This document shows positions 1 to 64,000 of a stretch of 64,000 bases of DNA, piece by piece (the first letter of the stretch is position 1; each line of letters opens with the position of its first letter). The position numbers were made by a program, and so were the translations under genes. Below the pieces are notes generated by a model, which had not been told where the DNA came from, searched no databases, and saw only the letters and a list, made by a program, of their open reading frames with translations. The DNA is from an uncultured Acidobacteriota bacterium (GTDB taxonomy: Bacteria; Acidobacteriota; UBA6911), in assembly GCA_963827655.1 (NCBI GenBank), contig CAWHCF010000010.1, forward strand, positions 234,542 to 298,541, read 5' to 3'.

Positions 1-1240
1 CGGTTATAACGGGAGTATCAGCGTCACTCCGGCGAACACACCACTCCGTTTCGTTCAGGATCCCGTGCTGTATCTGGACGATCGCTATCCGGATTTCCCC
101 GGAACGCTGCCGAACAAGGACCCGGCGGGTAAGAACGGCCAGGGGATGATCTACATCGCGCCCGATTCAAACCGGGTCGGCTACACCCAGAACTACAACC
201 TGGGGATTCAGTTTCAGCTTCCCGCCTCGACGGTGCTCGAGGTCAGCTATCTTGGCAACAAGGGAACTCGTCTTGAAGCGAACGGACTCGACCAGCTCGA
301 CCAGCTTCCAGTTTCAATGCTGGCGCTCGGCGACAGGCTACTTGAGCCGCTGTCCGCCAATCCCGGGCTGGCGCCTCTGCCCTATCCCGGCTTTAACGGG
401 AGAGTGGCCCAGGCGCTGCGCGGGTATCCCCAATACAACGGGATTACCCAGATCTTCGCGAACTTCGGCACCTCGCACTACGACTCGCTGCAGTTAAGCT
501 TGACGCGACACCTGACGAACGGGCTCGCCGTTCTGGGTGCCTACACCTGGTCAAAAGCGATCACGGTCGGGTCCGACAGCGCGATCGACGCGAGGGCTTC
601 TCAGGATGTATATAACCGCGACCTCGAAAAGTCGCTGACGCTCTACCATGTACCCCACTTTTTGAAGCTAACCTGGATTTACGACCTCCCCTTCGGAAAG
701 GGGCGGCGGTTTAGCAGCGATAACCGTGCCGTCGATCTTCTGTTGGGAGGTTGGACGGTTACCGGAATCCACAACTACCGCTCCGGGAATCCGCTCGCTG
801 TGTCAACGAGCGGCTTTACCACCGATGGGATCTTCAACGGCACTTTTCGTCCGGATGTCGTGGCGGGAGTGCCTCAGATCCTCAATGATAACGCGCCGGT
901 CGGTGTCGGTTCGGGGGGCCCGGGCGATCCCTACCTGAACCCGGCGGCTTTCGCCCAGATCCCGCGCTCGCCCAATCAGGTGCCGTTGCGGCTCGGAACG
1001 GCGCCGCGTATCCTCGATATTCGTGGCCCGCACCAGTTCAGCGAGGACTTCGGAGTTGGCAAAAAGTTCAATTTCGACGAAGTCCGGAGCTTCGAGTTGC
1101 GCGCGGACTTCTTCAACGCGTTCAACCGGGCCGGACGGGCAGACCCCGTCACCAACATCACCAGCCCGCTGTTTGGAAAGATAACCGGATCCCAGCGCGG
1201 CCCGCGCAATATCCAGATTGAGATGCGCGTCAACTTCTAG
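1..1240 (+). CDS. TonB-dependent receptor (Oar-like, acidobacterial type), C-terminal part; 5' end outside window
   Basis: Beta-barrel motifs YTQNYNLGIQ, SHYDSLQ, YTWSKAI, ELRADFFNAFN, PRNIQ and terminal Phe. Confidence 0.9.
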   Translation, partial: GYNGSISVTPANTPLRFVQDPVLYLDDRYPDFPGTLPNKDPAGKNGQGMIYIAPDSNRVGYTQNYNLGIQFQLPASTVLEVSYLGNKGTRLEANGLDQLDQLPVSMLALGDRLLEPLSANPGLAPLPYPGFNGRVAQALRGYPQYNGITQIFANFGTSHYDSLQLSLTRHLTNGLAVLGAYTWSKAITVGSDSAIDARASQDVYNRDLEKSLTLYHVPHFLKLTWIYDLPFGKGRRFSSDNRAVDLLLGGWTVTGIHNYRSGNPLAVSTSGFTTDGIFNGTFRPDVVAGVPQILNDNAPVGVGSGGPGDPYLNPAAFAQIPRSPNQVPLRLGTAPRILDIRGPHQFSEDFGVGKKFNFDEVRSFELRADFFNAFNRAGRADPVTNITSPLFGKITGSQRGPRNIQIEMRVNF

Positions 1241-1308
1241 AGAACCCTTCTTCGCGTCCTGGTGGCGAGTCTTTACCTGCTCACCGCCAGGACGCTTCGA
1301 GTCCCAAG

Positions 1309-2592
1309 TCAGTAGCCCTCGTACTCCCGCGTCGGAATCCACCTGCCGTCGACCATCACGCGCCGGACATTCCTCAGGGCTCGGATGTCGGCGGCGGGGT
1401 TGCCTTCGACAACGATCAGATCGGCCAGCATCGCCGGCTTGAGGGTTCCCAGTTCATGCTCCCGGCGCAGGAACTCGGCGCCTCGCTGGGTGGCGGCGCG
1501 GATCACCTCCATCGGGGTCAGTCCGCACTCGACCAGAAGCTCGGTCTCCCGGAAGAAGGCTCTCCCGCGCTCGGCAAAAGGAACCGACGTGTGACTCCCC
1601 ACAACCACGCGCGCGCCGGCGTCGTGAAGCGTCTTGACGAAGCTCATCATATTCTTGAAACCCTTGACGGCCGTTACTTGAGCTGAGGTAGAGGGCGATC
1701 CCTCGCGGCGCTCGAAGACCGCGAGCGTCGGATCGACGAAGGTGCGCCGTTCGGAGATCAGCGCAAGCAGCGCCTTCGCCTGCAGACTGGAAAAATCCAA
1801 TTCGGCCCACATGCGATATCGCCCCTCTCTCCGCGCGCTGTTATCCGCCAGGATGGCCTGGCGGTAAACCTCTCCTTGCCGGAGGGGGGCGAGGGCGACG
1901 CCGAAAGACGTGATGTGCTCGAGGCCGTCCAGCCCCATGCGAATCGCCTCGGCCGCATCCACGATCTCCAGGTGACCGGTCACCGGGACGCCTCGCGCAT
2001 GCGCGGTCTCGATTACGGTCTTTATCAGATCCAGAGGGAGCCGGAAGTAGACCTTGATGGCGGTGGCTCCCTGCGCGATGACCTCCTCGGTCCAGCGCCG
2101 GGCTTCGAGCGGGCCCAGGATGACTCTGGAGTCCTTGGGATAGGCCGGCCCCGGTCCATCAAGATGAGGGCCGGTAAGCGACATCCTCGGGCCCGGGAGA
2201 TCGTTCTTGCGCATCATTTCCTTCAGGGACTCGAACTGTTCGATCCATTGCCCCGGATCGCGAAACGCGGTGATTCCGTAGGCCAGCTGTTTCAACGCCA
2301 GGTTGGGGTCATTTTCAATATGAAAGTGATGATCGATCAGTCCGGGCAGGACGAAGAAGCCGCGAAGATCGATGGTCGATGCGCCGGGAGGAGGCTGGAT
2401 TCCGCTTGAGGGGCCCACCGCCTCAATGCGATTCCCGCGGACCACGAGCCTGCAGTCTACGCAAGGGCGCGCCCCTGTGCCGTCAATAATCGTGGCTCCG
2501 TCCAGCACGATAGCGCTTTCCTGCTGGTAGAGAACGGAGGCGTTCCCAAAGATCGCCGCCAGCAAGAAAATTGAGTTCAGGGTTATTTTCAC
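1309..2592 (-). CDS. Secreted amidohydrolase family protein
   Basis: Signal peptide, PGLIDHHFH, IKVY, GHLE, EH and GTLKPAMLADLIVV motifs. Confidence 0.85.
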   Translation of the reverse strand: MKITLNSIFLLAAIFGNASVLYQQESAIVLDGATIIDGTGARPCVDCRLVVRGNRIEAVGPSSGIQPPPGASTIDLRGFFVLPGLIDHHFHIENDPNLALKQLAYGITAFRDPGQWIEQFESLKEMMRKNDLPGPRMSLTGPHLDGPGPAYPKDSRVILGPLEARRWTEEVIAQGATAIKVYFRLPLDLIKTVIETAHARGVPVTGHLEIVDAAEAIRMGLDGLEHITSFGVALAPLRQGEVYRQAILADNSARREGRYRMWAELDFSSLQAKALLALISERRTFVDPTLAVFERREGSPSTSAQVTAVKGFKNMMSFVKTLHDAGARVVVGSHTSVPFAERGRAFFRETELLVECGLTPMEVIRAATQRGAEFLRREHELGTLKPAMLADLIVVEGNPAADIRALRNVRRVMVDGRWIPTREYEGY

Positions 2593-2647
2593 GATTTTCT
2601 TTGCGTCTTCGCGTCTCCGTGGTGAGCGTGCGGGAGCCGGACGCGAA

Positions 2648-3085
2648 CTACATTTCAGGAAACGCCCACGACTGCAGCAGGTCGGCGCGCGCCTTTTCGT
2701 CTGAAGCGACCATGCGAAGGACGTCCTGAGCCGAGATCATTCCCCGCGAATGACCCGAGCTATCCACGACAACGAGATGATAGATCTTGTTCTTTTCCAT
2801 CAGCCGAACGCACTCTTCCACGCTGCTCTCGGGAGTTACGGTGATCAAACGGGTGGACATTACCTCGCGGACTCTGGTCCAGGACGGGCACAGGTGTTCT
2901 GCGGCCACTTTGTTGGAGATGTCGCTCTGAGCGATCACGCCCACAGGGCACGTCTTGTCATCGCACACTATCGTGGCGCGGACCTGCCGGTCGCGCAGAT
3001 ACATCGCCGCCCGATGGACCGTGTCATCCACGGAAAGGGAATAGACTTCGGTTCGATCGCCCAGCAGGTCTTTCACTGTAGCCAT
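2648..3085 (-). CDS. CBS domain pair protein
   Basis: Two CBS repeats (VREVMST..VTPESSVEE..HLVVVD..GMISAQD); GGAGG RBS upstream. Confidence 0.85.
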   Translation of the reverse strand: MATVKDLLGDRTEVYSLSVDDTVHRAAMYLRDRQVRATIVCDDKTCPVGVIAQSDISNKVAAEHLCPSWTRVREVMSTRLITVTPESSVEECVRLMEKNKIYHLVVVDSSGHSRGMISAQDVLRMVASDEKARADLLQSWAFPEM

Positions 3086-3172
3086 GGCATCCTCCTACGA
3101 TTTCGGATTGCGGATTTCGGATTGCGGATTGAAATGCTTTATTCTTGCCCGTTCACCGCCAATGCCGAAGGG

Positions 3173-4063
3173 TCAAGCAACCCGGTTGCGCAGGGTTCCG
3201 ATCTCCGGGACGGTAATCTCGACCAGATCGCCGGACTGCAGAGTGAACTCGTCGGGAGGAACAATTCCGGTGCCTGTCAGCAGTATGACGCCGTGGGGGA
3301 ATTCCTGTTCCTGGAAGAGGTACGTGACCAGGTCCTCGAAGGTTCGCTTCATCTGGGCCACGCTGGTGCTGCCGTCGAACTCCACGCGGCCGTTGCGTCG
3401 AATCACAAGCCGAATGCCAAGCTGACGCACGTCCGGGACCGATTGAGCGAGGAGAATGGCCGGGCCGAGCGCGCATGAACCCAGGTAAACCTTGGCTTGC
3501 GGAAGATAGAGCGGGTTTTCGCCTTCGATATCGCGCGAACTCACGTCATTGCCGATCGTGTATCCCAGCACCTTCCCTGTGACGCTTACCACAAGAGCGA
3601 TTTCCGGCTCGGGCACATTCCATTTCGAGTCGGCGCGAATCCGAATCGCGCCGTTCGGGCCGGCCACCCGATTTGGGGTCGCCTTGAAAAAGAGCTCCGG
3701 TCTGGCGGCGGAATAGACTTTGTCATAAAACGAACCGCCGGCCTCGCTTTCTTCCATCCGCGCCTCGCGGCTGCGAAGGTAAGTCACGCCCGCGGCCCAG
3801 ACTTCCTGCTCGGTCACGGGAGGGAGCAGGTGTGGCCTGGCGCGATCGGGCGCGGTATCCAGTTCTGAGAATGGTATACCCGCATTCCTGGTTGCGCTGG
3901 TTCCCACAGCTTCCAGCCGTTGCGCCAGGTCATCGAGCGAGAACAATGCGGAAAAGGATCCGAAGTGTTGCGGGTCGGCCGAATTCAGGTTGTAGACCTT
4001 ATCGTCGCGCACCAGGCCGAGCGCGGGACCGGAGTCTGGGTTCCAGTAACGACAGAGTTTCAT
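3173..4063 (-). CDS. Fumarylacetoacetate hydrolase family protein, probable 2-keto-3-deoxy-pentonate dehydratase (XylX/KdaD-like)
   Basis: WAAGVTY, RPELFFKAT, PEPEIALV, GNDVSSRDIEGENPLYLPQAK, TGTG; start moved to ATG 4063 because the upstream extension is heptamer repeat. Confidence 0.85.
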   Translation of the reverse strand: MKLCRYWNPDSGPALGLVRDDKVYNLNSADPQHFGSFSALFSLDDLAQRLEAVGTSATRNAGIPFSELDTAPDRARPHLLPPVTEQEVWAAGVTYLRSREARMEESEAGGSFYDKVYSAARPELFFKATPNRVAGPNGAIRIRADSKWNVPEPEIALVVSVTGKVLGYTIGNDVSSRDIEGENPLYLPQAKVYLGSCALGPAILLAQSVPDVRQLGIRLVIRRNGRVEFDGSTSVAQMKRTFEDLVTYLFQEQEFPHGVILLTGTGIVPPDEFTLQSGDLVEITVPEIGTLRNRVA

Positions 4064-4322
4064 ATTGACGATTGACGATTGACGATTGACCATTATTGAC
4101 GATCTTCTTTAGAAGATCGTCAATCGTAAATCGTCAATCGGTACACTCCATGGCTGCGCGTCCTTGCTCGCGCGAACGGGATGACGACTCGTTTATTCCC
4201 CCAAAGGCACCTGTGGTTCCACCGACGATTGGCGATCCTTTTTGGCAATCGTCAATCGTAAATCGTAAATCGTCAATCGGTTGACGATCTTCTTGGCAAT
4301 CGTCAATCGTCAATCGTCAATC
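4064..4322. repeat. (GACGATT)n/(AATCGTC)n heptamer tandem repeats in inverted blocks, enclosing a diverged copy of the neighbouring gene's 3' end
   Basis: Directly visible; hairpin ATTGACGATCTT...AAGATCGTCAAT; 4145-4222 matches 4370-4448. Confidence 0.9.
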
Positions 4323-5798
4323 CTAAAGTCCGGCCCGGTCCATGTACACGGTTTTTATGCTGGTGAAGAACTCCATGGCCGCGCGCCCTTGCTCGCGCGA
4401 ATGGGATGACGACTCCTTCATTCCACCAAAGGGAACCTGCGGCTCCACGCCGGCAGTTTCGCCGTTGACCTTCACGATGCCGGCTTCGATGCGGTTGACG
4501 TACTCTTGAATCGCATTGAGGTCGCGCGTGAAGATGCTGGCGCTGAGACCGTACCGGACGTTGTTGGCGAGCTGTATGGCCTGGTCGAGATCGCGGGCCC
4601 GGGTCAGGGACAGCACCGGACCAAAAATCTCTTCCTGGAAGAGATGTGAATCCGGTTTCACATCGCCGAAAATCGTCGGCTCTATGAAGTAGCCGTTCGC
4701 GAAAGAATCGCCGTCTGGAACGCCGCCGCCGCACAAGAGGCGCGCTTCGCGCTTCCCTCTTTCGATCGCCGCCAGGATCCCTTTATGTTGTTCCTCCGAT
4801 ACCACGGGCGGCACAACGGTAGACTCGTCCTTTCCGATCCCCAGTTTCAGAGCCCTGGTTTTTTCCATCAGTTTCTGAACGAAAGTCTCGTAAACCTGGT
4901 CGAGGACGATGGCGCGCGAAGTGGCGGTGCACTTCTGTCCCGCGTAGGCGAATGCCCCGCGCACCGTCAAGGTTGTGGCCTGCTCGAGATCGCAATCAGG
5001 CAAGATCAGGACGGGATTCTTTCCCCCCATCTCCAGCTGGCACTTCACACCCCGTTCACTCGCCCAAGTTGCGATACGCCGGCCGACCGAGTTGGAACCC
5101 GTGAAGGAAACACCGTGTACCTTCTCGTTCTTGACCATCTCTGCGCCGAGAGTACCGCCCCCTCCCGTGATGAGATTGAGAACGCCGGGCGGAATTCCGG
5201 CCTGCTCAAAAACCTGCGCAATGAGCACGCCGCAGTGGGGCGTGACGCTCGCCGGTTTGAAGACCACGGTGTTGCCGTAAATCAGCGCCGGCGCAATTTT
5301 CCAGATCGGAATTGCGACCGGAAAATTCCAGGGCGTGATGATGCTCACCACGCCGAGAGGCGCGCGAGTTGTGTATATGAGGGTATTCGGATTGACGGAC
5401 GGCACCACTTCGCCGACGCTGCGAAGTCCTTCGGCGGCATAGTAGCGGAGCAGCGCGACGCCGCGCGCGGTTTCCCCTCGAGCTTCGGCGATGGTCTTGC
5501 CGTTTTCCCGCACCATCGCCTGCGCCACATCCTGCAGCTTCGACTCGAGAATGTCTGCGGCCTTGCGCAGGAACTCCCCACGAGCCCATCCCGACAGCTG
5601 CCTCCACTGTGGAAGCGCGCCATGCGCCGCGTCGATGGCCCTGCGTACATCATCCAAATCCGCAGAAGCGAATTCACCGATAACGTCACGGGTATCCGCT
5701 GGATTGATTGAGGAGAACTTCTTGTCTCCGGCGGCGTTTGTCCAGCGACCATTGATAAAGTTCTGAAAGCTGCCGGGCATTTCTTTCGCCATCTTCAT
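4323..5798 (-). CDS. Aldehyde dehydrogenase, probable alpha-ketoglutaric semialdehyde dehydrogenase
   Basis: ITPWNFP, FTGS, LEMGGKNP, GQKCTA (catalytic Cys), EEIFGPV, PFGGMK; context next to FAH dehydratase. Confidence 0.88.
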   Translation of the reverse strand: MKMAKEMPGSFQNFINGRWTNAAGDKKFSSINPADTRDVIGEFASADLDDVRRAIDAAHGALPQWRQLSGWARGEFLRKAADILESKLQDVAQAMVRENGKTIAEARGETARGVALLRYYAAEGLRSVGEVVPSVNPNTLIYTTRAPLGVVSIITPWNFPVAIPIWKIAPALIYGNTVVFKPASVTPHCGVLIAQVFEQAGIPPGVLNLITGGGGTLGAEMVKNEKVHGVSFTGSNSVGRRIATWASERGVKCQLEMGGKNPVLILPDCDLEQATTLTVRGAFAYAGQKCTATSRAIVLDQVYETFVQKLMEKTRALKLGIGKDESTVVPPVVSEEQHKGILAAIERGKREARLLCGGGVPDGDSFANGYFIEPTIFGDVKPDSHLFQEEIFGPVLSLTRARDLDQAIQLANNVRYGLSASIFTRDLNAIQEYVNRIEAGIVKVNGETAGVEPQVPFGGMKESSSHSREQGRAAMEFFTSIKTVYMDRAGL

Positions 5799-5854
5799 CG
5801 ATTTCCTCCGATTGCGAGCCAAGCTCAGTCGCGCTTCAATCCGCAATTCGCATT

Positions 5855-6994
5855 CTAGAGTTTTACCGTTTTCCCTGTTCGGGCCGCCTCGTAGATCGCC
5901 ATCATGATCTTCAAGTCGCGCAATCCTTCTTCTCCGGGTGTCAGGGGCTCACTGTTATTCATGACGCACTCGGACATGTGATCCATCTCGAGAGCGAAAT
6001 GATCCTGCTGTGGAAGCGTTCTCTCTTCAACGGCGCCTCCGCGGCCCACCCTCATGCGCAAGCCGGTGTAGCTCGTGGCCGGTTCGAGTTCGAACCATCC
6101 TTTGGTGGTAACGACGCGATAGCGGTTTTGTCCCGAGTAGCCGTAGCTTGAGGTGCAATTGGCGAGAATGCCGCTCGGGAAGCGCAACTGAAAGTTGATG
6201 GTTTCTTCCACTTCTTTAAAGCGGACATCTCCGGCGGTGGTGTACATCATGGCGTTCACTTCGACCGGTTCCTCCCCCGTAACGTAACGGGTGGCTTGCA
6301 GACTGTAGATTCCGATATCCATCAGCGAGCCTCCGCCGGCGAGATCTTTCTTCAGGCGCCACTGAGTCGGATCTCCGATGTTGAACCCGTGATCTCCGAG
6401 AATGACCTTGATCGGTCCCAATTCCTGGTCGCGAGCCATCTTGATCATCGCCTTGTTGAAGGGCTCGTAGCGGCAGCGGTAGGCTACCATGAGCTTGCGG
6501 TTCGCCTTGCGGCACGCTTCGATCATCTCCTGGCAGTCGGCCGGCGTATTGGCCATGGGCTTCTCGGCAAGAATGTGCTTGCCGGCGCGCGCTCCGCGTA
6601 TGGTGTACTCGGCATGCATGCCGTTGGGAAGGACGATATAGATGATATCGACCTCAGGATTGTCACGGATCGAATCGTAATTCTGATAGTTATAGATACT
6701 TTTGGGATTCACGCCATAGCGCTGTGCCAGCTTGTTGGCCTTTTCGGGGCTCCCGCTCACGAACGCCACGACTCTCGACTTCTCGCACTTGGCGAAAGCG
6801 GGGAGGATCTGATTCATGGACAGGCGCCCGAGCCCGACGATGGCCCAACCCAGCTTCTTTCCCGGAGGCTCTGGAACTTGCTGGGCTTGAGCACGGCCAA
6901 AGAGCGACCCGGTGACATTGACGGCCACGATTCCCTGCCCGACCTTCCTGAAAAATGTCCGGCGGGAGCTTTCTTTGTGCGATGAATTGGACAT
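5855..6994 (-). CDS. Gfo/Idh/MocA oxidoreductase (glucose-fructose oxidoreductase-like), Tat-exported
   Basis: SRRTFF twin-arginine motif, GWAIVGLG, AEKPMA, GGGSLMDIGIY. Confidence 0.9.
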   Translation of the reverse strand: MSNSSHKESSRRTFFRKVGQGIVAVNVTGSLFGRAQAQQVPEPPGKKLGWAIVGLGRLSMNQILPAFAKCEKSRVVAFVSGSPEKANKLAQRYGVNPKSIYNYQNYDSIRDNPEVDIIYIVLPNGMHAEYTIRGARAGKHILAEKPMANTPADCQEMIEACRKANRKLMVAYRCRYEPFNKAMIKMARDQELGPIKVILGDHGFNIGDPTQWRLKKDLAGGGSLMDIGIYSLQATRYVTGEEPVEVNAMMYTTAGDVRFKEVEETINFQLRFPSGILANCTSSYGYSGQNRYRVVTTKGWFELEPATSYTGLRMRVGRGGAVEERTLPQQDHFALEMDHMSECVMNNSEPLTPGEEGLRDLKIMMAIYEAARTGKTVKL

Positions 6995-7237
6995 GGCGAA
7001 CTCCTTGGTATGCCAGAGCGGTATGCTATGCCTTCGCCCTGCCCTCGGTCAATGTTTGTCAGAGTGGAGTAATGCGATCACTACTAACTTCTGATTCTCG
7101 AATTCCCGCGCTCGGGATGACTCCTCGAGTTCGACCAGCGGAAGGGCGCCCGCGAGATTTCAAGGAACGCACGCCGCGCCTGGCCTCAGCGTTTGGACGT
7201 CGTGCCCTCGTGGTTTTGATTTGATACAAGTTCGCGC

Positions 7238-7576
7238 TCAGGTTGCGATAATCTCGTTCAATCCTTCAACGACCTGATCTAATTCCTCTGCGGCCGCCCG
7301 ACCAATTACCTTTCCTATCCTTTCGACCGCAAGGGTCCGAATCTGGCTAATTTTAACCCACGATTTTTTCGGGAGCCCTCTTGCATGAAGTTCAAGCGTC
7401 AAAGGAAAGCCGGCGCGTTGAGGTTGACTTGTCAGAGCAACCGCAATTACCGTTCCGGACCGTTCATTGAAGACGTCCTGGCTCAGAATCAAGACTGGAC
7501 GTTGTCCTGCTTGTTCTCGGCCTCGTACCGGATTCAAGTTGGCCCAGCGGATCTCACCTCTCAGTATTCGGACCAT
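7238..7576 (-). CDS. mazF: Type II toxin, MazF/PemK family endoribonuclease
   Basis: [38 protein letters not shown]; overlaps antitoxin stop. Confidence 0.9.
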
Positions 7577-7803
7577 TCCGCCAGGTCCTCGGATAGCCCT
7601 TCCTCCGCGAGCGCTTTTTCGAAAGTGGGATCAAGTTTCGCGCACTCCTGGGCAAGACGACTTTTCTCGAGCCGCGCGAGTTTCTCCACAACAGCATCCT
7701 CTATGGCCTGACTACGGTTGGGAAAGACTTGTTTCTTGACCAGCTGATCGAGCCGATTCAGGGTCGACTCATCCAGAGAAATTGCAATTTTAGACCTTAC
7801 CAT
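7561..7803 (-). CDS. Ribbon-helix-helix (CopG-like) antitoxin
   Basis: KIAISLD...[10 protein letters not shown]; acidic C-terminus; directly upstream of toxin. Confidence 0.85.
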
Positions 7804-7814
7804 GACTCACCTCA

Positions 7815-7837
7815 TGGTATGACAATACTTCATACCA
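7815..7837. promoter_or_regulatory. Probable autoregulatory operator of the TA operon
   Basis: Perfect inverted repeat TGGTATGA-N7-TCATACCA just upstream of the antitoxin start. Confidence 0.65.
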
Positions 7838-8147
7838 CAACCCTGGGTCAAACCACGCGCCGGTCGGGACCGTCGATGCACGGCGCGACCCTCGGCCGCG
7901 ACCAGATAACGGCCACAGATTCCACGAATTTCACGAAACCTAAATTGGGTCTGTGAAATTCGTGTAATTCGTGGCAGATGTTTTTCTCTGGTTATACGGG
8001 GGACAACTGCCGTGCGTCTACCATTGCGGCCCGCGCTTGCAGGCACAGGATCCTGGCCGTGATTCGACTCGAGACTCGAGCGCAATAATGAACTTGAAGC
8101 CGATGGCGTCGGAGCCGACAATGCTCCATCCGATTAACAAGAGGACC

Positions 8148-10228
8148 ATGGGGGGTGATCGACTGTACCGGCACATTCATTACCTCTATTTGTTGCGAGT
8201 TCCGATTCTGTTCTGCGTGCTGTTGCTAGCCCTGGTTGCCGTCGCGGTCCCGAAAGATGGCGCCGCGGCGAGTCTGCTTCGGGGTACGTTCGACATCGCA
8301 CCGCCTGGCGCGAGCTTCTGCGTCCAGTACGTTTCGTTTCTCTTCTGCGTCATGGCGGCTGCAAGCGTGGCATTTGCCATCTACATGACGGCGTACCTGG
8401 TGCTCCAATACTCCCACGCGCGGTCAAAAGCGGCCAAAATCTCCAAGACAGACCTCGACAACGCGGACCTGCTGCTCGTAATCCTTAGCGTCCTCCCGGC
8501 GGTGGCGCTGGTGATGGGGGCCTGGGCCGTAACCGATGTTCTGTGGTATGTCGCGCTCGGGGCGCTCGTGAGCGGTGTGGCGCTGAGCGTCGCCCTTGTA
8601 TATGTGCGTCCATGTCTGTAACCCGCCGGGGTGGCCACTCCGGTGGCTGGCGGCGAGGTTCCAGCACTCACCGGCCGGCTTCCTTGACCAGAGGGACGAT
8701 TTTCTTCCCGGCCATCGGCTCGCCCTCCTCTACCTGATCTTCAGTGTCGCGCTTTACGCGCTAGCCGGCGTCGTCAAGGGATTCTACCTTGAAGAGAAGA
8801 TTGTGTTCTCGACGCTCACGATGCTTTTGCTGTGGGCCGCGCTAGCCTGCTGGGCATCCGGCTTCGTGGCGTTCTTTTTCGACCGCTATCGGATCCCGTT
8901 CTTGATTCCACTGGTCCTGTATCTCGGTGCGGGATCGTTTTCTCGAGAGAACGACCACTTCTTTCCATCCCAGAAAGTCGAGCCACCCGAGCAGGTGACG
9001 CCGGGGATTGCACTCGAAAAAGGCGAGCACGACACTGTCATCGTGGTTGCTGCGACCGGAGGAGGCATTCAGTCAGCCGCCTGGACGGGGAATGTGCTGG
9101 CCCGGCTCAAGGAGACGTTTGGCGATGTCCCCCAGTTCGACCGTTCCGTGCGGCTGGTCAGCTCGGTCTCGGGCGGCAGCGTCGGCGCCATGTATTTCCT
9201 GCACGCCTATCAGAACGGGGTCCTTCCCTCCGGCCCGGAAGAACTGCGCTCGCGCATTATCGAGCCGGCGCAGGCATCGAGTCTCGACGCCGTCACCTGG
9301 GGCTGGTTGTTCCAGGACCAGTTGCGGGCGTTCATCCCGTTCGGCTGGGAGGCGACTGGGTTTGCTTGCAAACGATCGTGGATTGAGTTTACAGGAGGCA
9401 TGGTCGGAACGCGCGACGGGGATCGGGAACGCAACACTTGCCTCGTGGCGGCGCGATGCGGCAGCCGGCCTGCGTCCGGCGGTAATTTTTAACACGACCG
9501 TGGTTGAAACGGGACAGCGGCTGCTGCTGTCGACGACCGATCTGAGGAAGCGCGAGAAGGGATGCGCTCCACGGGCCGCTGCGCTTTCGGCGAGCGTCGG
9601 TTTCTACGACCTGTATCCGTGCTCGGATATCACCGTTCCGACGGCGGCGCGGCTGTCGGCGACCTTCCCGCTGGTGACTCCGGCGGCGCGGATCGAGCAA
9701 GGCGGGACCTGTGAGCGGCACAACCATGTCGTCGACGGCGGCTACTACGACAATTACGGGATGTCTTCGCTGCTGGAGTGGCTCGACATAGGTTTGCAGC
9801 AGACGAGCGCGATCCGAAACGTGATTGTCCTCGAGATCCGATCTTCTCCCGCGGCGGAAGCCTCTCCTGCCGAGGGTAAGTTCGGCTGGTTTTTCCAGAC
9901 AGGTTCAGCTCTCACCACAATGGCAAAGGTGCGGGAGGATGCGCAGCTTGCCAATAACAATCGGATGCTCTGCATGGCGAGACGCCTGTGGGCCTCAAAA
10001 TCCGTGACGATCACAAGTTTCCCGGTTGTGTACCAGTCTCCGGAGCAGGGCGCGAAGCCGCCGACGCCTCCCTTGTCGTGGCACCTGACGGCGGAACAGA
10101 AGGCGAACATCGAAGGTGCCGCCGCCAGGGCGGCCCAGGGAGTGATCCGCGACGTTAAAAGCTGTTTTACCAACCCACAGAAATGTGGAGAGCTGGCGAG
10201 AAACTATGACGACGCCTGTCGGAATTGA
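8148..10228 (+). CDS. Multi-TM patatin-like phospholipase (two apparent frameshifts, near 8610 and 9345)
   Basis: N-terminal TM helices, then AATGGGIQ, SSVSGGS nucleophile elbow, LSATFP and VDGGYYDN across three ORF frames. Confidence 0.7.
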
Positions 10229-10993
10229 GCGACCCGTTCGGTGGCTTGCATGGTGCGCCATTGTGATGGCGGCACTGGCCGTGGCCATGGGGGTCCACAA
10301 GGCAGCATCGGGCTATGAGGATCGTGAGCTGCCACGGGGCGTCAGCCATCCGATTTTCGCGCTCCAGCTGGCGGGGAGCGACGCGGAGGTCCGCCTGATA
10401 GCAGGATGTTCGAACACCACCGAGAGGCTGGCGCAGTGCCGTGATGAGGCCACGCTGCGGTGGCAAGTCTACCTCGATTTTCCGTTCGTGGCCGCTTATA
10501 CCGGGTTTCTACTTACTTGTGCGTGGGTCACGGGTGCGCGGTGGCCGAAGCTGTGCGTTGGATCGCCTGGGCGGGTGCAATTGCGGCAGTCGTGGCGGCG
10601 GCCATGGACTTTCGCGAGAACTTTGCCATGCTGCGGACGCTTGCCGGTAGTGGAGCCGATGGCGTCCGCGATGCGGGCTACGACAAATGGGTCTGGGTGT
10701 GCGTCGCGGCCTGTTTTGCGGCCCTGGCGGCGTTCGCCGTGGTCTCCGGGCGTGGATTCTGGTGGAGGTTGATCTCGGTCGCGGTTGCTGCCCAGATCCT
10801 GGCGGGCGCCGTGGTCGTGTGGAGCGCAAGCACGAGTGGATGCGACCTGCGGCTGGAGGAAGGCGCGATGCGGACGATGTCCGGGCTGGCAATGCTGGCG
10901 CTGTTGGTGCTGGTGCTAGCCTTCGGCGCGGCCCTCAAGCGTTTCGCCTTTGACAAATTGGGAGCGCGCTGGCGTCGCGCCGTGTGGGGATAA
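10206..10993 (+). CDS. Hypothetical membrane protein (frameshift near 10530), overlapping the patatin gene end
   Basis: Hydrophobic helices; LDFPFVAAY and DFRENFAML motifs in consecutive frames. Confidence 0.55.
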
Positions 10994-11023
10994 AGCGATT
11001 TTGGAGTGCGGTAGCTAGCTCTG

Positions 11024-11256
11024 AACCTTACACGCATCTCACCGTCTTGCGATCGCCCCGAGGGCGACTGAAATTAGCCTGGGCAAGCGAAGCGCGGCCC
11101 GGGGTTTGCGGCGTATGTCCAAGCGCCCTGAAGGGGCGCAGGAGCATTGAGGGGGAAGCGTCCAGCGCCCCTCCGGGGCGCGTCTCTTTGCTTGGGTAAA
11201 CCGGGGCAGCGCTTCGCTTGCCCCCGGCTAATTTCCGTCGCCCTTTCAGGGCGCGA
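11024..11256. mobile_element. Palindromic REP-doublet/MITE, copy 1 (one terminal repeat missing)
   Basis: Begins AACCTTACACGCATCT; reverse-complement match to the 29474-29769 element; nested hairpins. Confidence 0.75.
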
Positions 11257-11409
11257 AGGTAATCGTTTGACCTTAGCCTAACAAGTCAGTTGTGCCTCGC
11301 TCGGAAGCCGGACGTGCTTGATAGCCCGTCCGCACATGCGATCGGTACCGTTTTCAGACAATCTCGTTCCTAAGCGTAGTTTGCTATCCGCCAGCGGAAC
11401 AGGAAGGTC

Positions 11410-13191
11410 CTACTTCGTCGTCGGCACTTCCAGTTCGAAGGCGATTTCGCCGCGGCGCCAATCAAGGGCTGCGCCCGGCGGCGCCGGTTGGACATTGACC
11501 GGTACCGTCAGCACTCCGACGGCGCGGCGCAATTCCTTTTCCGGGGCGTTGGCATAGGGATTAAAGGGGAGCACAGGCCAGGTCAGCCGGGCGGCCGGAT
11601 CGACACGGAGGGTCCAGCCGCGATGGCGGATCCAGCCGCCAATCTGGTCGGGGAGCAGCTCGACGCGGCTGGCATCCAGAGCGACCTTCGTCCTGGCGGT
11701 TTCCAGCATCTCGCCTCCCTGCAAGCGGAGTTGCAGGTTGAGCTGTACATCTTGCAGCCGTCCGCGGCCCGTCTCGGTGATCGCGAAGCGCAGCGCCACG
11801 CGATCGTCGCGCGGCGCCGGCACCTCGGCTTCGGCGAAAAAGGTGAAATAGCCCAGGCCAAGCCGGTCGCGCTCGTCGTTCATTCGCAGCCGGCTACTGA
11901 GCGGTATCGTCGTTACGCGCGGGGCAGGCGCCGGAGGCGTCCCGCTCGACGCGACGTTTCCCTCGCGCGGAGCCTGCGGACTGCGATCGACGGTCTTCTC
12001 CAGAAATGTGGCCAGCTCCGGCTGATACTTGGAGTTGGCGCCGGTGATAATCAGTCCAAGCTTTTCGTGATAAATGCTCAGGTGACCCTGTCGGTCCAGA
12101 GTGAACTGACTGTCGATCGGGGTATCGATCAGGCCGGAAAGGCAGACAACCCAGGGCCCGCTCTTGCGAATCCCCGCAGCTTCTTTCATCTGGTAGGCGG
12201 AACGGGTCAGCTCTTGCGGAATTGGCTCGGTCGGTCCCTCGTGATAGTAGAGCGCGCTTTGTGAGAGCCGGCCCAGATCGCGCGAGCTTGTTTTCCCGGG
12301 CGTGAAGAAACCGGCCAGGAAAGCGGCATAGCGGCGACCGTCGGGCCAGTGAGAAAAGCCGAATTGGCCCCACGGGCTGACGGCCCAGTGCCGGTTACGG
12401 CCGTTGATCGTCTCGACCGGCGTGCCGTCGGGCCACGTGAAATTCTTGTGGAAGTTGGTCGCCCGCCGCAGGGCCTCGAGCGCCGCGGGGTCGCGGCTGT
12501 GTTCCCAGTAAAGGGCGACGCAGCACATGGTCAGATAGTTATAGCCGGTCGCGGGCCCGTTGTCGGTGAATTCGGCCCAGTAGCCATCCGGGGTCTGTTC
12601 CTCGGAGGCCAGCCGGTGGAGCGCGCGCGCGCCCAGCTGCTCCCATTCCTTGTTCGCCAGGACCCGCCCGGCCAGATAGGTCGTCGAGGCGAAGAGCGCA
12701 TAGTGATTGGTCGAAGTCCGAATGTACGGTCCCTGGTAGCGGGGGAAGTCAATGCGATAAGCCACCTGGCCGGCGAACCAGCGCGTGATCTTCTCGATCT
12801 CCCGTTGCCAACGGGCGCGCCGCTCATTGCCCAGCTGGGTTTCGAGCAAGCGAAACGTATCGAGCCAGAAATGGATTTCCCACTCGTAGTCCTGCTTGTT
12901 TTCGGCAGTGTCCTTTTCGCTCTGGCCGGCAAACAGATCGCCAAGCTTCAGCGCCAGGTCGAGCTTCTGTTTGTCGCCCAGCGAGGGATTGGCCTGATGC
13001 TTCTTGGTGTAGAGCACGGCTGCGGCCAGCATTGCGCCGTGGTTGGACTTCAAGTTGTCGGGTTGGAGCGGTTTCAGCTCGGCTTCCATCAGCTTGAAGT
13101 AATATCCCGGCAGCTCCACCGAAGGGGGAGCAGCCGACGCTCCCAGAACGAATCCGACGAGAATCAGGCAGGTAAAGCGACGCGGTCTCAT
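11410..13191 (-). CDS. Secreted hypothetical protein, possible alpha/alpha-toroid lyase-like fold
   Basis: Signal peptide, long ORF; TNH...GYWAE...GYNY pattern reminiscent of heparinase II/III-type proteins (weak). Confidence 0.55.
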   Translation of the reverse strand: MRPRRFTCLILVGFVLGASAAPPSVELPGYYFKLMEAELKPLQPDNLKSNHGAMLAAAVLYTKKHQANPSLGDKQKLDLALKLGDLFAGQSEKDTAENKQDYEWEIHFWLDTFRLLETQLGNERRARWQREIEKITRWFAGQVAYRIDFPRYQGPYIRTSTNHYALFASTTYLAGRVLANKEWEQLGARALHRLASEEQTPDGYWAEFTDNGPATGYNYLTMCCVALYWEHSRDPAALEALRRATNFHKNFTWPDGTPVETINGRNRHWAVSPWGQFGFSHWPDGRRYAAFLAGFFTPGKTSSRDLGRLSQSALYYHEGPTEPIPQELTRSAYQMKEAAGIRKSGPWVVCLSGLIDTPIDSQFTLDRQGHLSIYHEKLGLIITGANSKYQPELATFLEKTVDRSPQAPREGNVASSGTPPAPAPRVTTIPLSSRLRMNDERDRLGLGYFTFFAEAEVPAPRDDRVALRFAITETGRGRLQDVQLNLQLRLQGGEMLETARTKVALDASRVELLPDQIGGWIRHRGWTLRVDPAARLTWPVLPFNPYANAPEKELRRAVGVLTVPVNVQPAPPGAALDWRRGEIAFELEVPTTK

Positions 13192-13503
13192 GACATGGCC
13201 TCCATGCGGCGGAACAAAAACCAACCACTAAGAAGACTCGCAGAAACGCTAAGCTTCGCACTCGGCGCGAATGTCGGCAGTGAGTTCTTGAAGGGTTTCC
13301 GTTTGTGCCGGCCTAAGGCTCAGGATCGCGCCACTTCGGGTGCGCCGAAGGCCCAGCTGGCTCTGTCCTCGCACCTCACGTACAGACCTCGAAAACGCAC
13401 GTCGCTACGCGCACTCGCCAGACGGGCCTTGGCCTGCAACAAAACAGCGACTTAGTTCTGCCGAATCGTAAGACAAAGACTCGAAGAAACGCTAAGTGTC
13501 GGA

Positions 13504-13950
13504 TCAAAACACGATGCGGTCTTTTTTGGCTTCGATCTTCTCTGCGTCCACCCCGGGCACTTTTTTGAGGTCTTCGATCGACTTGAACTTGCCGTTCTTG
13601 GTTCGATAGGCAATGATGGCGGCGGCTTGAGAGCGCCGAAGAGAGAGCCTGCTCTCCAGCTCAATAGCGGCGGCCTTATTCACATTGACGGGGGGAACCT
13701 CCCCCGCCGGGAAGTGCTTGGCCAGGTAGTCAAGAATCAAAGCGAGCTCCTGGTCCGATGCTTTAGTGCCTAAACCCACCATTTTGTTCAGAGTCGCCAG
13801 CCAGCCATCGCGATCCTGCCGCTTTGAGACCGACTGTTCCATATCGTGGCAACCCTTGCAGACTCTCTCGGTCTCTTCGCGTCCCGGACCTTCAGGGAGT
13901 TGCGCCCACAGATTGGTTGAGAACAGCAGAAAGAGAATTATGCCCGTCAT
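13504..13950 (-). CDS. c-type cytochrome fused to ComEA-like helix-hairpin-helix domain
   Basis: Signal peptide, CKGCH heme motif, VNVNKA...GKFKSIEDLKKVPGV HhH. Confidence 0.85.
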   Translation of the reverse strand: MTGIILFLLFSTNLWAQLPEGPGREETERVCKGCHDMEQSVSKRQDRDGWLATLNKMVGLGTKASDQELALILDYLAKHFPAGEVPPVNVNKAAAIELESRLSLRRSQAAAIIAYRTKNGKFKSIEDLKKVPGVDAEKIEAKKDRIVF

Positions 13951-13991
13951 AGGTTACTTTATCGTTCGACTCGCGACCGAGTCAGTCCACT

Positions 13992-15615
13992 CTAACGCTC
14001 CAGGTGGAAGCCGAACGCGTACTGCGTTCCGTCATAGCCTCCGACATAAACACGGCCTCCACCTGCCGAGAGTCCACCGCTATGCACAAAGGATGTGATC
14101 GCGCCGCCACTGTTCCACAGCTCTTTGCCGGTCACGGCATCGAGCGCGTACAAGACCGCTGTCGAGGAACGCTGTGCGCGCTGCGCGGCGGTAAGCTGAG
14201 GATCGCTCGAGCGGAACTCGCCGCTGGAGAGCGCAAAAACCACGCCATTGACGATCGTGGGCGGCAGTGGCGAAACCATGTCGCGCGAGACCCAGCGCGG
14301 TCGCAAGGTGGGAGCGCCGTTCTCTTCAACGACCTCGAATGCGACAATCGCGCCATTGCTGACCTCGCCGTTGCCGGACGCAGATCCGGCGGCTGAGGCG
14401 ACCGAGCCGCCGGCCGGAGCCAATAGCCAACGTGTGCCGTCGGAGCCCTGCCAGCTGGCCAGGGAGCCCGCGGCAAAGTCCGGGTTTGAAAAAGCGGGCG
14501 TTATTGCCAGCGGCTTACCGTCCAGCGCGGCGGTGTCGAGCAACTGAATCCGGCCGTCGCGGGTAGCCACGGCGATCAGATCCTTGTCCTTGTACTCGAA
14601 CACGACGGGCGAAGAAGTGAAATCCTTTCCGGCCTTGTAGGAAGTCTTGACCGTGAGCGTGCCCGGCTCGAGCGCCACCAGTTCTCCGCCCGCGGCGGCC
14701 ACATAGAGCGTTCCGTCCGGACCCACCGCGAAACCTGCCGATCCGGCCACTCCGCCACCGGATTTCCAGTGAGTCACCTTCTTCGACTCCAGATCGAGCG
14801 CCCAGACACCATCTTCGACACCGCCACAACCGTTGACAGTCGCCACATACGCGGTGTTGTCAAACACGATCAGGCCGCGGGCATTCGCATTGGGCGGCAA
14901 GAACTGGATGGGCGGGTTCGGTTCTTCGCCGTTGGATACATAGAGCGAATGGAACTTGCCGTCGGACGTAACCGCGTGCACGTACTGCGGACCGCGGGCG
15001 AACGGGTTGGGCGCAGGCGCGGTTCTGCGGCCCGCCCCAGTCGCCGGAGTTGCCGGAGCCGGAGGCTGAAGTGGCCGCTCTTTCAGGGTGACCGCACCCT
15101 CGAAGGGTTCGCCAACTCCCGACTTTGCCGGCCCGCCCCGTCCGAAACCGCGGATAGCGGCCACCGCAGGGTATGCGACAAAAGTGGGACGCGTAAGGCT
15201 CGAGGTCATTCCTCCGGGGCAGAGGAGGGACGCGGGCGGCGCTGGAATCCGATGCAAGACTCTTTTCCCACTCGATGCGGGCCATGTCGACGTCCATCGC
15301 GATGATTTTGTCCGAACTGCCGCCCACGAATCCGAGCGAACGGAAGCCGCGGTACCCGATGTAGAAGTCGAACAGCACCGCCGGCATCAATGAATTCAGT
15401 TGCCGAGCCTCGTTTTGCAACTTGAGCTTCCATACGAGCTCAAAGCCGGGCTTCGCCATGGTCGCGGCGGAAATCTTTGCGTCCCCCCGGACCCAGGACG
15501 ACCGCTGGCCATCGTTGCCCATGGTCGTCCAGTCCGTACCACGCTGGGCGTACAACTGGCTTATGGCTCCAAGTGCGTAGCCTGCGAACACCGCGGAACG
15601 AACTAACTTTTGCAT
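13992..15615 (-). CDS. PQQ-binding-like beta-propeller protein (frameshift near 15235)
   Basis: [29 protein letters not shown]; paralog of 15940-17493. Confidence 0.75.
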
Positions 15616-15939
15616 ACCAAGAAAACTCCTCTTCGGTTCGCGACCGGAAACTCGGTGATTTGAAGCCAGGTTTCCGTCAAATCCGGCGTCCGAGCAATCC
15701 GCGAAACACTTGGCATTGTTCATCGGCTATCTTTGCGATTGGTGTCCTGGACGCTTGACTTAAAATAGCCCTTCGAAAAATCGCCCACTAACCATAAACA
15801 TCGACCTTGCCGTACGATGGATCGTCTTCAATCCCCTTACTCCGGGGATGTCACACGCGTACGGTTTGCTGTATAGTGAGGCGTTTGGGGAGAAAAGTAA
15901 AGCCACGTCGACTCATCTGCGTCGTCGGAGAGACCGCCC

Positions 15940-17493
15940 ATGAGAAGATTCCGAATCGTTGTTCCGTCGTTCCTATGGCTGCTTGGCGTCAGCGCCTGGA
16001 GCGCTGACTGGCTGACTGATGGCGGCGATGTGATGCGCACCAACTGGCAGAAGGACGAAAGCATCATCAACACGAAGAACGCGAAGGACATCAAGTTACT
16101 TTGGAAAATCAAGCTGGACAACCAGCCGCGCCAGATGCATTCGCTCCTCCCTCCGCTCGTAATTGGACGCGTCAACACCGGCAGCGGTCCGAAGCAGCTC
16201 GTCATCCAGGCCGGCGTCTCGGATAATCTCTATGCTATCGACGTTGCTACAGGTGAACTCCTCTGGAAGAGGCGTTTTGAAAGCACATACGAGGACCCGC
16301 CCGGCGCCCGCGGACCGACTGTGCTGTGCCCCGGAGGCATGACGGCAAACGTGACGATCGGACCCGGGGGAGAGCCCGGCAAGTACACTATCTACGCCGC
16401 CTCCTGGGACGGCCGCCTGTGGCAGGTCAACGCTGCCGACGGAAAGGACAATGCTCCGCCTGCCAAATTCATGCCCCCCAACGGCAAGCCGTATGCGATG
16501 AACCTGTTCAAGAACGTTCTGTACACCCACAGCGCGCAGGGTTGTGGCGGCAACCCGAACGTCGTCTACGCCTATGATCTGGCCACCCACAAGGTAGGCA
16601 GTTGGGGACCGGCGGGCGGGGGCATGTGGGGCCGATCCGGTCCTGCCATCAGCGCCAACGGAACGATGTATACCGGAACGGGCGACGGGCGTTGGGACCC
16701 GGAAAACGGAGTCTTCGGCAACGGTATTATCGGCGTGAAGCAGAATCCCGAGACCAAGAGTCTGGAGCTCGTGGACTACTACGGGCCTTCCAACGCCGAA
16801 TGGCTCTTCAAGCGTGATCTGGATATGCAGGTGACGCCCACCATTTTCAGTTACCAGGGCAAGGAGTACATGGTGGACGCCAGCAAGGAGTGTCGTCTTT
16901 ACTTTATGGATACGGAATCCATCGGCGGCGACGATCATCGGACACCAGTCTACCGCACGCCCCTCATCTGCAATGAAATTGTGGATTTTGCGGAGGCCGG
17001 CATCTGGGGTTCCCTGGCCACGTGGGAAGAATCGAATGGAACCCGTTGGCTGTTGACACCCTTTTGGGGACCGAAGCACTCCCAGTTCAAGGCGCCGGTG
17101 GAGCATGGCGAAGTCAAGAAGGGCGCCATCGCAGCGTTCAAGGTGGAGCCGAAGGAGGGCAAAGTGCAGTTGTCGCCGGCGTGGATTTCGCGCGACATGG
17201 ATCAGGCCGAGCCCCCCGTGATCGCCAATGGCGTGGTATATGCCTATGGCAGCGGCGAAAACACGGCGCAGGCATTTCCGGACGTGGGCCTCGACTTCCG
17301 GATGGAGCGGCGACTTCCCAAGTCGACGCACGCCGTGCTGTACGCCCTGGATGCCCAGACAGGCAAGGAGCTCTGGTCCAGCGGCAAGCAGATCCCCACG
17401 TGGAATCACTGGGGCGGTCTCGCGATGGCCAACGGGCGGGTGTACATCAACACGTACGACGGGGTTCTGTACTGCTTCGGCATCAAGAAGTGA
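15940..17493 (+). CDS. PQQ-binding-like beta-propeller protein, secreted
   Basis: Signal peptide, [14 protein letters not shown] and [16 protein letters not shown] tryptophan-docking repeats. Confidence 0.85.
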
Positions 17494-17553
17494 ACCCCGT
17501 ATGGGATTGACGATTGACGATTGACGATTGCGACGCAGGGACGTTGAGAGAAG

Positions 17554-18507
17554 ATGGGCCAGCGCGTGGCATCTTTACGCTTTCGCTTTCACAGAACGGG
17601 TAGAAGAAACCTTGGCTGCACCCCCGGCAGAGCCTGCATGCAGGCTGTCGCGTTTCTCGACGCGCCGCGCGGTTTCGGCCGCCTTGCGGTGCGATCAAAT
17701 GAGAAACGCACTCCGCGCGCCGCCGGCCGATCTCGCAACCGGCTCTGTGGATTTCGGTATTTCTTCGGCTTGGTTGTGCTCCTGCTGTCCAGTGTTGGAG
17801 TGTCGGTCCAGGCCCAAACGGTGGACCCTGCCAGGACCATCGCCGAGTTGGAACGGGAGTTGGCCGCTCACGTGCGCCTCCTGAGTGACTGGGGCGGTCT
17901 CACACGGTACGGCAGCGAGAATGCCGATCTGGGTCCCCCGGCTCCGGGCGTTGATCGAGTGGTTTTTCTGGGCGATGAGATCACCGAGATGTGGGGCCGG
18001 GGCGAGGCGAAGTTTTTCCCCGGAAAGCCGTTCTTGAACCGGGGCATTCGTCATCAGACCACGCCCCAAATGCTGGTCCGCTTCCGCCAGGATGTCATCA
18101 GCCTGAAGCCGAAGGTCGTGGTGATCCAGGGAGGTTCCAGCGACCTGGCGGGTTACTCGGGTCCAGCCACCCAGGGCACCATCTCCGAGAATTTCATGTC
18201 GATGACCGAACTTGCCAAGGCCAACGGCATTCGCGTTGTGCTGGCCTCGGTCACGCCGGTCTGCGACTGCTTCAAGATCCTGACGGACCGCCGGCCGCCG
18301 GGAAGGATCATTGGAATCAACGGATGGTTGAAGGATTACGCGGCCGAAAGCGGTTCGGTCTACCTCGACTACTATTCTGCGCTGGTCGAAGGCCGGGCAA
18401 TGAGGAAGGAATTCACCGTGGACGGTCTCATCCCGAACGACGCCGGTTACAAGGCGATGGCTTCGCTGGCCGAGCAGGCCATAATCCAGGCTCTGGGCCC
18501 GAAGTGA
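17554..18507 (+). CDS. SGNH/GDSL-fold protein with substituted catalytic residues (true start probably near 17750-17780)
   Basis: VVFLGDEIT, NRGIRHQTTPQMLVRF, GGSSD and DGLIPNDAGY blocks. Confidence 0.8.
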   Translation: MGQRVASLRFRFHRTGRRNLGCTPGRACMQAVAFLDAPRGFGRLAVRSNEKRTPRAAGRSRNRLCGFRYFFGLVVLLLSSVGVSVQAQTVDPARTIAELERELAAHVRLLSDWGGLTRYGSENADLGPPAPGVDRVVFLGDEITEMWGRGEAKFFPGKPFLNRGIRHQTTPQMLVRFRQDVISLKPKVVVIQGGSSDLAGYSGPATQGTISENFMSMTELAKANGIRVVLASVTPVCDCFKILTDRRPPGRIIGINGWLKDYAAESGSVYLDYYSALVEGRAMRKEFTVDGLIPNDAGYKAMASLAEQAIIQALGPK

Positions 18508-18784
18508 TCCAGGCACCGGTCTGATGATTGTCGCGAAACCACCCGATACATGTGCGGACGGGCTATCAAGCCCGTCCGGCCCCCTGGTGGCACAAAAGCT
18601 TTCATTGGTCATTTCTCATTCGTCATCTGTCATTTGTCATTAGTGGGTGCTGCGGGCGGGTTTGCGCTCGCAGACTACGCGGGCCTTGTTACCCCATGAA
18701 TGACAAATGAAAATGAACAGACCTGATGACCCGTCGCCACAGTCAAATTGCAGGGTTAGAGCTGAGGTTTCAGCAACCGCGGGG

Positions 18785-20272
18785 TCAGCGCTTGGGCGCA
18801 ACGTCGGCGTCAAACGCGGCGGTCAGGATCCGATCTCCGACCTTGACCTGAACCCAGAGGCGATAACGGCCGTCCTGCGGGAACTCGAATGGAAAGGAGA
18901 CGGTGCCGCCGGCCACGGCGGCGTGCTCGCTGTGATCCACTGGCTTTGTGGTTGCGCCGGCGCCGCGCTCGAGTACCTGCTGAGCCGCCATCGAGAAACT
19001 CCCGGCAGGATGGATGTGGGCGAAGACGGAACCGTCATCGCGCCGGACGGCCATGTGTCCCAGCATCCCCATATAGGGCTCGAGCGCGGCCGGGCGGCCG
19101 TCGCTCCCGCGCACCTGAAAAGTGAGAGATGAGGGCTGCCCCGCGACCAGCTCCTGCTGTTGCCAGACCATGACGATACCGTCGGCGAGCGGAGCCGCCG
19201 GGCTTGCCGCGCCACCAAGCGCCGCGGCGACGTGGAAGGAGTCGTCAGGATCGGGTTCGGGCGCGGCGCCCGGCGCCGCCGTTGATGGGGCTTCGGGTAC
19301 GTCGACACGATCGGTCAGAGTCTGCGCATATCCGCTCTCGTGCGTGACGTCGGCGTAGACGACGTAGCGGCCGGCGGGGAGCGGCGGCAACCTGACGTCA
19401 AAAGTGTTCGGGTCAAGGCGGAGCGGATGGAGGTGCGCGAAGGCGTCGAGCGCCGGCTCGCGCACGAGGAACATGTGCATCAGCTTGCCATGGTCCGGCA
19501 CCAACGGACTGAAGCGGTTCCGTCCCGGTTCCTGCGCGAGCCACCGCGGATCGTCGATCGCCAGGCGGAGCACGCGCTGCGAGGCCACGGAGCGGACGCC
19601 GGTGGTGATGTGGAGCGGGCGAAACATGTTGGCGCGGTAGCGGGCGTCGACGCTGTTCCACCATGCCCTCCCACCCGCGAGCACGAGCGCCAGAACGAGA
19701 GCAGATCCGGCGATGACGCGTCGACCACGGGCCCGGCGGGCCGCGTCGGGAACTTCGCCGGGCGGAAGCACGGCCTCGCGCGCCGCAGCGCCGAGGATGG
19801 TCAGGGCCCCGACAAACAGCAAAAGACCGAGCCCTGCGAACAGCACGCCGAGCCCCCGGTCGATTCCGAGCCGCCGCGTCGCCACCGACATCACCGGGAC
19901 GACGGCCTTGCCCGACCCGGACGTGCCTTCGACCGCGACGTGGATGCTGTAGGAGCCGAAGTCCATGAGCCAGAGCTCCGCGCTCCGAAGGGTCGCGTCG
20001 CCGCGCACCGGCTGTGCCAGATCGGGGGCTGGCGCACCTTTGGTGCCGGCGTCCCAGCGGACGGGTTGGACCGTGACCCTCCCCACCTCCGGGCTCTCGA
20101 CTCGGACGGTCACTTCGGCGCGTCCCGGCACGACGCCGGGCGGGCGGACGATCACGTCGATCGCGTAGGGCCCGGCGTTGCCATGATAGAAAACGGTCGA
20201 AGCGCCGATGTGCCCCCAGGTGGCGAACGGTATCGCGATAAGGAAAGCGAGGCGCGCGAGCGTCCTGATCAC
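18785..20272 (-). CDS. His-rich exported membrane-anchored protein (signal peptide, N-terminal His, soluble domain, 2 TM, soluble domains); PmoB-like topology
   Basis: ATWG|HIG; two central TM helices; DHGKLMH, HLHP, YMGMLGH and HIHP motifs; GTGA overlap with upstream gene. Confidence 0.75.
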   Translation of the reverse strand: MIRTLARLAFLIAIPFATWGHIGASTVFYHGNAGPYAIDVIVRPPGVVPGRAEVTVRVESPEVGRVTVQPVRWDAGTKGAPAPDLAQPVRGDATLRSAELWLMDFGSYSIHVAVEGTSGSGKAVVPVMSVATRRLGIDRGLGVLFAGLGLLLFVGALTILGAAAREAVLPPGEVPDAARRARGRRVIAGSALVLALVLAGGRAWWNSVDARYRANMFRPLHITTGVRSVASQRVLRLAIDDPRWLAQEPGRNRFSPLVPDHGKLMHMFLVREPALDAFAHLHPLRLDPNTFDVRLPPLPAGRYVVYADVTHESGYAQTLTDRVDVPEAPSTAAPGAAPEPDPDDSFHVAAALGGAASPAAPLADGIVMVWQQQELVAGQPSSLTFQVRGSDGRPAALEPYMGMLGHMAVRRDDGSVFAHIHPAGSFSMAAQQVLERGAGATTKPVDHSEHAAVAGGTVSFPFEFPQDGRYRLWVQVKVGDRILTAAFDADVAPKR

Positions 20273-21442
20273 CGTTTCACCCGCGCCATCCAGCCACCCC
20301 AGGCGAGTCCGAGTCGGGCCGAGAGGAAAGAGAACAGGAGCGCCAATCCCAGACCGCGCAAGCTGAGCGGGTCCTGGGCCTGGTTCCAGAACTGGTAACG
20401 CCAGGGACCCGGGCGGGCGTCGTACGACCAGATCCGGTCGCCCCCGAAGAACCAGTTGCGCGACAGCGGGGAAAGCAGAAACTCGGAGAAAAAGAACTGC
20501 GCCGCGAGGAAGAGCGCGAAGAACACCGCGCCCACCGCGGCTGCCAGGACCCAGTCACTCTTGCAGGTCGCGCGGCGGAGCAGGAGGTCGATCCCAAACG
20601 CGGGGATTACAAGGAGCAACGGAAAGGCCGGCGGCACCATGTGGGTCACGCGGTTGTAGATCGGGCCGAGCAGCGGTTCGGCCGGAAAGAGCGGCAGAAT
20701 CCAGAGCATCGCTGCGATCAGCAGCATGTAAACGGCGGCCGCGGTGGTCGCGGGCCAGCGCAGCTTCGAGCCGCGCGCGGTCGCGAGGAGTAAGATGGGA
20801 TACAGACCGCAGCTTATCTGATAGAAGAGCGAGGCGTGCTGCTGGTTGGGAGTGTTGTACTCCATCACCAGGAGCGCGAACAGCGCAATCAGCACCCCCG
20901 CAGAGTAGCCGAAGAGTACCTGGACCCGCCCTGTCGGCGGGCCCCCTCCCGTTGTTCTGCCATGCTAACGAAAGAAGCAGCGAGCCCAGAATAATTCCGA
21001 GGATCCCGGCGGCAAGCACCGTGTGGGGCGGGCTCAGCACCTCGACGTCGAGACCATAGGCGTTGTGCCACCAGTCATCGAAGGGCGCGGAGGTCAGCAT
21101 CGCAATCGCGCCCCAGATGGCGACCCACGCTCCGAGCGGCGCCCGGAAACCCCAGACCGGCACCGATGCGCCGCGTTCCGCGGCGCTTCCGGCAAAGGTC
21201 GTCTTGAGCGCGAGCCAACCCGAGGAGAGTCCGCCCAGGATGCCCCCCAGGTACATGGCCACGTGCGCCGGCGTCCAGAAGGTGTCGCGCCCGATCGTCG
21301 AGTGCCATGAGATGTCCCAGATGGCTCCGACGATGATGCTGGTCGAGCCCACTGCGAGGGCGTACAGGTACCACGGGACAGCGCTCGAACGCTCGGTCGG
21401 AACCGGCCCGACCTGGTCGAGAGACACGGCGGCGTTGGACAT
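20269..21442 (-). CDS. Polytopic membrane protein with PmoC/AmoC-like copper motifs and PmoA-like C-terminal half (one extra base near 20945)
   Basis: DISWHSTIGRDTFWTPAH and DDWWHNAYGLDVEVLSPPH; FPLLLVIPAFGIDLLL; span is 3n+1 with a G run at the frame switch. Confidence 0.75.
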
Positions 21443-21615
21443 CGAGACCTCCTTGCGTGGAAGCCTGCATTATACCAAAAAGGTTTTTGATGTTTCTTCG
21501 TGACTTTGCGTCCTGGTGGTATTTGTTTCGCAGCGCTAACCACGAAGAGCGAAGAACACCAAGAAAGCGTGATAAGATGGCGGCAATGAAGCCAAATCCT
21601 GGCTGGGAGCTGAGG

Positions 21616-23700
21616 ATGGTGGTCCGCCCCGTAATGAGAGCCAACGGAGCTGTTCTTTTGCTCGCCTCGCTGCTCACGGCTGCCTCCGGTGAACTCCCGA
21701 ATCTCGCGCCCCAGGTGCGCTCGATGTCACCACTCGGCGGCCGCGCGGGTGAGACTGTCGAGGTGGAGGCTTCCGGACAGTGGCTGGCGAACACACAAAG
21801 CGTCGCCTTTGTCCGCCCGGATATCCGCGCCGAACTCGTTTCCTCGGAGTTCGCCAGCGTGAAGCTCAAGATTTCGATTGGACCTCGGGTTCCCACCGGG
21901 CTCCACGATTACCGGCTGCGCACTACGCACGGAACGTTCGTGGGAGTTTTTCATGTCGCTTCGCTTCCGGCGATCGGCGAGACAGAATCCAACAATGATA
22001 CTTCGCAGGCGCAGAACATTGCGCTTCCGGCCATCATCCACGGAATAGTGACCGCTCGCGACTACGATCTGTTCCGGTTCCACGCCCGTCAAGGCGAGAC
22101 TCTGGTGTTCGATGTGCTGGCGCGGCGCGCCGGGTCAGGCCTCGACGCCACATTGGCGGTCCTCGACGAACGCGGCAATGAGCTGGACTTCAACGACGAC
22201 TTCTACATCCACAAGGACCCGCATCTGGCTTTCACGGCGCCTCGCTCCGGCGATTACTTCGTTCAGGTCAGCGGGAGTGAGGAAGGCGGGTCGCCGTCGA
22301 GTCCGTACCGCTTGATCGCCGGCGCTGTTCCCCACATGCTGCGCGCGCTGCCTGCGGGGGCGCGCCGGGGCTCGTCCACGGAACTGAACATCGCCGGACT
22401 GAACCTTGACCGCGTCGAACGCCTGGTGCTCGGAGACGGGCTCGGGGAGGGAAAGGTGGTTCATGCCAGGCAGAATTCGCTCGCGGTCCGCCTGGAGGTG
22501 CCCGCCTCGGTCGCTCCCGGCCCGCATGCGCTGCGCGCGTTCGCGGGCGGAGTGGAAGCGCCCCTTCCTCTCACCGTGCTGGTTTCCGATTTCGAGGAGG
22601 CTCTGGCCTTGCCCGCGCGCAGCCGCGCGCAGCCACAGCCGGTTCGCATTCCTGCGGCGATCAGCGGCGTGCTGGAGCAGCGCCGGACCGCGCATTTCTA
22701 CACCTTCGAAGTCAAGTCGGGTGACCGGCTGGTCTTCGAGGTGGACGCCATGAAGCTTGGTTACCTTGTGGATCCCGTGGTTGGCATCTACACCCTGAAT
22801 GGGGAGTTGCTCGCCTCCGACGATGACCGCTTGCAGCAAAACGGCGATGAACCACCCAACCTGGACCCCTATCTCGTGTACCAGTTTGACAAAGCCGGTC
22901 AATATCTCGCCATGATTCGCGATCTGGCGCAGCGCGGCGATCAGAATTACCTGTACCGGCTCGCGATCTACCCGGCCAAACCGGATTTCGACGTGAGGGC
23001 TTTGACGCCGGCAATTACCTTGTACCGGGGTCAGACGGTGCTGCTTCCCGTGCGGGTGCGCAGACACGGCGGCTGGGAAACGCCCGTCGATGTCTGGTTG
23101 GAGAACCTGCCGCCAGGAGTGACCACGGACAAACGCGTTGCGGAACCCAAGCCGACCATAGTCAAAGACAACTGTGCGCTGGACCGGCGCCTCGACGGCA
23201 CAAATGTCGACCTGCCCCTTCATGTCTCCGCCAGTGCGTCGCCTGGTTCCTATTCGCTTCGCCTGCGGGCGCGCGGCGAGTACAGTGGCCGCGCCGTCGA
23301 ACACAGTGCCGAGATCCTGTACAAATGGGAGTCCGTCGGCAAAGTGACCGGGGCCATCGCCGATCAGACTCTGGTGGCAACCGTCACGGAATTCCCGCCC
23401 GTGATCCTCGATGTGCCCAGCACATTCACCATCACGCCGGGCAAGCCGGCGCGCATGCGAGTGCGCGTGACGCGGTTCGACGGCGCTGAATCTCCCCTGA
23501 CCATCGAGCCTGAAGCGCCTGTCGACGGCCTGAGATTCGAGAACAACGTTCTGGCCGCGGGAGCGGAACAGGTGGAATTGCGCATCATCGCGTCGGAGCT
23601 GGTGAAACCCGGCACTTTCCGGCTCCGCGCCGGTCCTGCGCTGTCGCAGAGCATCACATTCAAGTTGCCGAGTCAGGGCGAGGAGGAGGACCCGGAGTGA
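21616..23700 (+). CDS. PPC (pre-peptidase C-terminal) repeat protein, planctomycete type
   Basis: PLGGRAGETVEV, ETESNND, DLFRFHARQGETL, DPYLVYQF; first gene of DUF1549/DUF1501 operon; start uncertain. Confidence 0.8.
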   Translation: MVVRPVMRANGAVLLLASLLTAASGELPNLAPQVRSMSPLGGRAGETVEVEASGQWLANTQSVAFVRPDIRAELVSSEFASVKLKISIGPRVPTGLHDYRLRTTHGTFVGVFHVASLPAIGETESNNDTSQAQNIALPAIIHGIVTARDYDLFRFHARQGETLVFDVLARRAGSGLDATLAVLDERGNELDFNDDFYIHKDPHLAFTAPRSGDYFVQVSGSEEGGSPSSPYRLIAGAVPHMLRALPAGARRGSSTELNIAGLNLDRVERLVLGDGLGEGKVVHARQNSLAVRLEVPASVAPGPHALRAFAGGVEAPLPLTVLVSDFEEALALPARSRAQPQPVRIPAAISGVLEQRRTAHFYTFEVKSGDRLVFEVDAMKLGYLVDPVVGIYTLNGELLASDDDRLQQNGDEPPNLDPYLVYQFDKAGQYLAMIRDLAQRGDQNYLYRLAIYPAKPDFDVRALTPAITLYRGQTVLLPVRVRRHGGWETPVDVWLENLPPGVTTDKRVAEPKPTIVKDNCALDRRLDGTNVDLPLHVSASASPGSYSLRLRARGEYSGRAVEHSAEILYKWESVGKVTGAIADQTLVATVTEFPPVILDVPSTFTITPGKPARMRVRVTRFDGAESPLTIEPEAPVDGLRFENNVLAAGAEQVELRIIASELVKPGTFRLRAGPALSQSITFKLPSQGEEEDPE

Positions 23701-25854
23701 TCTTTGCAGCCGCCGTGCTTTTCGTATCGGTTTTCGCGCCCGTGGCGGCCGGCGAGAGCCCCAGCTTCGCCAACGACATCGTCCCGATCCTGACCAGGTC
23801 CGGCTGTGCCAACTCCAACTGTCACGGCTCGATCCGTGGTCAGGCGGGATTCAAGCTGTCCCTGTTCGGCTATGAGCCCGAACTCGACTATGACGCCATT
23901 GTAAGAGACGCGAACGGGAGGCGTATCGACCGCGCGGATCCAACCCGGAGCCTCATTCTGGCCAAGCCGACCTTTGCCATCCCGCACGGCGGCGGCGAAC
24001 GCTTCAAGGCCGGGTCGCTCGAGTACAACGGCATCCTGGAGTGGATCAAATCCGGAGCCGCGTTCGACACGCCGGGCGCGCCGCGGCTGAAGGAGCTTCA
24101 GGTGTCGCCCGCCGAGATGCTGATCACCGGCATCAATTCTCGAGCCGGCCTGTCGGTCGCAGGCGCATACACGGACGGCTCAATAGCTGACCTCACGAAA
24201 AAAGTGCAGTACACAGCCAATGACGAGTCGGTGATCGAGGTAAATGCGGCTGGTGAAATCCGCACCCTCAGGGCCGGCGAGACGGCGGTCATGGTCCGCA
24301 CGCTCGGCAAGGCAGTTGCCGTGCGCGTCGCGGTGGTGGCCCAACCGCCCCGGGCGAATTATCCCGAGACGCCGTGCGCCAACTTCATCGACGATCTCGT
24401 CGTCGCCAAGCTCAAGCGGATCAACATCGTTCCCTCGCGGTTGTCGAGCGATCACGAATTCCTGCGCCGCGTATATCTCGACACCGTCGGCGTGCTGCCC
24501 TCACTCGAAGAAACCCGCGCTTTTCTGGAGTCAAAGGATCCCGGCAAGCGAGCTCGGTTGATCGACACGCTTCTCGAGCGGCCGGAGTTTGCCGAGGTTT
24601 GGGCCACCCGCTTCAGCGACCTGTTTCGAGTAGGCTTGCTCGACCAGGGCAACAAAGGCGGCCGGCTGATCTACAACTGGATGCGCAAGGCGATCCGCGA
24701 GGACAAGCCCTATAATGAGTTCGTCACCGAACTCCTGACCGCCTCCGGCAATCTCTTCTACAACCCGACGGCCAACTTCTATTACGTCACCGAATTCGCC
24801 GAACCGGAGAATTACGCCACCAACATAAGCCAGGTCTTTCTGGGAGTGCGGCTCGAGTGCGCGCGGTGCCACAATCATCCCTGGGAAAAATGGACCCAGG
24901 ATGACTTCTGGGGCTTTGCGGGATTCTTTGCCCGCATGGGCGTGAAAGACACGTATCAGAATGATGAGAGTCAGATCCACCTGAAGTTGAAAGGCGAGGT
25001 GCTTCACCCGAAAACCAAGAAACCGGTCGCCGCCAAGTACCTGGACGGTCCGGCCGAAACCGAAGGTCCTGATGAGGACATTCGGGAAAAGCTCGCCGCG
25101 TGGATGACGTCACCCGACAATCCCTGGTTCGCGCGGGCCATCGTGAACCGAATCGTGAAGCACTATCTGGGCCGCGGTCTGGTCGAACCCTTGGATGATT
25201 TCCGCGTGACGAATCCGCCCAGCAATGAGGCGCTGCTGGACGCGTTGGCGAAGGATTTCGTCCGCAGCGGATACAGCTTGCGGCATACCATTCGACTTAT
25301 TCTCAACTCCCGCGTGTACCAGCTCTCCGAGTGAGCCGAACGAAACCAACCGTGATGACGAGATCAACTATTCGCGCTATCCCGTCAAGCGTCTCATGGC
25401 TGAGCAGCTGGTCGATGCGATCACACAGGTAACCGGCGTGCCTGAGAAGTACCAGGGGTTTCCGCTGGGTACGCGCGCCATGAGCATCCCGCGAGGCGCG
25501 CCTTCTTATTTTCTGCAAGCCTTCGGCCGCATGAAGGCGCGCGAGGTCATCTGCGAACGCGACCTGCAGCCCGCGATGAACCAGGCGATGCACCTGATCA
25601 GCGGCGATACGTTACAGCGGCAAATAACGGCGAAGAACAGCCGGCTCGCGCAATGGCTGGAAGACCCTTCGCTGTCGGATGAAGAAGTGTTGAAGCGGCT
25701 GTTTCTGACCACGCTGGTGCGCGAGCCGGATTCCCGTGAGATCTCACTGGCGCTCGCGCCCATCCGTCTCCGCGGACCCGAAGCGCGCCGGCAAGCGTTC
25801 GAAGACGCCCTGTGGGCTTTGTTCAACTCAAAAGAGTTTACTTACAACCACTGA
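23697..25854 (+). CDS. DUF1549/DUF1553 (PSCyt) domain protein (frameshift near 25330)
   Basis: SFANDIVPIL..GC..NCHG, EFLRRVYLD, CARCHNHP, FARAIVNR, RLMAEQLVDAI, EFTYNH. Confidence 0.85.
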
Positions 25855-27140
25855 TGAAACATTTTGATCGCCGCGCATTCTTGAGAATCGGTTCGACCAG
25901 CGTTTTCGGCCTGCTGACCTACGGAGAGGTATTGCGGTTGCGGGCGCAGTCCCCCGCGCCGGCCAGACGCGATGTCTCGGTGATCCATTTGTGGCTTACG
26001 GGCGGCGTGAGCCAGCTCGACACGTGGGATCCCAAGCCTGACGCCGACGGCCGCTACCGGGGCCAGTTCAAGCCGATCGAAACCAATGTCAGCGGCATAC
26101 GGATCTCCGAGCAGCTTCCGCTGACCGCCCGCCAGGCCCACAGGTACGTCATTATCCGCTCGATGACGCATAAGCAAGCCGCTCATGAAGCCGCCTGCAA
26201 CCTGATTCAAAGCGGTCACAGCCCCCTGCCTACGATCCAATTTCCGGCTATCCAGACGGTGGCCGGAAAGGAGTTGCCGCGAGGAGGCGATCTGCCCTCG
26301 GTGATCGCGATTCCGGCGGCTACCGGGAGCTGGGACAAGGCTGGTTTTCTGGGGCCACATTTCAGCCCATTCGAGGCGGGCAACCCGAATGTCGACAACT
26401 ACCGCGTTCGCGATCTGGATCTTCCCCTCGGCGTCGATTGGTCGCGCGTGGACCATCGCAGATCGCTCCTTACGGTCGTGGACGAGAAATTCCGCCGTCT
26501 CGATACCAGAGGGGTCATCGAAAGCATGGACGCCTACTATCAGACGGCGTTCGAGCTCATGCAGTCGGAGAAGGCGAAGAAGGCATTCCGCATCGACGAG
26601 GAGCCGGACGCGATGCGGGACAAGTATGGCCGCACGTCGCTCGGCCAGGGCTCTCTGCTCGCGCGCCGGCTGATCGAGGCCGGGGCCCGGTTCGTCACGG
26701 TGTCCCGCGGTTTCAACACCTGGGACCACCACAAGGATATCTTTCCTCTCTTGAAGAACGACTTTCTGCCGGAGCTGGACCGCGCCTTTTCGTCGCTCCT
26801 GGAGGACCTTCACCAGCGCGGGCTGCTCGAAAGCACTCTTGTGATCGTCACCGGCGAGTTCGGGCGGACGCCCGAGATCAATGCCATGGGCGGCCGGGAC
26901 CACTGGCCGAACGTTTTCTCTCTCGTAATCGCCGGCGCAGGAATCACAGGCGGCCGCGTCTGGGGCTCCTCGGATGAAAAGGGTATGTTTGTTCGCGACA
27001 ATCCCGTTCAGGTCGCCGACCTGGTCGCCACCATCTACCGGAAGCTCGGGATTGACTACGAGAAGGAGTACCAGAGTAACATCGGCCGCCCGGTAAAGCT
27101 CACGGATAACGGAAAGCCGCTCGACTTTCTGCTGACTTGA
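25854..27140 (+). CDS. DUF1501 domain protein (Tat motif)
   Basis: DRRAFL, GGVSQLDTWDPKP, LLARRLIEAGARFV, WDHH, GEFGRTP, GRDHW. Confidence 0.9.
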   Translation: MKHFDRRAFLRIGSTSVFGLLTYGEVLRLRAQSPAPARRDVSVIHLWLTGGVSQLDTWDPKPDADGRYRGQFKPIETNVSGIRISEQLPLTARQAHRYVIIRSMTHKQAAHEAACNLIQSGHSPLPTIQFPAIQTVAGKELPRGGDLPSVIAIPAATGSWDKAGFLGPHFSPFEAGNPNVDNYRVRDLDLPLGVDWSRVDHRRSLLTVVDEKFRRLDTRGVIESMDAYYQTAFELMQSEKAKKAFRIDEEPDAMRDKYGRTSLGQGSLLARRLIEAGARFVTVSRGFNTWDHHKDIFPLLKNDFLPELDRAFSSLLEDLHQRGLLESTLVIVTGEFGRTPEINAMGGRDHWPNVFSLVIAGAGITGGRVWGSSDEKGMFVRDNPVQVADLVATIYRKLGIDYEKEYQSNIGRPVKLTDNGKPLDFLLT

Positions 27141-27289
27141 AGCAGGTGAAACGCGGACAGCTGGCCGGCGAGTTGTTGACCCAGGGTCGATCTCAACCAA
27201 TCAGTCCGGCAAGTTCAAGTAATCAGGCAATCGATCTGTCGCAGCGACCCGGGACGAAGCTTCCACGATCACCAGCGAGAGGAGATTTT

Positions 27290-28177
27290 GTGAATCGTGC
27301 AAACGGTCTTATCGCCATGGTCTTCATGTTGGCTGCCTCTCCCGTGGCGCCAGTTTCTTTGAGTGTTCAGGATTCAAAGCTGCCCAATGTCCTCTTCTTC
27401 GCCAATCCGATGGGGTCCGACAACGATGTCATCCGGCGCTCTAATCCGGAAGTTCTATCGGTCGCAGAGCGATACTTCACCGAGATCACCAAAGGCCTCT
27501 TCAACGTGATCGTCACCCAGGACGGGACCGAGGTCACGGGTGAGAAGCTGGTCCGCTACCAGGCCGTCGTCTTTTTCACAGCCATCAATCCTCCCGGCGT
27601 CGACAAAGAGGGGCTCATCGAGTGGGTCAAGAAAGGCGGGGCTTTCGTGGGAATCCATTCTACGGCGAATACCTATCAGAATTTTCCGCCCTTCGGCGAG
27701 ATGCTGGGGGCGTACTACGACCGCCGTCCCTGGAGGACGAAAGAGAACCCCCAGACTAAAGTCAGGGTCAAGGTGGAGGACAGGAACCACGCCTCGACCC
27801 GGCACCTCGGCGACTCCTTTGAGATCGTCGACGACATCTACCAGTTCAAGGACTTCGACCGGAGCAAGGTCCAGCTCCTCCTCAGCCTGGACCCGGCAAG
27901 CCTGGATCTAGCGAACCCCAAGATGAACCTGCAGGACAAGGATCTCCCGGTATCGTGGGCCAAGAGCCACGGCAAGGGGCGCGTTTTCTATACTGCTCTT
28001 GGGGACTGGGAAGCGACCTGGAAGGATCCCCGATACCGGACCCACCTCATCAAGGGCATCGAATGGGCCATGGCCGAAGCCCAAATAGGCCGGGCCGGAA
28101 TACCATCGTGCGGAGATCCGGCCTCCGCGCGCCGAGGCGGAGCCTTCTTGTGGAGCGTGCCAGCTCGGAGCGGCTAA
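27290..28177 (+). CDS. ThuA-like (trehalose utilisation / class I GATase-like) domain protein
   Basis: GGAFVGIHS, DDIYQF, PVSWAKSHGKGRVFYTALG; GGAG RBS before GTG 27290. Confidence 0.8.
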   Translation: MNRANGLIAMVFMLAASPVAPVSLSVQDSKLPNVLFFANPMGSDNDVIRRSNPEVLSVAERYFTEITKGLFNVIVTQDGTEVTGEKLVRYQAVVFFTAINPPGVDKEGLIEWVKKGGAFVGIHSTANTYQNFPPFGEMLGAYYDRRPWRTKENPQTKVRVKVEDRNHASTRHLGDSFEIVDDIYQFKDFDRSKVQLLLSLDPASLDLANPKMNLQDKDLPVSWAKSHGKGRVFYTALGDWEATWKDPRYRTHLIKGIEWAMAEAQIGRAGIPSCGDPASARRGGAFLWSVPARSG

Positions 28178-28246
28178 GTTGTAGACGAGCGCGTGAGGAG
28201 AGCTCTTGAGCATCTCCATATCCCGTCGATTGGAAGAGAGGATAAG

Positions 28247-28687
28247 ATGAACGATGCGACATCAATCAAGCCCGTTAAGCAGGGCCGTTGGTTGAGACGA
28301 GCAGGTATTTACGCCGTCCTGGCTCTTGCGCTGTTTCTGATCGGCTTCATTCCCATGTGGCTGACGGCGCGCTCGTGCGCCACCGAACTTCATCAAACGC
28401 AGGGCGAACTGCGCCTGGCTCGAATGCAGAACGGGCTGGCCTCCGCAGCTATCGATGCGCGCCGGGCCGAATACGAGTCCGCTCGCCAGGCAGCCAGCAG
28501 ATTCTTTACCGAGTCGCGCGCCGAGATAGAGCGTGGAGAGGGTTCAGCCTTGACTCAGGCGCAACGCGACCAGCTCGGCTCGTTGCTTGCGCCTCGTGAT
28601 GAGATCATTACCCTGCTCGCACGCGGCGACCCGGTTTCGGCAGACCGTCTCGCAGAAATGTATGTCTCGTACCGCAAATCAATGTGA
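28247..28687 (+). CDS. Hypothetical single-TM helical protein
   Basis: GAGG RBS, one TM helix, then amphipathic helices. Confidence 0.6.
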   Translation: MNDATSIKPVKQGRWLRRAGIYAVLALALFLIGFIPMWLTARSCATELHQTQGELRLARMQNGLASAAIDARRAEYESARQAASRFFTESRAEIERGEGSALTQAQRDQLGSLLAPRDEIITLLARGDPVSADRLAEMYVSYRKSM

Positions 28688-28810
28688 GCTCGAGGCGTCG
28701 ACGGGGCCGCGTCTCCCTTTTGGACCCCGCGATTATTCCGTGCAAGCATTGCGCTTGACTTTGCTTTTCTTTCGCTATATTGACACGCGCGACAAATTCA
28801 GGAGGAGATC

Positions 28811-29299
28811 GTGATGGGAAACCTCGAGTTCTGTATCGCCCGCCGCAAGGCCGAGTTACCGGCTTTTGTTCGCGTGCTGAAAGCCATCCCTCAGGACAGG
28901 CTCGACTATAGGCCCGATCCGAAGGCCCGCACGGCCGCTGAACTCGCCTGGTTTCTCGCCCTCGCGGAGTCATCGCTTGTTCCCCTGCTCGACACCGGAA
29001 CAGTCGACTGGAAGGAGGAGCCTCCCCCCGCGAAAATCAGCGATACGGTGGCCCTGTACGAACGCAGCGCGGCCGCCATCAACGAGCGGCTCGGGCGACT
29101 CGACGAGACCGCCTGGCAGAAATCGGGGCGTTTCCTGTTCGGCGGCAACCCTGTGTGGGAAGCCCCCATTGGCGAGATGATCTGGGGGTTCCTGTTCGAC
29201 GCCATCCACCACCGGGGGCAGCTCAGCACGTACCTGCGACCCATGGGGGGCAAAGTTCCTGCCATCTACGGCCCATCCGGCGACGACTCCGGGCAATAG
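28811..29299 (+). CDS. DinB family protein
   Basis: LDYRPDPKARTAAELAW, IHHRGQLSTYLRPMGGKVPAIYGPS; AGGAGG RBS. Confidence 0.9.
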   Translation: MMGNLEFCIARRKAELPAFVRVLKAIPQDRLDYRPDPKARTAAELAWFLALAESSLVPLLDTGTVDWKEEPPPAKISDTVALYERSAAAINERLGRLDETAWQKSGRFLFGGNPVWEAPIGEMIWGFLFDAIHHRGQLSTYLRPMGGKVPAIYGPSGDDSGQ

Positions 29300-29470
29300 G
29301 CACTCGGCCTGGCGGTCTTATCGAGGTTCTCTCCCAGGGACTAATCTCAATCATTTCCTCAGTGCCTGCCGAGTCCAGGAATTTGTCTTCCCACTGCGAT
29401 GCCGCGATAGCCGCGCCGGTTAGGTGGGCGAGCCGAAGCAAGCTTCGCCAAATTAAGGCGGTAGCAAGCT

Positions 29471-29774
29471 CTGAACCTTACACGCATCTTTGTATTGGTC
29501 CAGAACGAGTGGTTACGCCAGCTCGCGCCCTGAAAGGGCGATGGAAATTAGCCGGGGGCAAGCGGAGCGCTGCCCCCGGTCACACACGACCAAAGAGACG
29601 CGCCCCGGAGGGGCGCTGGACGCTGCCCCTCAAGGCTCCTGCGCCCCTTCAGGACGCATGGACTATAAACGCCAAGACCCCGGGCTGCGCTTCGCTTGCC
29701 CCGGGGCTAATTTCCGTCGCCCCTTCCGGGGGCGAAGATCGCCGAGAGCAATGAGATGCGTGTAAGGTTAAAGC
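29471..29774. mobile_element. Palindromic MITE, copy 2, with 16-bp near-terminal inverted repeats and apparent 7-bp target duplication
   Basis: AACCTTACACGCATCT (29474) and AGATGCGTGTAAGGTT (ends 29769); GCAAGCT at 29464-29470 and 29775-29781. Confidence 0.8.
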
Positions 29775-29914
29775 GCAAGCTACCGACTCGAAGGTTGCGG
29801 CATCGCGTCGCAGATGGAAACACAAACACTGTAAGCATGTAATAAGCGCTGGCAGGATGCGGACCGCCACACAGTGAGACCCGGATGCGGCGTCCCACAT
29901 CACGGAGCATACGT

Positions 29915-31861
29915 ATGCCAAGAAATATCATCCGCCTGGCAATTCTCGCGGCGGCGGGGATGGTCGCCGCCAATCACGTCGCCCCTGCGCAGAGTTTCAG
30001 CCCTGAACTTGTCTCCCGTCGGAATGCGACGGAGAAGGCACTGCAGTCGATCGCCATCGTCGAGCGCAAGCTCATGGTGCCGATGCGCGACGGCAAGCGC
30101 ATGGCGACCGACGTCTACCGCCCGAAGGACACGTCCGGGAGGTACCCCACGATCTTTGTCCGAACCCCGTACAACTTCAATTACTGGGACGTGCGCAATG
30201 GCGCGCCGCGCGACATGACCAATCAGCTGGAGGCGGTGAAGCGCGGGTACGCCTACATCGAGATGAACGAGCGGGGTCACTTCTTTTCCGAGGGGGACTA
30301 CGACATCCTCGGTCCCCCTCGCACCGACGGTTACGATGCCATCTCATGGATCGCCTCGCAGCCCTGGTCTAGCGGCAAGGTCGGCACGATCGGGTGTTCC
30401 TCAACCGCCGAATGGCAGATGGGAGTCGCTGCGCTCGGCAACCCAGCGTACGCGGCGATGATCCCCCAGGGATTTGGCGCCGGCGTAGGACGTGTGGGCC
30501 CGTACTTCGAGCAGGGGAACTGGTACCGTGGCGGCGCCGTCCAGATGCTGTTCATCGCGTGGCTCTACGGAGAGCAGAATCAGGTGCGGCCGATGTTCCC
30601 CGCGAACGTGTCGCGGGAGGACCTGCTGCGCGTCTCGAAATCCTTCGACCTCGCGCAACAACTGCCGCGGGTCGACTGGTCGCAGGCGCTCCGGCACCTT
30701 CCCGTGATGGACATCATCAAGGCCGTGGACGGACCGGGCGGGATCTTCGCCGATCCGATGCCCGTCGCCACTGGCGGCGCGATGATCAAGCGGACGCCAA
30801 ATGATCCGGCCTGGTATCGCGGCGGGCTCTGGCACGACGATATGACGATCAACGTGCCCGGGCTCTGGTTCATGTCGTGGTACGACGTGTCGGTGGGGCC
30901 GAACCTTGCGCTCTATAATCACGTGCGGAAGACGGCCAAGCCGGAAATCGCCGGCCAGCAGTATGCGGTGATCGCGCCGACGCTCCACTGCGCCTACAAG
31001 CGCGCCACGGAGAACACTGTCGTCGGTGAGCGCAGCGTCGGCGACGCCCGCCTCGACTATGACGCGCTGACCTACGGCTGGTTCGACTACTTCCTCAAGG
31101 GGGAAAACAACCAGCTGCTCGCCACCCTGCCCAAGGTTCGTTATTACACGATGGGGGCCAACAAGTGGCAGACCTCGGACACATGGCCGCCGCAGGGCGC
31201 GCAGCCGATGACCTTCTTCCTGTCGAGCGGCGGCAAAGCAAATACGCTCGACGGCGACGGCGTACTTGCCGCCGGTCCGCCGCCGGCGGACAACCCGGAT
31301 CATTTCGCTTACGACCCGATGAACCCGGTACCCTCGCACGGCGGCAACGTCTGCTGCACGGGCAATGCCGTCACTGGCGGCGCTTTTGACCAGCGCAAAA
31401 CTGAGGCCAGGCCCGACGTTCTGGTGTACTCCACTGAGCCCCTCAAGGAAGGCATCGAAGCCAGCGGCCCGATCGAGGTCACTCTGTACGTGTCATCGGA
31501 CGCGAAGGACACCGACTTTACGGTGAAACTGCTCGACGTGTATCCGGACGGGCCTGCCTACAACCTGGACGAGACCATCCAGCGCCTGCGCTATCGTGAA
31601 GGATACGACAAGCCGCTGGTGTGGATGGAACCGGGCCGGGTGTACAGGGTAATTCTCCAGCCGATGACGACCAGCAACTACTTCGAGGCCGGACACCGAA
31701 TCCGCCTCGAAGTGTCGAGCAGCAACTTTCCGCGCTTCGACCGTAACATGAATACCGGTGGCAAGAACTACGACGAAGTGCAGGGAGTCGTAGCGCACAA
31801 CGCCGTTCACCACTCGAAGCAGTATCCATCGCAGATGAAGATCACGGTGGTGAAGCGGTAG
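29915..31861 (+). CDS. CocE/NonD family hydrolase (peptidase S15-like)
   Basis: [46 protein letters not shown]. Confidence 0.9.
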
Positions 31862-31879
31862 CCGACGGCTTACGCCAGA

Positions 31880-33223
31880 TCAGGGTCGCGTGGTAGTCGT
31901 CCTGCTCAGGGCCGACGGAATACTTCGCGGTTCGGACTCGTCGCTGTCAAAGGGACGGAACTCGCGCCCGCGAGTCTCGGGGCCGAGCCACATGATCGCG
32001 ATTGCCAGAGTGGTTGCCACGACCATGATCAGGCTCATCGCCGAGTTCAAGGCCATTCCGCGGTCATGGAGCCGGCCAATGAGCATGGGGGTAATTGACC
32101 CGATCCCCGCACCCGCGTGATAGGCAAAGCCCGGGCCGACGCCTCGGACCGCCGTCGGAAACCGCTCGCTCAAGTAGGTCGGGACTGCGCCTCCCATGCC
32201 GGGTCCGGTGAATCCCATGAGCAACGCGCCGGCCAGCCGCAGCGCAGGGTTGGTGGCGAACATATAGGCCGGGATCATGACGACGGCCAGCAAACCGGCT
32301 GCTGTCACCGAGCCCCGGCGGCCCAGCCTGGTTTCCGACATCCTTCCCCACGCGGTCGCGCCCAGGGCGTTCCCCAGATTCAGGGCGACGATGTACCAGA
32401 ACGGCTCCAGGCCGGATTGCCGGAGATACGTGGGATACCAGAACGAAATCGAATAAACCGACACCATGAATGCGCTGATCAGGAGTGACGTCTGAATCGT
32501 GGTCCCGAGCAGGTCTCGGTGAAACACCCGCAGCAGCGAGATAGGTTCGATATTTCCGGTTTGCCTGAGAAGCCGCCGGCGCTCGAGCCATACCGGGCTC
32601 TCGGACACGCCACTGCGGATCCACAGCACGAGAAGCGCGGGCAGCGCGCCGATCCAGAACAGGGCGCGCCAGCCCAGCCCGGGCTGCGTGTTGAAGAGTG
32701 GATAGAGATACCGGAAAGCGAGCGCCGAGAGAATGTACCCCCACGAAAACCCGCCCTGCAAGATTCCGGACGCGATGCCGCGCAGGTGCGTGGGCCAGTG
32801 CTCCATGGCCAGGGGCACGCCCGCGGCGTATTCTCCTCCCATGCCGATGCCGAAGAGCGCGCGGAACGCAAACAGCATGGCGTACGAAGTGGAAAAACCG
32901 CTCAGCAGCGAAAAGATCGAGAACCAGAGAATCGACACCATGAGCGGTCCCTTTCGTCCCCATCGGTCCGCGGCCGTGCCGGCGGCCACGCCCCCGACCA
33001 GCCGCGTCATCATCGTGACCGTGCCCAGAGCGCCCGCCAGCGCGCTATCGACGGTGAAGCTCTCCTGGATGTCGATCAGGACGAACATGAGGAGGGTGAA
33101 GTCGAACCCGTCGAGAACCCATCCCCAGAATGCGGCGTTGAATGCCTTCCACTGCTCTTTGCTGACCTGCCGATACCATGGCCCGGCAGCAACCTGCCGC
33201 GAATGATTAACCGCGTTGGTCAT
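31880..33223 (-). CDS. MFS transporter, sialate/carboxylate:H+ symporter (NanT/Jen1-like) family; intact copy
   Basis: GWVLDGFDF, ADRWGRK, FGIGMGGEY, ERFPTAVRG, GPETRG. Confidence 0.9.
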   Translation of the reverse strand: MTNAVNHSRQVAAGPWYRQVSKEQWKAFNAAFWGWVLDGFDFTLLMFVLIDIQESFTVDSALAGALGTVTMMTRLVGGVAAGTAADRWGRKGPLMVSILWFSIFSLLSGFSTSYAMLFAFRALFGIGMGGEYAAGVPLAMEHWPTHLRGIASGILQGGFSWGYILSALAFRYLYPLFNTQPGLGWRALFWIGALPALLVLWIRSGVSESPVWLERRRLLRQTGNIEPISLLRVFHRDLLGTTIQTSLLISAFMVSVYSISFWYPTYLRQSGLEPFWYIVALNLGNALGATAWGRMSETRLGRRGSVTAAGLLAVVMIPAYMFATNPALRLAGALLMGFTGPGMGGAVPTYLSERFPTAVRGVGPGFAYHAGAGIGSITPMLIGRLHDRGMALNSAMSLIMVVATTLAIAIMWLGPETRGREFRPFDSDESEPRSIPSALSRTTTTRP

Positions 33224-34156
33224 GACAGCTCAAACTTCGGATCGGACAGCCGGCCCGGCGCGCCGTGAAATCGCAAGGGAATTCGTCTTGTATCAGGTCG
33301 CCAGAGGGGTAATCCCAATGTAGTCTACCTTCTCGAGGAGGCATGGCCTGGGATCAGCGCCCTCGAGGGCCATCCGGCCCGTCGCATGAACGCGATAGCG
33401 ATTTAGCCTTAAGAAGTTCATTTGTGCCAGGGTAGCCGGATGGCTTATGCTCCGCACATCTTGAGTTTAGGCGTAAGACGTTTTTTCACAGCTCAGCGCC
33501 GAGATACGTATTTCTGCGCGAGCCCAGAGCCCTGCCTCGTCCGGGACAATGAGGCTGCGTCAATTTGGATGTCAACACAAATCGCGGTGGCGTGTGTGCA
33601 AGGACTTGCCATTTGACTGTCCCGGAGCGATCATGACCTCGAACGTTGAAGGAACGATCAAGACCATGTGAATCGCGGCTGGAGGCCTGACGCGTGACAG
33701 CCGTGGCCCAGTCCCCCTGGCTCTACGCGCACGGGTTGGGATAGAAGGCCCAGCGCCCTGCGTGCATTCTCTTCCGAGGGGTTCAACCCACTCTCAGAGG
33801 TTCCCAATATGCTCCCACGTTTCTTTGGAACGATTCTACCGCTGAGCCTGCTCGCGGTCGCGCTGGTCGGCGCGCCGCAGGAGCCGAAGCCGGCGGAACC
33901 CCAGGCGCCGCCGAATCCGCGCCTGGAAGCTCTCAAGCAGGAGGCCGCCGCCGAGGTCGACCGGATGCGGGAGCTCACGCAGCAGATGGTCGACACGATC
34001 TTCAGCTTCGGCGAACTCGGCTTCCAGGAGGTCGAGACCTCCGCCTATCTCACGGGCATCCTGGAGAAGAACGGCTTCAAGATCGAGCGGGGAATTGCCG
34101 GGATCCCGACGGCATGGATGGCGAGCTGGGGAACGGGCAAGCCGGTCATCGCTCTC
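32092..34156 (+). repeat. Direct repeat copy A (MFS 5' part, intergenic region, M20 5' part)
   Basis: Aligns with 40209-42098, with SNPs and an intergenic indel of about 175 bp. Confidence 0.9.
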
Positions 34157-34159
34157 TGA
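33809..34159 (+). pseudogene. M20/AbgB-like amidohydrolase 5' fragment, truncated at the IS91-like element
   Basis: Matches the first 116 aa of the 41751 gene except one I/V change; similarity stops at 34156. Confidence 0.85.
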
Positions 34160-35842
34160 CAGGGTGTGATCGACTCCGGAACGTAGGCCTCTCTGAAACG
34201 GGGATCCTACTGAAATTGGCACGTAAGACCCTGCGGCAGTTAGATTCCATGTGGGATGCAATCCCCAGGGAATCTATCGGCCCCGAAACGTACGGTCCAC
34301 CGACCTGTATCGCCTGGTTGAGGACAACTTCGACCAACTCGAGCGCGTCTGGGAGGAACGCTACGAAAAACAGTACGGCTTCTGGCGCCCGATCGTCCGT
34401 CATGTTGTCGAGCAGTACCTGGACTGCGGTGACCTGCGGTGCGGTTTTGCCCGCGTTTGGTGCGCATCCTGTCGCAGGGATCTCCTGCTTGCCTATAGTT
34501 GCAAGCGCCGCTGCTTCTGTCCCTCATGCCACCAAAAACGTGCCCTGCTCTTTTGCCGAGCACCTCGAGCAGAACGTGCTGGGCCCAGTCCCCATCCGTC
34601 AGTATGTCGTCACCATCCCCAAGATGCTGCGCCTCTGTTTCAAGTACGATCGCAAGCTCCTGGGGGCCCTGAGCCGGTGCTTTTACCTTGCGCTCAAGGA
34701 GCTTTTCCAGGATGGCGCCGCTGACCGCCAGGCGCGCCCAGGCATGATCGCTTCTCTGCAAACTTACGGTGATGATCCCACCCGGTTTCATCCTCATCTT
34801 CATTGCCTGGTGGCCGACGGGCTCCTGCTGCCCGACGGCTCCTTTATCCCCATCCCACGCCCCGATCCGGTCCGGATCATGCTTCTGTTTCGTCATAAGC
34901 TCCTGAAGCTGCTGCTGGCAAGGGAAAAAATCAGCCCCCACTTGGTCGAGATTCTTCTCTCCTGGCGTCACCCTGGCTTCTCTGTATTTCAGGGCGATCC
35001 CGTCTCCCCGGACGACCATCAGTCGCGACAACGCCTGGCCAGCTACATCTGCCATCCACCCATGGCGCTGGAGCGTTTGCACTATGACCCCCAAACCCGT
35101 CAGGTCGCCTACGATCGAAAAAACACGATCACAGCGCCGGCCCCGAGGCTCCTGCCGCCGCTTCCTGCTCGGCGCTCGACTTCCTGGCCGGCCTATGCAC
35201 TCATATACCCGATGCTGGCCAACAACTCATCAGGTATTACGGCGCGTTTTCCAACGTCCGCCGCGCCCGCGCCCGGCAAACGACAGCCCCGCCGCAGCCG
35301 ATGACCTCGCGCTCTGCGGAGGATGATGCTGTGCACGAAATGAGGAGTTCCTGGGCCCGCTTGATTAAGAAGGTACATGAGGCCGACCCTTTGACCTGCC
35401 CTCGCTGCGGGCGCCCCATGAAGATCATCAGCCTGATCGATAATCCTGCCGTGATCGAAAGAATTCTTCGCCACCTCAAGCTCTGGCATCAACCCGAGCG
35501 CCCGCCCCCCACTCCGCCTCCGAGAACTCTACACTATGACGTCGATCTCCCCGCCTGAGGCGATCCCCTCCCGCCGTTCCACGGTGCCGGATGGCGCTCC
35601 CGGGCCTCCGGTTGCTGAGCACCGCATGACTTGGCCGGCGCCACCGAGGGAAAGGTGTGCCTTGTTGAGCACTCGAATGGGGACGGAGGAGTTACCCTCA
35701 AGACCCAAGCTCGCTCCTCCGCCCTCGTTCCGCTCCAATCGCCTCCCGAACAGGCCTCTCACCCAGCCGCCGAGATATTTCAGCAGACCATCTCGCCCAA
35801 CTCATGCTATTCTCCCACCGGCACCGAAAAGCAATTTCCTAT
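34157..35842 (+). mobile_element. IS91/IS801/ISCR-family rolling-circle element; Y2 HUH transposase about 34251-35558 with several frameshifts
   Basis: Zn-binding CGDLRCGFARVWCASC..SCKRRCFCPSCHQKR, FHPHLHC (HUH), ASYI, IRYYG, WARLIKKVHEADPLTCPRCG; no TIRs; right boundary approximate. Confidence 0.85.
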
Positions 35843-35859
35843 TCTTTTTAATTTTTTAA

Positions 35860-35910
35860 TTGACAGTAATCCCTTTCACCTGTCATACCTCTATCTATTA
35901 ATTCTTTAAT
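35860..35910 (+). promoter_or_regulatory. Probable promoter/operator of the blaI-M56 operon
   Basis: AT-rich tract, TTGACA at 35860, TGACAG..CTGTCA and ATTAA-N4-TTAAT dyads; -10 box weak. Confidence 0.5.
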
Positions 35911-35924
35911 CTCTCGAGGTCGAC

Positions 35925-36305
35925 ATGGCTAGAAAAAAGTCTCCTCACCTCACTGACGCTGAGTTGAAGCTGATGGACGTGATTTGGGAGAAAGGCGCCT
36001 CGACTGTTTCCGAAGTTGTGGAGGCGGTAGCGAAGGATACGCCGCTGGCGTACTCCACTGTGCTGACGACGCTCCGGATCCTCGAAAACAAGGGTTACCT
36101 GCGTCACACGAAGGATGGCAGAGCATTTGTATACCGGCCCGTTGTGGCGAGAGAGAAAGCGCAGGAAAACGCGATCAAACACCTGTTGCGGCGCTTTTTT
36201 GAGGACTCGCCGGAATTGCTGGTGCTGAACATGATTGAGCGAAACAAGATCAGCGCGGATCAGCTCAATCGTTTGCGCAAGCGAATCGAGGAGAAGAAGT
36301 CATGA
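35925..36305 (+). CDS. BlaI/MecI/CopY family transcriptional repressor
   Basis: LTDAELKLMDVIWE, LAYSTVLTTLRILENKGYL, GRAFVYRP. Confidence 0.93.
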   Translation: MARKKSPHLTDAELKLMDVIWEKGASTVSEVVEAVAKDTPLAYSTVLTTLRILENKGYLRHTKDGRAFVYRPVVAREKAQENAIKHLLRRFFEDSPELLVLNMIERNKISADQLNRLRKRIEEKKS

Positions 36306-38434
36306 ATTGGGCTTTGTCGGGGCTCGTGAATGGTCTCCTCGTTAGTGCGCCGCTGACTGCGGCTGTCTGGTTATTACTGTTTTTCGCGTCCCGGCGCGGT
36401 TGGAATGCGGCGACACGATACGTCGTGTGGTGGATAACGCTCTCCGCTGTCGTCATGTTGCCGCTGGCTTACCTGCCGGTCACTGTTTTTCAATTTGTCG
36501 CGCGGCCGGCTCTGCCGCCGGTCCTGGCGGGTCCCGGCGTAGGAACCGCCGGCTCGATCGGGATCGCCGTGACCCAGACCGAAACTGTCATCGCACGCAG
36601 TTTGACTCCCGGCGCAATTCAATCGCGTTCATCGGACAGTTTGTTTCCCGTTCAGGTCACTTCGGGACGCTGGGCCGTGTGGGTTCTTATGTCATGGGCA
36701 GCGACGAGCGCCCTCCTATTGCTTCGTCTCACGGTCAGCTATGTTCTGCTCGAACGGCGGAAGAGGCGCGCCGAAAGTGCGTCGACGCATAAAACGCGCC
36801 TCGAGGAATGGCTCACGCGACGCCGGGCGGGACAGAGACAGGTTCGCGTAAGAGTATCCTCCGAGATCGCAGTTCCGATGGCAGCCGGCCCGTACGATCC
36901 TGTGATTCTCATTCCGGAGCGCATGATGGATCAGCTGGATGAAAACGATTTGATTCAAATCGGGCTGCACGAGGCTGCGCATTTCAGCCGCCGCGATGAT
37001 TACATGCTTCTGGTGCAGCGCGTCATCGAAGCGGTGTTCGTCTTTCATCCCTTTGTTCGCTGGATTGCGAGACGTATCGAACTCGAGCGCGAGATTGCAT
37101 GCGACGATTGCGTCATTCAGGCCACTGGTAATCCCAGGTCCTACGCCGCCTGCTTGACCCAGGTCATGGAACTGAGCGGCGGCGTGCTGCCGTCACGGCT
37201 GGCGGCGCCCACGACCGAACGAGCATCCCAACTCGAAACACGCATCGAAATGCTTTTGGATGACGGTCGCAAAACAACCACGCACGTGCTCAGGCCGCGG
37301 CTGACCGGTGCAGTTGTAATTCTCTTCGCAATGGTTTGGATGGCGGCGGTAGCGCCAGGCCCTGTACTTTTCTCAACACGAACCCGGGCCGTGCTTCAGT
37401 CACCGCCGGAGGCGGTAACAAGCCCCATCGCATCGCAGTCTATCGCGCCCGCAGTCCTAGCTCAGACTCCGGTTGCCCGGCAAATTCAACGGACTTCTGA
37501 TCCCGTCCAGTCCACGGCTTCGCTGGTCTTCGCTCAGACTTCCATTGCCCAGCAAGCTCCCAAGCCTTCTGGTCCGGGTACGGCCGCCGTAACCACGCCC
37601 AATCCCCGGGCGGTGCTGCGATTGACGGTTGTCGTTACTGAACGGCTTGGCCGCTATGTGTCCGGACTCGAGAAGGAACACTTCAAGCTCTTTGAAGACG
37701 ATGTGGAGCAGAACATCGCAGAATTCTCGAGCAATGGAGCGCTCTCTCTTGCGCTTGTTTACGCGATCCGAAACGGCAACCTCGGCAGCGGCGTGTTGGG
37801 CGAGACCATCGCGCAATTCCAGAGGATGTCAACCGTTGACGACGAATTCTGGGTTATCTACGGTTCCAACGCGGGGCCGGAATCGGTGCGCGTCGATCAG
37901 AGCGATGGAGCTCTGGATGAAGTACTGAAGCGGTTGGACTCTGCAAAAAGTGTTCCCCCATTGCCAGGAGAGATCCTGACAGCGGTTGAACTGATGAAGT
38001 CGGCGAAAAATTCGCGCAGAGCGGTCGTCATCGTCTCGGATGTAAACGATCGGGCCGCCCTAAACATCCAGGACCAGATCACCGGCATTGCCAACAAAGC
38101 CGGCGCTCAGATTTATGCGCTCAGCATGACTCCGCGCGACGCCGCAACGGACAGCGTCGCGGGCGAAGTGTCCGGCCTGTCGTGGCTGGACGCGATTACC
38201 AAACAAACCGGCGGCATTCACTTTTCGGGGCCTGGTGCGACGGAAGTGCTCGATGTACTCACGAAAATCGGAGTAGGACTGCGCAACACGTATCAGATTG
38301 GTTTCACGCCGACTAACATCGCGACAGATGGAGCGTACCGAAGAGTCCTTGTCGAGGTGCTGCCGCCGCGCGGCATACAAAATCTGTTCGCTCGCAGCCA
38401 ACTTGGCTACTTCGCGATAAATCAGGGTCGCTGA
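36302..38434 (+). CDS. M56 (BlaR1/MecR1-like) metallopeptidase with C-terminal acidobacterial VWA domain
   Basis: HEAAH, EREIACDD; V.GLEKEHFKLFEDDVEQ.I, AVVIVSD, YQIGFTP; ATGA overlap with blaI-like gene. Confidence 0.88.
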   Translation: MNWALSGLVNGLLVSAPLTAAVWLLLFFASRRGWNAATRYVVWWITLSAVVMLPLAYLPVTVFQFVARPALPPVLAGPGVGTAGSIGIAVTQTETVIARSLTPGAIQSRSSDSLFPVQVTSGRWAVWVLMSWAATSALLLLRLTVSYVLLERRKRRAESASTHKTRLEEWLTRRRAGQRQVRVRVSSEIAVPMAAGPYDPVILIPERMMDQLDENDLIQIGLHEAAHFSRRDDYMLLVQRVIEAVFVFHPFVRWIARRIELEREIACDDCVIQATGNPRSYAACLTQVMELSGGVLPSRLAAPTTERASQLETRIEMLLDDGRKTTTHVLRPRLTGAVVILFAMVWMAAVAPGPVLFSTRTRAVLQSPPEAVTSPIASQSIAPAVLAQTPVARQIQRTSDPVQSTASLVFAQTSIAQQAPKPSGPGTAAVTTPNPRAVLRLTVVVTERLGRYVSGLEKEHFKLFEDDVEQNIAEFSSNGALSLALVYAIRNGNLGSGVLGETIAQFQRMSTVDDEFWVIYGSNAGPESVRVDQSDGALDEVLKRLDSAKSVPPLPGEILTAVELMKSAKNSRRAVVIVSDVNDRAALNIQDQITGIANKAGAQIYALSMTPRDAATDSVAGEVSGLSWLDAITKQTGGIHFSGPGATEVLDVLTKIGVGLRNTYQIGFTPTNIATDGAYRRVLVEVLPPRGIQNLFARSQLGYFAINQGR

Positions 38435-38470
38435 TTCGTCGAGCGGGGTTCATATGAAGGGGCAGAGATC

Positions 38471-40072
38471 ATGAAAGAAACCAGCACAACGACACGGTCC
38501 ACTCATTTTGTCATACCCGCATTTGCAATTCTGTTGGTGGTGACGACACTCAGCGTGACGAGTGTCCCAGAGCTTTCCGCTCAGATGGTAACCGGGATAT
38601 TCAACGACGCGGATCGCACCGGCGTTTTCCCGCCGCGCATTGCCCAAGGCTCTGTATTTTTGATAGCCGGCTCAAATCTGTGGCCCACGAAGGAAACTTC
38701 CGTTCGGGTTAGTGTAGGAGACACAGTGGTCGAAATGCCTGTAGTCTCTGGTACCGGCAGTTGGGTTCGCGCCGTGCTTCCCGTCGAGACACCCGAAGGA
38801 TCCGGGGTTGTCGTGCTTCGGCACGATGGGCGTGAAAGCTACCCACGGGAAATTCGTGTGGTTCGCCGGGAATTCAGGTTATATGGACGAAACTACGTGA
38901 CAGCGCTTGCGCATAACCTCACTGCCGCAGGCGAGTGGCAGACGAACCGCTACACCCAACCGGCCAGGCCCGGTCAATTAGTCGTGCTCTGGGGTACCGG
39001 CTTGGGAGCCCATCGCGAAGTGGGTTCGGCGGAGGTTCTCTTAGGCGACAAACGCGCGCCGGTGGTTTATGCCGGACCGTCAGAGTGCTGCGGCGCCGGT
39101 GTTGACCAGGTCGTCTTTGCGGTACGGCCCGGGATTGAAGGATGCCATGTGCCGGTCAAGGTGAGGCTGCTGGACGACGAATCGGAAAGTAACTCGCCGG
39201 TCCTGGCGATAGGCGCCCCCGGGGATGGACCGTGTTCCGACCCGTATGGCCTGCCGGCAAATCTGCTGGACAAACTCGAATCTGCAGGCACTCTGGATTT
39301 CGGCAATATCCGCGGAAACGCCCGCGATCCAGAACGTGTTCCTACCGCCACAGAACTTGAGTACGGAGCTACCGACCCGGGACAACCCTGGTTCTTCGCC
39401 AGCTTTTGGTATGGCGTGCCTGCAACGGCAACGCTTCCGCCCCTCGGTACGTGCTACGGTCAAGCGGGGACGATCGGACCTTTCACTGAATCGATCCGCG
39501 GCAGTCCCGGCAGTCGGCCTTTCGATGCTGGCGTGTCACTGAACCTGCGCGGGCCGCACGGGCTCACCCAGATCGTGCGCAGAGCCACCGATCAGGCGGG
39601 CAGCGTCGGCTATGCTGGCGTCGATGTACCGGATCGCCTCGAGGCGGGCGAATACCTGTTGGATAACGGTGAAGGAACCTCCCGCATCGGACCGTTCCAA
39701 ACCACGTTTACATTGCGGGATGCATCCTTTGAATGGACCAATCGGAAAAGTTTTAACGCAGCGTCGATAGAGAACGGTATCCCGATTACGTGGAGCGGAG
39801 GTGATCCGGCGGGCGGCTATGTCGTGATATCGGCATATTTGACTCGTCAGACCGAGGATTGGCCGGAGGAGGTGAGCCACCTCACATGTGTGCAAAAAGT
39901 CGAAGAGAAGAGCTTCACATTGCCACTCTCACTGCTCAAATCCGCAGCCGCGGCGGATCTAATGACAGTGGGCGTCCGCTACGTTTTCCATCATCAATTT
40001 CTTGTGCCGGGACTGGACTTCGCTGAGTTCGCTTATGGCATAGGCAGTTCGGCGCGAATTCCTTTACGGTAG
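38471..40072 (+). CDS. Secreted acidobacterial Ig-like protein (TIGR03437-like domain)
   Basis: IAQGSVFLIAGSNL, PARPGQLVVLWGTGLG, VVYAGP..GVDQV. Confidence 0.65.
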   Translation: MKETSTTTRSTHFVIPAFAILLVVTTLSVTSVPELSAQMVTGIFNDADRTGVFPPRIAQGSVFLIAGSNLWPTKETSVRVSVGDTVVEMPVVSGTGSWVRAVLPVETPEGSGVVVLRHDGRESYPREIRVVRREFRLYGRNYVTALAHNLTAAGEWQTNRYTQPARPGQLVVLWGTGLGAHREVGSAEVLLGDKRAPVVYAGPSECCGAGVDQVVFAVRPGIEGCHVPVKVRLLDDESESNSPVLAIGAPGDGPCSDPYGLPANLLDKLESAGTLDFGNIRGNARDPERVPTATELEYGATDPGQPWFFASFWYGVPATATLPPLGTCYGQAGTIGPFTESIRGSPGSRPFDAGVSLNLRGPHGLTQIVRRATDQAGSVGYAGVDVPDRLEAGEYLLDNGEGTSRIGPFQTTFTLRDASFEWTNRKSFNAASIENGIPITWSGGDPAGGYVVISAYLTRQTEDWPEEVSHLTCVQKVEEKSFTLPLSLLKSAAAADLMTVGVRYVFHHQFLVPGLDFAEFAYGIGSSARIPLR

Positions 40073-40122
40073 TAGGGACTCCGTACCAGCGATCGCGAGG
40101 AAATACAAAGACAGAAAGGCAC

Positions 40123-40165
40123 AAAGAAAGCCGGCAATCAAACGTCCTTGATGCCGGCTTTCTTT
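40123..40165. terminator. Probable bidirectional intrinsic terminator within a 9-mer-type palindromic element
   Basis: Stem AAAGAAAGCCGGCA / TGCCGGCTTTCTTT between convergent genes. Confidence 0.65.
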
Positions 40166-40208
40166 TGTGTCTTGTGTCTCCTCCACTTGGTCGTTTTTAA
40201 GCGAGTTT

Positions 40209-41342
40209 TAATTGACCCGATCCCCGCTCCCGCGTGATAGGCAAAGCCCGGGCCGACGCCTCGGACCGCCGTCGGAAACCGCTCGCTCAAGTAGGTCGGG
40301 ATCGCGCCTCCCATGCCGGGCCCGGTGAATCCCATGAGCAACGCGCCGGCCAGCCGCAGCGCAGAGTTGGCGGCGAACATATAGGCCGGGATCATGACGA
40401 CGGCCAGCAAACCGGCTGCTGTCACCGAGCCTCGGCGGCCCAGCCTGGTTTCCGACATCCTTCCCCACGCGGTCGCGCCCAGAGCGTTCCCCAGATTCAG
40501 GGCGACGATGTACCAGAACGGCTCCAGGCCGGGATTGCCGGAGATACGTGGGATACCAGAACGAAACCGAATAAACCGACAGCATGAATGCGCTGATAAG
40601 GAGTGACGTCTGAATCGTGGTCCCGAGCAGGTCTCGGTGAAACACCCGCAGCAGCGAGATAGGTTCGACATTTCTGGTTTGACTCAGAAGCCGCCGGCGC
40701 TCGAGCCATACCGGGCTCTCGGACACGCCACTGCGGATCCAAAGCACGAGAAGCGCCGGCAGCGCGCCGATCCAGAACAGGGCGCGCCAGCCCAGCCCGG
40801 GCTGCGTGTTGAAGATTGGATAGAGATACCGGAAAGCGAGCGCCGAGAGAATGTACCCCCACGAAAAACCCACCCTGCAAGATTCCGGACGCGATGCCGC
40901 GCAGGTGCGTGGGCCAGTGCTCCATGGCCAGGGGCACGCCCGCGGCGTATTCTCCTCCCATGCCGATGCCGAAGAGCGCGCGGAACGCAAACAGCATGGC
41001 GTACGAAGTGGAAAAACCGCTCAGCAGCGAAAAGATCGAGAACCAGAGAATCGACACCATGAGCGGTCCCTTTCGTCCCCATCGGTCCGCGGCCGTGCCG
41101 GCGGCCACGCCCCCGACCAGCCGCGTCATCATCGTGACCGTGCCCAGAGCGCCCGCCAGCGCGCTATCGACGGTGAAGCTCTCCTGGATGTCGATCAGGA
41201 CGAACATGAGGAGGGTGAAGTCGAACCCGTCGAGAACCCATCCCCAGAATGCGGCGTTGAATGCCTTCCACTGCTCTTTGCTGACCTGCCGATACCATGG
41301 CCCGGCAGCAACCTGCCGCGAATGATTAACCGCGTTGGTCAT
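40209..41342 (-). pseudogene. Second MFS copy, 3'-truncated and with frameshifts
   Basis: Matches the 33223 gene up to GAGIGSI, then stops; last ~70 codons absent. Confidence 0.85.
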
Positions 41343-41750
41343 GACAGCTCAAACTTCGGATCGACAGACCACTACCGCGCGCCGTGAAATACCAAGGGAA
41401 CTTGTCTTGTAGCGGGTTGCGAATGTCGCTTTATCTCCTCGAGGCCGTGCCCGCGAAATAGACGCCGGAGATCCCGCCTCGTCCGGGACAATGAGGCTGC
41501 GTCAATTTGGATGTCAACACAAATCGCGGTGGCGTGTGTGCAAGGACTTGCCATTTGACTGTCCCGGAGCGATCATGACCTCGAACGTTGAAGGAACGAT
41601 CAAGACCATGTGAATCGCGGCTGGAGGCCTGACGCGTGACAGCCGTGGCCCAGTCCCCCTGGCTCTACGCGCACGGGTTGGGATAGAAGACCCAGCGCCC
41701 TGCGTGCATTCTCTTCCGAGGGGTTCAACCCACTCTCAGAGGTTCCCAAT

Positions 41751-43403
<1,653 letters not shown>

Positions 43404-43634
43404 CGTTTGCTGCGGAGCGCCGGGTCGTGTGAACCCGTCTCGCATGCCGGCGGACGGCGGACTACCAGGCGCGGGGGGCACGAGATTGCTGGAACGCTTC
43501 ATCCCGCAGTAAAAGCAAACACGTTTCGGGGAGCAGAGATAGCGAGCGAGCCGCCTTACCCGCCGTTGCCTCGTCGTATCAGCGCCGATGGTCAGAAGAC
43601 ACCAACCGCTGTAAACGTCCCTACAGGATTTTCC

Positions 43635-44710
43635 TTGGAAATCAAGGTCGGGCTTTCCATCTCGCTGACAGGCCGCTTTTCGTTCCAGGGACGACAGGCC
43701 TTCAATGGAATTCAGCTCTGGCAATCCTTCATTAACTCGCGGTGGAATCACGGTCCGCCTCTGCATCGAGGGCAGGTCCGCCTGATCTATTACGATGATC
43801 AGAGCCGCTCGAGCTGCGCCCGGCAGAACGCCCTCAAATTACTCCGGCACGACCGCGTCGACATACTCCTGGGGCCTTATGCCAGCAATTTGACAATGGT
43901 AGTGGCGGAGGTCGCGGAGCAATACCAGAAGGTCCTATGGAACCACGGTGGCTGCTCTGATGAAATCTTCAACCGGAGTTATAAGTGGCTGATCGGAACT
44001 GGAAGTCCTGCAAGCCAGTACCTCCGCGCTTTTCACGGCATCTGGCGGTGAACCTGCCGGGGCTGCAGCGGATCTGTATCTTGCAGTCGGCCGAGGGACT
44101 TTGCCTCACACGTGGTGCGAGGACTGATTGAAAGCGACCGGACGCCTCGAAGGTCCTTCCGCTGCCCAGTGGGGTTTAAGGCGCCTATCCCGTCGTTCAG
44201 CTGATCTCCATCGCCGCGGACGTATCTGATCCTGGCCGGGAAGCTTTCAAGATGAGATCGCACTTATGCGACCGAGGCATGTGGCCCGACACGATACGGA
44301 GCGTGGTGGCAGTGGCGGCCGGGGTGCAGGCCTTTTACCAGGAGATTGATGAATGCGCTGAGGGAGTCATTGGCCCCAGCCAGTGGGAGCCGGAAGTCCA
44401 CTTCGAAGACACTCGGGGGCCGGATTAAGACTGGTGTGTCCGGAGGTTCGAGGAGCGATTTGGGATCGACCGGAGTACATGGCTGCAGGGGGGTTCGCCT
44501 GGGCCTGGTTCTTGCTGAATGCATCGGGCGACAGCGGTAGAGGACGAGCAATTGCGCGCGGCTGCCTCCGAGCTCGATTTCAACACGTTCTACGGAAGAT
44601 TTCGCATCGATCCCGTAACTGGATGTCAGATTGGACACCGGATTCTGCTCGTGCAATGGCAACAGGGGCGAAAGGTGGTGCTGCCCGAGGTTGTGCAGAG
44701 CAGAGGCTGA
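43635..44710 (+). pseudogene. Branched-chain amino acid ABC substrate-binding protein, multiply frameshifted
   Basis: IKVGLSISLTGRF, YDDQS, LLGPYAS, TFYGRFRID, LVQWQ; no permease genes adjacent. Confidence 0.65.
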
Positions 44711-45064
44711 CGCATGATGCGGCCTCGTGGAAACGGACTCTCAGTTACCTCGCGATGGACCCTGTCGTTTAACCGCGGGGCGGCGAAGCTGCCTCCTGCA
44801 GAATGACGCTACCTGATTTGGAGAGGGTTACCCGGCGTTCTCCAACAACTTAGTTTTCGCCTGGATGAAAATGAAACGCCCTTCTCTGCGGGGAGTCGTT
44901 CTTCTTCACGCCGGGAAGCCTCCGCGGTTGAGATCCACCAGGGCATTGATGGAGGCGCTCCGAACGAAGATCAAGCGGGCCAGGCGTAACGGAGTCGCTG
45001 ACGATCTTTCGACCATTGTCTTGCGCGTCGGAAAGCAAGCGGAGCTGACCAGGGAAGAAGTGGC

Positions 45065-45475
45065 ATGAGGCGGTATTCAAGACTTGCGCTTTTCGGCCTG
45101 CTCGCCTGGTGCGCTTTCTTCTGGCTTTATCCTAGGGTCAACCCGGTGGCTCGATTCGGGTTTTCGATTCGACCGCAGGCATCGTTAAAATCCACCGGCC
45201 CGCCTCTCGGGCTGATTCCCCGAATCCCCTTCCAGGGAGCGGAAGTCGAGCTGCGCGCGGGCGATCTCCTGGCATTGCATTCAGACGGCATCGTGGAGGC
45301 GCAGAACCCCAGCGAAGTGCAATTCGGGGATGAGAGATTTATTGCGGCGCCGAAGGAACTCGCCCACCGGCCCGCTGCGGAGATGGTCGCGGAAGTGTTC
45401 GAGCGCATAGACCGTTTTGTCGACGGCGCGCCGCAACACGACGACATCACGCTGATGCTGATCAAAGCCGTGTAG
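45065..45475 (+). pseudogene. SpoIIE/PP2C phosphatase remnant (N-terminal TM joined to C-terminal third)
   Basis: TGPPLGL, GDLLALHSDGIVEA, FGDERF and QHDDITL present; N-terminal GGD/DVSG motifs absent. Confidence 0.65.
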
Positions 45476-45574
45476 CAGAAAAGACGCGTCGCGAAAAAAT
45501 ACCACTAAGCCCCAAAGACACGAAGAAACACCAAGAATCATTGCCAAAAAAGCGGAAAAGCGCCGCGGACTCGA

Positions 45575-46508
45575 TCACTTCTTGCGTGCCTTCGTCCGCG
45601 TGGTGACGTAGAGGTCAAAGCCGCCGGACCCTCCCTCGCGATTCGACGTGAAAAACAGAGACTCGCGATCCGCAGCGATGTTCGGCATCAAATCCTCGGC
45701 CGTGCTGTTCACCGTCAGGCCCAGAGTGGTGGGAGTGGACCAGGCCTGTGCCGGAGTCTCGCGGGTCGACACCCAGAGGTCCGAGCCAAGGGAGCCGACA
45801 CGGTCCGAATCAAAAAACACCTCGAGACCGTCGAACCGGACCGATGGCCGTCGATCGTTCGCTTCGCTACTCAGTTCCGGAACCAAAGTGGCGGGGCCAA
45901 GCGAGCCAGGTGCCGTCGCGGCAACGACGTAAATATCGAAATTTCCGAGTCCCCCGGGCCGGGTGCTGACGAAGAACAGCAGTGGGCGGCCACCCTCATC
46001 GTTCTCGAAAAAGCCGGCGCCTGCGTCGATGGACTCGGAGTTCACGCCTGGGCCGAGGTTGACGGGAGCCTCCCGATGCGAAGTCGTCGTGCTTGTGGGC
46101 GCGGTACGAAACCCAGAGGTCCAGTTGACCGAACCCACCTTCACGATTGCTGTTGAAGAACAGCCAATGTTCGTCACGTGACAAGGAAGGGACGGCATCG
46201 AGCGCGCCACTGTTCACGACCGGCCCGAGATTCCGTGGAGTGCCCCACGGCGCGTCGACGCTGGCGCGCTGCGACACCCAGAGGTCCTGGCCGCCAAACC
46301 CGCCAGGTCGATCCGAGTTGAAGTAGAGGCTCAAGCCATCTTTGGATATGGCAGGGCCGATCTCTCCCGATGAGGAGTTGATGGTCGCGCCGAGATTCAC
46401 CGGTGTGGACCATGGGGAGAACGTCGCGGTCGCACCGGGATCCGCCGCTATCAATGTGATGAGGGTGAATCCGACTGCTGCGCATGTGATGCGGGTGCTA
46501 TGAGTCAT
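45575..46508 (-). CDS. Secreted PD40/WD40-like beta-propeller repeat protein (frameshift near 46075)
   Basis: Repeats PVNLG..NS...P.IS.DG..LYF.S.RPGG.G..DLWVS. Confidence 0.8.
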
Positions 46509-46657
46509 GGCGATCCTCCTTGTCGGGGCTCGGGCCCCATCGGAAATGTGAACCGTGGTGACTGGAAGTGTCGATGTCATCCTCGAAACCCTTGTATCGT
46601 GCCGAGTCGCGCTTGTGACTGGCGCGCATGGGAAATCCATTCACGCAACCGCCTCCT

Positions 46658-47976
46658 TCACTTCTTACGATCGTCGTCATCATCGTCGTCATCATCATCA
46701 TCATCGTCATCATCGAGAGGCAGCAGAAAGTGCTTGAAGGCCCACTCGGCCACGCGCCTGCCCTGCCTCCGCGCCCCAGTGTCCGCGAAGCGGAAGTGGA
46801 TGCCCTGGTAGATGCGGGCGACGACCACATCCTCGGCCGCGTCCGAGAAGCGGCGATACGTGCGTGTCTTCTGTACGGCCAGCGGGTTGAGGCTCGTCAC
46901 TGAAAAGGTCATTCTGTCCGTCCCGAAGAAGAGCTCGAGCATACGGGTCATGGCGCCGGTAACACTGTTGGCGCCCGAGGTGTAGTCAGGATAGTTCGGC
47001 GTGTTGATCAGCGGCTGCCAGGTCGGATCGCCGGCTGTGCGCGGGTTGCCGTCGTTATCCCCCTCCTGAATGGCCGTGAGGGGCGCCAGAATACGTAATG
47101 CCTCTTGGTGTCCCAAGCCGTGATTGCGGCATCGCGCATTGCCAGGTTGGCCAAGGCAAAGAGCCGGGCACTGTCGCCAATGCTGTGGACATGCGCATTG
47201 GCGAGGGCCCGGAGGGCTCGATTCCAGAGAGCAAGGTAGTTATCGGCCCAGAAATAGGCGAGGTCGGTCTGCTCCGGGTGCGGGCGCTGTTGACGAAGCC
47301 GCCCAAGCGCCTTGACCTCGTTATAGTCCTCGGTGTAGCGGGCGCTGGTCAAAGCCGGCGGCGGCTGGGCGCGGAACTGTGTGGGGCCGGTGAGGGTGAA
47401 GGGTCTGACGTTGGCCAGCCACGGCACCGCCATGGGCGCAAGCTGCGGAGGCGGCCCTGGAGGAGGATGTGTCGGGCGCCAGACGCCGGGGTCGGTGCCG
47501 CCGATGAAGGGCGGCGGGGCGGGCGGGAAGCTCCCGTCATTGGCCCGCAGGGCGATGATACCGGCAGCGGCCTTCTGGCCGACTGCCACCCCGGGGTCGT
47601 CCTCCCCCAGGCGATTGTTGGCCAGGTAGCTGTGGTAGGTCGTGGCGAGGGACGCGGCTTGCGCAGGGAAGCGATTTACAAGCACATCGTGCGCGGCCTT
47701 GGCGGCCGCCGCCGCCGGAGAGCCGGAGGCTCTCGGGATCTCCACGTGATACGGCTCGAACCGCCTGTCGATGGCCTGGACGGCGTCGTACACGGCGGCG
47801 TGGACCATGGCTAAGTCGAGTCCGGTGACCAGGCCCGGACGTCCGGCGTTGATGGCCGTCGTGATCGCTTGCAAGGCGATGTCATTCCAATCGACCACGG
47901 CGTCGGCGCGCACGGGACGTGCCCAGATCAGACACGCAAACACGATCAGGCTTGCAAGCCTTCGTAGTTTTGTCAT
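46658..47976 (-). CDS. Vanadium-dependent haloperoxidase / PAP2-superfamily protein with poly-Asp tail (frameshifts near 47295 and 47080)
   Basis: DAVVDWN, KRHYVFWRP, PNYPDYTSGA, ARIYQGIHFR; 15 Asp codons at 46670-46714. Confidence 0.8.
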
Positions 47977-48277
47977 TGCAGTTCTCCTTTCTTGATTGTC
48001 TGGTTCGGTCTCCTTGAGTGAATCTGAGTTTTTCCCGAGGTCAGCAACTTGGATTCCAGTGGCCAGGGTCTAAGGGATATGGACTCCTGGCCCAAGCCCT
48101 CCCAACGGAACTGGGTGCCAGGACGGTATTTTCTCAATATTGCTTCGAGCGAGGTTGTCGGGCTAGGATAGATCGATTTTTCCCCCTCTAAAAGTCGAGC
48201 CAAACAATAAGCTGCGAATAGGTGTCGAAGTCTTGAGAAAACTCTCAGGAATTTGTTAGGAAATCCTTAGTAGCGTT

Positions 48278-50245
48278 ATGAATAAGACAGGAAAGATCTT
48301 GTACGAGTTCGGTCCATTTCGCATCGATCCGGCTGAGCAGGTGCTGCGCAGGAATGGAGCAATCGTGCCCCTGGCGCCGAAAGTCTTTGACACGTTGCTG
48401 ATGCTGGTGGAAAACAGCAGTCAGGTCGTCCCGAAACAAGACATCATCAAGCGAGTTTGGCCCGAGACTTTCGTGGAGGAGGGGAACCTTGCGCTGAACA
48501 TCTCCACCCTGAGGAAGGTAATGGGCGAGAGTTCGAAGGAGCGTCGGTTTATTGAGACCATCCCAAAGCGCGGCTACCGTTTTGTGGGTGAGGTTCGGAT
48601 AGTGCCAGGTTCAGGCCCGGGAGAGCGCCTCATGCAGACCGCGACCTCCACCGCAGAAGCGGTCCACTCTAGCGTGACACCGGACGAGGGGGTAGAGGAT
48701 AGTCTTTTCCAAGGGGTTCAGGCCGCCAGCTCGCTAAGACAAAAGCGGAGACTTCCAGGGTTCGTTTCAAGCCATGCGGGTCGGTGGTTTGCGGCAGGAT
48801 TGTTGGCTCTGGCAGTTTGGGCTGCAAGCGGTTATTGGTGGCAACTTACCAGACAAAAGGAAGCCAGGGCGGGCACCAGTTTTCGTACTTTGGCAGTACT
48901 CCCTTTTCAGTCGCTTTCGCCGAAAGACGATGAAGAGTATCTCGGCCTGGGGCTGGCTGACGACTTGATCACTAAATTCAGCCGGTTCCGGCAGATTGTG
49001 GTTCGTCCCACCAGCGCCATTCGGAAGTATGCCACTGAAAATCGGGATCCCATCCTGGCCGGCCGGGAGCTAAGTGCCGACGCCGTCCTGGATGGCTCTA
49101 TCCAAAGAGTGCAGGACCGAATCCGGGTCACCGTGCGGCTGCTCAATGTCCACACGGGGTCTCCCTTGTGGGCTGGCCAGTTTGATGAAACGCTTGCCCA
49201 CGTTCTCGAGCTCCAGGATTCGCTGTCAAAACGTATCGCCGAGAGCCTGGAGCTGCGTCTCGCGGGCGAAGCTCTCCGCCAGCGGAATCGAAGCTCCATC
49301 CGAGACCTGGAAGCGTTTCATCTTTACCACCAAGGCAGGTTCTTCTGGTACAAGTCAACCAAGGAGAGCTGCGAAAAAGCACGGACGCTCTTCGAGCAAG
49401 CCATCAGCGAGGATCCAAACTACGCCGTGGCCTATACGGGACTGGCCGACTGTTACATCCATCAGGGCTGTGGACCCTGGCCTCGCCATGAGCGCATCCG
49501 ACAAGCCCGGCATTGGACTCTGGAGGCATTGAAGCTGGATGATGGGTTGGCCGAAGCGCATGCCACACTGGCTACCATTCTTTTCTTTTACGACTGGAAT
49601 CGCCTGGAAGCGGAGCGGGAGTTTCGGAGAGCGATTGATCTGAACCCCGGCTACGCAACGGCGCGCCGCTGGTATAGTCATGCTCTGGCGGCCATGGGCC
49701 GTCGCGAGGAGGCCTTAGCCCAGGCCGAACTTGCCGTGGAGTTCGAGCCCGCTTCGGTAGCTTCCACTGCCACCCTGGGGGCCGTCCTCTATTACTTGAG
49801 GGAGTTTGACAAGGCGATTACCCAGTTTGAGTCAAGTCTGAGAATGGAACCTGATTTCGGGAGGGTCCATCCGTTCCTCGGCCTGGCGTACCTGGAAGCT
49901 GGGAGATACAAAGAGGCGATGGAAGCATTCCACAAAGGGCTCGATCATGGTGCGGGCCTCGTCTGGTTGGGCTACGGCATGGCGCGGACAGGCCAGCGGA
50001 GAGAAGCGCTGAAGATCCTGAGAACGGTCCAGGAACAGGTGGCCCGTGGAGAGGCCCCAGCCAATCACCTGACCTCCCTTCACGTCGGGCTGGGAGAAAT
50101 CGACTTGGCATTTCGGTTCCTGGAAAAAGAGTTTGAAGACCGGTCGGCGGGGATGATGTACCTGAAGACCGACCCTTTCTTCGACCCGCTCCGGCGAGAC
50201 CCACGCTTTTTACGGCTGTCGCGCCGCGTGGGACTGGAACCATAA
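48278..50245 (+). CDS. CadC-like wHTH - TM - TolB-like/FlgO - TPR regulator
   Basis: YEFGPFRID, LAPKVFDTL, IETIPKRGYRF, LAVLPF, TPR repeats, DPLRRDPRF. Confidence 0.9.
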   Translation: MNKTGKILYEFGPFRIDPAEQVLRRNGAIVPLAPKVFDTLLMLVENSSQVVPKQDIIKRVWPETFVEEGNLALNISTLRKVMGESSKERRFIETIPKRGYRFVGEVRIVPGSGPGERLMQTATSTAEAVHSSVTPDEGVEDSLFQGVQAASSLRQKRRLPGFVSSHAGRWFAAGLLALAVWAASGYWWQLTRQKEARAGTSFRTLAVLPFQSLSPKDDEEYLGLGLADDLITKFSRFRQIVVRPTSAIRKYATENRDPILAGRELSADAVLDGSIQRVQDRIRVTVRLLNVHTGSPLWAGQFDETLAHVLELQDSLSKRIAESLELRLAGEALRQRNRSSIRDLEAFHLYHQGRFFWYKSTKESCEKARTLFEQAISEDPNYAVAYTGLADCYIHQGCGPWPRHERIRQARHWTLEALKLDDGLAEAHATLATILFFYDWNRLEAEREFRRAIDLNPGYATARRWYSHALAAMGRREEALAQAELAVEFEPASVASTATLGAVLYYLREFDKAITQFESSLRMEPDFGRVHPFLGLAYLEAGRYKEAMEAFHKGLDHGAGLVWLGYGMARTGQRREALKILRTVQEQVARGEAPANHLTSLHVGLGEIDLAFRFLEKEFEDRSAGMMYLKTDPFFDPLRRDPRFLRLSRRVGLEP

Positions 50246-50312
50246 ACCAATGCGAAGCCGTCCTTGGACCCGCCGACCCGAACGCGTCCGCCACCACAAC
50301 GGAGGAATATCG

Positions 50313-51174
50313 ATGAAGGCCACACTCGCACTCGTGCCGGTGCTTGCGCTTGGCGCGGCGGCGCCCTCTGGCTCAACAGAAGGCTCCCGCCCTCGGAAGT
50401 CAGATTTTCGAGGCGTACCGCGTCATCGGCAACATCTATTACGTGGGCGCGACGGATGTCTCCTCGCACGTCATTGCCACGCCCGCGGGTTTGATCCTGC
50501 TCGATACCGGGACCACCCAGATGCTGCCGATGATTCGCGCCAATGTCGAGAAGCTGGGATTCCGGATGCAGGACATCAAGATCATCCTGTCCAGCCACGC
50601 CCATTGGGATCACGTGGAGGGCCATGCCGCAATGCAAGCGCTCACCGGCGCACAGGTGATGGCGGTCGGTGAAGATGCCGCCGCCATCGCCAGCGGCGTC
50701 GACAGTTCCGCCATAGCGGCCCGAGGGTGGAAGCCGGTCAAGGTGGATCGGGTGTTGAAGGATGGGGAGACGGTGACCCTCGGGAACGTCACGATGCGGG
50801 CACACCTGACGCCCGGTCACACAAAGGGGTGCACGACCTGGACGATGACGGTGCAGGACGGTGGAAAGTCCTACCTGGTGGTGTTCGTCGGTGGCATCAG
50901 CATCAATGAGGGAGTGAAACTTGTTGGGAACACCCGTCATCCGAGCATCATCGAAGACTACGCGCGGACGTTTCGGGTCTTGAAAGAGCTGAAAGCCGAT
51001 GTTTTTCTCGCGCAACACCCAGCGATATACGGCATGGCGGAAAAAGTGCAGCGTCTGAAGGCGAACGCTTCGCCGAATCCCTTCATCGACCCCCAGGGCT
51101 ACCAGCGCGCCGTCAGTGACGCAGAAAGCCGGTATTTAAAGCAACTCGCCGAGGAGCGGGCCTCGTCTCGCTGA
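50313..51174 (+). CDS. Subclass B3 metallo-beta-lactamase-like protein (frameshift after signal peptide)
   Basis: GNIYYVG, LLDTG, SHAHWDH, TPGHTKG, LAQH; GGAGG RBS at 50301. Confidence 0.85.
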
Positions 51175-51236
51175 CCGGAGTCCGGGCAAGGCCAAGCAAG
51201 CTTCGCCAAACCAAGTCGGTAGCAAGCTTTGAATCG

Positions 51237-52145
51237 CTACCATACGCTGCTTCTCGTCCCGCCGGGCATCCGGGGCGGAGTACCCCAGCCGCGCCACCAC
51301 AGCTCGGTCCAGGCGTCTTTGAACCGGGCGCCGGTATCGAAATCCGCCCAGCGCTTGTCATTCCGAGCCTTCCAGGCAGCCAGAATGCCTGCGTATGTTT
51401 GCAGTTTGCTCGAGTCGTTGGTTTGACGGGCAGCCGTTTCAACGGCCCGCTTCAAGTCTCCGGCGTTGGAGTAAGCGACCGCGATTGCTTCCAAAGGCTC
51501 GGAGCGATGGGCGTCTTCGATTTCGGTCATTCGCTGGAGAGCTTCGTCCGGCTTTCCTGCGCGAGCGAGTGCCGCCGCTGCCGCGGCGTGAAACTCTCCA
51601 AATGCTGATGCTACTTTCAAGGCTCGATCGGGCCGGCCCGCCTGGATCCAGGCATCCGCTAAGGCGAGGAATTGGTCGGGTAGATACGATGATTCCACTT
51701 TGAGGTTAGGTATTCCATCGACTCGCAGGGGGAGCTCGGTGAACTTCGTCTCGCGCAGCACCTCCTGGAAAAACGCGACGGCTTCCGGCGATTCAGCGTT
51801 GCTCTCGGGCAGCTCTTTGGAAGGGAAACGGCTGCGGTAGAGCGCCTCCGTCTGGACCAGAAAGTCCATCAGGCCGGATTTCTCTTTGAGAGCCGCGGCG
51901 TAGCTGGAGTTGCCAGGATCGCCGAAGCTCTCCCGGAAATCTTTGAAAAAGTAACGGTGCAGACCGGGCGCCTCCAGGTCCCAATCAATCATCAGGACGC
52001 GCCTACCGCGGTGAGCGGTATCAGTGGCCAGAATATAGGCCACGTTGGCCAAAGCCATCGACCGGCCCGTGCCGCCTTTGTAGGAGTAGAATGTGATGAT
52101 TTCGCCGATGGCGCGTTCCGCGCCACGGGCGATGGGGCTTGTCAT
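51237..52145 (-). CDS. MinD/ParA-like (KGGxGR variant) ATPase N-terminus joined to TPR-like C-terminus; probably internally deleted
   Basis: ITFYSYKGGTGRSMALANVA, VLMIDWDLEAPGLHRYF; later ATPase motifs missing. Confidence 0.7.
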   Translation of the reverse strand: MTSPIARGAERAIGEIITFYSYKGGTGRSMALANVAYILATDTAHRGRRVLMIDWDLEAPGLHRYFFKDFRESFGDPGNSSYAAALKEKSGLMDFLVQTEALYRSRFPSKELPESNAESPEAVAFFQEVLRETKFTELPLRVDGIPNLKVESSYLPDQFLALADAWIQAGRPDRALKVASAFGEFHAAAAAALARAGKPDEALQRMTEIEDAHRSEPLEAIAVAYSNAGDLKRAVETAARQTNDSSKLQTYAGILAAWKARNDKRWADFDTGARFKDAWTELWWRGWGTPPRMPGGTRSSVW

Positions 52146-52152
52146 CAGAGGA

Positions 52153-52743
52153 TCACATGGACAACAAGGGGCTTGGAACTGTGAACGAAGGCGGAGTCCG
52201 TATCTTTTCGATGCCAACATTCAGTTGAAACATGGCGCAGTCCTCGCAGGGGTCGGTGACATCATTGACAAACTTCTCGATCGATTCGGCGATTTTGCGG
52301 ATCTTCGTGGAATTTCTCACGCTCAAGAGCTGAGAGTTCGGTACGTCCACGCGGAGGTCGACGGGCTTTCTTTTGAAGTAATCCTCCCACTGCTTGACAT
52401 CTCCTCGACTCACGACCGGAATGATCAGCCCCTTCTTATTCGGCCCGAGACGCTTCGATTCCCATAGCTCCATGGCTTTCCATTCGGCGTCGCACCAGCT
52501 GCTATCGGGATACTCGGGAGTCAAGACGGCGACCATGCAGACACTTTTGCACAGCTTTCGCGAAAGTTCCGTCGGGTATGAGCTTCCGATATCTGCATCC
52601 TCGTCGATGAACGTACGGATCTCGGTCGGCAGATAGTACTCCAGGCGGCTTTTGAGCATGCGGACGAACTCCCGATAGAAATGGGCGTCAGGAGCGTTTC
52701 TCGGAGGATGCTTGTAGCTGATGAAGCAGGCATGTTCGAACAT
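52153..52743 (-). CDS. Stand-alone TIR domain protein
   Basis: CFISYKH, FIDED, LTPEY..SSWCDAEW (catalytic Glu), IIPV. Confidence 0.85.
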   Translation of the reverse strand: MFEHACFISYKHPPRNAPDAHFYREFVRMLKSRLEYYLPTEIRTFIDEDADIGSSYPTELSRKLCKSVCMVAVLTPEYPDSSWCDAEWKAMELWESKRLGPNKKGLIIPVVSRGDVKQWEDYFKRKPVDLRVDVPNSQLLSVRNSTKIRKIAESIEKFVNDVTDPCEDCAMFQLNVGIEKIRTPPSFTVPSPLLSM

Positions 52744-52945
52744 GACTAACGCGCGGCGATTACCGGACGTGCTCGCAATCTGATCATGATGAAATGAGCC
52801 CATTCTAGAGTCCCCTCGGCATTCCGTCAATAAGCAGCTTTCGTTGCGCAGCGAAGGACACGAGGCCCGCCAATGCTCGCATTCCCGGTGCCGCGGATAG
52901 GTTACAGGTGGACGCTAGCTCGCGTGAAGTGACATACTAGGGCCC

Positions 52946-54371
52946 ATGCGACGCTCGATACTCATTCTTCTTCTCGCGGCGCCCCTGATTGTGGGCTGCC
53001 AGACCCGATATGACCTGGTCATCCAGAACGGCCGTGTGATCGATCCTGAATCCGGGCTTGACGGGGTTCGCAGCATCGGCGTCACGGGCACAAGGATCGC
53101 TGCCGTCAGCGAGGGAAGCCTCGCGGGCAAGCGAGTGCTCGACGCTGCCGGTCACGTGGTCGCTCCCGGTTTCATCGATCTGCACCAGCACGGGCAGGCC
53201 CCCGAAAACTACGCGGCCCACGCGCGCGACGGAATCACCACTTCGCTCGAGCTTGAAATCGGCGTGGAGAACATCGACGCCTGGTACGCCGAGCGGGCCG
53301 GCGGCCAGATCGTTAACTATGGCGCGAGCATCAGCCATCCCTATTCCCGGCAGATCGCCATGACCGGCAGCAATCCCGGCCTGTCAGGGCGAAGCGCTGG
53401 CGCGGCCGGCTACCGCGGAAGAGATCCAAAGAACCGCCCAACTGATCGCCAAGGGACTCGATCAGGGCGCCGTCGCAGTCGGTTTCGGCGTTGCATACAG
53501 CCCGGGCGCCACTAAAGAAGAACTCATCGAGATGTTCAAAGTGGCGGCAGCGCACAACGCGAGCGGCCATGTTCACATGCGCACTACCCCCAACGACTTC
53601 AGCAATATCGAGGAGGTGCTCGAAGCCTCGAAGAAAACCGGAGCGCCGCTGCACGTGGTCCACCTCAACAGCAGCGGCGGCGAGCGCGCCGGACGCTATC
53701 TCGAAATCATCGCGCAGGCTCAGAAGGACGGCATTGACGTCACGACCGAGTGTTACCCCTATAACCGCGGCTCGACGCTTATTCAGTCGCACCCATACAA
53801 CAATTGGGAAACATTCAACGATGACCATTTTCAGAACTTTATCTGGGTCGAAACCGGCGAGACGCTGACGCGCGCGAGCTTCGCGCGCTACCGCCAGACG
53901 GGTGGCACGATCATCTCGCCGCCGAGCTACTCGATGGAAACGGTCAAGATGCTGATCGCGAGCCCGCTGACGATGATTGCAAGCGATGGCATGTGGCTCG
54001 TCAACGGTCGCGCCCACCCGCGATCGTTCGGCACTTATTCACGCGTACTCGGCCATTACGTACGGGAAGAAAAGGCGCTCTCCTTGACCGACGCCCTCGC
54101 CAAAATGACGATCCGGCCGGCGAAGCGGCTCGAGCGCCGGGTCCCGATGATGCAAAACAAGGGCCGCATAAGAGCTGGTGCCGACGCCGACATCGTCGTC
54201 TTCAATCCCGACACAATCATCGATCGCGGTACGTACGAAAACCCGGTCCAGGCGCCCGATGGAATCAAGTATGTACTGGTAAACGGCGCAGTCGCCCTCG
54301 ATGACAGCAAGCTCGTCGATGGCGTCAAGGCGGGGACTGCGGTGCGAGCGCCGAATCGCCCGGCGCGCTGA
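52946..54371 (+). CDS. Amidohydrolase, N-acyl-D-amino-acid deacylase-like lipoprotein (frameshift near 53390)
   Basis: IVGC lipobox, APGFIDLHQH, IASDG, HPRSFGTYSRVLG, GADADIVVF. Confidence 0.85.
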
Positions 54372-54477
54372 AGCGTATTCCCACCATGGCCCGGCGCCGG
54401 CGAATCGATCTCAATTCAGGCGCTCCGGCACGATTTAAAAGCGAACTCTCAGGCAGCGCATTGCGTATAGGCTCTTC

Positions 54478-56944
54478 ATGGAACTGCTCACCCAGCTCAA
54501 GCACGTGATCCGCAGATTGGCGCGCTCGCCCATGTTTGCGGTGGTCACGCTCCTGACACTGGCGGTTGGAATCGGCGCCAATACCGCGATCTTCAGCGTG
54601 GTGAACGGCGTCCTGCTGAAGCCGCTGCCGTATCGCAACCCCGAAGCGCTGGTTGCCGTGTGGCAGACCGCTCCGCGCATCGGCATCAAGAATCTGACCA
54701 CATCCGCGGCGCTGTACCTTATCTATCGCGAAGAGGCTCGCGTCTTCGAAGACATCGGATTGTGGAGTCAGCGGTCGGTCAGCATCACGGGGATTTCCGA
54801 ACCGGAGCAGGTGGACGCGATTGGAGTCACGGACGGCACGCTGCCGTTACTGGGCGTGGCGCCGTTCCGGGGGCGCTGGTTTTCCCGCCGCGACGATGAG
54901 CCGCGGACGCCGCCAACGGTCGTGCTCACCTATGGCTACTGGCAGCGCCGGTTCGGCGGTGATCCTTCGGCGATCGGGAAAACGCTCATGGTAGACGGCC
55001 GCTCTCGGGAAGTGATCGGGATCATGCCGGAGAGCTTTCGCTTTCTGAATCGCCGGCCCGCCCTGTTCATTCCCTTTCAGTTCGACCGCGCCGAGTTGAA
55101 CGCCGGCGGTTTCAACTTCCAGGCGTTGGCACGTTTGAAGCCCGGCGTGACGATCGCGCAGGCGAACGCCGATGCGGGTCGGGTCCTGCCCATGCTCTCG
55201 CAGAAGTTCAAGATGCCTCAAGGGATGACCGCCAAGATGTTTGACGACGCGCAGATCGGTCCTGACATCAGGCCCCTGGCGCGGGACGTCGTGGGCGACG
55301 TTGGCGACACACTCTGGGTGCTGATGGCGACGGTTGGGATCGTGCTGGCGATCGCTTGCGCCAACGTCGCGAACCTGCTGCTGGTGAGGGCGGAAGGGCG
55401 GCAGCGCGAACTCGCCGTCCGGGCGGCGCTCGGAGCAAGCTGGGCGAGGATTGCGCGCGAACTTCTATTCGAGACGGTGACGCTGGGCGCGCTCGGCGGA
55501 GCGCTTGGCGTGGGTGTGGCCTACGGAGCCCTGCGGCTGCTGAAGTTCTTCGCCCCCGCCGGGCTTCCCCGGCTGGACGAGATTACCATCGATCCCCGGG
55601 TCTTGTTCTTTGCGGCGGCTATTTCGCTGCTCTCCGGATTTTTCTTCGGCCTCGCGCCTGTGTTCAAATACGCGGGACCGCGTCTCGATCTGACTTTACG
55701 CGGCGGGAGCCGCACGTTCAGCGGCGGCAGGGAGCGGCATCGAACTCAGCGGACGCTGGTGGTGGTTCAGGTGGCGCTGGCTCTGGTGTTGCTGACCGGG
55801 TCGGGACTGATGATCCGTACGTTCCAGGCTCTGCGAAACGTCCAGCCGGGATTCACTCGTCCGGAGGAAATTCTCACGTTGCGTGTTTCGATTCCCTCCG
55901 CGCAGATTCAGGAGGCGGAACGTGTCGGGCGCATGTATCACGACATGCTTCAGAAGATCGCTGCGATTCCGGGCGTCGTTTCAGCCGGGCTATCGAATTC
56001 CATCACGATGGACGGCGCGGACAACAATGACCCGATCTTCGTCGAGGACCGGCCCGTGGCCGATGGCAAGTTGCCTCCGGTCCGGCGGTACAAGCACGTC
56101 TCGCCGGGACTGCTTGGCACGATGGGAAATCCTGTTCTTGCCGGCCGGGACATCACCTGGACGGACGTCTTCGAGATGCGGCCCGTCGTTCTGATCTCGG
56201 AGAATCTGGCGCGTGAATATTGGAGAGATCCCGCAGAGGCGTTGGGCAAGCGTGTCCGGGAGAATCCCAAGGGCACGTGGCGGGAGATCATCGGTGTGGT
56301 AGGGAATGAACGCGACAACGGCGTAGACCAGAAAGCGCCGACCATAGTCTATTGGCCGGTGATGACCGGCGGCCTCTGGGGAGAGCAAGATCAGCGTGCG
56401 GCGCAACGTTGCGTTTGCGATCCGCTCGAATCGAACAGGGACGGAGAGCTTTCTCAAGGATGTGCGGCAGGCGGTCTGGTCCGTGAACTCGAACCTTCCG
56501 ATCGCAAACGTTCGCACTGTCGCGGAGATCTACGAGCGATCGATGGCTCGCACGTCTTTTACTCTGGTGATGCTGGCGATCGCCGCGTCAATGGCGCTGC
56601 TGCTGGGCCTGGTCGGCATCTATGGCGTGATCTCCTATTCGATCTCGCAGCGCACCCGGGAGATCGGGATTCGAATCGCCCTGGGCGCGTCGCGGCAGAA
56701 GGTTCAAGGTATCTTCATGCGGCAAGGAATTGTGTTCGCAGGAATCGGCGTGGTCTGTGGTCTGGCTGCCGCCGTGCCGCTGACGCGCCTGATGTCGACG
56801 CTGTTGTTCGAAGTCAGTCCCCTGGACCCGGCGACATACTGCGCCGTTTCGGCCGTGTTGGTTGGAGCGGCGCTTCTCGCGGCTTACCTTCCGGCGCGTC
56901 AAGCGACACGGATCGAACCGGTCGAGGCGTTGCGAGCCGAGTAG
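54478..56944 (+). CDS. ADOP-family duplicated ABC permease (MacB/FtsX-like); frameshift near 56390
   Basis: LTLAVGIGANTAIFSVVNGVLL, IACANVANLLL, QRTREIGIRIALGA, IEPVEALRAE. Confidence 0.9.
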
Positions 56945-57012
56945 CAACAAATACCACTAAGACACGAAGACACGAAGAAACGCTAAGCCGTGTTATGCTT
57001 CCTCACGCATCT

Positions 57013-60000
57013 ATGGCACTCGTCCTGCGTTCTTCTTTCGCATCGCGCATTCTCGCCGGCGTGCTGGCGGCGGCTGCTCTCGCTGTCCCGCGACCGGTTG
57101 TGACTGGCAGCCGGCCGGAAACGGCTACGGCGCTCGCGGACGGTCCCGCTGAGCCGGCGTTGTTCGAGTGTCGCTGGACCGACCGTCCCGTCCGGATTGA
57201 CGGAAAGGGAGACGACGCGTCCTGGAAAGCAGCGCGAGTGATCGAGCGGTTTGCCCTCCCCTGGGCTGGAAAAGGCGCCCGCGCGGCCACGAGAGCGCGG
57301 CTGTTGTGGGACCGGGAGAATCTCTACTTCCTGGCGGAGATGTCGGACGTCGATCTCTATGCCGAGGCCCGGGAGCGCGATGACGCCGCCTGGAACGACG
57401 ACGTCTTCATGCTGTTGTTCAAGCCGTCTGAAGACGAGCCCGGCTATTACGCGTTCCGGGTGAACGCGGCGGGCAAGACGATGAAGACGTTTCTACCGCA
57501 GCGGCGCGACGGCGAGGTCGATCTCTACCAGGCCGACGGCGAGGTCCGCATGGAAGTGACGACGTCGCTGCGAGGCACGCTCAACCGCCGGCAGGATCTG
57601 GACCGCGGCTGGGTCGTCGAGGGGCGTATTCCGTGGCGGGATTTTCTCAGAGGCGGCGGCCGGCCCGAGATCGACGAGCGCTGGAAGTTCGCCCTCTGCC
57701 GCTACGATTACCGTCACGATGCGGACGAGCCGGAGCTGTCCACGTCCGCGCCGCTGACGAAGCCTGGTCTGAATCGCTACGAAGAGTATGCCGGGCTGCG
57801 GTTCGTCGGCCCGGACGCGCGGCCGTTCGGGATCGAACGCCTTGTCCCGCTCACGACCTCGCGCGTGTCCGGCACACCGGACCCTCCCCTTCCATACACT
57901 GTCCGGCGCGTCTACCCGAAGCTGAGGCTGACCAACCCGGTGACGCTCGTGCGCGAACCCGATAGCGATCGGCTGCTCGTCGTTGGCCAGCAATCGTCGG
58001 GCGGGGCGTCGCACGTCCTGCGCTTCCGCGACCAGCCGGATGTCGACTCCGTTGAAACACTCCTGTCTTTCGACCGCTCCGCTTACGACATCACATTCCA
58101 CCCGAACTTCGACAAGAACGGTTATCTCTATGTCAGTAGCAAGGGCCCCCTTTCGGCCAAGAGGGCGGGCCGGAAGATGCAGGTATCACGGTTCACGATG
58201 AGCCGGCGCGCGCCCTTTGCGCTCGATCCCGCCTCCGAAAAGGTCATCATCGACTGGCCGTCTGACGGCCACGACGGTGGCGCGATGGTTTTTGGCAAGG
58301 ACGGGATGCTCTATATCACCTCGGGCGACGGCACCAGCGACTCGGATACAGACCTTTCGGGCCAGGACATGACGCGGTTGCTGGCCAAGCTTCTGCGCAT
58401 CGACGTCGATAATCCTGACCCTGGGAGAGCCTACTCGGTACCGAAAGACAACCCCTTCGTCGGGATGACGGAAGTGCGCCCCGAGACATGGGCATTCGGT
58501 TTCCGGAATCCATGGCGCATGACCGTCGACCGCGAGACCGGCCACATCTGGGTAGGAAACGGCGGGCAGGACCTCTGGGAGACGGCCCACCTCGTCGAGC
58601 GAGGGGCGAACTACGGCTGGAGCGTCTACGAGGGGAGCCACCCGTTTTACCTCACCCGCAAGCTTGGTCCGGCTCCCCTCACGCCGCCGACACTCGAACA
58701 CTCGCACTCGGAGTCGCGCTCGCTGACGGGAGGCGTTGTCTATCATGGTCAGCGGTTCCCGGAACTCCGGGGCGCGTATGTTTACGGCGACTACTCCACA
58801 GGCAAAATCTGGGCGGCCCGCCACGACGGCACCCGGCTGCTGTGGCACAAGGAGATCGCGGATACGACACTGCAGATCACGGGTTTCGGACACGACTCCC
58901 AGGGTGAGATCCTGGTCGTCGACATGCGGGACCGGGAGGAGGGAGGCTTCTACAGCTTGCAGGCGACGCCCGCGGAGTTGCTCACCGCACCGAATTCGTT
59001 TCCCACTCGCCTGAGCCAGACCGGACTCTTCCGGTCGGTGAAGGGCCACGTGCCGCAACCAGCCCTGATCCCTTACACGGTCAACGCGCCGCTGTGGTCG
59101 GATGGCGCCTACAAGGAGCGTTATATCGCCCTGCCCGGCGCGGTGTCGCCGATCGAGCTCACCCCAAGCGGCGGCTGGAACTTCCCGGACCGCGCTCTCC
59201 TGGTGAAGTCGTTCGCACTGGAGACGGAAGAGGGCAAGCCGGGCTCCCGTCGATGGATTGAGACCCGCCTCCTCATCAAACAGGATGGCGAGTGGGTCGG
59301 CTATTCTTACCTCTGGAACGACGCCCAGACGGAAGCTACGCTCGTCGACGCGCGTGGCGCGGACCGCGATTTTGAGGTTCGTGTGCCCCCAACCCCAAAG
59401 CATCCGGACGGTATCAGGAAGCAGACCTGGCGCTACCCCAGCCGGGCGGAATGCATGGCGTGCCACAGCCGTGCTGCCAATTTCGTCCTGGGCCTGACCA
59501 CACTCCAGATGAACCGCGAGCACGATTACGGAAAGTTCCGGGACAACCAGCTCCGCGTCCTGGAGCACCTGGGCGTGCTGCGCGTGAACTGGGTGAAGAA
59601 CATGAAGGACGCCCTGCGCGCGGAGGGGCGATCCCGCGGCATGACGGAGACGCAGGCCGACGCTTACGTCCGGGAGCAGACAGACAGCCTCGGCCGCCGT
59701 CCGGAACGCCTGTCTTCCCTCCTTGACTCTGCTCCGGAGAAATATTCACGGCTGGCCGATCCCTATGACCGGAAGCAAGATCTGGATCGCCGCGCCCGAT
59801 CGTACCTCCACGCCAACTGCGCGCAGTGCCACGTTGGGGCGGGAGGCGGCAACTCCCAGATCGACCTCGAATTCACGACCAGTTCCGAGAAAATGCGCGT
59901 CTTCGATATCCAACCGCTTCACGACACGTTCGGCCTCTCCGACGCGCGGCTGATCGCGCCCGGCAGCCCGGACCGGTCTGTTCTGCTCGACCGTATCTCG

Positions 60001-60126
60001 CACCGCAGCCGCGGCCAGATGCCGCCTCTGGCGACTTCGGTCGTCGACGGCGACGCGGTGGAGCTGATACGGGATTGGATCCGCCGGATCGATGGCGGCC
60101 GGAGCCGCGAGAGCGGATCGAGGTAG
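57013..60126 (+). CDS. CBM9-like domain + PQQ-dependent sugar dehydrogenase (GSDH) + c-type cytochrome domains
   Basis: IDGKGDDASW, HDGG..FGKDGMLY, GFRNPWR, GANYGW, LWSDGA.KER, CMACH, CAQCH; start uncertain. Confidence 0.85.
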   Translation: MALVLRSSFASRILAGVLAAAALAVPRPVVTGSRPETATALADGPAEPALFECRWTDRPVRIDGKGDDASWKAARVIERFALPWAGKGARAATRARLLWDRENLYFLAEMSDVDLYAEARERDDAAWNDDVFMLLFKPSEDEPGYYAFRVNAAGKTMKTFLPQRRDGEVDLYQADGEVRMEVTTSLRGTLNRRQDLDRGWVVEGRIPWRDFLRGGGRPEIDERWKFALCRYDYRHDADEPELSTSAPLTKPGLNRYEEYAGLRFVGPDARPFGIERLVPLTTSRVSGTPDPPLPYTVRRVYPKLRLTNPVTLVREPDSDRLLVVGQQSSGGASHVLRFRDQPDVDSVETLLSFDRSAYDITFHPNFDKNGYLYVSSKGPLSAKRAGRKMQVSRFTMSRRAPFALDPASEKVIIDWPSDGHDGGAMVFGKDGMLYITSGDGTSDSDTDLSGQDMTRLLAKLLRIDVDNPDPGRAYSVPKDNPFVGMTEVRPETWAFGFRNPWRMTVDRETGHIWVGNGGQDLWETAHLVERGANYGWSVYEGSHPFYLTRKLGPAPLTPPTLEHSHSESRSLTGGVVYHGQRFPELRGAYVYGDYSTGKIWAARHDGTRLLWHKEIADTTLQITGFGHDSQGEILVVDMRDREEGGFYSLQATPAELLTAPNSFPTRLSQTGLFRSVKGHVPQPALIPYTVNAPLWSDGAYKERYIALPGAVSPIELTPSGGWNFPDRALLVKSFALETEEGKPGSRRWIETRLLIKQDGEWVGYSYLWNDAQTEATLVDARGADRDFEVRVPPTPKHPDGIRKQTWRYPSRAECMACHSRAANFVLGLTTLQMNREHDYGKFRDNQLRVLEHLGVLRVNWVKNMKDALRAEGRSRGMTETQADAYVREQTDSLGRRPERLSSLLDSAPEKYSRLADPYDRKQDLDRRARSYLHANCAQCHVGAGGGNSQIDLEFTTSSEKMRVFDIQPLHDTFGLSDARLIAPGSPDRSVLLDRISHRSRGQMPPLATSVVDGDAVELIRDWIRRIDGGRSRESGSR

Positions 60127-60218
60127 GGTGTCGAGAAACGGCTCTTCTGCTCTGAGCTCACGAGCAGTCCCGTACAGCTCTTCGACCAATCGCTAATGAT
60201 GGCGAGACGAAAGGCGGA

Positions 60219-61859
60219 TCAGCGGGTCATCTCGAGAAGCAGTCGCGAATCTTCCTCGCAGGGGTAGGGGAACCCTAACATTTTCGCAAGCGTGGGGGCG
60301 ATGTCCTCGGGCCCGCAGAGCTCCGGATACAATCCAGGCTTGACGCTTTCCCCCATGAAGATGATCGGGACGTGACGGTCATATTCGTGGGGAGTTCCGT
60401 GGCCGGTTCCGCCCGGACGATCATCGAGGTAGATGTGTTTCTTGACCGACGCCAGCACGTGAGGACTGCGCGGCTGGTAGAAGGAGTTGCGAAACAGCTT
60501 GAAAAAGGGGCGGTCCGGCGGCGGGTTCTTGAGCATGTCGGATTGGGTGTAAGCCACCTCGATCACACCGCTGTTCATGAGCGCCGTCACTATCGTCGCC
60601 TCGACCTCATCACGTTTGAGACGCTTGTTCAGGATCACTTCTTCGTTGAGGTAGAAGTTCGGCGCATCGTACATAGCAATGAGTCCTTCGACCCCGGGGA
60701 AACGCGCTGCGAGCGCCTGGTTCACCGATGAAAACAGTGACTTGCCCGGAACTCTCTGGGCCGTGATTCCTCGCGCCTGGAGAACTTCGACCAGCGGCAT
60801 GGAGCCGTGGTCCGCCGTCAGAATGACCAGGGTCTGGTCCATTCCAACGCGGCTCGCGATCTCCTTGAACAGGTCGTTCAGGATGGCATCGAGGCGCAAG
60901 AGCTGATCCATGGTCTCCTGGCTGTCGGCTCCATAGGTGTGCCCGATGACATCTGTCGCCGACAGGCCGAGGGCCAGGATGTCGGGGGCATCGTCGCGGC
61001 CCAGCTCATACGCCTTCAGGGCTTCCAGCGCAACTTGCGCGGTCAGGTCGTCGGCCCAGGGCGTACGCCGGAATTCATCATAGAACTCGCTATCGGGCGG
61101 ATTGCCCCGAATGAGGTGCGGGAAGACAATGTCTTTGCGGTCCCATTCCCCCTCGATAGCGTCTTTTCCGGAGTTCTTTTCATAAAATTGGTCATCATCG
61201 AAGAGCCGAGTCCACTTCTGACCGGCGTAGCGGTCCACTGCGCGCTGGCGGTTCCAATTCACCAGCCAGGCCGGAGCCGAGCTCATGTAGTAGGTACTGG
61301 TGATGAAGTTTCCACCCTCGGTCTCGAACCAGAAAGCCGCGTCACCACGAGGTCCAGCCATCAGGATGGCGGAGCGGTCCTTGAGCGATACCCCTACGAC
61401 CTTCGATTTGGGAGAGTGCTGTTTCAGAACATCGCCTACCGTGAAACCGATGAAATTGGCCGGTGAGGCGCCGCGCCCGGGTCCCCCAACGGGGAGGTGC
61501 ACGGGATCGTCCACGACGTTGATGGCTTTCCTGAGGAATGGGTCGAACCACGTGTTGGCCACGATGCCGGAGTGAGACGCATGGCGGCCGGACAGGATAA
61601 CCGAGTGTCCGGGGCCGGTTTCCGAATTGGCATGTCGATAGAGTGCGTTGCTGAAAACCGCCCCCTGATCCAGAAGCTTGCGAAATCCGCCTTTGAAGAT
61701 CTGTCGGAATCGGGTCAGGTACTCATAACGCATCTGGTCCACCGACAGCACCAGGATCAAGCGCGGCGGGACCCGCACCGACTGAGCTGCTTTTGTTGCC
61801 ACCAGGAAGGAGAGAAAAATGAGGATTGCGACTGCGAGGGTCGTGCGGGGGCGATGCAT
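60219..61859 (-). CDS. Alkaline phosphatase superfamily protein (PafA-like)
   Basis: VDQMR, TGPGH, SLKDRSA, DVIGHTYG, TADHG, HGTP..YD.HVP. Confidence 0.9.
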   Translation of the reverse strand: MHRPRTTLAVAILIFLSFLVATKAAQSVRVPPRLILVLSVDQMRYEYLTRFRQIFKGGFRKLLDQGAVFSNALYRHANSETGPGHSVILSGRHASHSGIVANTWFDPFLRKAINVVDDPVHLPVGGPGRGASPANFIGFTVGDVLKQHSPKSKVVGVSLKDRSAILMAGPRGDAAFWFETEGGNFITSTYYMSSAPAWLVNWNRQRAVDRYAGQKWTRLFDDDQFYEKNSGKDAIEGEWDRKDIVFPHLIRGNPPDSEFYDEFRRTPWADDLTAQVALEALKAYELGRDDAPDILALGLSATDVIGHTYGADSQETMDQLLRLDAILNDLFKEIASRVGMDQTLVILTADHGSMPLVEVLQARGITAQRVPGKSLFSSVNQALAARFPGVEGLIAMYDAPNFYLNEEVILNKRLKRDEVEATIVTALMNSGVIEVAYTQSDMLKNPPPDRPFFKLFRNSFYQPRSPHVLASVKKHIYLDDRPGGTGHGTPHEYDRHVPIIFMGESVKPGLYPELCGPEDIAPTLAKMLGFPYPCEEDSRLLLEMTR

Positions 61860-62071
61860 GATGTGAATATCTCCTTGACGGGCGGTGATCCACCCGTGTC
61901 TATCGAATGATTTCGTTCAGAGGCAGGTGAAAGATTATCGCTCCAACGTGAGACCGGCAAGCACAAATGACGTGTCGGCCTGAGCCAAAACCTGGGGCTA
62001 TAGTAGGCTGTACGTCGTCGCGACGCGGATGCAGCAAGCTCAATGAAGAAAGCTTCAGAACGGGGCGCTGC

Positions 62072-63352
62072 TCACCGCGAGCGCAGGTTGAGTTCAACGT
62101 AATCCAGCCGCGCGGGAGAACCGGTCACGTCCAGGCCGATCTCGTCGCCGGCGCTGACTTCGACGTCCTGGATCGTGTGGCTAGTCCAGCCTTGTCCAGT
62201 CCCCGCTGACTCGAATGCGCTCCCTTGCGTCGCCCCTTTGACAAGCAATACGAACCGCGAGCGCCTTCCCGACTCGTCAAAATATCGGACCTCCACGTCA
62301 TAGCGCGCTCGCTCCGACGTGTATGGCTGTCTGAAAGGAGTGCGTATGCGGCTGACTTCCACGCCGTCCTTCGCCTTGATCCCCGTCCGATGGGACATCA
62401 TCCCAGTCGAGAGTGGCTGAGGCGTGGGCGAACGATCCGTGATCTCCATCTCGTACCCCTCCAGTGTCACGAAATTCTCCCCCTCGATCCGGACCTTCGA
62501 CCGCACGGTCACGGGCATGGGCGGGACCTTCTCGTCAAGCAGCCGCTTGTACTTGACCGGATCGGCCTCTTCGTCGCCCGTCAAAAGAAAGTAAGCCATC
62601 CCCGAGTCCGAGGGATCTGGCCTAGTCGAGACAACCATCCGTTCCCACAGGAACCGGACCTTGGAATCCTTGGAATCCCGCATCCAGAAATAAGGCTCGA
62701 ACTCCTCCGGCGGGCTTTGCCTGCGAATCCTGCCGAACGCCAACAACCGGTTCTGATCCTGGATCTGAATCCAGTTGACCCCCAATGCAATAACGTCCCG
62801 CTTCGTGTTGGCGAAGGAATATCTTGCAACCAAGCCGTCATTCCAGTGGCTGTGAGAGACGACATAGATGTGCTTGCGAACTTCCGGCCTCGACTTTGAA
62901 ATACCCATCACCGGAACCTGCATCGGACCGGCAACGATGAAATACAGCGGGTCCTCGGCGGTCGATGCATTGACTGCCTTCGTGATGCTCGCGACGGCCG
63001 CGTCGGTACTCCGGCGACAGTCATAGAATAATCTTTTGTCATAGCCGTAGCGTTCGGCCGTGCCGAGCACGCTCGCCTCGTGGGTTTTTTCCCACTCTGG
63101 ATCCGTATTGTTGAGGATCGAGTTGTAGTGGAAATGAACCAGCCTTTCTTTAACCCCGAATTCGGCGAATATGGCCAGCACCATGGGGGAGGCAGCCCAA
63201 TCATCCGGATCGTTGTGATTCCCATCGGCGCTGTACGCGATTCTTCCTTTGAACTTCTTGCCGTCGAAGGGGCCGACATCCGAAAAAACTTTCGAAGTCG
63301 ACAGGGAACCAAGGATCAGCGTTGCACAGGCAATTCGGAGATGTCTCCTCAT
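62072..63352 (-). CDS. Secreted hypothetical protein: nucleoside-hydrolase-like N-domain plus CBM-like C-domain
   Basis: Signal peptide, ADGNHNDPDD, C-terminal YDVEVRYFDE...ARLDYVEL beta-sandwich. Confidence 0.6.
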   Translation of the reverse strand: MRRHLRIACATLILGSLSTSKVFSDVGPFDGKKFKGRIAYSADGNHNDPDDWAASPMVLAIFAEFGVKERLVHFHYNSILNNTDPEWEKTHEASVLGTAERYGYDKRLFYDCRRSTDAAVASITKAVNASTAEDPLYFIVAGPMQVPVMGISKSRPEVRKHIYVVSHSHWNDGLVARYSFANTKRDVIALGVNWIQIQDQNRLLAFGRIRRQSPPEEFEPYFWMRDSKDSKVRFLWERMVVSTRPDPSDSGMAYFLLTGDEEADPVKYKRLLDEKVPPMPVTVRSKVRIEGENFVTLEGYEMEITDRSPTPQPLSTGMMSHRTGIKAKDGVEVSRIRTPFRQPYTSERARYDVEVRYFDESGRRSRFVLLVKGATQGSAFESAGTGQGWTSHTIQDVEVSAGDEIGLDVTGSPARLDYVELNLRSR

Positions 63353-63595
63353 CGGTAACTCCGTCTTCTATCTGCTGAATGGTGACCTCTGATTCGCGGA
63401 CAAGTACTGAGCCAAATTCTCAATAAGACTAACCACACGGCGGCGGGTTTTGCAACACTACCCTCACAAGAGATGAGGCGAAGCGGCCGCGCCCTGGCGG
63501 AGGCGTCCAGCGCGCTCCACGTCTGCACGACGGCCCTTCCAGGAAAAACCTGTGGCAGGCCGGGTAATCTAGGAGCGCAAACCGGGCTCGTAGCG

Positions 63596-63960
63596 AGCTG
63601 AATCTGTTCTGGTCAAGCAGTAACTCCTGATCCTGAATCGTTCCCGATACCGTTCACCCAATCTGCTCGTCTGCGATCGCGTCGGCGCCGGCTTGTGTGC
63701 TCTCCTCATGCGCCCTGCCCGACTGATCCGTTCCGCAATCGTATTGAAACCGTCAACTCTCTTGAGCCTTCATCGAGCGCTGAAGAACCGCAAGTACCGG
63801 CTAATGTTCTCGCTCAAAAATGCGGAAGAAGCCGGGCCCCAAAGGACCTAGCCCGGAAGTCATTGCAGCGGTTGTCCGAATGAAGCAACGGAATCCAACG
63901 TGGGGCTGTCCGCGTACGCCCAACAAATCGCTTTGGCTTTCGATATTCAAATCAATGCGA
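63596..63960 (+). pseudogene. Degraded transposase N-terminus (integrase-core-associated family)
   Basis: AESVLVKQ*LLILNRS..PNL..LKPSTLL..HRAL, KPGPKGPS..MKQRNPTWGCPR, with an internal stop and frameshifts. Confidence 0.65.
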
Positions 63961-64000
63961 ACACCAAACCGCCACCATAATCTTCTGACGATCATTCGCT

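What the first reader, a model, noticed from the sequence alone, without database searches (positions are those of the whole stretch)
18785..21442. Candidate divergent copper membrane monooxygenase-like operon: fused PmoC-PmoA-like gene plus a PmoB-topology partner
Seen: two translationally coupled genes (GTGA overlap at 20269-20272). Gene 1 (~390 aa once one extra base is removed) has an N-half with D43-H47-H60 and D122-H126-H140 motifs and a multi-TM C-half. Gene 2 has a signal peptide, His at the predicted mature N-terminus, a soluble domain, two TM helices and His-rich soluble domains. Known: pMMO/AMO are encoded C-A-B; PmoC holds the Cu_C and Cu_D sites; PmoB starts with a Cu-binding His and has soluble-2TM-soluble topology. 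Inference: this is a compact (CA)-B CuMMO-like complex in an apparently heterotrophic bacterium, substrate unknown, which standard annotation would call two hypothetical proteins. Methane or ammonia oxidation is not claimed.
Basis: partly seen in the sequence, partly recalled or inferred. Interest (0 to 1): 0.92.

Follow-up and report, generated by a model that had tools for sequence, protein, structure and literature searches.

The report
Distant PmoC-like copper membrane protein pair
Two translationally coupled genes encode a membrane protein whose core is a distant relative of the copper-binding heart of methane/ammonia monooxygenase, plus a histidine-rich periplasmic partner; the family is widespread, unstudied, probably handles copper, and may show where those enzymes came from.

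Summary
Gene 1 (20269-21442, minus strand) is a 390-aa, roughly 10-TM protein, broken here by one extra base at 20935. That base is missing from two soil-metagenome contigs and from a 99%-identical intact homolog. Gene 2 (18785-20272) overlaps it by GTGA.

The N-half of gene 1 is a real remote homolog of the PmoC/AmoC core. hhalign gives 93% probability and P=2.8e-7, above all reversed and shuffled controls. D43/H47/H60 and D122/H126/H140 fall on the invariant Asp-His-His and Asn-His-His columns of PmoC. The N-half is itself a duplicated two-helix hairpin (P=2.9e-10).

The C-half resembles the C-terminal part of PmoA only suggestively (P=1.4e-4 to 6e-4). Gene 2 shares the PmoB topology and an invariant mature N-terminal His, but shows no detectable PmoB homology; some relatives hit YtkA.

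The pair is conserved in 9 of 10 other loci, and an NTGA overlap is present in 9 of 10 loci examined. The family has 2479 representative clusters, no Pfam model, and no paper in my searches. Divergent actinobacterial plasmid homologs lie in copper-resistance islands (5 of 6 loci).

Best reading: a copper-binding membrane complex of the CuMMO superfamily, more likely copper handling than hydrocarbon or ammonia oxidation. No structure tool was available.

The parts
20269..21442 (-). Gene 1: about 390-aa, about 10-TM membrane protein, in two frames in this assembly (frame A 20936-21442, frame B 20269-20934)
   Evidence: ORFs. Intact 390-aa homolog P0001 at 99% identity. Family profile matches both pieces, model positions 5-170 and 171-389. 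Hydropathy.
20935..20935 (.). Extra base that breaks the gene 1 frame in this assembly
   Evidence: This letter is left out in the contigs of DNA runs X1 and X2 that cover it. P0001 is uninterrupted.
20963..21373 (-). PmoC-core-like domain (residues 24-160): four TM helices forming two tandem hairpins
   Evidence: hhalign vs PmoC/AmoC gives 74.8%, 93.3% with P=2.8e-7 and 92.1%. Controls. Internal duplication P=2.9e-10. Coordinates checked.
21263..21316 (-). Site 1 motif D43-x3-H47-x12-H60 (DISWHSTIGRDTFWTPAH); aligns with the invariant Asp-His-His (CuC-type) columns of PmoC
   Evidence: Hairpin 1 vs the PmoC hairpin gives P=8.9e-10.
21023..21079 (-). Site 2 motif D122-x3-H126-x13-H140 (DDWWHNAYGLDVEVLSPPH); aligns with the invariant Asn-His-His (CuD-type) columns of PmoC, with Asp in place of Asn
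   Evidence: Taken alone, this hairpin is not significant against PmoC (P=0.25).
20278..20628 (-). Possible PmoA-like region (residues 272-388; last three TM helices; motif FP-x5-PA-x3-D)
   Evidence: hhalign vs 76 PmoA/AmoA sequences gives P=1.4e-4 and 52%, 2.6e-4, 5.1e-4 over 165 columns and 6.1e-4. Suggestive only.
18785..20272 (-). Gene 2: 495-aa partner; its start GTG overlaps the gene 1 stop (GTGA, 20269-20272)
   Evidence: Family of more than 2678 hits without Pfam. Lies downstream of gene 1 in 9 of 10 other loci. NTGA overlap in 9 of 10 loci.
20213..20272 (-). Signal-peptide-like N-terminus of gene 2 (residues 1-20)
   Evidence: Hydropathy and alignment. The cleavage site is inferred.
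19859..20212 (-). Gene 2 N-domain (residues 21-138), starting with the invariant His21
   Evidence: H21 is invariant in 29 of 29 sequences. No PmoB similarity. CopC is hit by only 2 of 29 at E 0.1.
19661..19852 (-). Gene 2 TM hairpin (two helices joined by an Arg-rich loop)
19268..19627 (-). Gene 2 domain C1 (PDHGKLMH...FAHLHP motif)
   Evidence: Invariant H261, H266, H280, H282. C1 is a repeat of C2, P=1.1e-4.
18788..19240 (-). Gene 2 domain C2 (EPYMGMLGH...FAHIHP motif)
   Evidence: Invariant M401, M403, H406, H419, H421. YtkA-like hits in 7 of 29 family members, but none for the window's own protein.
18716..18735 (-). Terminator-like hairpin about 50 nt after gene 2 (weak)
   Evidence: 2 sites found against 2.8 expected in shuffles, so not above chance.

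Best explanation
This is a self-contained two-gene operon for an inner-membrane metal (most likely copper) binding complex. It belongs to the same superfamily as the PmoC, and possibly PmoA, subunits of copper membrane monooxygenases, but it is a separate, previously undescribed family.

Gene 1. Its N-half is a tandem duplication of a two-helix hairpin. Each copy places an Asp-x3-His and a following His at the periplasmic ends of the helices. Together they form the counterpart of the PmoC four-helix core that houses CuC and CuD. Six further helices follow, and the last three to five may correspond to the C-terminal part of PmoA.

Gene 2. It is made in step with gene 1 through an NTGA stop/start overlap. 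It is exported and probably starts with His after signal-peptide cleavage. A TM hairpin holds it at the membrane. It presents two repeated His/Met-rich beta domains of YtkA type in the periplasm.

Proposed mechanism (inferred). The partner captures periplasmic copper and passes it to, or takes it from, the two membrane sites. The physiological role is copper handling: acquisition, sequestration, or oxidation of Cu(I) at the membrane surface. Oxidation of methane, ammonia or alkanes is less likely.

My odds for the separate claims:
- N-half homologous to the PmoC core: 0.9
- Binds copper: 0.8
- C-half homologous to PmoA: 0.5
- Gene 2 homologous to PmoB: 0.15-0.2
- Role in copper homeostasis or trafficking: about 0.55
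- Oxygenase acting on some other substrate: about 0.25
For: Homology of the N-half to the PmoC core:
- Weak single-sequence hits go only to AmoC models: PF04896 E=0.048; NF041641 E=0.016 over residues 42-137.
- Profile-profile A1 vs 13 Pfam-verified PmoC/AmoC sequences: 74.8%, E=2.6e-5, 106 columns.
- With 51 vs 51 diverse sequences: 93.3%, P=2.8e-7, score 50.2.
- Controls: reversed alignments score 13.3 and 13.6; 100 column shuffles reach at most 21.2; 100 block-8 shuffles reach at most 42.2.
- Five actinobacterial sequences not used before also hit PmoC (P=6.5e-5).
- Shared conserved positions in register: D, W, H, R, D, T, P, H at site 1; [D/N], [D/E], W, H, [D/E], P, H at site 2.
- A review states that CuC is 2 His + Asp and CuD is 2 His + Asn (PMC13058606, section 12, passages seen).

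Internal duplication: P=2.9e-10.

Topology: acidic loops carry both sites and Arg/Lys-rich loops alternate with them.

Linkage:
- The gene 2 homolog lies directly downstream in 9 of 10 other loci.
- An NTGA overlap occurs in 9 of 10 loci examined; the tenth has a 1-nt spacer.
- Adjacent NCBI locus tags occur in two MAGs.
- Chloroflexota relatives have a small exported beta-domain gene downstream, or a fused C-terminal TM + beta domain.

Copper:
- Divergent homologs keep both motifs and match the family core at 99.7%, P=9.3e-27.
- They lie in copper or heavy-metal islands on 5 of 6 actinobacterial plasmid loci examined. Neighbours there include P-type ATPases, HMA and YHS proteins, multicopper oxidase, cupredoxin, CsoR- and CopY-type regulators and a four-helix copper-binding protein.
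- The partner has an N-terminal His and His/Met motifs, with YtkA hits in 7 of 29 sequences.

Presence in nature: near-identical DNA occurs in soil and rhizosphere runs of 18 studies, and contigs of two RNA libraries lie on gene 1.
Against: - No structure could be predicted, so the fold and the spatial clustering of the triads are untested.
- A profile search of PDB sequences found nothing.
- Both genes fail every curated family cut-off.
- Site 2 taken alone is not significantly similar to the PmoC CuD hairpin (P=0.25). The match is driven by site 1 plus collinearity.
- Copper is inferred. No copper gene is a conserved neighbour of the canonical pair in the window or in 10 related loci. The copper context comes only from the divergent actinobacterial branch, which has a different fused architecture. 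Its beta domain shows no detectable similarity to gene 2.
- 14 of 105 representatives have lost one or more ligands, so the metal sites are not essential to every member.
- In this assembly gene 1 is frame-broken.
- Contigs from RNA libraries do not prove transcription.
Confidence: 0.55

Rival explanations
1. One reading: a true, compact (CA)-B copper membrane mono-oxygenase or oxidase that oxidises an unknown substrate in heterotrophic soil bacteria. In this reading the two membrane Cu sites are catalytic, the C-half forms the substrate pocket as PmoA does, and gene 2 plays the part of PmoB.
For: - The PmoC core, which houses the proposed active site of pMMO (PMC11725843, passages seen), is the part that is conserved.
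- The N-half is very strongly conserved: 63-99% identity among the 120 best hits listed.
- The PmoA-like signal is collinear with the C-A gene order. P=1.4e-4 to 6e-4; reversed controls score 11.7 and 12.0; 40 shuffles each reach at most 22.1, 23.1 and 28.7, against the real score of 36.0.
- The shared motif FP-x5-PA-x3-D has P and D conserved on both sides.
- Gene 2 has the soluble-2TM-soluble topology and an invariant N-terminal His.
Against: - There is no PmoB homology and no conserved His-x-His in the N-domain.
- The PmoA signal is absent in the Chloroflexota subset (P=0.12) and weak in the canonical subset (P=0.013).
- No reductase, alcohol or hydroxylamine dehydrogenase, or other pathway gene is conserved nearby.
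- Relatives sit in copper-resistance islands.
- The distribution is patchy and partly plasmid-borne, as for accessory resistance genes: 10 of 201, 3 of 101 and 14 of 151 genomes.
Confidence: 0.25
2. The resemblance to PmoC is convergent or chance: a generic Asp/His metal-binding helical hairpin in an unrelated membrane protein that binds some other metal or has another function.
For: - All curated HMM scores are far below their cut-offs.
- Only 2 of 26 family members hit AmoC at E<=1.
- The family profile does not find PmoC in a Methylocystis genome at E<=0.01.
- The significant signal is concentrated in 26 columns around site 1.
Against: - Eight conserved positions, five of them not metal ligands (W, R, D, T, P), coincide in register at site 1.
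- The spacing of both triads is identical (x3, x12; x3, x13).
- The helix order and the loop polarity match.
- The real score exceeds all 200 shuffles and both reversals.
- Decoy cross-comparisons among unrelated TM alignments gave P>=0.011.
Confidence: 0.07
3. In this particular genome the operon is a decaying pseudogene, that is, the frameshift is real. This is not exclusive of the other readings of the family.
For: - The assembly reads an extra base at 20935.
- Frame breaks are also seen in gene 1 of G110 and in gene 2 of G130 and G142.
- 14 of 105 representatives have lost ligands.
Against: - Two independent DNA runs and the 99%-identical P0001 lack the extra base.
- Both halves are otherwise intact and conserved.
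- Another gene 4 kb away is also frame-broken, which points to assembly indels.
Confidence: 0.15

Closest known systems
PmoC/AmoC subunit of copper membrane monooxygenases (Pfam PF04896; NCBIfam NF041641, TIGR03078)
   Same: - A four-helix core made of two hairpins.
- Asp-x3-His-x12-His and [Asn/Asp]-x3-His-x13-His in register.
- Shared W, R-D-T and T-P residues.
- The same helix order and periplasmic-side loops.

   Different: - Fails the family cut-offs (13.5 vs 26.7 bits; 14.5 vs 319).
- Lacks the first ~125 residues of PmoC.
- Site 2 has Asp, not Asn.
- The two hairpins are still recognisably duplicates of each other (P=2.9e-10), whereas in PmoC they are not (P=0.048).
- The core is fused to six more helices.
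- The host has no canonical CuMMO.
PmoA/AmoA (PF02461)
   Same: - A collinear profile match of gene 1 residues 272-388 (up to about 221-388) to PmoA 125-247 (72-247).
- Motif FP-x5-PA-x3-D, and RW.AT vs RLP.GAT.

   Different: - HH probability is only 28-52%.
- There is no Pfam hit.
- The highly conserved PmoA loop (AD..G....RT..PEY.R..E.GTLRTF) has no counterpart.
- The N-terminal part of PmoA is not matched.
PmoB/AmoB (PF04744)
   Same: - Signal peptide and His at the predicted mature N-terminus.
- Soluble domain, two TM helices, then soluble domain(s).
- Encoded directly after the C and A equivalents.

   Different: - No detectable sequence or profile similarity.
- The only invariant His in the N-domain is H21.
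- There are two repeated His/Met-rich C-terminal domains instead of one cupredoxin.
- The weak Pfam hits of relatives go to YtkA and CopC, not Monooxygenase_B.
CopC/CopD and YcnJ/YcnI-type copper uptake and handling proteins. That YcnJ is built CopC-CopD-YtkA and that YcnI has an N-terminal His brace are recalled, not tested here.
   Same: - A polytopic membrane protein paired with an exported beta-sandwich copper-binding protein that starts with His.
- A YtkA-like domain is present.
- Relatives lie in copper islands.
   Different: - No CopD similarity (hhalign P=0.9 against 5 CopD sequences, a low-power test).
- The own genome has no PF05425 match.
- CopC is hit by only 2 of 29 sequences at E 0.1.
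Uncharacterised 475-496-aa 'hypothetical proteins' on actinobacterial plasmids (Mycolicibacterium aubagnense, M. chubuense NBB4, Leifsonia shinshuensis, Streptomyces mirabilis, Streptomyces sp. F2)
   Same: - The same core with both motifs (99.7%, P=9.3e-27).
- Similar helices 5-7 (87.9%).

   Different: - 25-37% identity in tblastn matches covering 25-71% of the query.
- A fused C-terminal domain that begins A-H-D-P-G-Q-G, plus a TM anchor, instead of a separate gene 2.
- No PmoA-like signal (P=0.61).
- Embedded in copper-resistance islands.

Membership tests
PmoC/AmoC (PF04896, NF041641, TIGR03078) | Scores above the curated family cut-off | tested here: not met
   PF04896 scores 13.5 bits against a cut-off of 26.7. 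NF041641 scores 14.5 against 319. TIGR03078 scores 14.2 against 280.6. Only 2 of 26 relatives hit AmoC at E<=1.
PmoC/AmoC | Asp + 2 His site (CuC type) with spacing D-x3-H-x12-H on a TM hairpin | tested here: met
   D43/H47/H60 align with the invariant PmoC columns D129/H133/H146 in Methylocystis numbering. Hairpin-to-hairpin comparison gives P=8.9e-10.
PmoC/AmoC | Asn + 2 His site (CuD type) with spacing N-x3-H-x13-H on the next hairpin | tested here: inconclusive
   D122/H126/H140 align with N200/H204/H218 at the same spacing, but with Asp in place of Asn. This hairpin alone is not significant (P=0.25).
PmoC/AmoC | Profile-profile homology of the core | tested here: met
   74.8%, 93.3% with P=2.8e-7, 92.1% and 87.8%. 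Controls are far lower.
PmoC/AmoC | N-terminal ~125 residues with the additional helices of PmoC | tested here: not met
   Alignments start at PmoC position 127-129. Gene 1 has only 23 residues before its first helix.
PmoC/AmoC | Same three-dimensional fold, with the triads clustered in space | not testable with these tools
The Atlas holds no model.
PmoA/AmoA (PF02461) | Family HMM hit | tested here: not met
   No AMO hit for either gene 1 piece, P0001 or any of the 26 relatives.
PmoA/AmoA | Profile-profile homology | tested here: inconclusive
   P=1.4e-4 at 52%, 2.6e-4 at 42%, 5.1e-4 at 31% over 165 columns and 6.1e-4 at 28%. All are above the decoys. The signal is absent in the Chloroflexota and actinobacterial subsets.
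PmoB/AmoB (PF04744) | Family HMM or profile homology | tested here: not met
   No Monooxygenase_B hit in gene 2 or in any of 29 relatives. hhalign best P=0.0066 over 29 columns.
PmoB/AmoB | His at the mature N-terminus | tested here: met
   H21 is invariant in 29 of 29 sequences and follows the signal-peptide-like stretch directly. Cleavage is inferred.
PmoB/AmoB | Two further His completing the CuB site in the N-domain. That CuB has three His ligands, one the N-terminal His, is stated in PMC11725843 (passages seen); the Bath residue numbers are recalled. | tested here: not met
   No other invariant His lies between residues 21 and 138.
PmoB/AmoB | Soluble domain, two TM helices, soluble domain | tested here: met
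   Hydropathy gives TM segments at 141-159 and 186-204, flanked by non-hydrophobic domains.
CuMMO operon | Three separate genes, xmoC-xmoA-xmoB | tested here: not met
   There are two genes: one fused protein (390 aa in intact relatives) plus a partner. The order of the resemblances is nonetheless C, A, B.
CopD (PF05425) / CopC (PF04234) copper proteins | Family HMM or profile homology | tested here: not met
   There is no CopD match in the own genome. hhalign gives P=0.9. CopC is hit by 2 of 29 sequences at E 0.1.
YtkA-like domain (PF13115) | Family HMM hit in the C-terminal domains of gene 2 | tested here: inconclusive
   7 of 29 relatives hit it, with best E=8.4e-5. The window's own protein gives no hit at E<=1.

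The most novel reading that the evidence does not exclude
The most novel reading has two parts.

First, the family may be the surviving sister lineage of CuMMO. It would be a fused C-A scaffold that still shows the ancestral symmetry, so that CuC and CuD arose by duplication of one Asp-His-His hairpin. It would then give the first true outgroup for rooting PmoC, and perhaps PmoA.

Second, the canonical Acidobacteriota/Gemmatimonadota form may be an active membrane copper oxygenase or cuprous oxidase in common soil heterotrophs. Its substrate is unknown; ammonia, small hydrocarbons or Cu(I) are possibilities.
Probability: 0.25. Interest if true: 0.95.

Novelty: new variant of a known kind. Interest (0 to 1): 0.78.

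Why it matters
CuMMOs carry out the first step of aerobic methane and ammonia oxidation. Their active site in PmoC is still debated (PMC11725843 and PMC13058606, passages seen). A 2018 phylogeny had no true outgroup and used the archaeal AMO as a 'logical outgroup' (PMC6215863, passage seen).

This family is a large, undescribed relative. It has 2479 representative clusters, no Pfam model, and no paper in my searches. It keeps both PmoC-type metal sites and still shows that they are duplicates. That gives three things:
- an outgroup for rooting the CuMMO tree;
- a hypothesis for how the CuC/CuD pair arose;
- a simpler two-gene system, present in cultured Streptomyces, Mycolicibacterium, Leifsonia and Chondrinema, in which the chemistry of such sites can be studied.

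If the family handles copper, it adds a new component to bacterial copper homeostasis. If it is catalytic, it widens the range of membrane copper oxygenases to abundant soil heterotrophs.

Tried and rejected
Structure route:
- The Atlas did not hold P0001. For the homolog P0028 it has no model and returned only unnamed clusters, from Gemmatimonadota, Acidobacteriota and Chloroflexota.

Searches that found nothing or had low power:
- The PDB sequence profile search gave 0 hits at E<=10.
- The CopD rival found no similarity, but only 5 CopD sequences were available, so the test has low power.

Gene 2 against PmoB, domain by domain, gave nothing better than P=0.0066. The signal-peptide and N-terminal-His stretch aligned at P=0.033, which I do not count.

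Fusion evidence:
- P0022 (481 aa) joins the N-half of gene 1 to the C-part of gene 2. The junction would invert the topology of the gene 2 domains, so I read it as a deletion product, not as a Rosetta stone.
- A search for longer forms gave 4 proteins. Three (P0390-P0392) are single-member clusters on one contig each. Two of those (P0390, P0392) carry parts of both genes and look like frame-fused gene calls.

Context:
- Conserved-neighbour analysis of 10 related loci found nothing beyond the pair itself.
- Pfam on the flanking genes showed unrelated functions. One di-haem peroxidase (L142) and one ferredoxin (L139) each occur once and were not pursued.
- The promoter scan found none, and the terminator-like site is not above the shuffles.
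- Stretches without RNA-library contigs say nothing.
- The beta domain fused to the actinobacterial homologs shows no similarity to any gene 2 domain.

Literature: searches for 'PmoC-like', 'AmoC-like', 'CuMMO-like', 'pMMO-like', 'CuMMO homolog', 'origin of CuMMO', and PmoC + 'distant homolog' + 'copper membrane monooxygenase' found no paper on such a family. Subscription papers and supplements were not visible, and supplements of the CuMMO papers might list such relatives.

Full report
WHAT IS THERE

On the minus strand of the window lie two genes. Gene 2 is the ORF 18785..20272 (495 aa). Gene 1 appears as two overlapping ORFs in different frames, 20555..21442 and 20269..20895. The gene 2 start GTG and the gene 1 stop TGA share the tetranucleotide GTGA at 20269-20272.

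A 99%-identical protein from another assembly, P0001, is an uninterrupted 390 aa. When contigs of public runs were laid on the stretch, one letter was left out at 20935. This was seen in both DNA runs that cover the place: X1 (one contig, all the depth there) and X2 (one 1645-nt contig spanning 19875-21500). So the frame break is private to this assembly. A second frame break lies 4 kb away in an unrelated gene, where PSD1 model positions 2-84 and 85-241 fall in different frames. That suggests assembly indels rather than decay.

THE FAMILY

Gene 1 has thousands of relatives of about 390 aa. 7967 of the 8000 scored candidates passed E<=0.001, and the 120 listed are 63-99% identical over the N-half. 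All are unnamed or 'hypothetical', and none has a Pfam domain. The named ones are Thermoanaerobaculia MAGs.

An HMM search of 1.84 billion cluster representatives found 2479 at E<=1e-3, 1576 at E<=1e-10 and 468 at E<=1e-30. Gene 2 has more than 2678 relatives of about 500 aa, again without Pfam, named from Thermoanaerobaculia, Longimicrobium and Gemmatimonadetes MAGs. The Atlas shows only unnamed clusters, from Gemmatimonadota, Acidobacteriota and Chloroflexota.

In whole-genome samples the family is patchy:
- 10 of 201 genomes of the window's own phylum, G000 included. I infer this phylum to be that of Thermoanaerobaculia, because the unpublished genome G024 reappears as G209 in the class sample of a Thermoanaerobaculia MAG.
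- 3 of 101 genomes in that class sample.
- 14 of 151 genomes in the phylum of a Chloroflexi MAG, where the homologs are divergent and often multi-copy.
- 0 of 5 named genomes, including a Methylocystis.

The own genome has a single copy and no canonical AmoC above the cut-off.

LINKAGE

In 9 of 10 other loci fetched from the own phylum, a gene 2 homolog lies immediately downstream of gene 1 on the same strand. The exception is a second copy in G199. No other neighbour is conserved, and flanking genes have unrelated functions.

I examined the junction in 10 loci. I left out L136 and L144, where gene 2 is frame-broken, L140, which has no gene 2, and L147, which duplicates L137. In 9 of the 10, the gene 1 stop overlaps an ATG, GTG or TTG of gene 2 as NTGA. 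The tenth has a 1-nt spacer. Adjacent NCBI locus tags (VHC97_07315/07310 and VE685_00200/00195) say the same.

In Chloroflexota, the 400-aa forms are followed by a small exported beta-domain protein with a C-terminal anchor. It gives weak matches to the gene 2 N-domain (E 0.002-0.35 in a small search). The 560-735-aa forms carry a fused TM + beta domain. A membrane protein plus an anchored periplasmic beta domain is therefore the constant theme.

RELATION TO PmoC

Single-sequence scans give only sub-threshold AmoC hits.

To get reference sequences I scanned genome contigs with the A189f primer pattern and took pmoC/amoC, pmoA/amoA and pmoB/amoB from the loci. Nine of them were verified by Pfam at E<=1e-94.

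Profile-profile comparison gave the following:
- 26 close relatives against 13 PmoC/AmoC: 74.8%, E=2.6e-5, 106 columns, gene 1 residues 43-159 on PmoC 129-245.
- 51 diverse family members (Chloroflexota included) against 51 PmoC/AmoC (Actinomycetota, Binatia and Chloroflexi types included): 93.3%, P=2.8e-7, score 50.2.
- Controls: reversed alignments score 13.3 and 13.6; 100 column shuffles have mean 13.3 and maximum 21.2; 100 block-8 shuffles have mean 24.5 and maximum 42.2.
- 108 sequences: 92.1%.
- Five actinobacterial sequences not used before: P=6.5e-5.

D43/H47/H60 fall on D129/H133/H146, and D122/H126/H140 fall on N200/H204/H218. These are 100%-conserved columns of the 51 PmoC/AmoC sequences. 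They are the only Asp+2His and Asn+2His sets, which matches the statement that CuC is 2 His + Asp and CuD is 2 His + Asn (PMC13058606, section 12, passage seen). The Bath numbering D156/H160/H173 and N227/H231/H245 is recalled, not checked.

Beyond the ligands, W46, R52, D53, T57 and P58 match W132, R138, D139, T143 and P144. W124, D132 and P138 match W202, E210 and P216.

Hydropathy and loop charges place both motifs on acidic loops that alternate with Arg/Lys-rich loops.

Two further results sharpen this:
- The two hairpins of gene 1 are clear duplicates of each other (96.8%, P=2.9e-10, 59 columns). The PmoC hairpins are not (P=0.048).
- The similarity to PmoC is carried by hairpin 1 (P=8.9e-10 over 26 columns). 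Hairpin 2 alone is not significant (P=0.25).

I conclude that the N-half is a remote homolog of the PmoC core (about 0.9). It is not a member of the AmoC family: it fails the cut-offs and lacks the first ~125 residues of PmoC.

RELATION TO PmoA

The C-half (residues 161-390) against 76 PmoA/AmoA sequences gives 52%, P=1.4e-4, score 36.0 over 114 columns, with gene 1 residues 272-388 on PmoA 125-247.

Controls:
- reversed alignments score 11.7 and 12.0;
- 40 shuffles each at block sizes 1, 8 and 20 reach at most 22.1, 23.1 and 28.7.

Other versions agree in register:
- 108 sequences: P=2.6e-4.
- Representatives only: P=5.1e-4 over 165 columns.
- Full-length alignment: P=6.1e-4, in collinear order after the PmoC match.
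- Close relatives only: P=0.013-0.016.

The Chloroflexota subset (P=0.12) and the actinobacterial subset (P=0.61) show nothing.

The shared motif is FP-x5-PA-x3-D. P274 is 98% and D285 is 88% conserved in the family; P127 is 94% and D138 is 100% conserved in PmoA. The most conserved PmoA loop has no counterpart.

About a dozen cross-comparisons that no hypothesis predicts gave P>=0.011. The PmoA signal stands out from these but is not decisive. I put it at about 0.5.

GENE 2

H21 is invariant in 29 of 29 sequences and follows the signal-peptide-like stretch. Hydropathy gives two TM helices at 141-159 and 186-204. The two C-terminal domains are repeats of each other (P=1.1e-4) and carry the invariant motifs PDHGKLMH...H.HP and YMGM..H...H.HP.

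There is no similarity to PmoB, and the N-domain has no second conserved His. Seven of 29 relatives hit YtkA-like (best E 8.4e-5) and 2 hit CopC at E 0.1. The window's own protein hits nothing. The PmoB likeness is one of topology and N-terminal His only.

COPPER AND FUNCTION

A tblastn search of annotated plasmids found two kinds of relative:
- The canonical pair in Chondrinema litorale (401 + 538 aa, both 'hypothetical'), near CorA and an RND efflux pump.
- Divergent 475-496-aa homologs in Actinomycetota.

The actinobacterial proteins keep both motifs, match the family core at 99.7% (P=9.3e-27), and carry a fused C-terminal domain plus anchor.

Five of the 6 such loci examined lie among copper or heavy-metal genes:
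- M. aubagnense: YHS protein and a CopY-family regulator.
- S. mirabilis: cupredoxin, DUF5134, HMA protein and a P-type ATPase.
- Streptomyces sp. F2: multicopper oxidase, cupredoxin, DUF5134 and DUF305.
- M. chubuense NBB4: HMA protein and a CopY-family regulator.
- Leifsonia shinshuensis: a metal-sensitive regulator next door, two P-type ATPases, YHS and HMA proteins, multicopper oxidase and a four-helix copper-binding protein.
- Rubrobacter: none.

Streptomyces sp. FR1 was not opened.

This makes copper the likely metal. For that branch at least, copper homeostasis is the likely role. The canonical pair has no such conserved context, so carrying the role over to it is an inference.

Two further observations:
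- 14 of the 105 representative rows that cover all six ligand positions have lost ligands, for example DEHDQQ.
- Near-identical DNA is held by soil and rhizosphere runs of 18 studies. Contigs of two RNA libraries lie on gene 1, and one of them runs across the gene junction. That is compatible with expression but does not prove it.

VERDICT

The finding is real and, within what I could search, undescribed. It is a separate family of the CuMMO superfamily with a (C-core + A-like?) fusion and a coupled, topologically B-like copper-type partner.

I favour copper handling at the periplasmic face of the membrane (about 0.55) over oxygenase chemistry on another substrate (about 0.25). The structural test that would settle the PmoA and PmoB questions could not be run.

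Claims that include the unpublished genome G024/G209 are the counts, and one or two alignment rows. None rests on it alone.

Noticed in passing
window 23697-25854 (+): The PSCyt2/PSD1 (DUF1549/DUF1553) gene is split between two frames. PSD1 model positions 2-84 end ORF 23697..25334, and positions 85-241 lie in ORF 25225..25854. This is a second frame break within 5 kb of the finding and suggests indel errors in the assembly.
   Followed up: partly
L141 (G110 C1, gene 1), L136 (G130) and L144 (G142) gene 2: Homologous loci in other genomes also show frame breaks: gene 1 is split near model position 205 in G110, and gene 2 is split near positions 60-90 in G130 and G142. The same-genus genome G082 is intact. 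Whether these are assembly errors or decay was not checked.
   Followed up: no
P0022 (481 aa, from an 8.38-Mb contig): A hybrid protein that joins gene 1 residues 1-196 to gene 2 positions 147-493. The junction lies inside a TM helix and would invert the topology of the gene 2 domains, so it looks like a deletion between the two adjacent genes.
   Followed up: partly
representative proteins P0281, P0300, P0309, P0317, P0327, P0332, P0346 and others: A minority of the family has replaced metal ligands while the rest of the sequence stays conserved. 14 of the 105 rows that cover all six sites are affected, with patterns such as DEHDQQ, DQHDHH and DDHDQQ. They may be ligand-less paralogs.
   Followed up: partly
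window 20266-20268: Other strains differ at three adjacent letters just inside gene 2, next to the GTGA junction. This is seen in one X1 contig, the X2 contig and one X15 RNA-library contig. The overlap itself is kept.
   Followed up: no
L166 and L167, L170 (actinobacterial plasmids): A PLP-dependent cysteine synthase gene followed by an MFS transporter gene recurs a few kb from the homolog on three plasmids (M. aubagnense, S. mirabilis, M. chubuense). From memory, this pair resembles the copper-responsive cysK2-Rv0849 pair of mycobacteria. That was not tested.
   Followed up: no
L166-L168, L170, L171 (residue ~326-330 of the homologs): All five actinobacterial homologs have the string A-H-D-P-G-Q-G right after a hydrophobic helix, at the start of their fused C-terminal domain. 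A His placed after an A-x-A-like site inside a polytopic protein is unexplained.
   Followed up: no
window 9008-10228 (+) and 8596-9492 (+): ORF 9008..10228 matches only the last third of the Patatin model (positions 136-188 of 191), and an overlapping ORF lies in another frame upstream. This may be another frame break.
   Followed up: no
window 13992-17493: Two PQQ_2/BamB-like beta-propeller proteins are encoded divergently upstream of a GDSL lipase. With DUF1501, PSCyt2/PSD1 and ThuA further on, the neighbourhood has no link to copper or to monooxygenases.
   Followed up: yes

Follow-up and report, generated by a model that had tools for sequence, protein, structure and literature searches.

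A common, unannotated family of bacterial membrane proteins resembling parts of methane and ammonia monooxygenases

The window is a 64,000-nucleotide stretch of DNA from an uncultured Acidobacteriota bacterium, and one of its genes encodes a membrane protein with two motifs rich in Asp and His. The initial annotation read these as the two copper-site motifs of PmoC, at exact spacing and with Asp in place of Asn at the CuD position. Does this locus encode part of a methane or ammonia monooxygenase, and if not, what is it? Two papers now locate the catalytic centre of pMMO and AMO in the CuC/CuD pocket of subunit C (PMC11725843, PMC13058606). One of these describes both copper sites of AmoC as composed of two His together with Asp (CuC) or Asn (CuD), and both as highly conserved (PMC13058606).

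Translation of the minus strand confirmed the two motifs, their positions and their spacing. In the translation of 20555..21442, motif 1 reads DISWHSTIGRDTFWTPAH (residues 43-60, window 21316..21263, minus strand) and motif 2 reads DDWWHNAYGLDVEVLSPPH (residues 122-140, window 21079..21023, minus strand). The codons of D43 and H140 are the exact limits of the interval 21023-21316, and D43 and D122 are 79 residues apart. The PmoC motifs cited in the annotation proved to be accurate as well. The PmoC L089:1489-2316 contains D128-GTW-H132-...-H145 and N199-EFG-H203-...P215-L-H217, with the Asp and the Asn 71 residues apart, and D-x3-H-x12-H and N-x3-H-x13-H are also seen in an alignment of 45 PmoC/AmoC sequences. 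By hand count, motif 1 is identical to this PmoC at 10 of 18 positions; the 11 of 18 given earlier refers to Methylococcus PmoC. The bare double ligand pattern, D-x3-H-x12-H ... [DN]-x3-H-x13-H, has two matches in the 6.6 million residues of six-frame open frames from the same genome, namely the membrane-protein gene and one other. Because of this second match, the pattern alone is weak evidence.

The gene is interrupted in the window (Table 1). The 295-residue ORF that contains both motifs is not the real protein. Its membrane-like sequence stops near residue 168 and resumes in the other frame as 20269..20895. P0001, the nearest protein in the database, covers both frames with a single 390-residue chain, at 98% identity over residues 1-169 and 96% over residues 162-390. 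The frame is broken about 80 nt downstream of motif 2. In-silico deletion of the base at 20933 or 20935 produces an open frame of 390 residues, 382-383 of which are identical to P0001. One base at 20933 or 20935 is also missing in every contig that bridges the site in soil and rhizosphere metagenomes (four of four runs; X1 contributes two such contigs, X2, X3 and X4 one apiece). Together these contigs account for the full depth at the site; they come from close relatives of the window strain and not from the strain itself. The X1 contigs are 99% identical to the window in the flanks, but over the site there are two short variant contigs, as expected of a strain bubble. Another gene, 4.4 kb from the first and broken near 25330, is split likewise, with positions 2-84 of the PSD1 profile in one ORF and positions 85-241 in the next frame. 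Since the bridging contigs lack the base and a second split gene lies close by, the extra base is probably an assembly artefact. It may also be a lesion specific to this strain. A programmed frameshift was rejected, as relatives carry one open frame. Scoring the window copy as a pseudogene is not warranted without a check of the reads.

Table 1. Features of the two-gene locus, in window coordinates
Feature	Position	Strand	Basis or remark
Whole gene, membrane protein of ~390 residues	20269..21442	-	Two frames here: ORF 20555..21442, then ORF 20269..20895
N-terminal four-helix bundle, residues 1-168, with both triads	20939..21442	-	AF2 model of P0001 and conservation
Motif 1, D43-x3-H47-x12-H60	21263..21316	-	Aligns with the CuC segment of PmoC (hhalign)
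Motif 2, D122-x3-H126-x13-H140	21023..21079	-	In the register of the CuD triad N-x3-H-x13-H, solely through the alignment anchored on motif 1
One extra base, frame shifted	20933..20935		Linker between helices 4 and 5; metagenome contigs and in-silico removal
C-terminal half, residues about 166-390, PmoA/AmoA-like fold	20269..20938	-	Other frame here; fold searches of the model
GTGA overlap of partner GTG start and membrane-gene TGA stop	20269..20272	-	Sequence
Partner gene, 495 residues	18785..20272	-	Signal peptide, mature N-terminal His21, beta-sandwich, two membrane helices, two His-rich Ig-like domains
Terminator-like hairpin, 50 nt after the partner stop	18716..18735	-	Such sites in the region are not above shuffles

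The intact protein belongs to a large unnamed family of polytopic membrane proteins of about 390 residues. In a word-based search that scored 8000 candidates, at least 7967 proteins were relatives (E <= 0.001), mostly with lengths of 385-395 residues. None of these carries a Pfam domain, and the only name given to them is 'hypothetical protein'. In an exhaustive search of representatives at 50% identity, 2115 clusters reached E <= 0.001, of which 1252 also passed E <= 1e-10. Relatives are encoded by at least 597 species genomes (597 of the 600 pattern matches listed, with one genome per species). The 80 loci that were kept are labelled as Acidobacteriota (Thermoanaerobaculia, Vicinamibacterales, Blastocatellia), Gemmatimonadota, Verrucomicrobiota and Methylomirabilota. 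Distribution within the Acidobacteriota is patchy: 10 of 201 sampled genomes encode a member, including the window's genome, which has a single copy of the membrane-protein gene, and the unpublished genome G177. A full-text literature search, whose coverage lies outside subscription journals, found no published description of the family.

The six putative ligand residues are invariant in 42 of 42 members. In a broader set of 168 members, which extends down to 32% identity, D43 is conserved in 167, H47 in 158 and H60 in 165; the corresponding numbers for D122, H126 and H140 are 166, 161 and 162. All six residues are thus conserved at 94-99%, and both Asp/His/His triads, noted before in one sequence, are found in the translation and nearly invariant across the family. 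Asp occupies the position equivalent to the first CuD ligand in 166 of 168 family members, whereas Asn occupies it in 116 of 116 bacterial PmoC, a set that leaves out archaeal AmoC and actinobacterial homologues. The proposed Asn-to-Asp change is therefore the state of the whole family and not a substitution specific to this copy. Whether Asp alters the metal preference of this site, as the annotation suggested, is conjecture.

Can the protein nevertheless be a PmoC? It scores far below the cut-offs of all three family profiles: 13.5 bits against 26.7 for PF04896 (10.3 bits for P0001), 14.2 against 280.6 for TIGR03078 and 14.5 against 319 for NF041641 (NCBIfam AmoC_BACT). The CuC triad, Asp-x3-His-x12-His, is present as D43, H47 and H60. 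The CuD triad, Asn-x3-His-x13-His, is present in its spacing and in H126 and H140, but its first ligand is Asp. The organism's own genome (8.18 Mb, 90.3% complete) contains no PmoA (PF02461) above the cut-off, the best match reaching 12.2 bits with an E value of 0.54. A search of the same genome for PmoB (PF04744) gave no match, and the same search was also empty in control genomes. The locus is no methane or ammonia monooxygenase operon. The architecture differs too. Family members have 390 residues, compared to about 250-290 in PmoC/AmoC, a different number of helices and a fused C-terminal half; the distance between the triads is 79 residues compared to 71 in PmoC, and the conserved neighbouring gene is neither pmoA nor pmoB. 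That the organism has a copper membrane monooxygenase, with this protein as its true though diverged PmoC/AmoC subunit, might be suggested by motif 1 and by the second triad in register. This reading is refuted by the profile scores, the genome search, the architecture and the neighbour, and we regard it as practically eliminated.

How, then, do the motifs relate to those of PmoC? The AF2 model of P0001 (pLDDT 87.9, pTM 0.87) contains about ten helices, and its N-terminal bundle is formed by helices 24-49, 58-84, 103-129 and 138-164. Both triads are located on these four consecutive helices, as they are in PmoC/AmoC (PF04896; solved in 7s4h, 7ev9, 9cl6, 9leg and others). Compared as profiles, motif 1 (D-x-x-W-H-x-T-x-x-R-D-T-x-x-T-P-x-H) matches the CuC segment. 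The second triad agrees with PmoC/AmoC in its x3/x13 spacing, in the acidic residue that follows its first ligand and in the Pro two residues before the last His. In an hhalign comparison of 42 members with 45 PmoC, motif 1 alone was aligned (19 columns, probability 59.9%, P 8.7e-5). Comparison of 168 members with 116 PmoC produced an alignment of 111 columns (probability 50.8%, P 1.6e-4, score 41.4), which pairs D43 with D128, H47 with H132, H60 with H145, D122 with N199, H126 with H203 and H140 with H217. Compared to the score of 41.4, reversed profiles reached 12.9-15.6 and 30 column shuffles at most 21.3. When hairpin 1 was aligned with hairpin 1 of PmoC, the probability rose to 92.9% (P 3.8e-7). 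As a profile, motif 1 is far above chance. Seven of its positions that are not ligands, W, T, R-D-T and T-P, are common to PmoC, and at the level of sequence this exceeds what convergence on the ligands alone would need.

The signal does not extend much further. With motif 1 cut from both profiles, no signal was left (hhalign P 0.12, out of register), and hairpin 2 aligned alone with hairpin 2 of PmoC gave P 0.043, again out of register. As far as sequences can tell, the evidence for homology consists of one strong segment of 19-20 residues and a second triad that fits by its spacing. Homology beyond the short motif, which the initial annotation had made the deciding point, is suggested by the 111-column alignment, but it vanishes with motif 1 and is largely missing at the sequence level. 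The annotation's suspicion of an internal pseudo-repeat is supported for this family, in which hhalign matches hairpin 1 to hairpin 2 in register along 44 columns (probability 74.8%, P 2.6e-5). The two hairpins of PmoC show no such mutual alignment. What survives of the PmoC reading is thus the triads, their register in the profiles and the pseudo-repeat, but the gene is not PmoC.

Other searches of the N-terminal half were less specific. A search with PF04896 in four genomes that carry the family gave a sub-threshold match on the family gene, at motif 1, in three of them (the window's own and two of the three others). It was the sole match listed in each genome, with E values of 0.2, 0.03 and 0.09, levels that chance reaches in control genomes. 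Atlas features of residues 20-168 pointed most strongly to an uncharacterised cluster, possibly the protein's own family (score 0.95). The named clusters ranked next carry AmoC (score 0.88, 198 of 256 features); this pointer is a lead only. Neither the 42-member HMM nor P0001 as a single sequence matched any PDB chain at E <= 10. In a single-sequence Pfam scan of 42 members, 3 touched AmoC at E <= 1 and 13 touched FeoB_C. The FeoB_C matches are sub-threshold, they lie on the glycine-rich helix 2 in the two members viewed and no stretch passes alone, so we dismissed them as compositional. The fold searches described below report one chain for each PDB entry. PmoC is always deposited together with PmoA, whose chain scores better, so PmoC could not appear in them. 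A Foldseek search of viral structures for a phage PmoC as a single-chain target found only unrelated membrane proteins (best E 0.19).

The C-terminal half of the model resembles a different subunit of the same enzymes. In Foldseek searches against the PDB, the best matches were subunit-A chains of pMMO and AMO (probability 0.99, E 0.13), and none reached E <= 0.001. In a second fold comparison, the 12 best matches were all subunit-A chains, with Z scores of 13.6-9.1 and chain identities that we checked; the next match had a Z score of 7.0. Ten of the 12 have Z scores of 12.7-13.6 over 190-211 residues, with rmsd values of 4.0-4.8, and two older crystal structures have 9.1-9.2. Superposition on PmoA/AmoA (PF02461; 4phz_B, 7s4h_B, 9cl6_B and others) at Z 13.0-13.6 corresponds to 10-15% sequence identity. 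For helical bundles, a Z score under about 13 may mean a common arrangement only, according to the fold tool's own note. A wide search independent of Foldseek found an ECF S component at Z 11.3 and a low-resolution PmoA representative at Z 9.2, and ECF S components thus match nearly as well. No sequence relation to PmoA was detected (hhalign probability 5.7%; no Pfam hit at E <= 0.1), and the best Atlas score for residues 166-390, 0.80, is at the noise level. Unlike PmoA/AmoA, the A-like part is fused here to the C-like bundle in one chain. The modelled fold is PmoA-like; for a helical bundle with a Z score of about 13, this suggests common ancestry with PmoA but does not prove it.

The membrane protein is accompanied by one conserved gene. 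In 76 of the 80 loci, the gene immediately downstream, in the same orientation, encodes a homologue of the partner, and the other 4 loci end within 190 nt of the membrane-protein gene. No further conserved gene was found: each of the window's four neighbours is present in 0 of the 80 loci, and no cluster of flanking ORFs occurs in more than 10 of 80. A promoter scan of the region found none. In 74 of 76 loci, a pattern match finds His just after the putative cleavage site of the signal peptide; L012 shows it by eye, and L079 has Asp. The partner model (pLDDT 92.2) consists of a sandwich at residues 27-129, helices at 139-166 and 177-214, and sandwiches at 222-325 and 345-492. The second and third sandwiches carry the invariant clusters of the partner, H261, H266, H280 and H282, and M403, H406, H419 and H421. 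The folds that match its N-domain include H. pylori CrdA (Z 10.3, 99 residues), CopC (Z 8.8) and HftA (Z 8.4). The top match is a carbohydrate-binding module (Z 10.9), and the matches are generic Ig-like sandwiches.

A model of the complex between the membrane protein and the partner supports binding of the two proteins. It scored 0.84, compared to 0.00 for the best of 3 controls. Among solved complexes, 116 of 157 attain this mark, compared to 2 of 215 mismatched pairs, counts that are only rough for the alignments used here. The runs agree in at least 93% of contacts, with a pLDDT of at least 82 for the partner. The predicted interface places helix 3 and the motif-2 loop against the helices of the partner and the loops of its N-domain.

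The partner has the layout of PmoB/AmoB (PF04744), with a signal peptide, an N-terminal His, a sandwich, two membrane helices and more sandwich. It differs from PmoB/AmoB in having three periplasmic domains instead of two, and these are Ig/filamin-like and not demonstrably of cupredoxin topology. PmoB as the identity of the partner finds no support: there is no Pfam hit, the hhalign probability is 2.3% (against 7 PmoB of low diversity) and the fold matches are generic Ig/FN3 folds. With the three-domain partner model, PmoB was absent from the best 50 matches of either fold search. We keep the similarity in layout; homology to PmoB is not supported and was dropped.

Taken together, these data are best accounted for, in our view, by a two-subunit complex that performs redox chemistry and is distantly related to the C-A core of copper membrane monooxygenases, an explanation to which we give a little less than an even chance. 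The bundle consists of two similar helix-loop-helix hairpins. In each of them D-x-x-W-H ends one helix and P-x-H starts the next. Both Asp/His/His triads would thereby sit next to each other on the periplasmic side, and their linear order is that of CuC and CuD in PmoC/AmoC. An outward orientation of the triads is suggested by the Arg-rich loops 165-170 and 223-228 and by the predicted contact with a periplasmic domain. The remaining six or so helices have a PmoA/AmoA-like fold. The GTGA overlap may couple translation of the two genes and thereby provide co-production with the membrane-anchored periplasmic partner. The triad pocket may hold one or two copper ions, and the partner may load the metal, pass electrons or do both. 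Redox chemistry would take place at the outer face of the membrane. The motifs, their conservation, the pairing of the two genes, the PmoA-like fold and the local profile match to PmoC are shown by the data; the proposal further presumes that the entire bundle and PmoC descend from one ancestor, that the metal is copper and that the protein is a catalyst. Its most specific form, a single-chain C-A fusion with a CuC/CuD-type pocket that has Asp for Asn, and with the His-first partner replacing subunit B, is tentative, and we consider it rather unlikely in all its details.

Much of the same architecture would also suit a system that is not an enzyme. CopC/CopD, YcnJ/YcnI and H. pylori CrdA are periplasmic copper-binding proteins and their membrane partners. 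Like them, the locus combines a His-first periplasmic beta-sandwich with a polytopic, His-bearing membrane protein, a likeness for which folds alone were compared. It could serve in acquisition or insertion of copper or another metal, a doubtful reading in our judgement but one with real weight. In detail, which we hold to be similarly doubtful, the CopC/CrdA-like domain and the two His/Met-rich domains would capture the metal and hand it to the Asp/His/His sites for import or enzyme loading. The copper binders CrdA, CopC and HftA among the best folds for the partner N-domain, the mature N-terminal His in 74 of 76 loci by pattern and the invariant His/Met clusters all agree with such a role. 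So do the 80 loci, in which no redox partner or other gene is conserved nearby, and the occurrence of the family in ordinary heterotrophic soil phyla. The details fit less well. Neither CopC (PF04234), CopD (PF05425), YcnI, YtkA nor FixH is matched in Pfam at E <= 0.1; at this level the partner matches no family and the membrane protein only AmoC, and a match to DUF1775 is missing as well. The N-domain fold matches are generic, with the carbohydrate-binding module on top. The motifs and fold of the membrane protein differ from those of the known systems, and the partner is itself anchored by a helical hairpin. In the topology of the model, by eye, the conserved polar residues cluster on one face and no transmembrane path is obvious besides D285. 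The PmoA-like half is without counterpart in known copper importers.

The family may also be unrelated to PmoC. Asp/His/His is a common metal triad, and the triads could form an independent metal site, possibly for Fe, Zn or Mn, or a structural site. The resemblance to CuC and CuD would then be a coincidence of short motifs, strengthened by similar helix-loop-helix geometry; we consider this improbable. That all sequence signal comes from about 19-20 columns, that the long alignment reaches a probability of about 51% and that the internal repeat is absent from PmoC would agree with convergence, as would the chance recurrence of the bare ligand pattern in the same genome and the proximity of the C-terminal fold to ECF S components. 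On the other hand, the seven non-ligand positions of motif 1, the in-register second triad with its x3/x13 spacing, acidic residue and Pro, and an adjoining domain that folds like the subunit neighbouring PmoC in the enzyme all argue against it. The Atlas features point to AmoC independently of the alignment, as a lead only. A b-type haem on the four invariant His, as in a cytochrome b561-like electron carrier, is very unlikely. The N-terminal half does align with cytochrome b561 (4o6y_A, Z 8.3, 162 residues) and Dcytb (Z 7.5), and the four invariant His are located one on each helix. However, a Z score of about 8 is the background of the fold tool for helical bundles, and no cytochrome b family was matched in Pfam. 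The His lie within a few residues of helix ends and on one face, with an invariant Asp four residues before, unlike bis-His haem sites.

Our analysis identifies a family that is very common yet unannotated, and that resembles parts of methane and ammonia monooxygenases without being one. If the C-A fusion reading is true, the family would oxidise some substrate in soil bacteria that are neither methanotrophs nor nitrifiers and that belong to at least four phyla. pMMO and AMO are hard to purify and hard to mutate. A relative that shares the six ligands would be a more tractable, two-gene system for studying how the pocket binds copper and activates oxygen. It would also supply an example from nature of CuD with Asp in place of Asn, and an outgroup for the origin of copper membrane monooxygenases. 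Members of the family, joined to an A-like domain, occur in thousands of soil bacteria. If the family handles copper instead, it would still represent a very common, unannotated system.

The window contains a gene of the PSCyt2/PSD1 (DUF1549/DUF1553) type that is split between two frames (table). Profile matches place PSD1 positions 2-84 in the ORF at 23697..25334 and positions 85-241 in that at 25225..25854. This break is the second frameshift inside 5 kb, which suggests indel errors in the assembly.

Window genes other than the membrane protein and its partner
Feature	Position	Strand	Remarks
PQQ-repeat β-propeller protein (PQQ_2, PQQ)	15940..17493	+	Signal peptide
Divergent upstream gene, 747-residue protein	21457..23700	+	Pre-peptidase C-terminal (PPC) domain and quinohemoprotein amine dehydrogenase alpha domain III
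PSCyt2/PSD1 gene, two frames	23697..25854	+	Break near 25330
DUF1501 gene	25812..27140		After the split gene

The family gene is likewise found in two pieces in another genome of the same phylum, G263, which consists of one contig. At G263:C1:2131807-2132948, one piece matches profile positions 10-209 and is interrupted by a single TGA, and the other matches positions 204-391. Either this copy is broken as well, or the assembly has a further indel here. In the database protein P0025 (481 residues), the partner's C-terminal domains follow immediately after the first ~180 residues of the membrane protein. The junction could have arisen by deletion or mis-assembly, or it could reflect a genuine fusion.

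Neither the PPC protein gene nor the β-propeller gene is conserved in adjacency to the pair, each being found beside it in 0 of the 80 family loci.

The PmoB sequences of Methylacidiphilum-like genomes (L099, L100 and L103) lack a histidine at the position where the PmoB of locus L102 carries one. The segment reads ...AVQGMGAKSQ in these three and ...AHGERSQ in L102. CuB ligands are described as absent from verrucomicrobial methanotrophs in an excerpt of PMC13058606. The missing histidine is consistent with that description.
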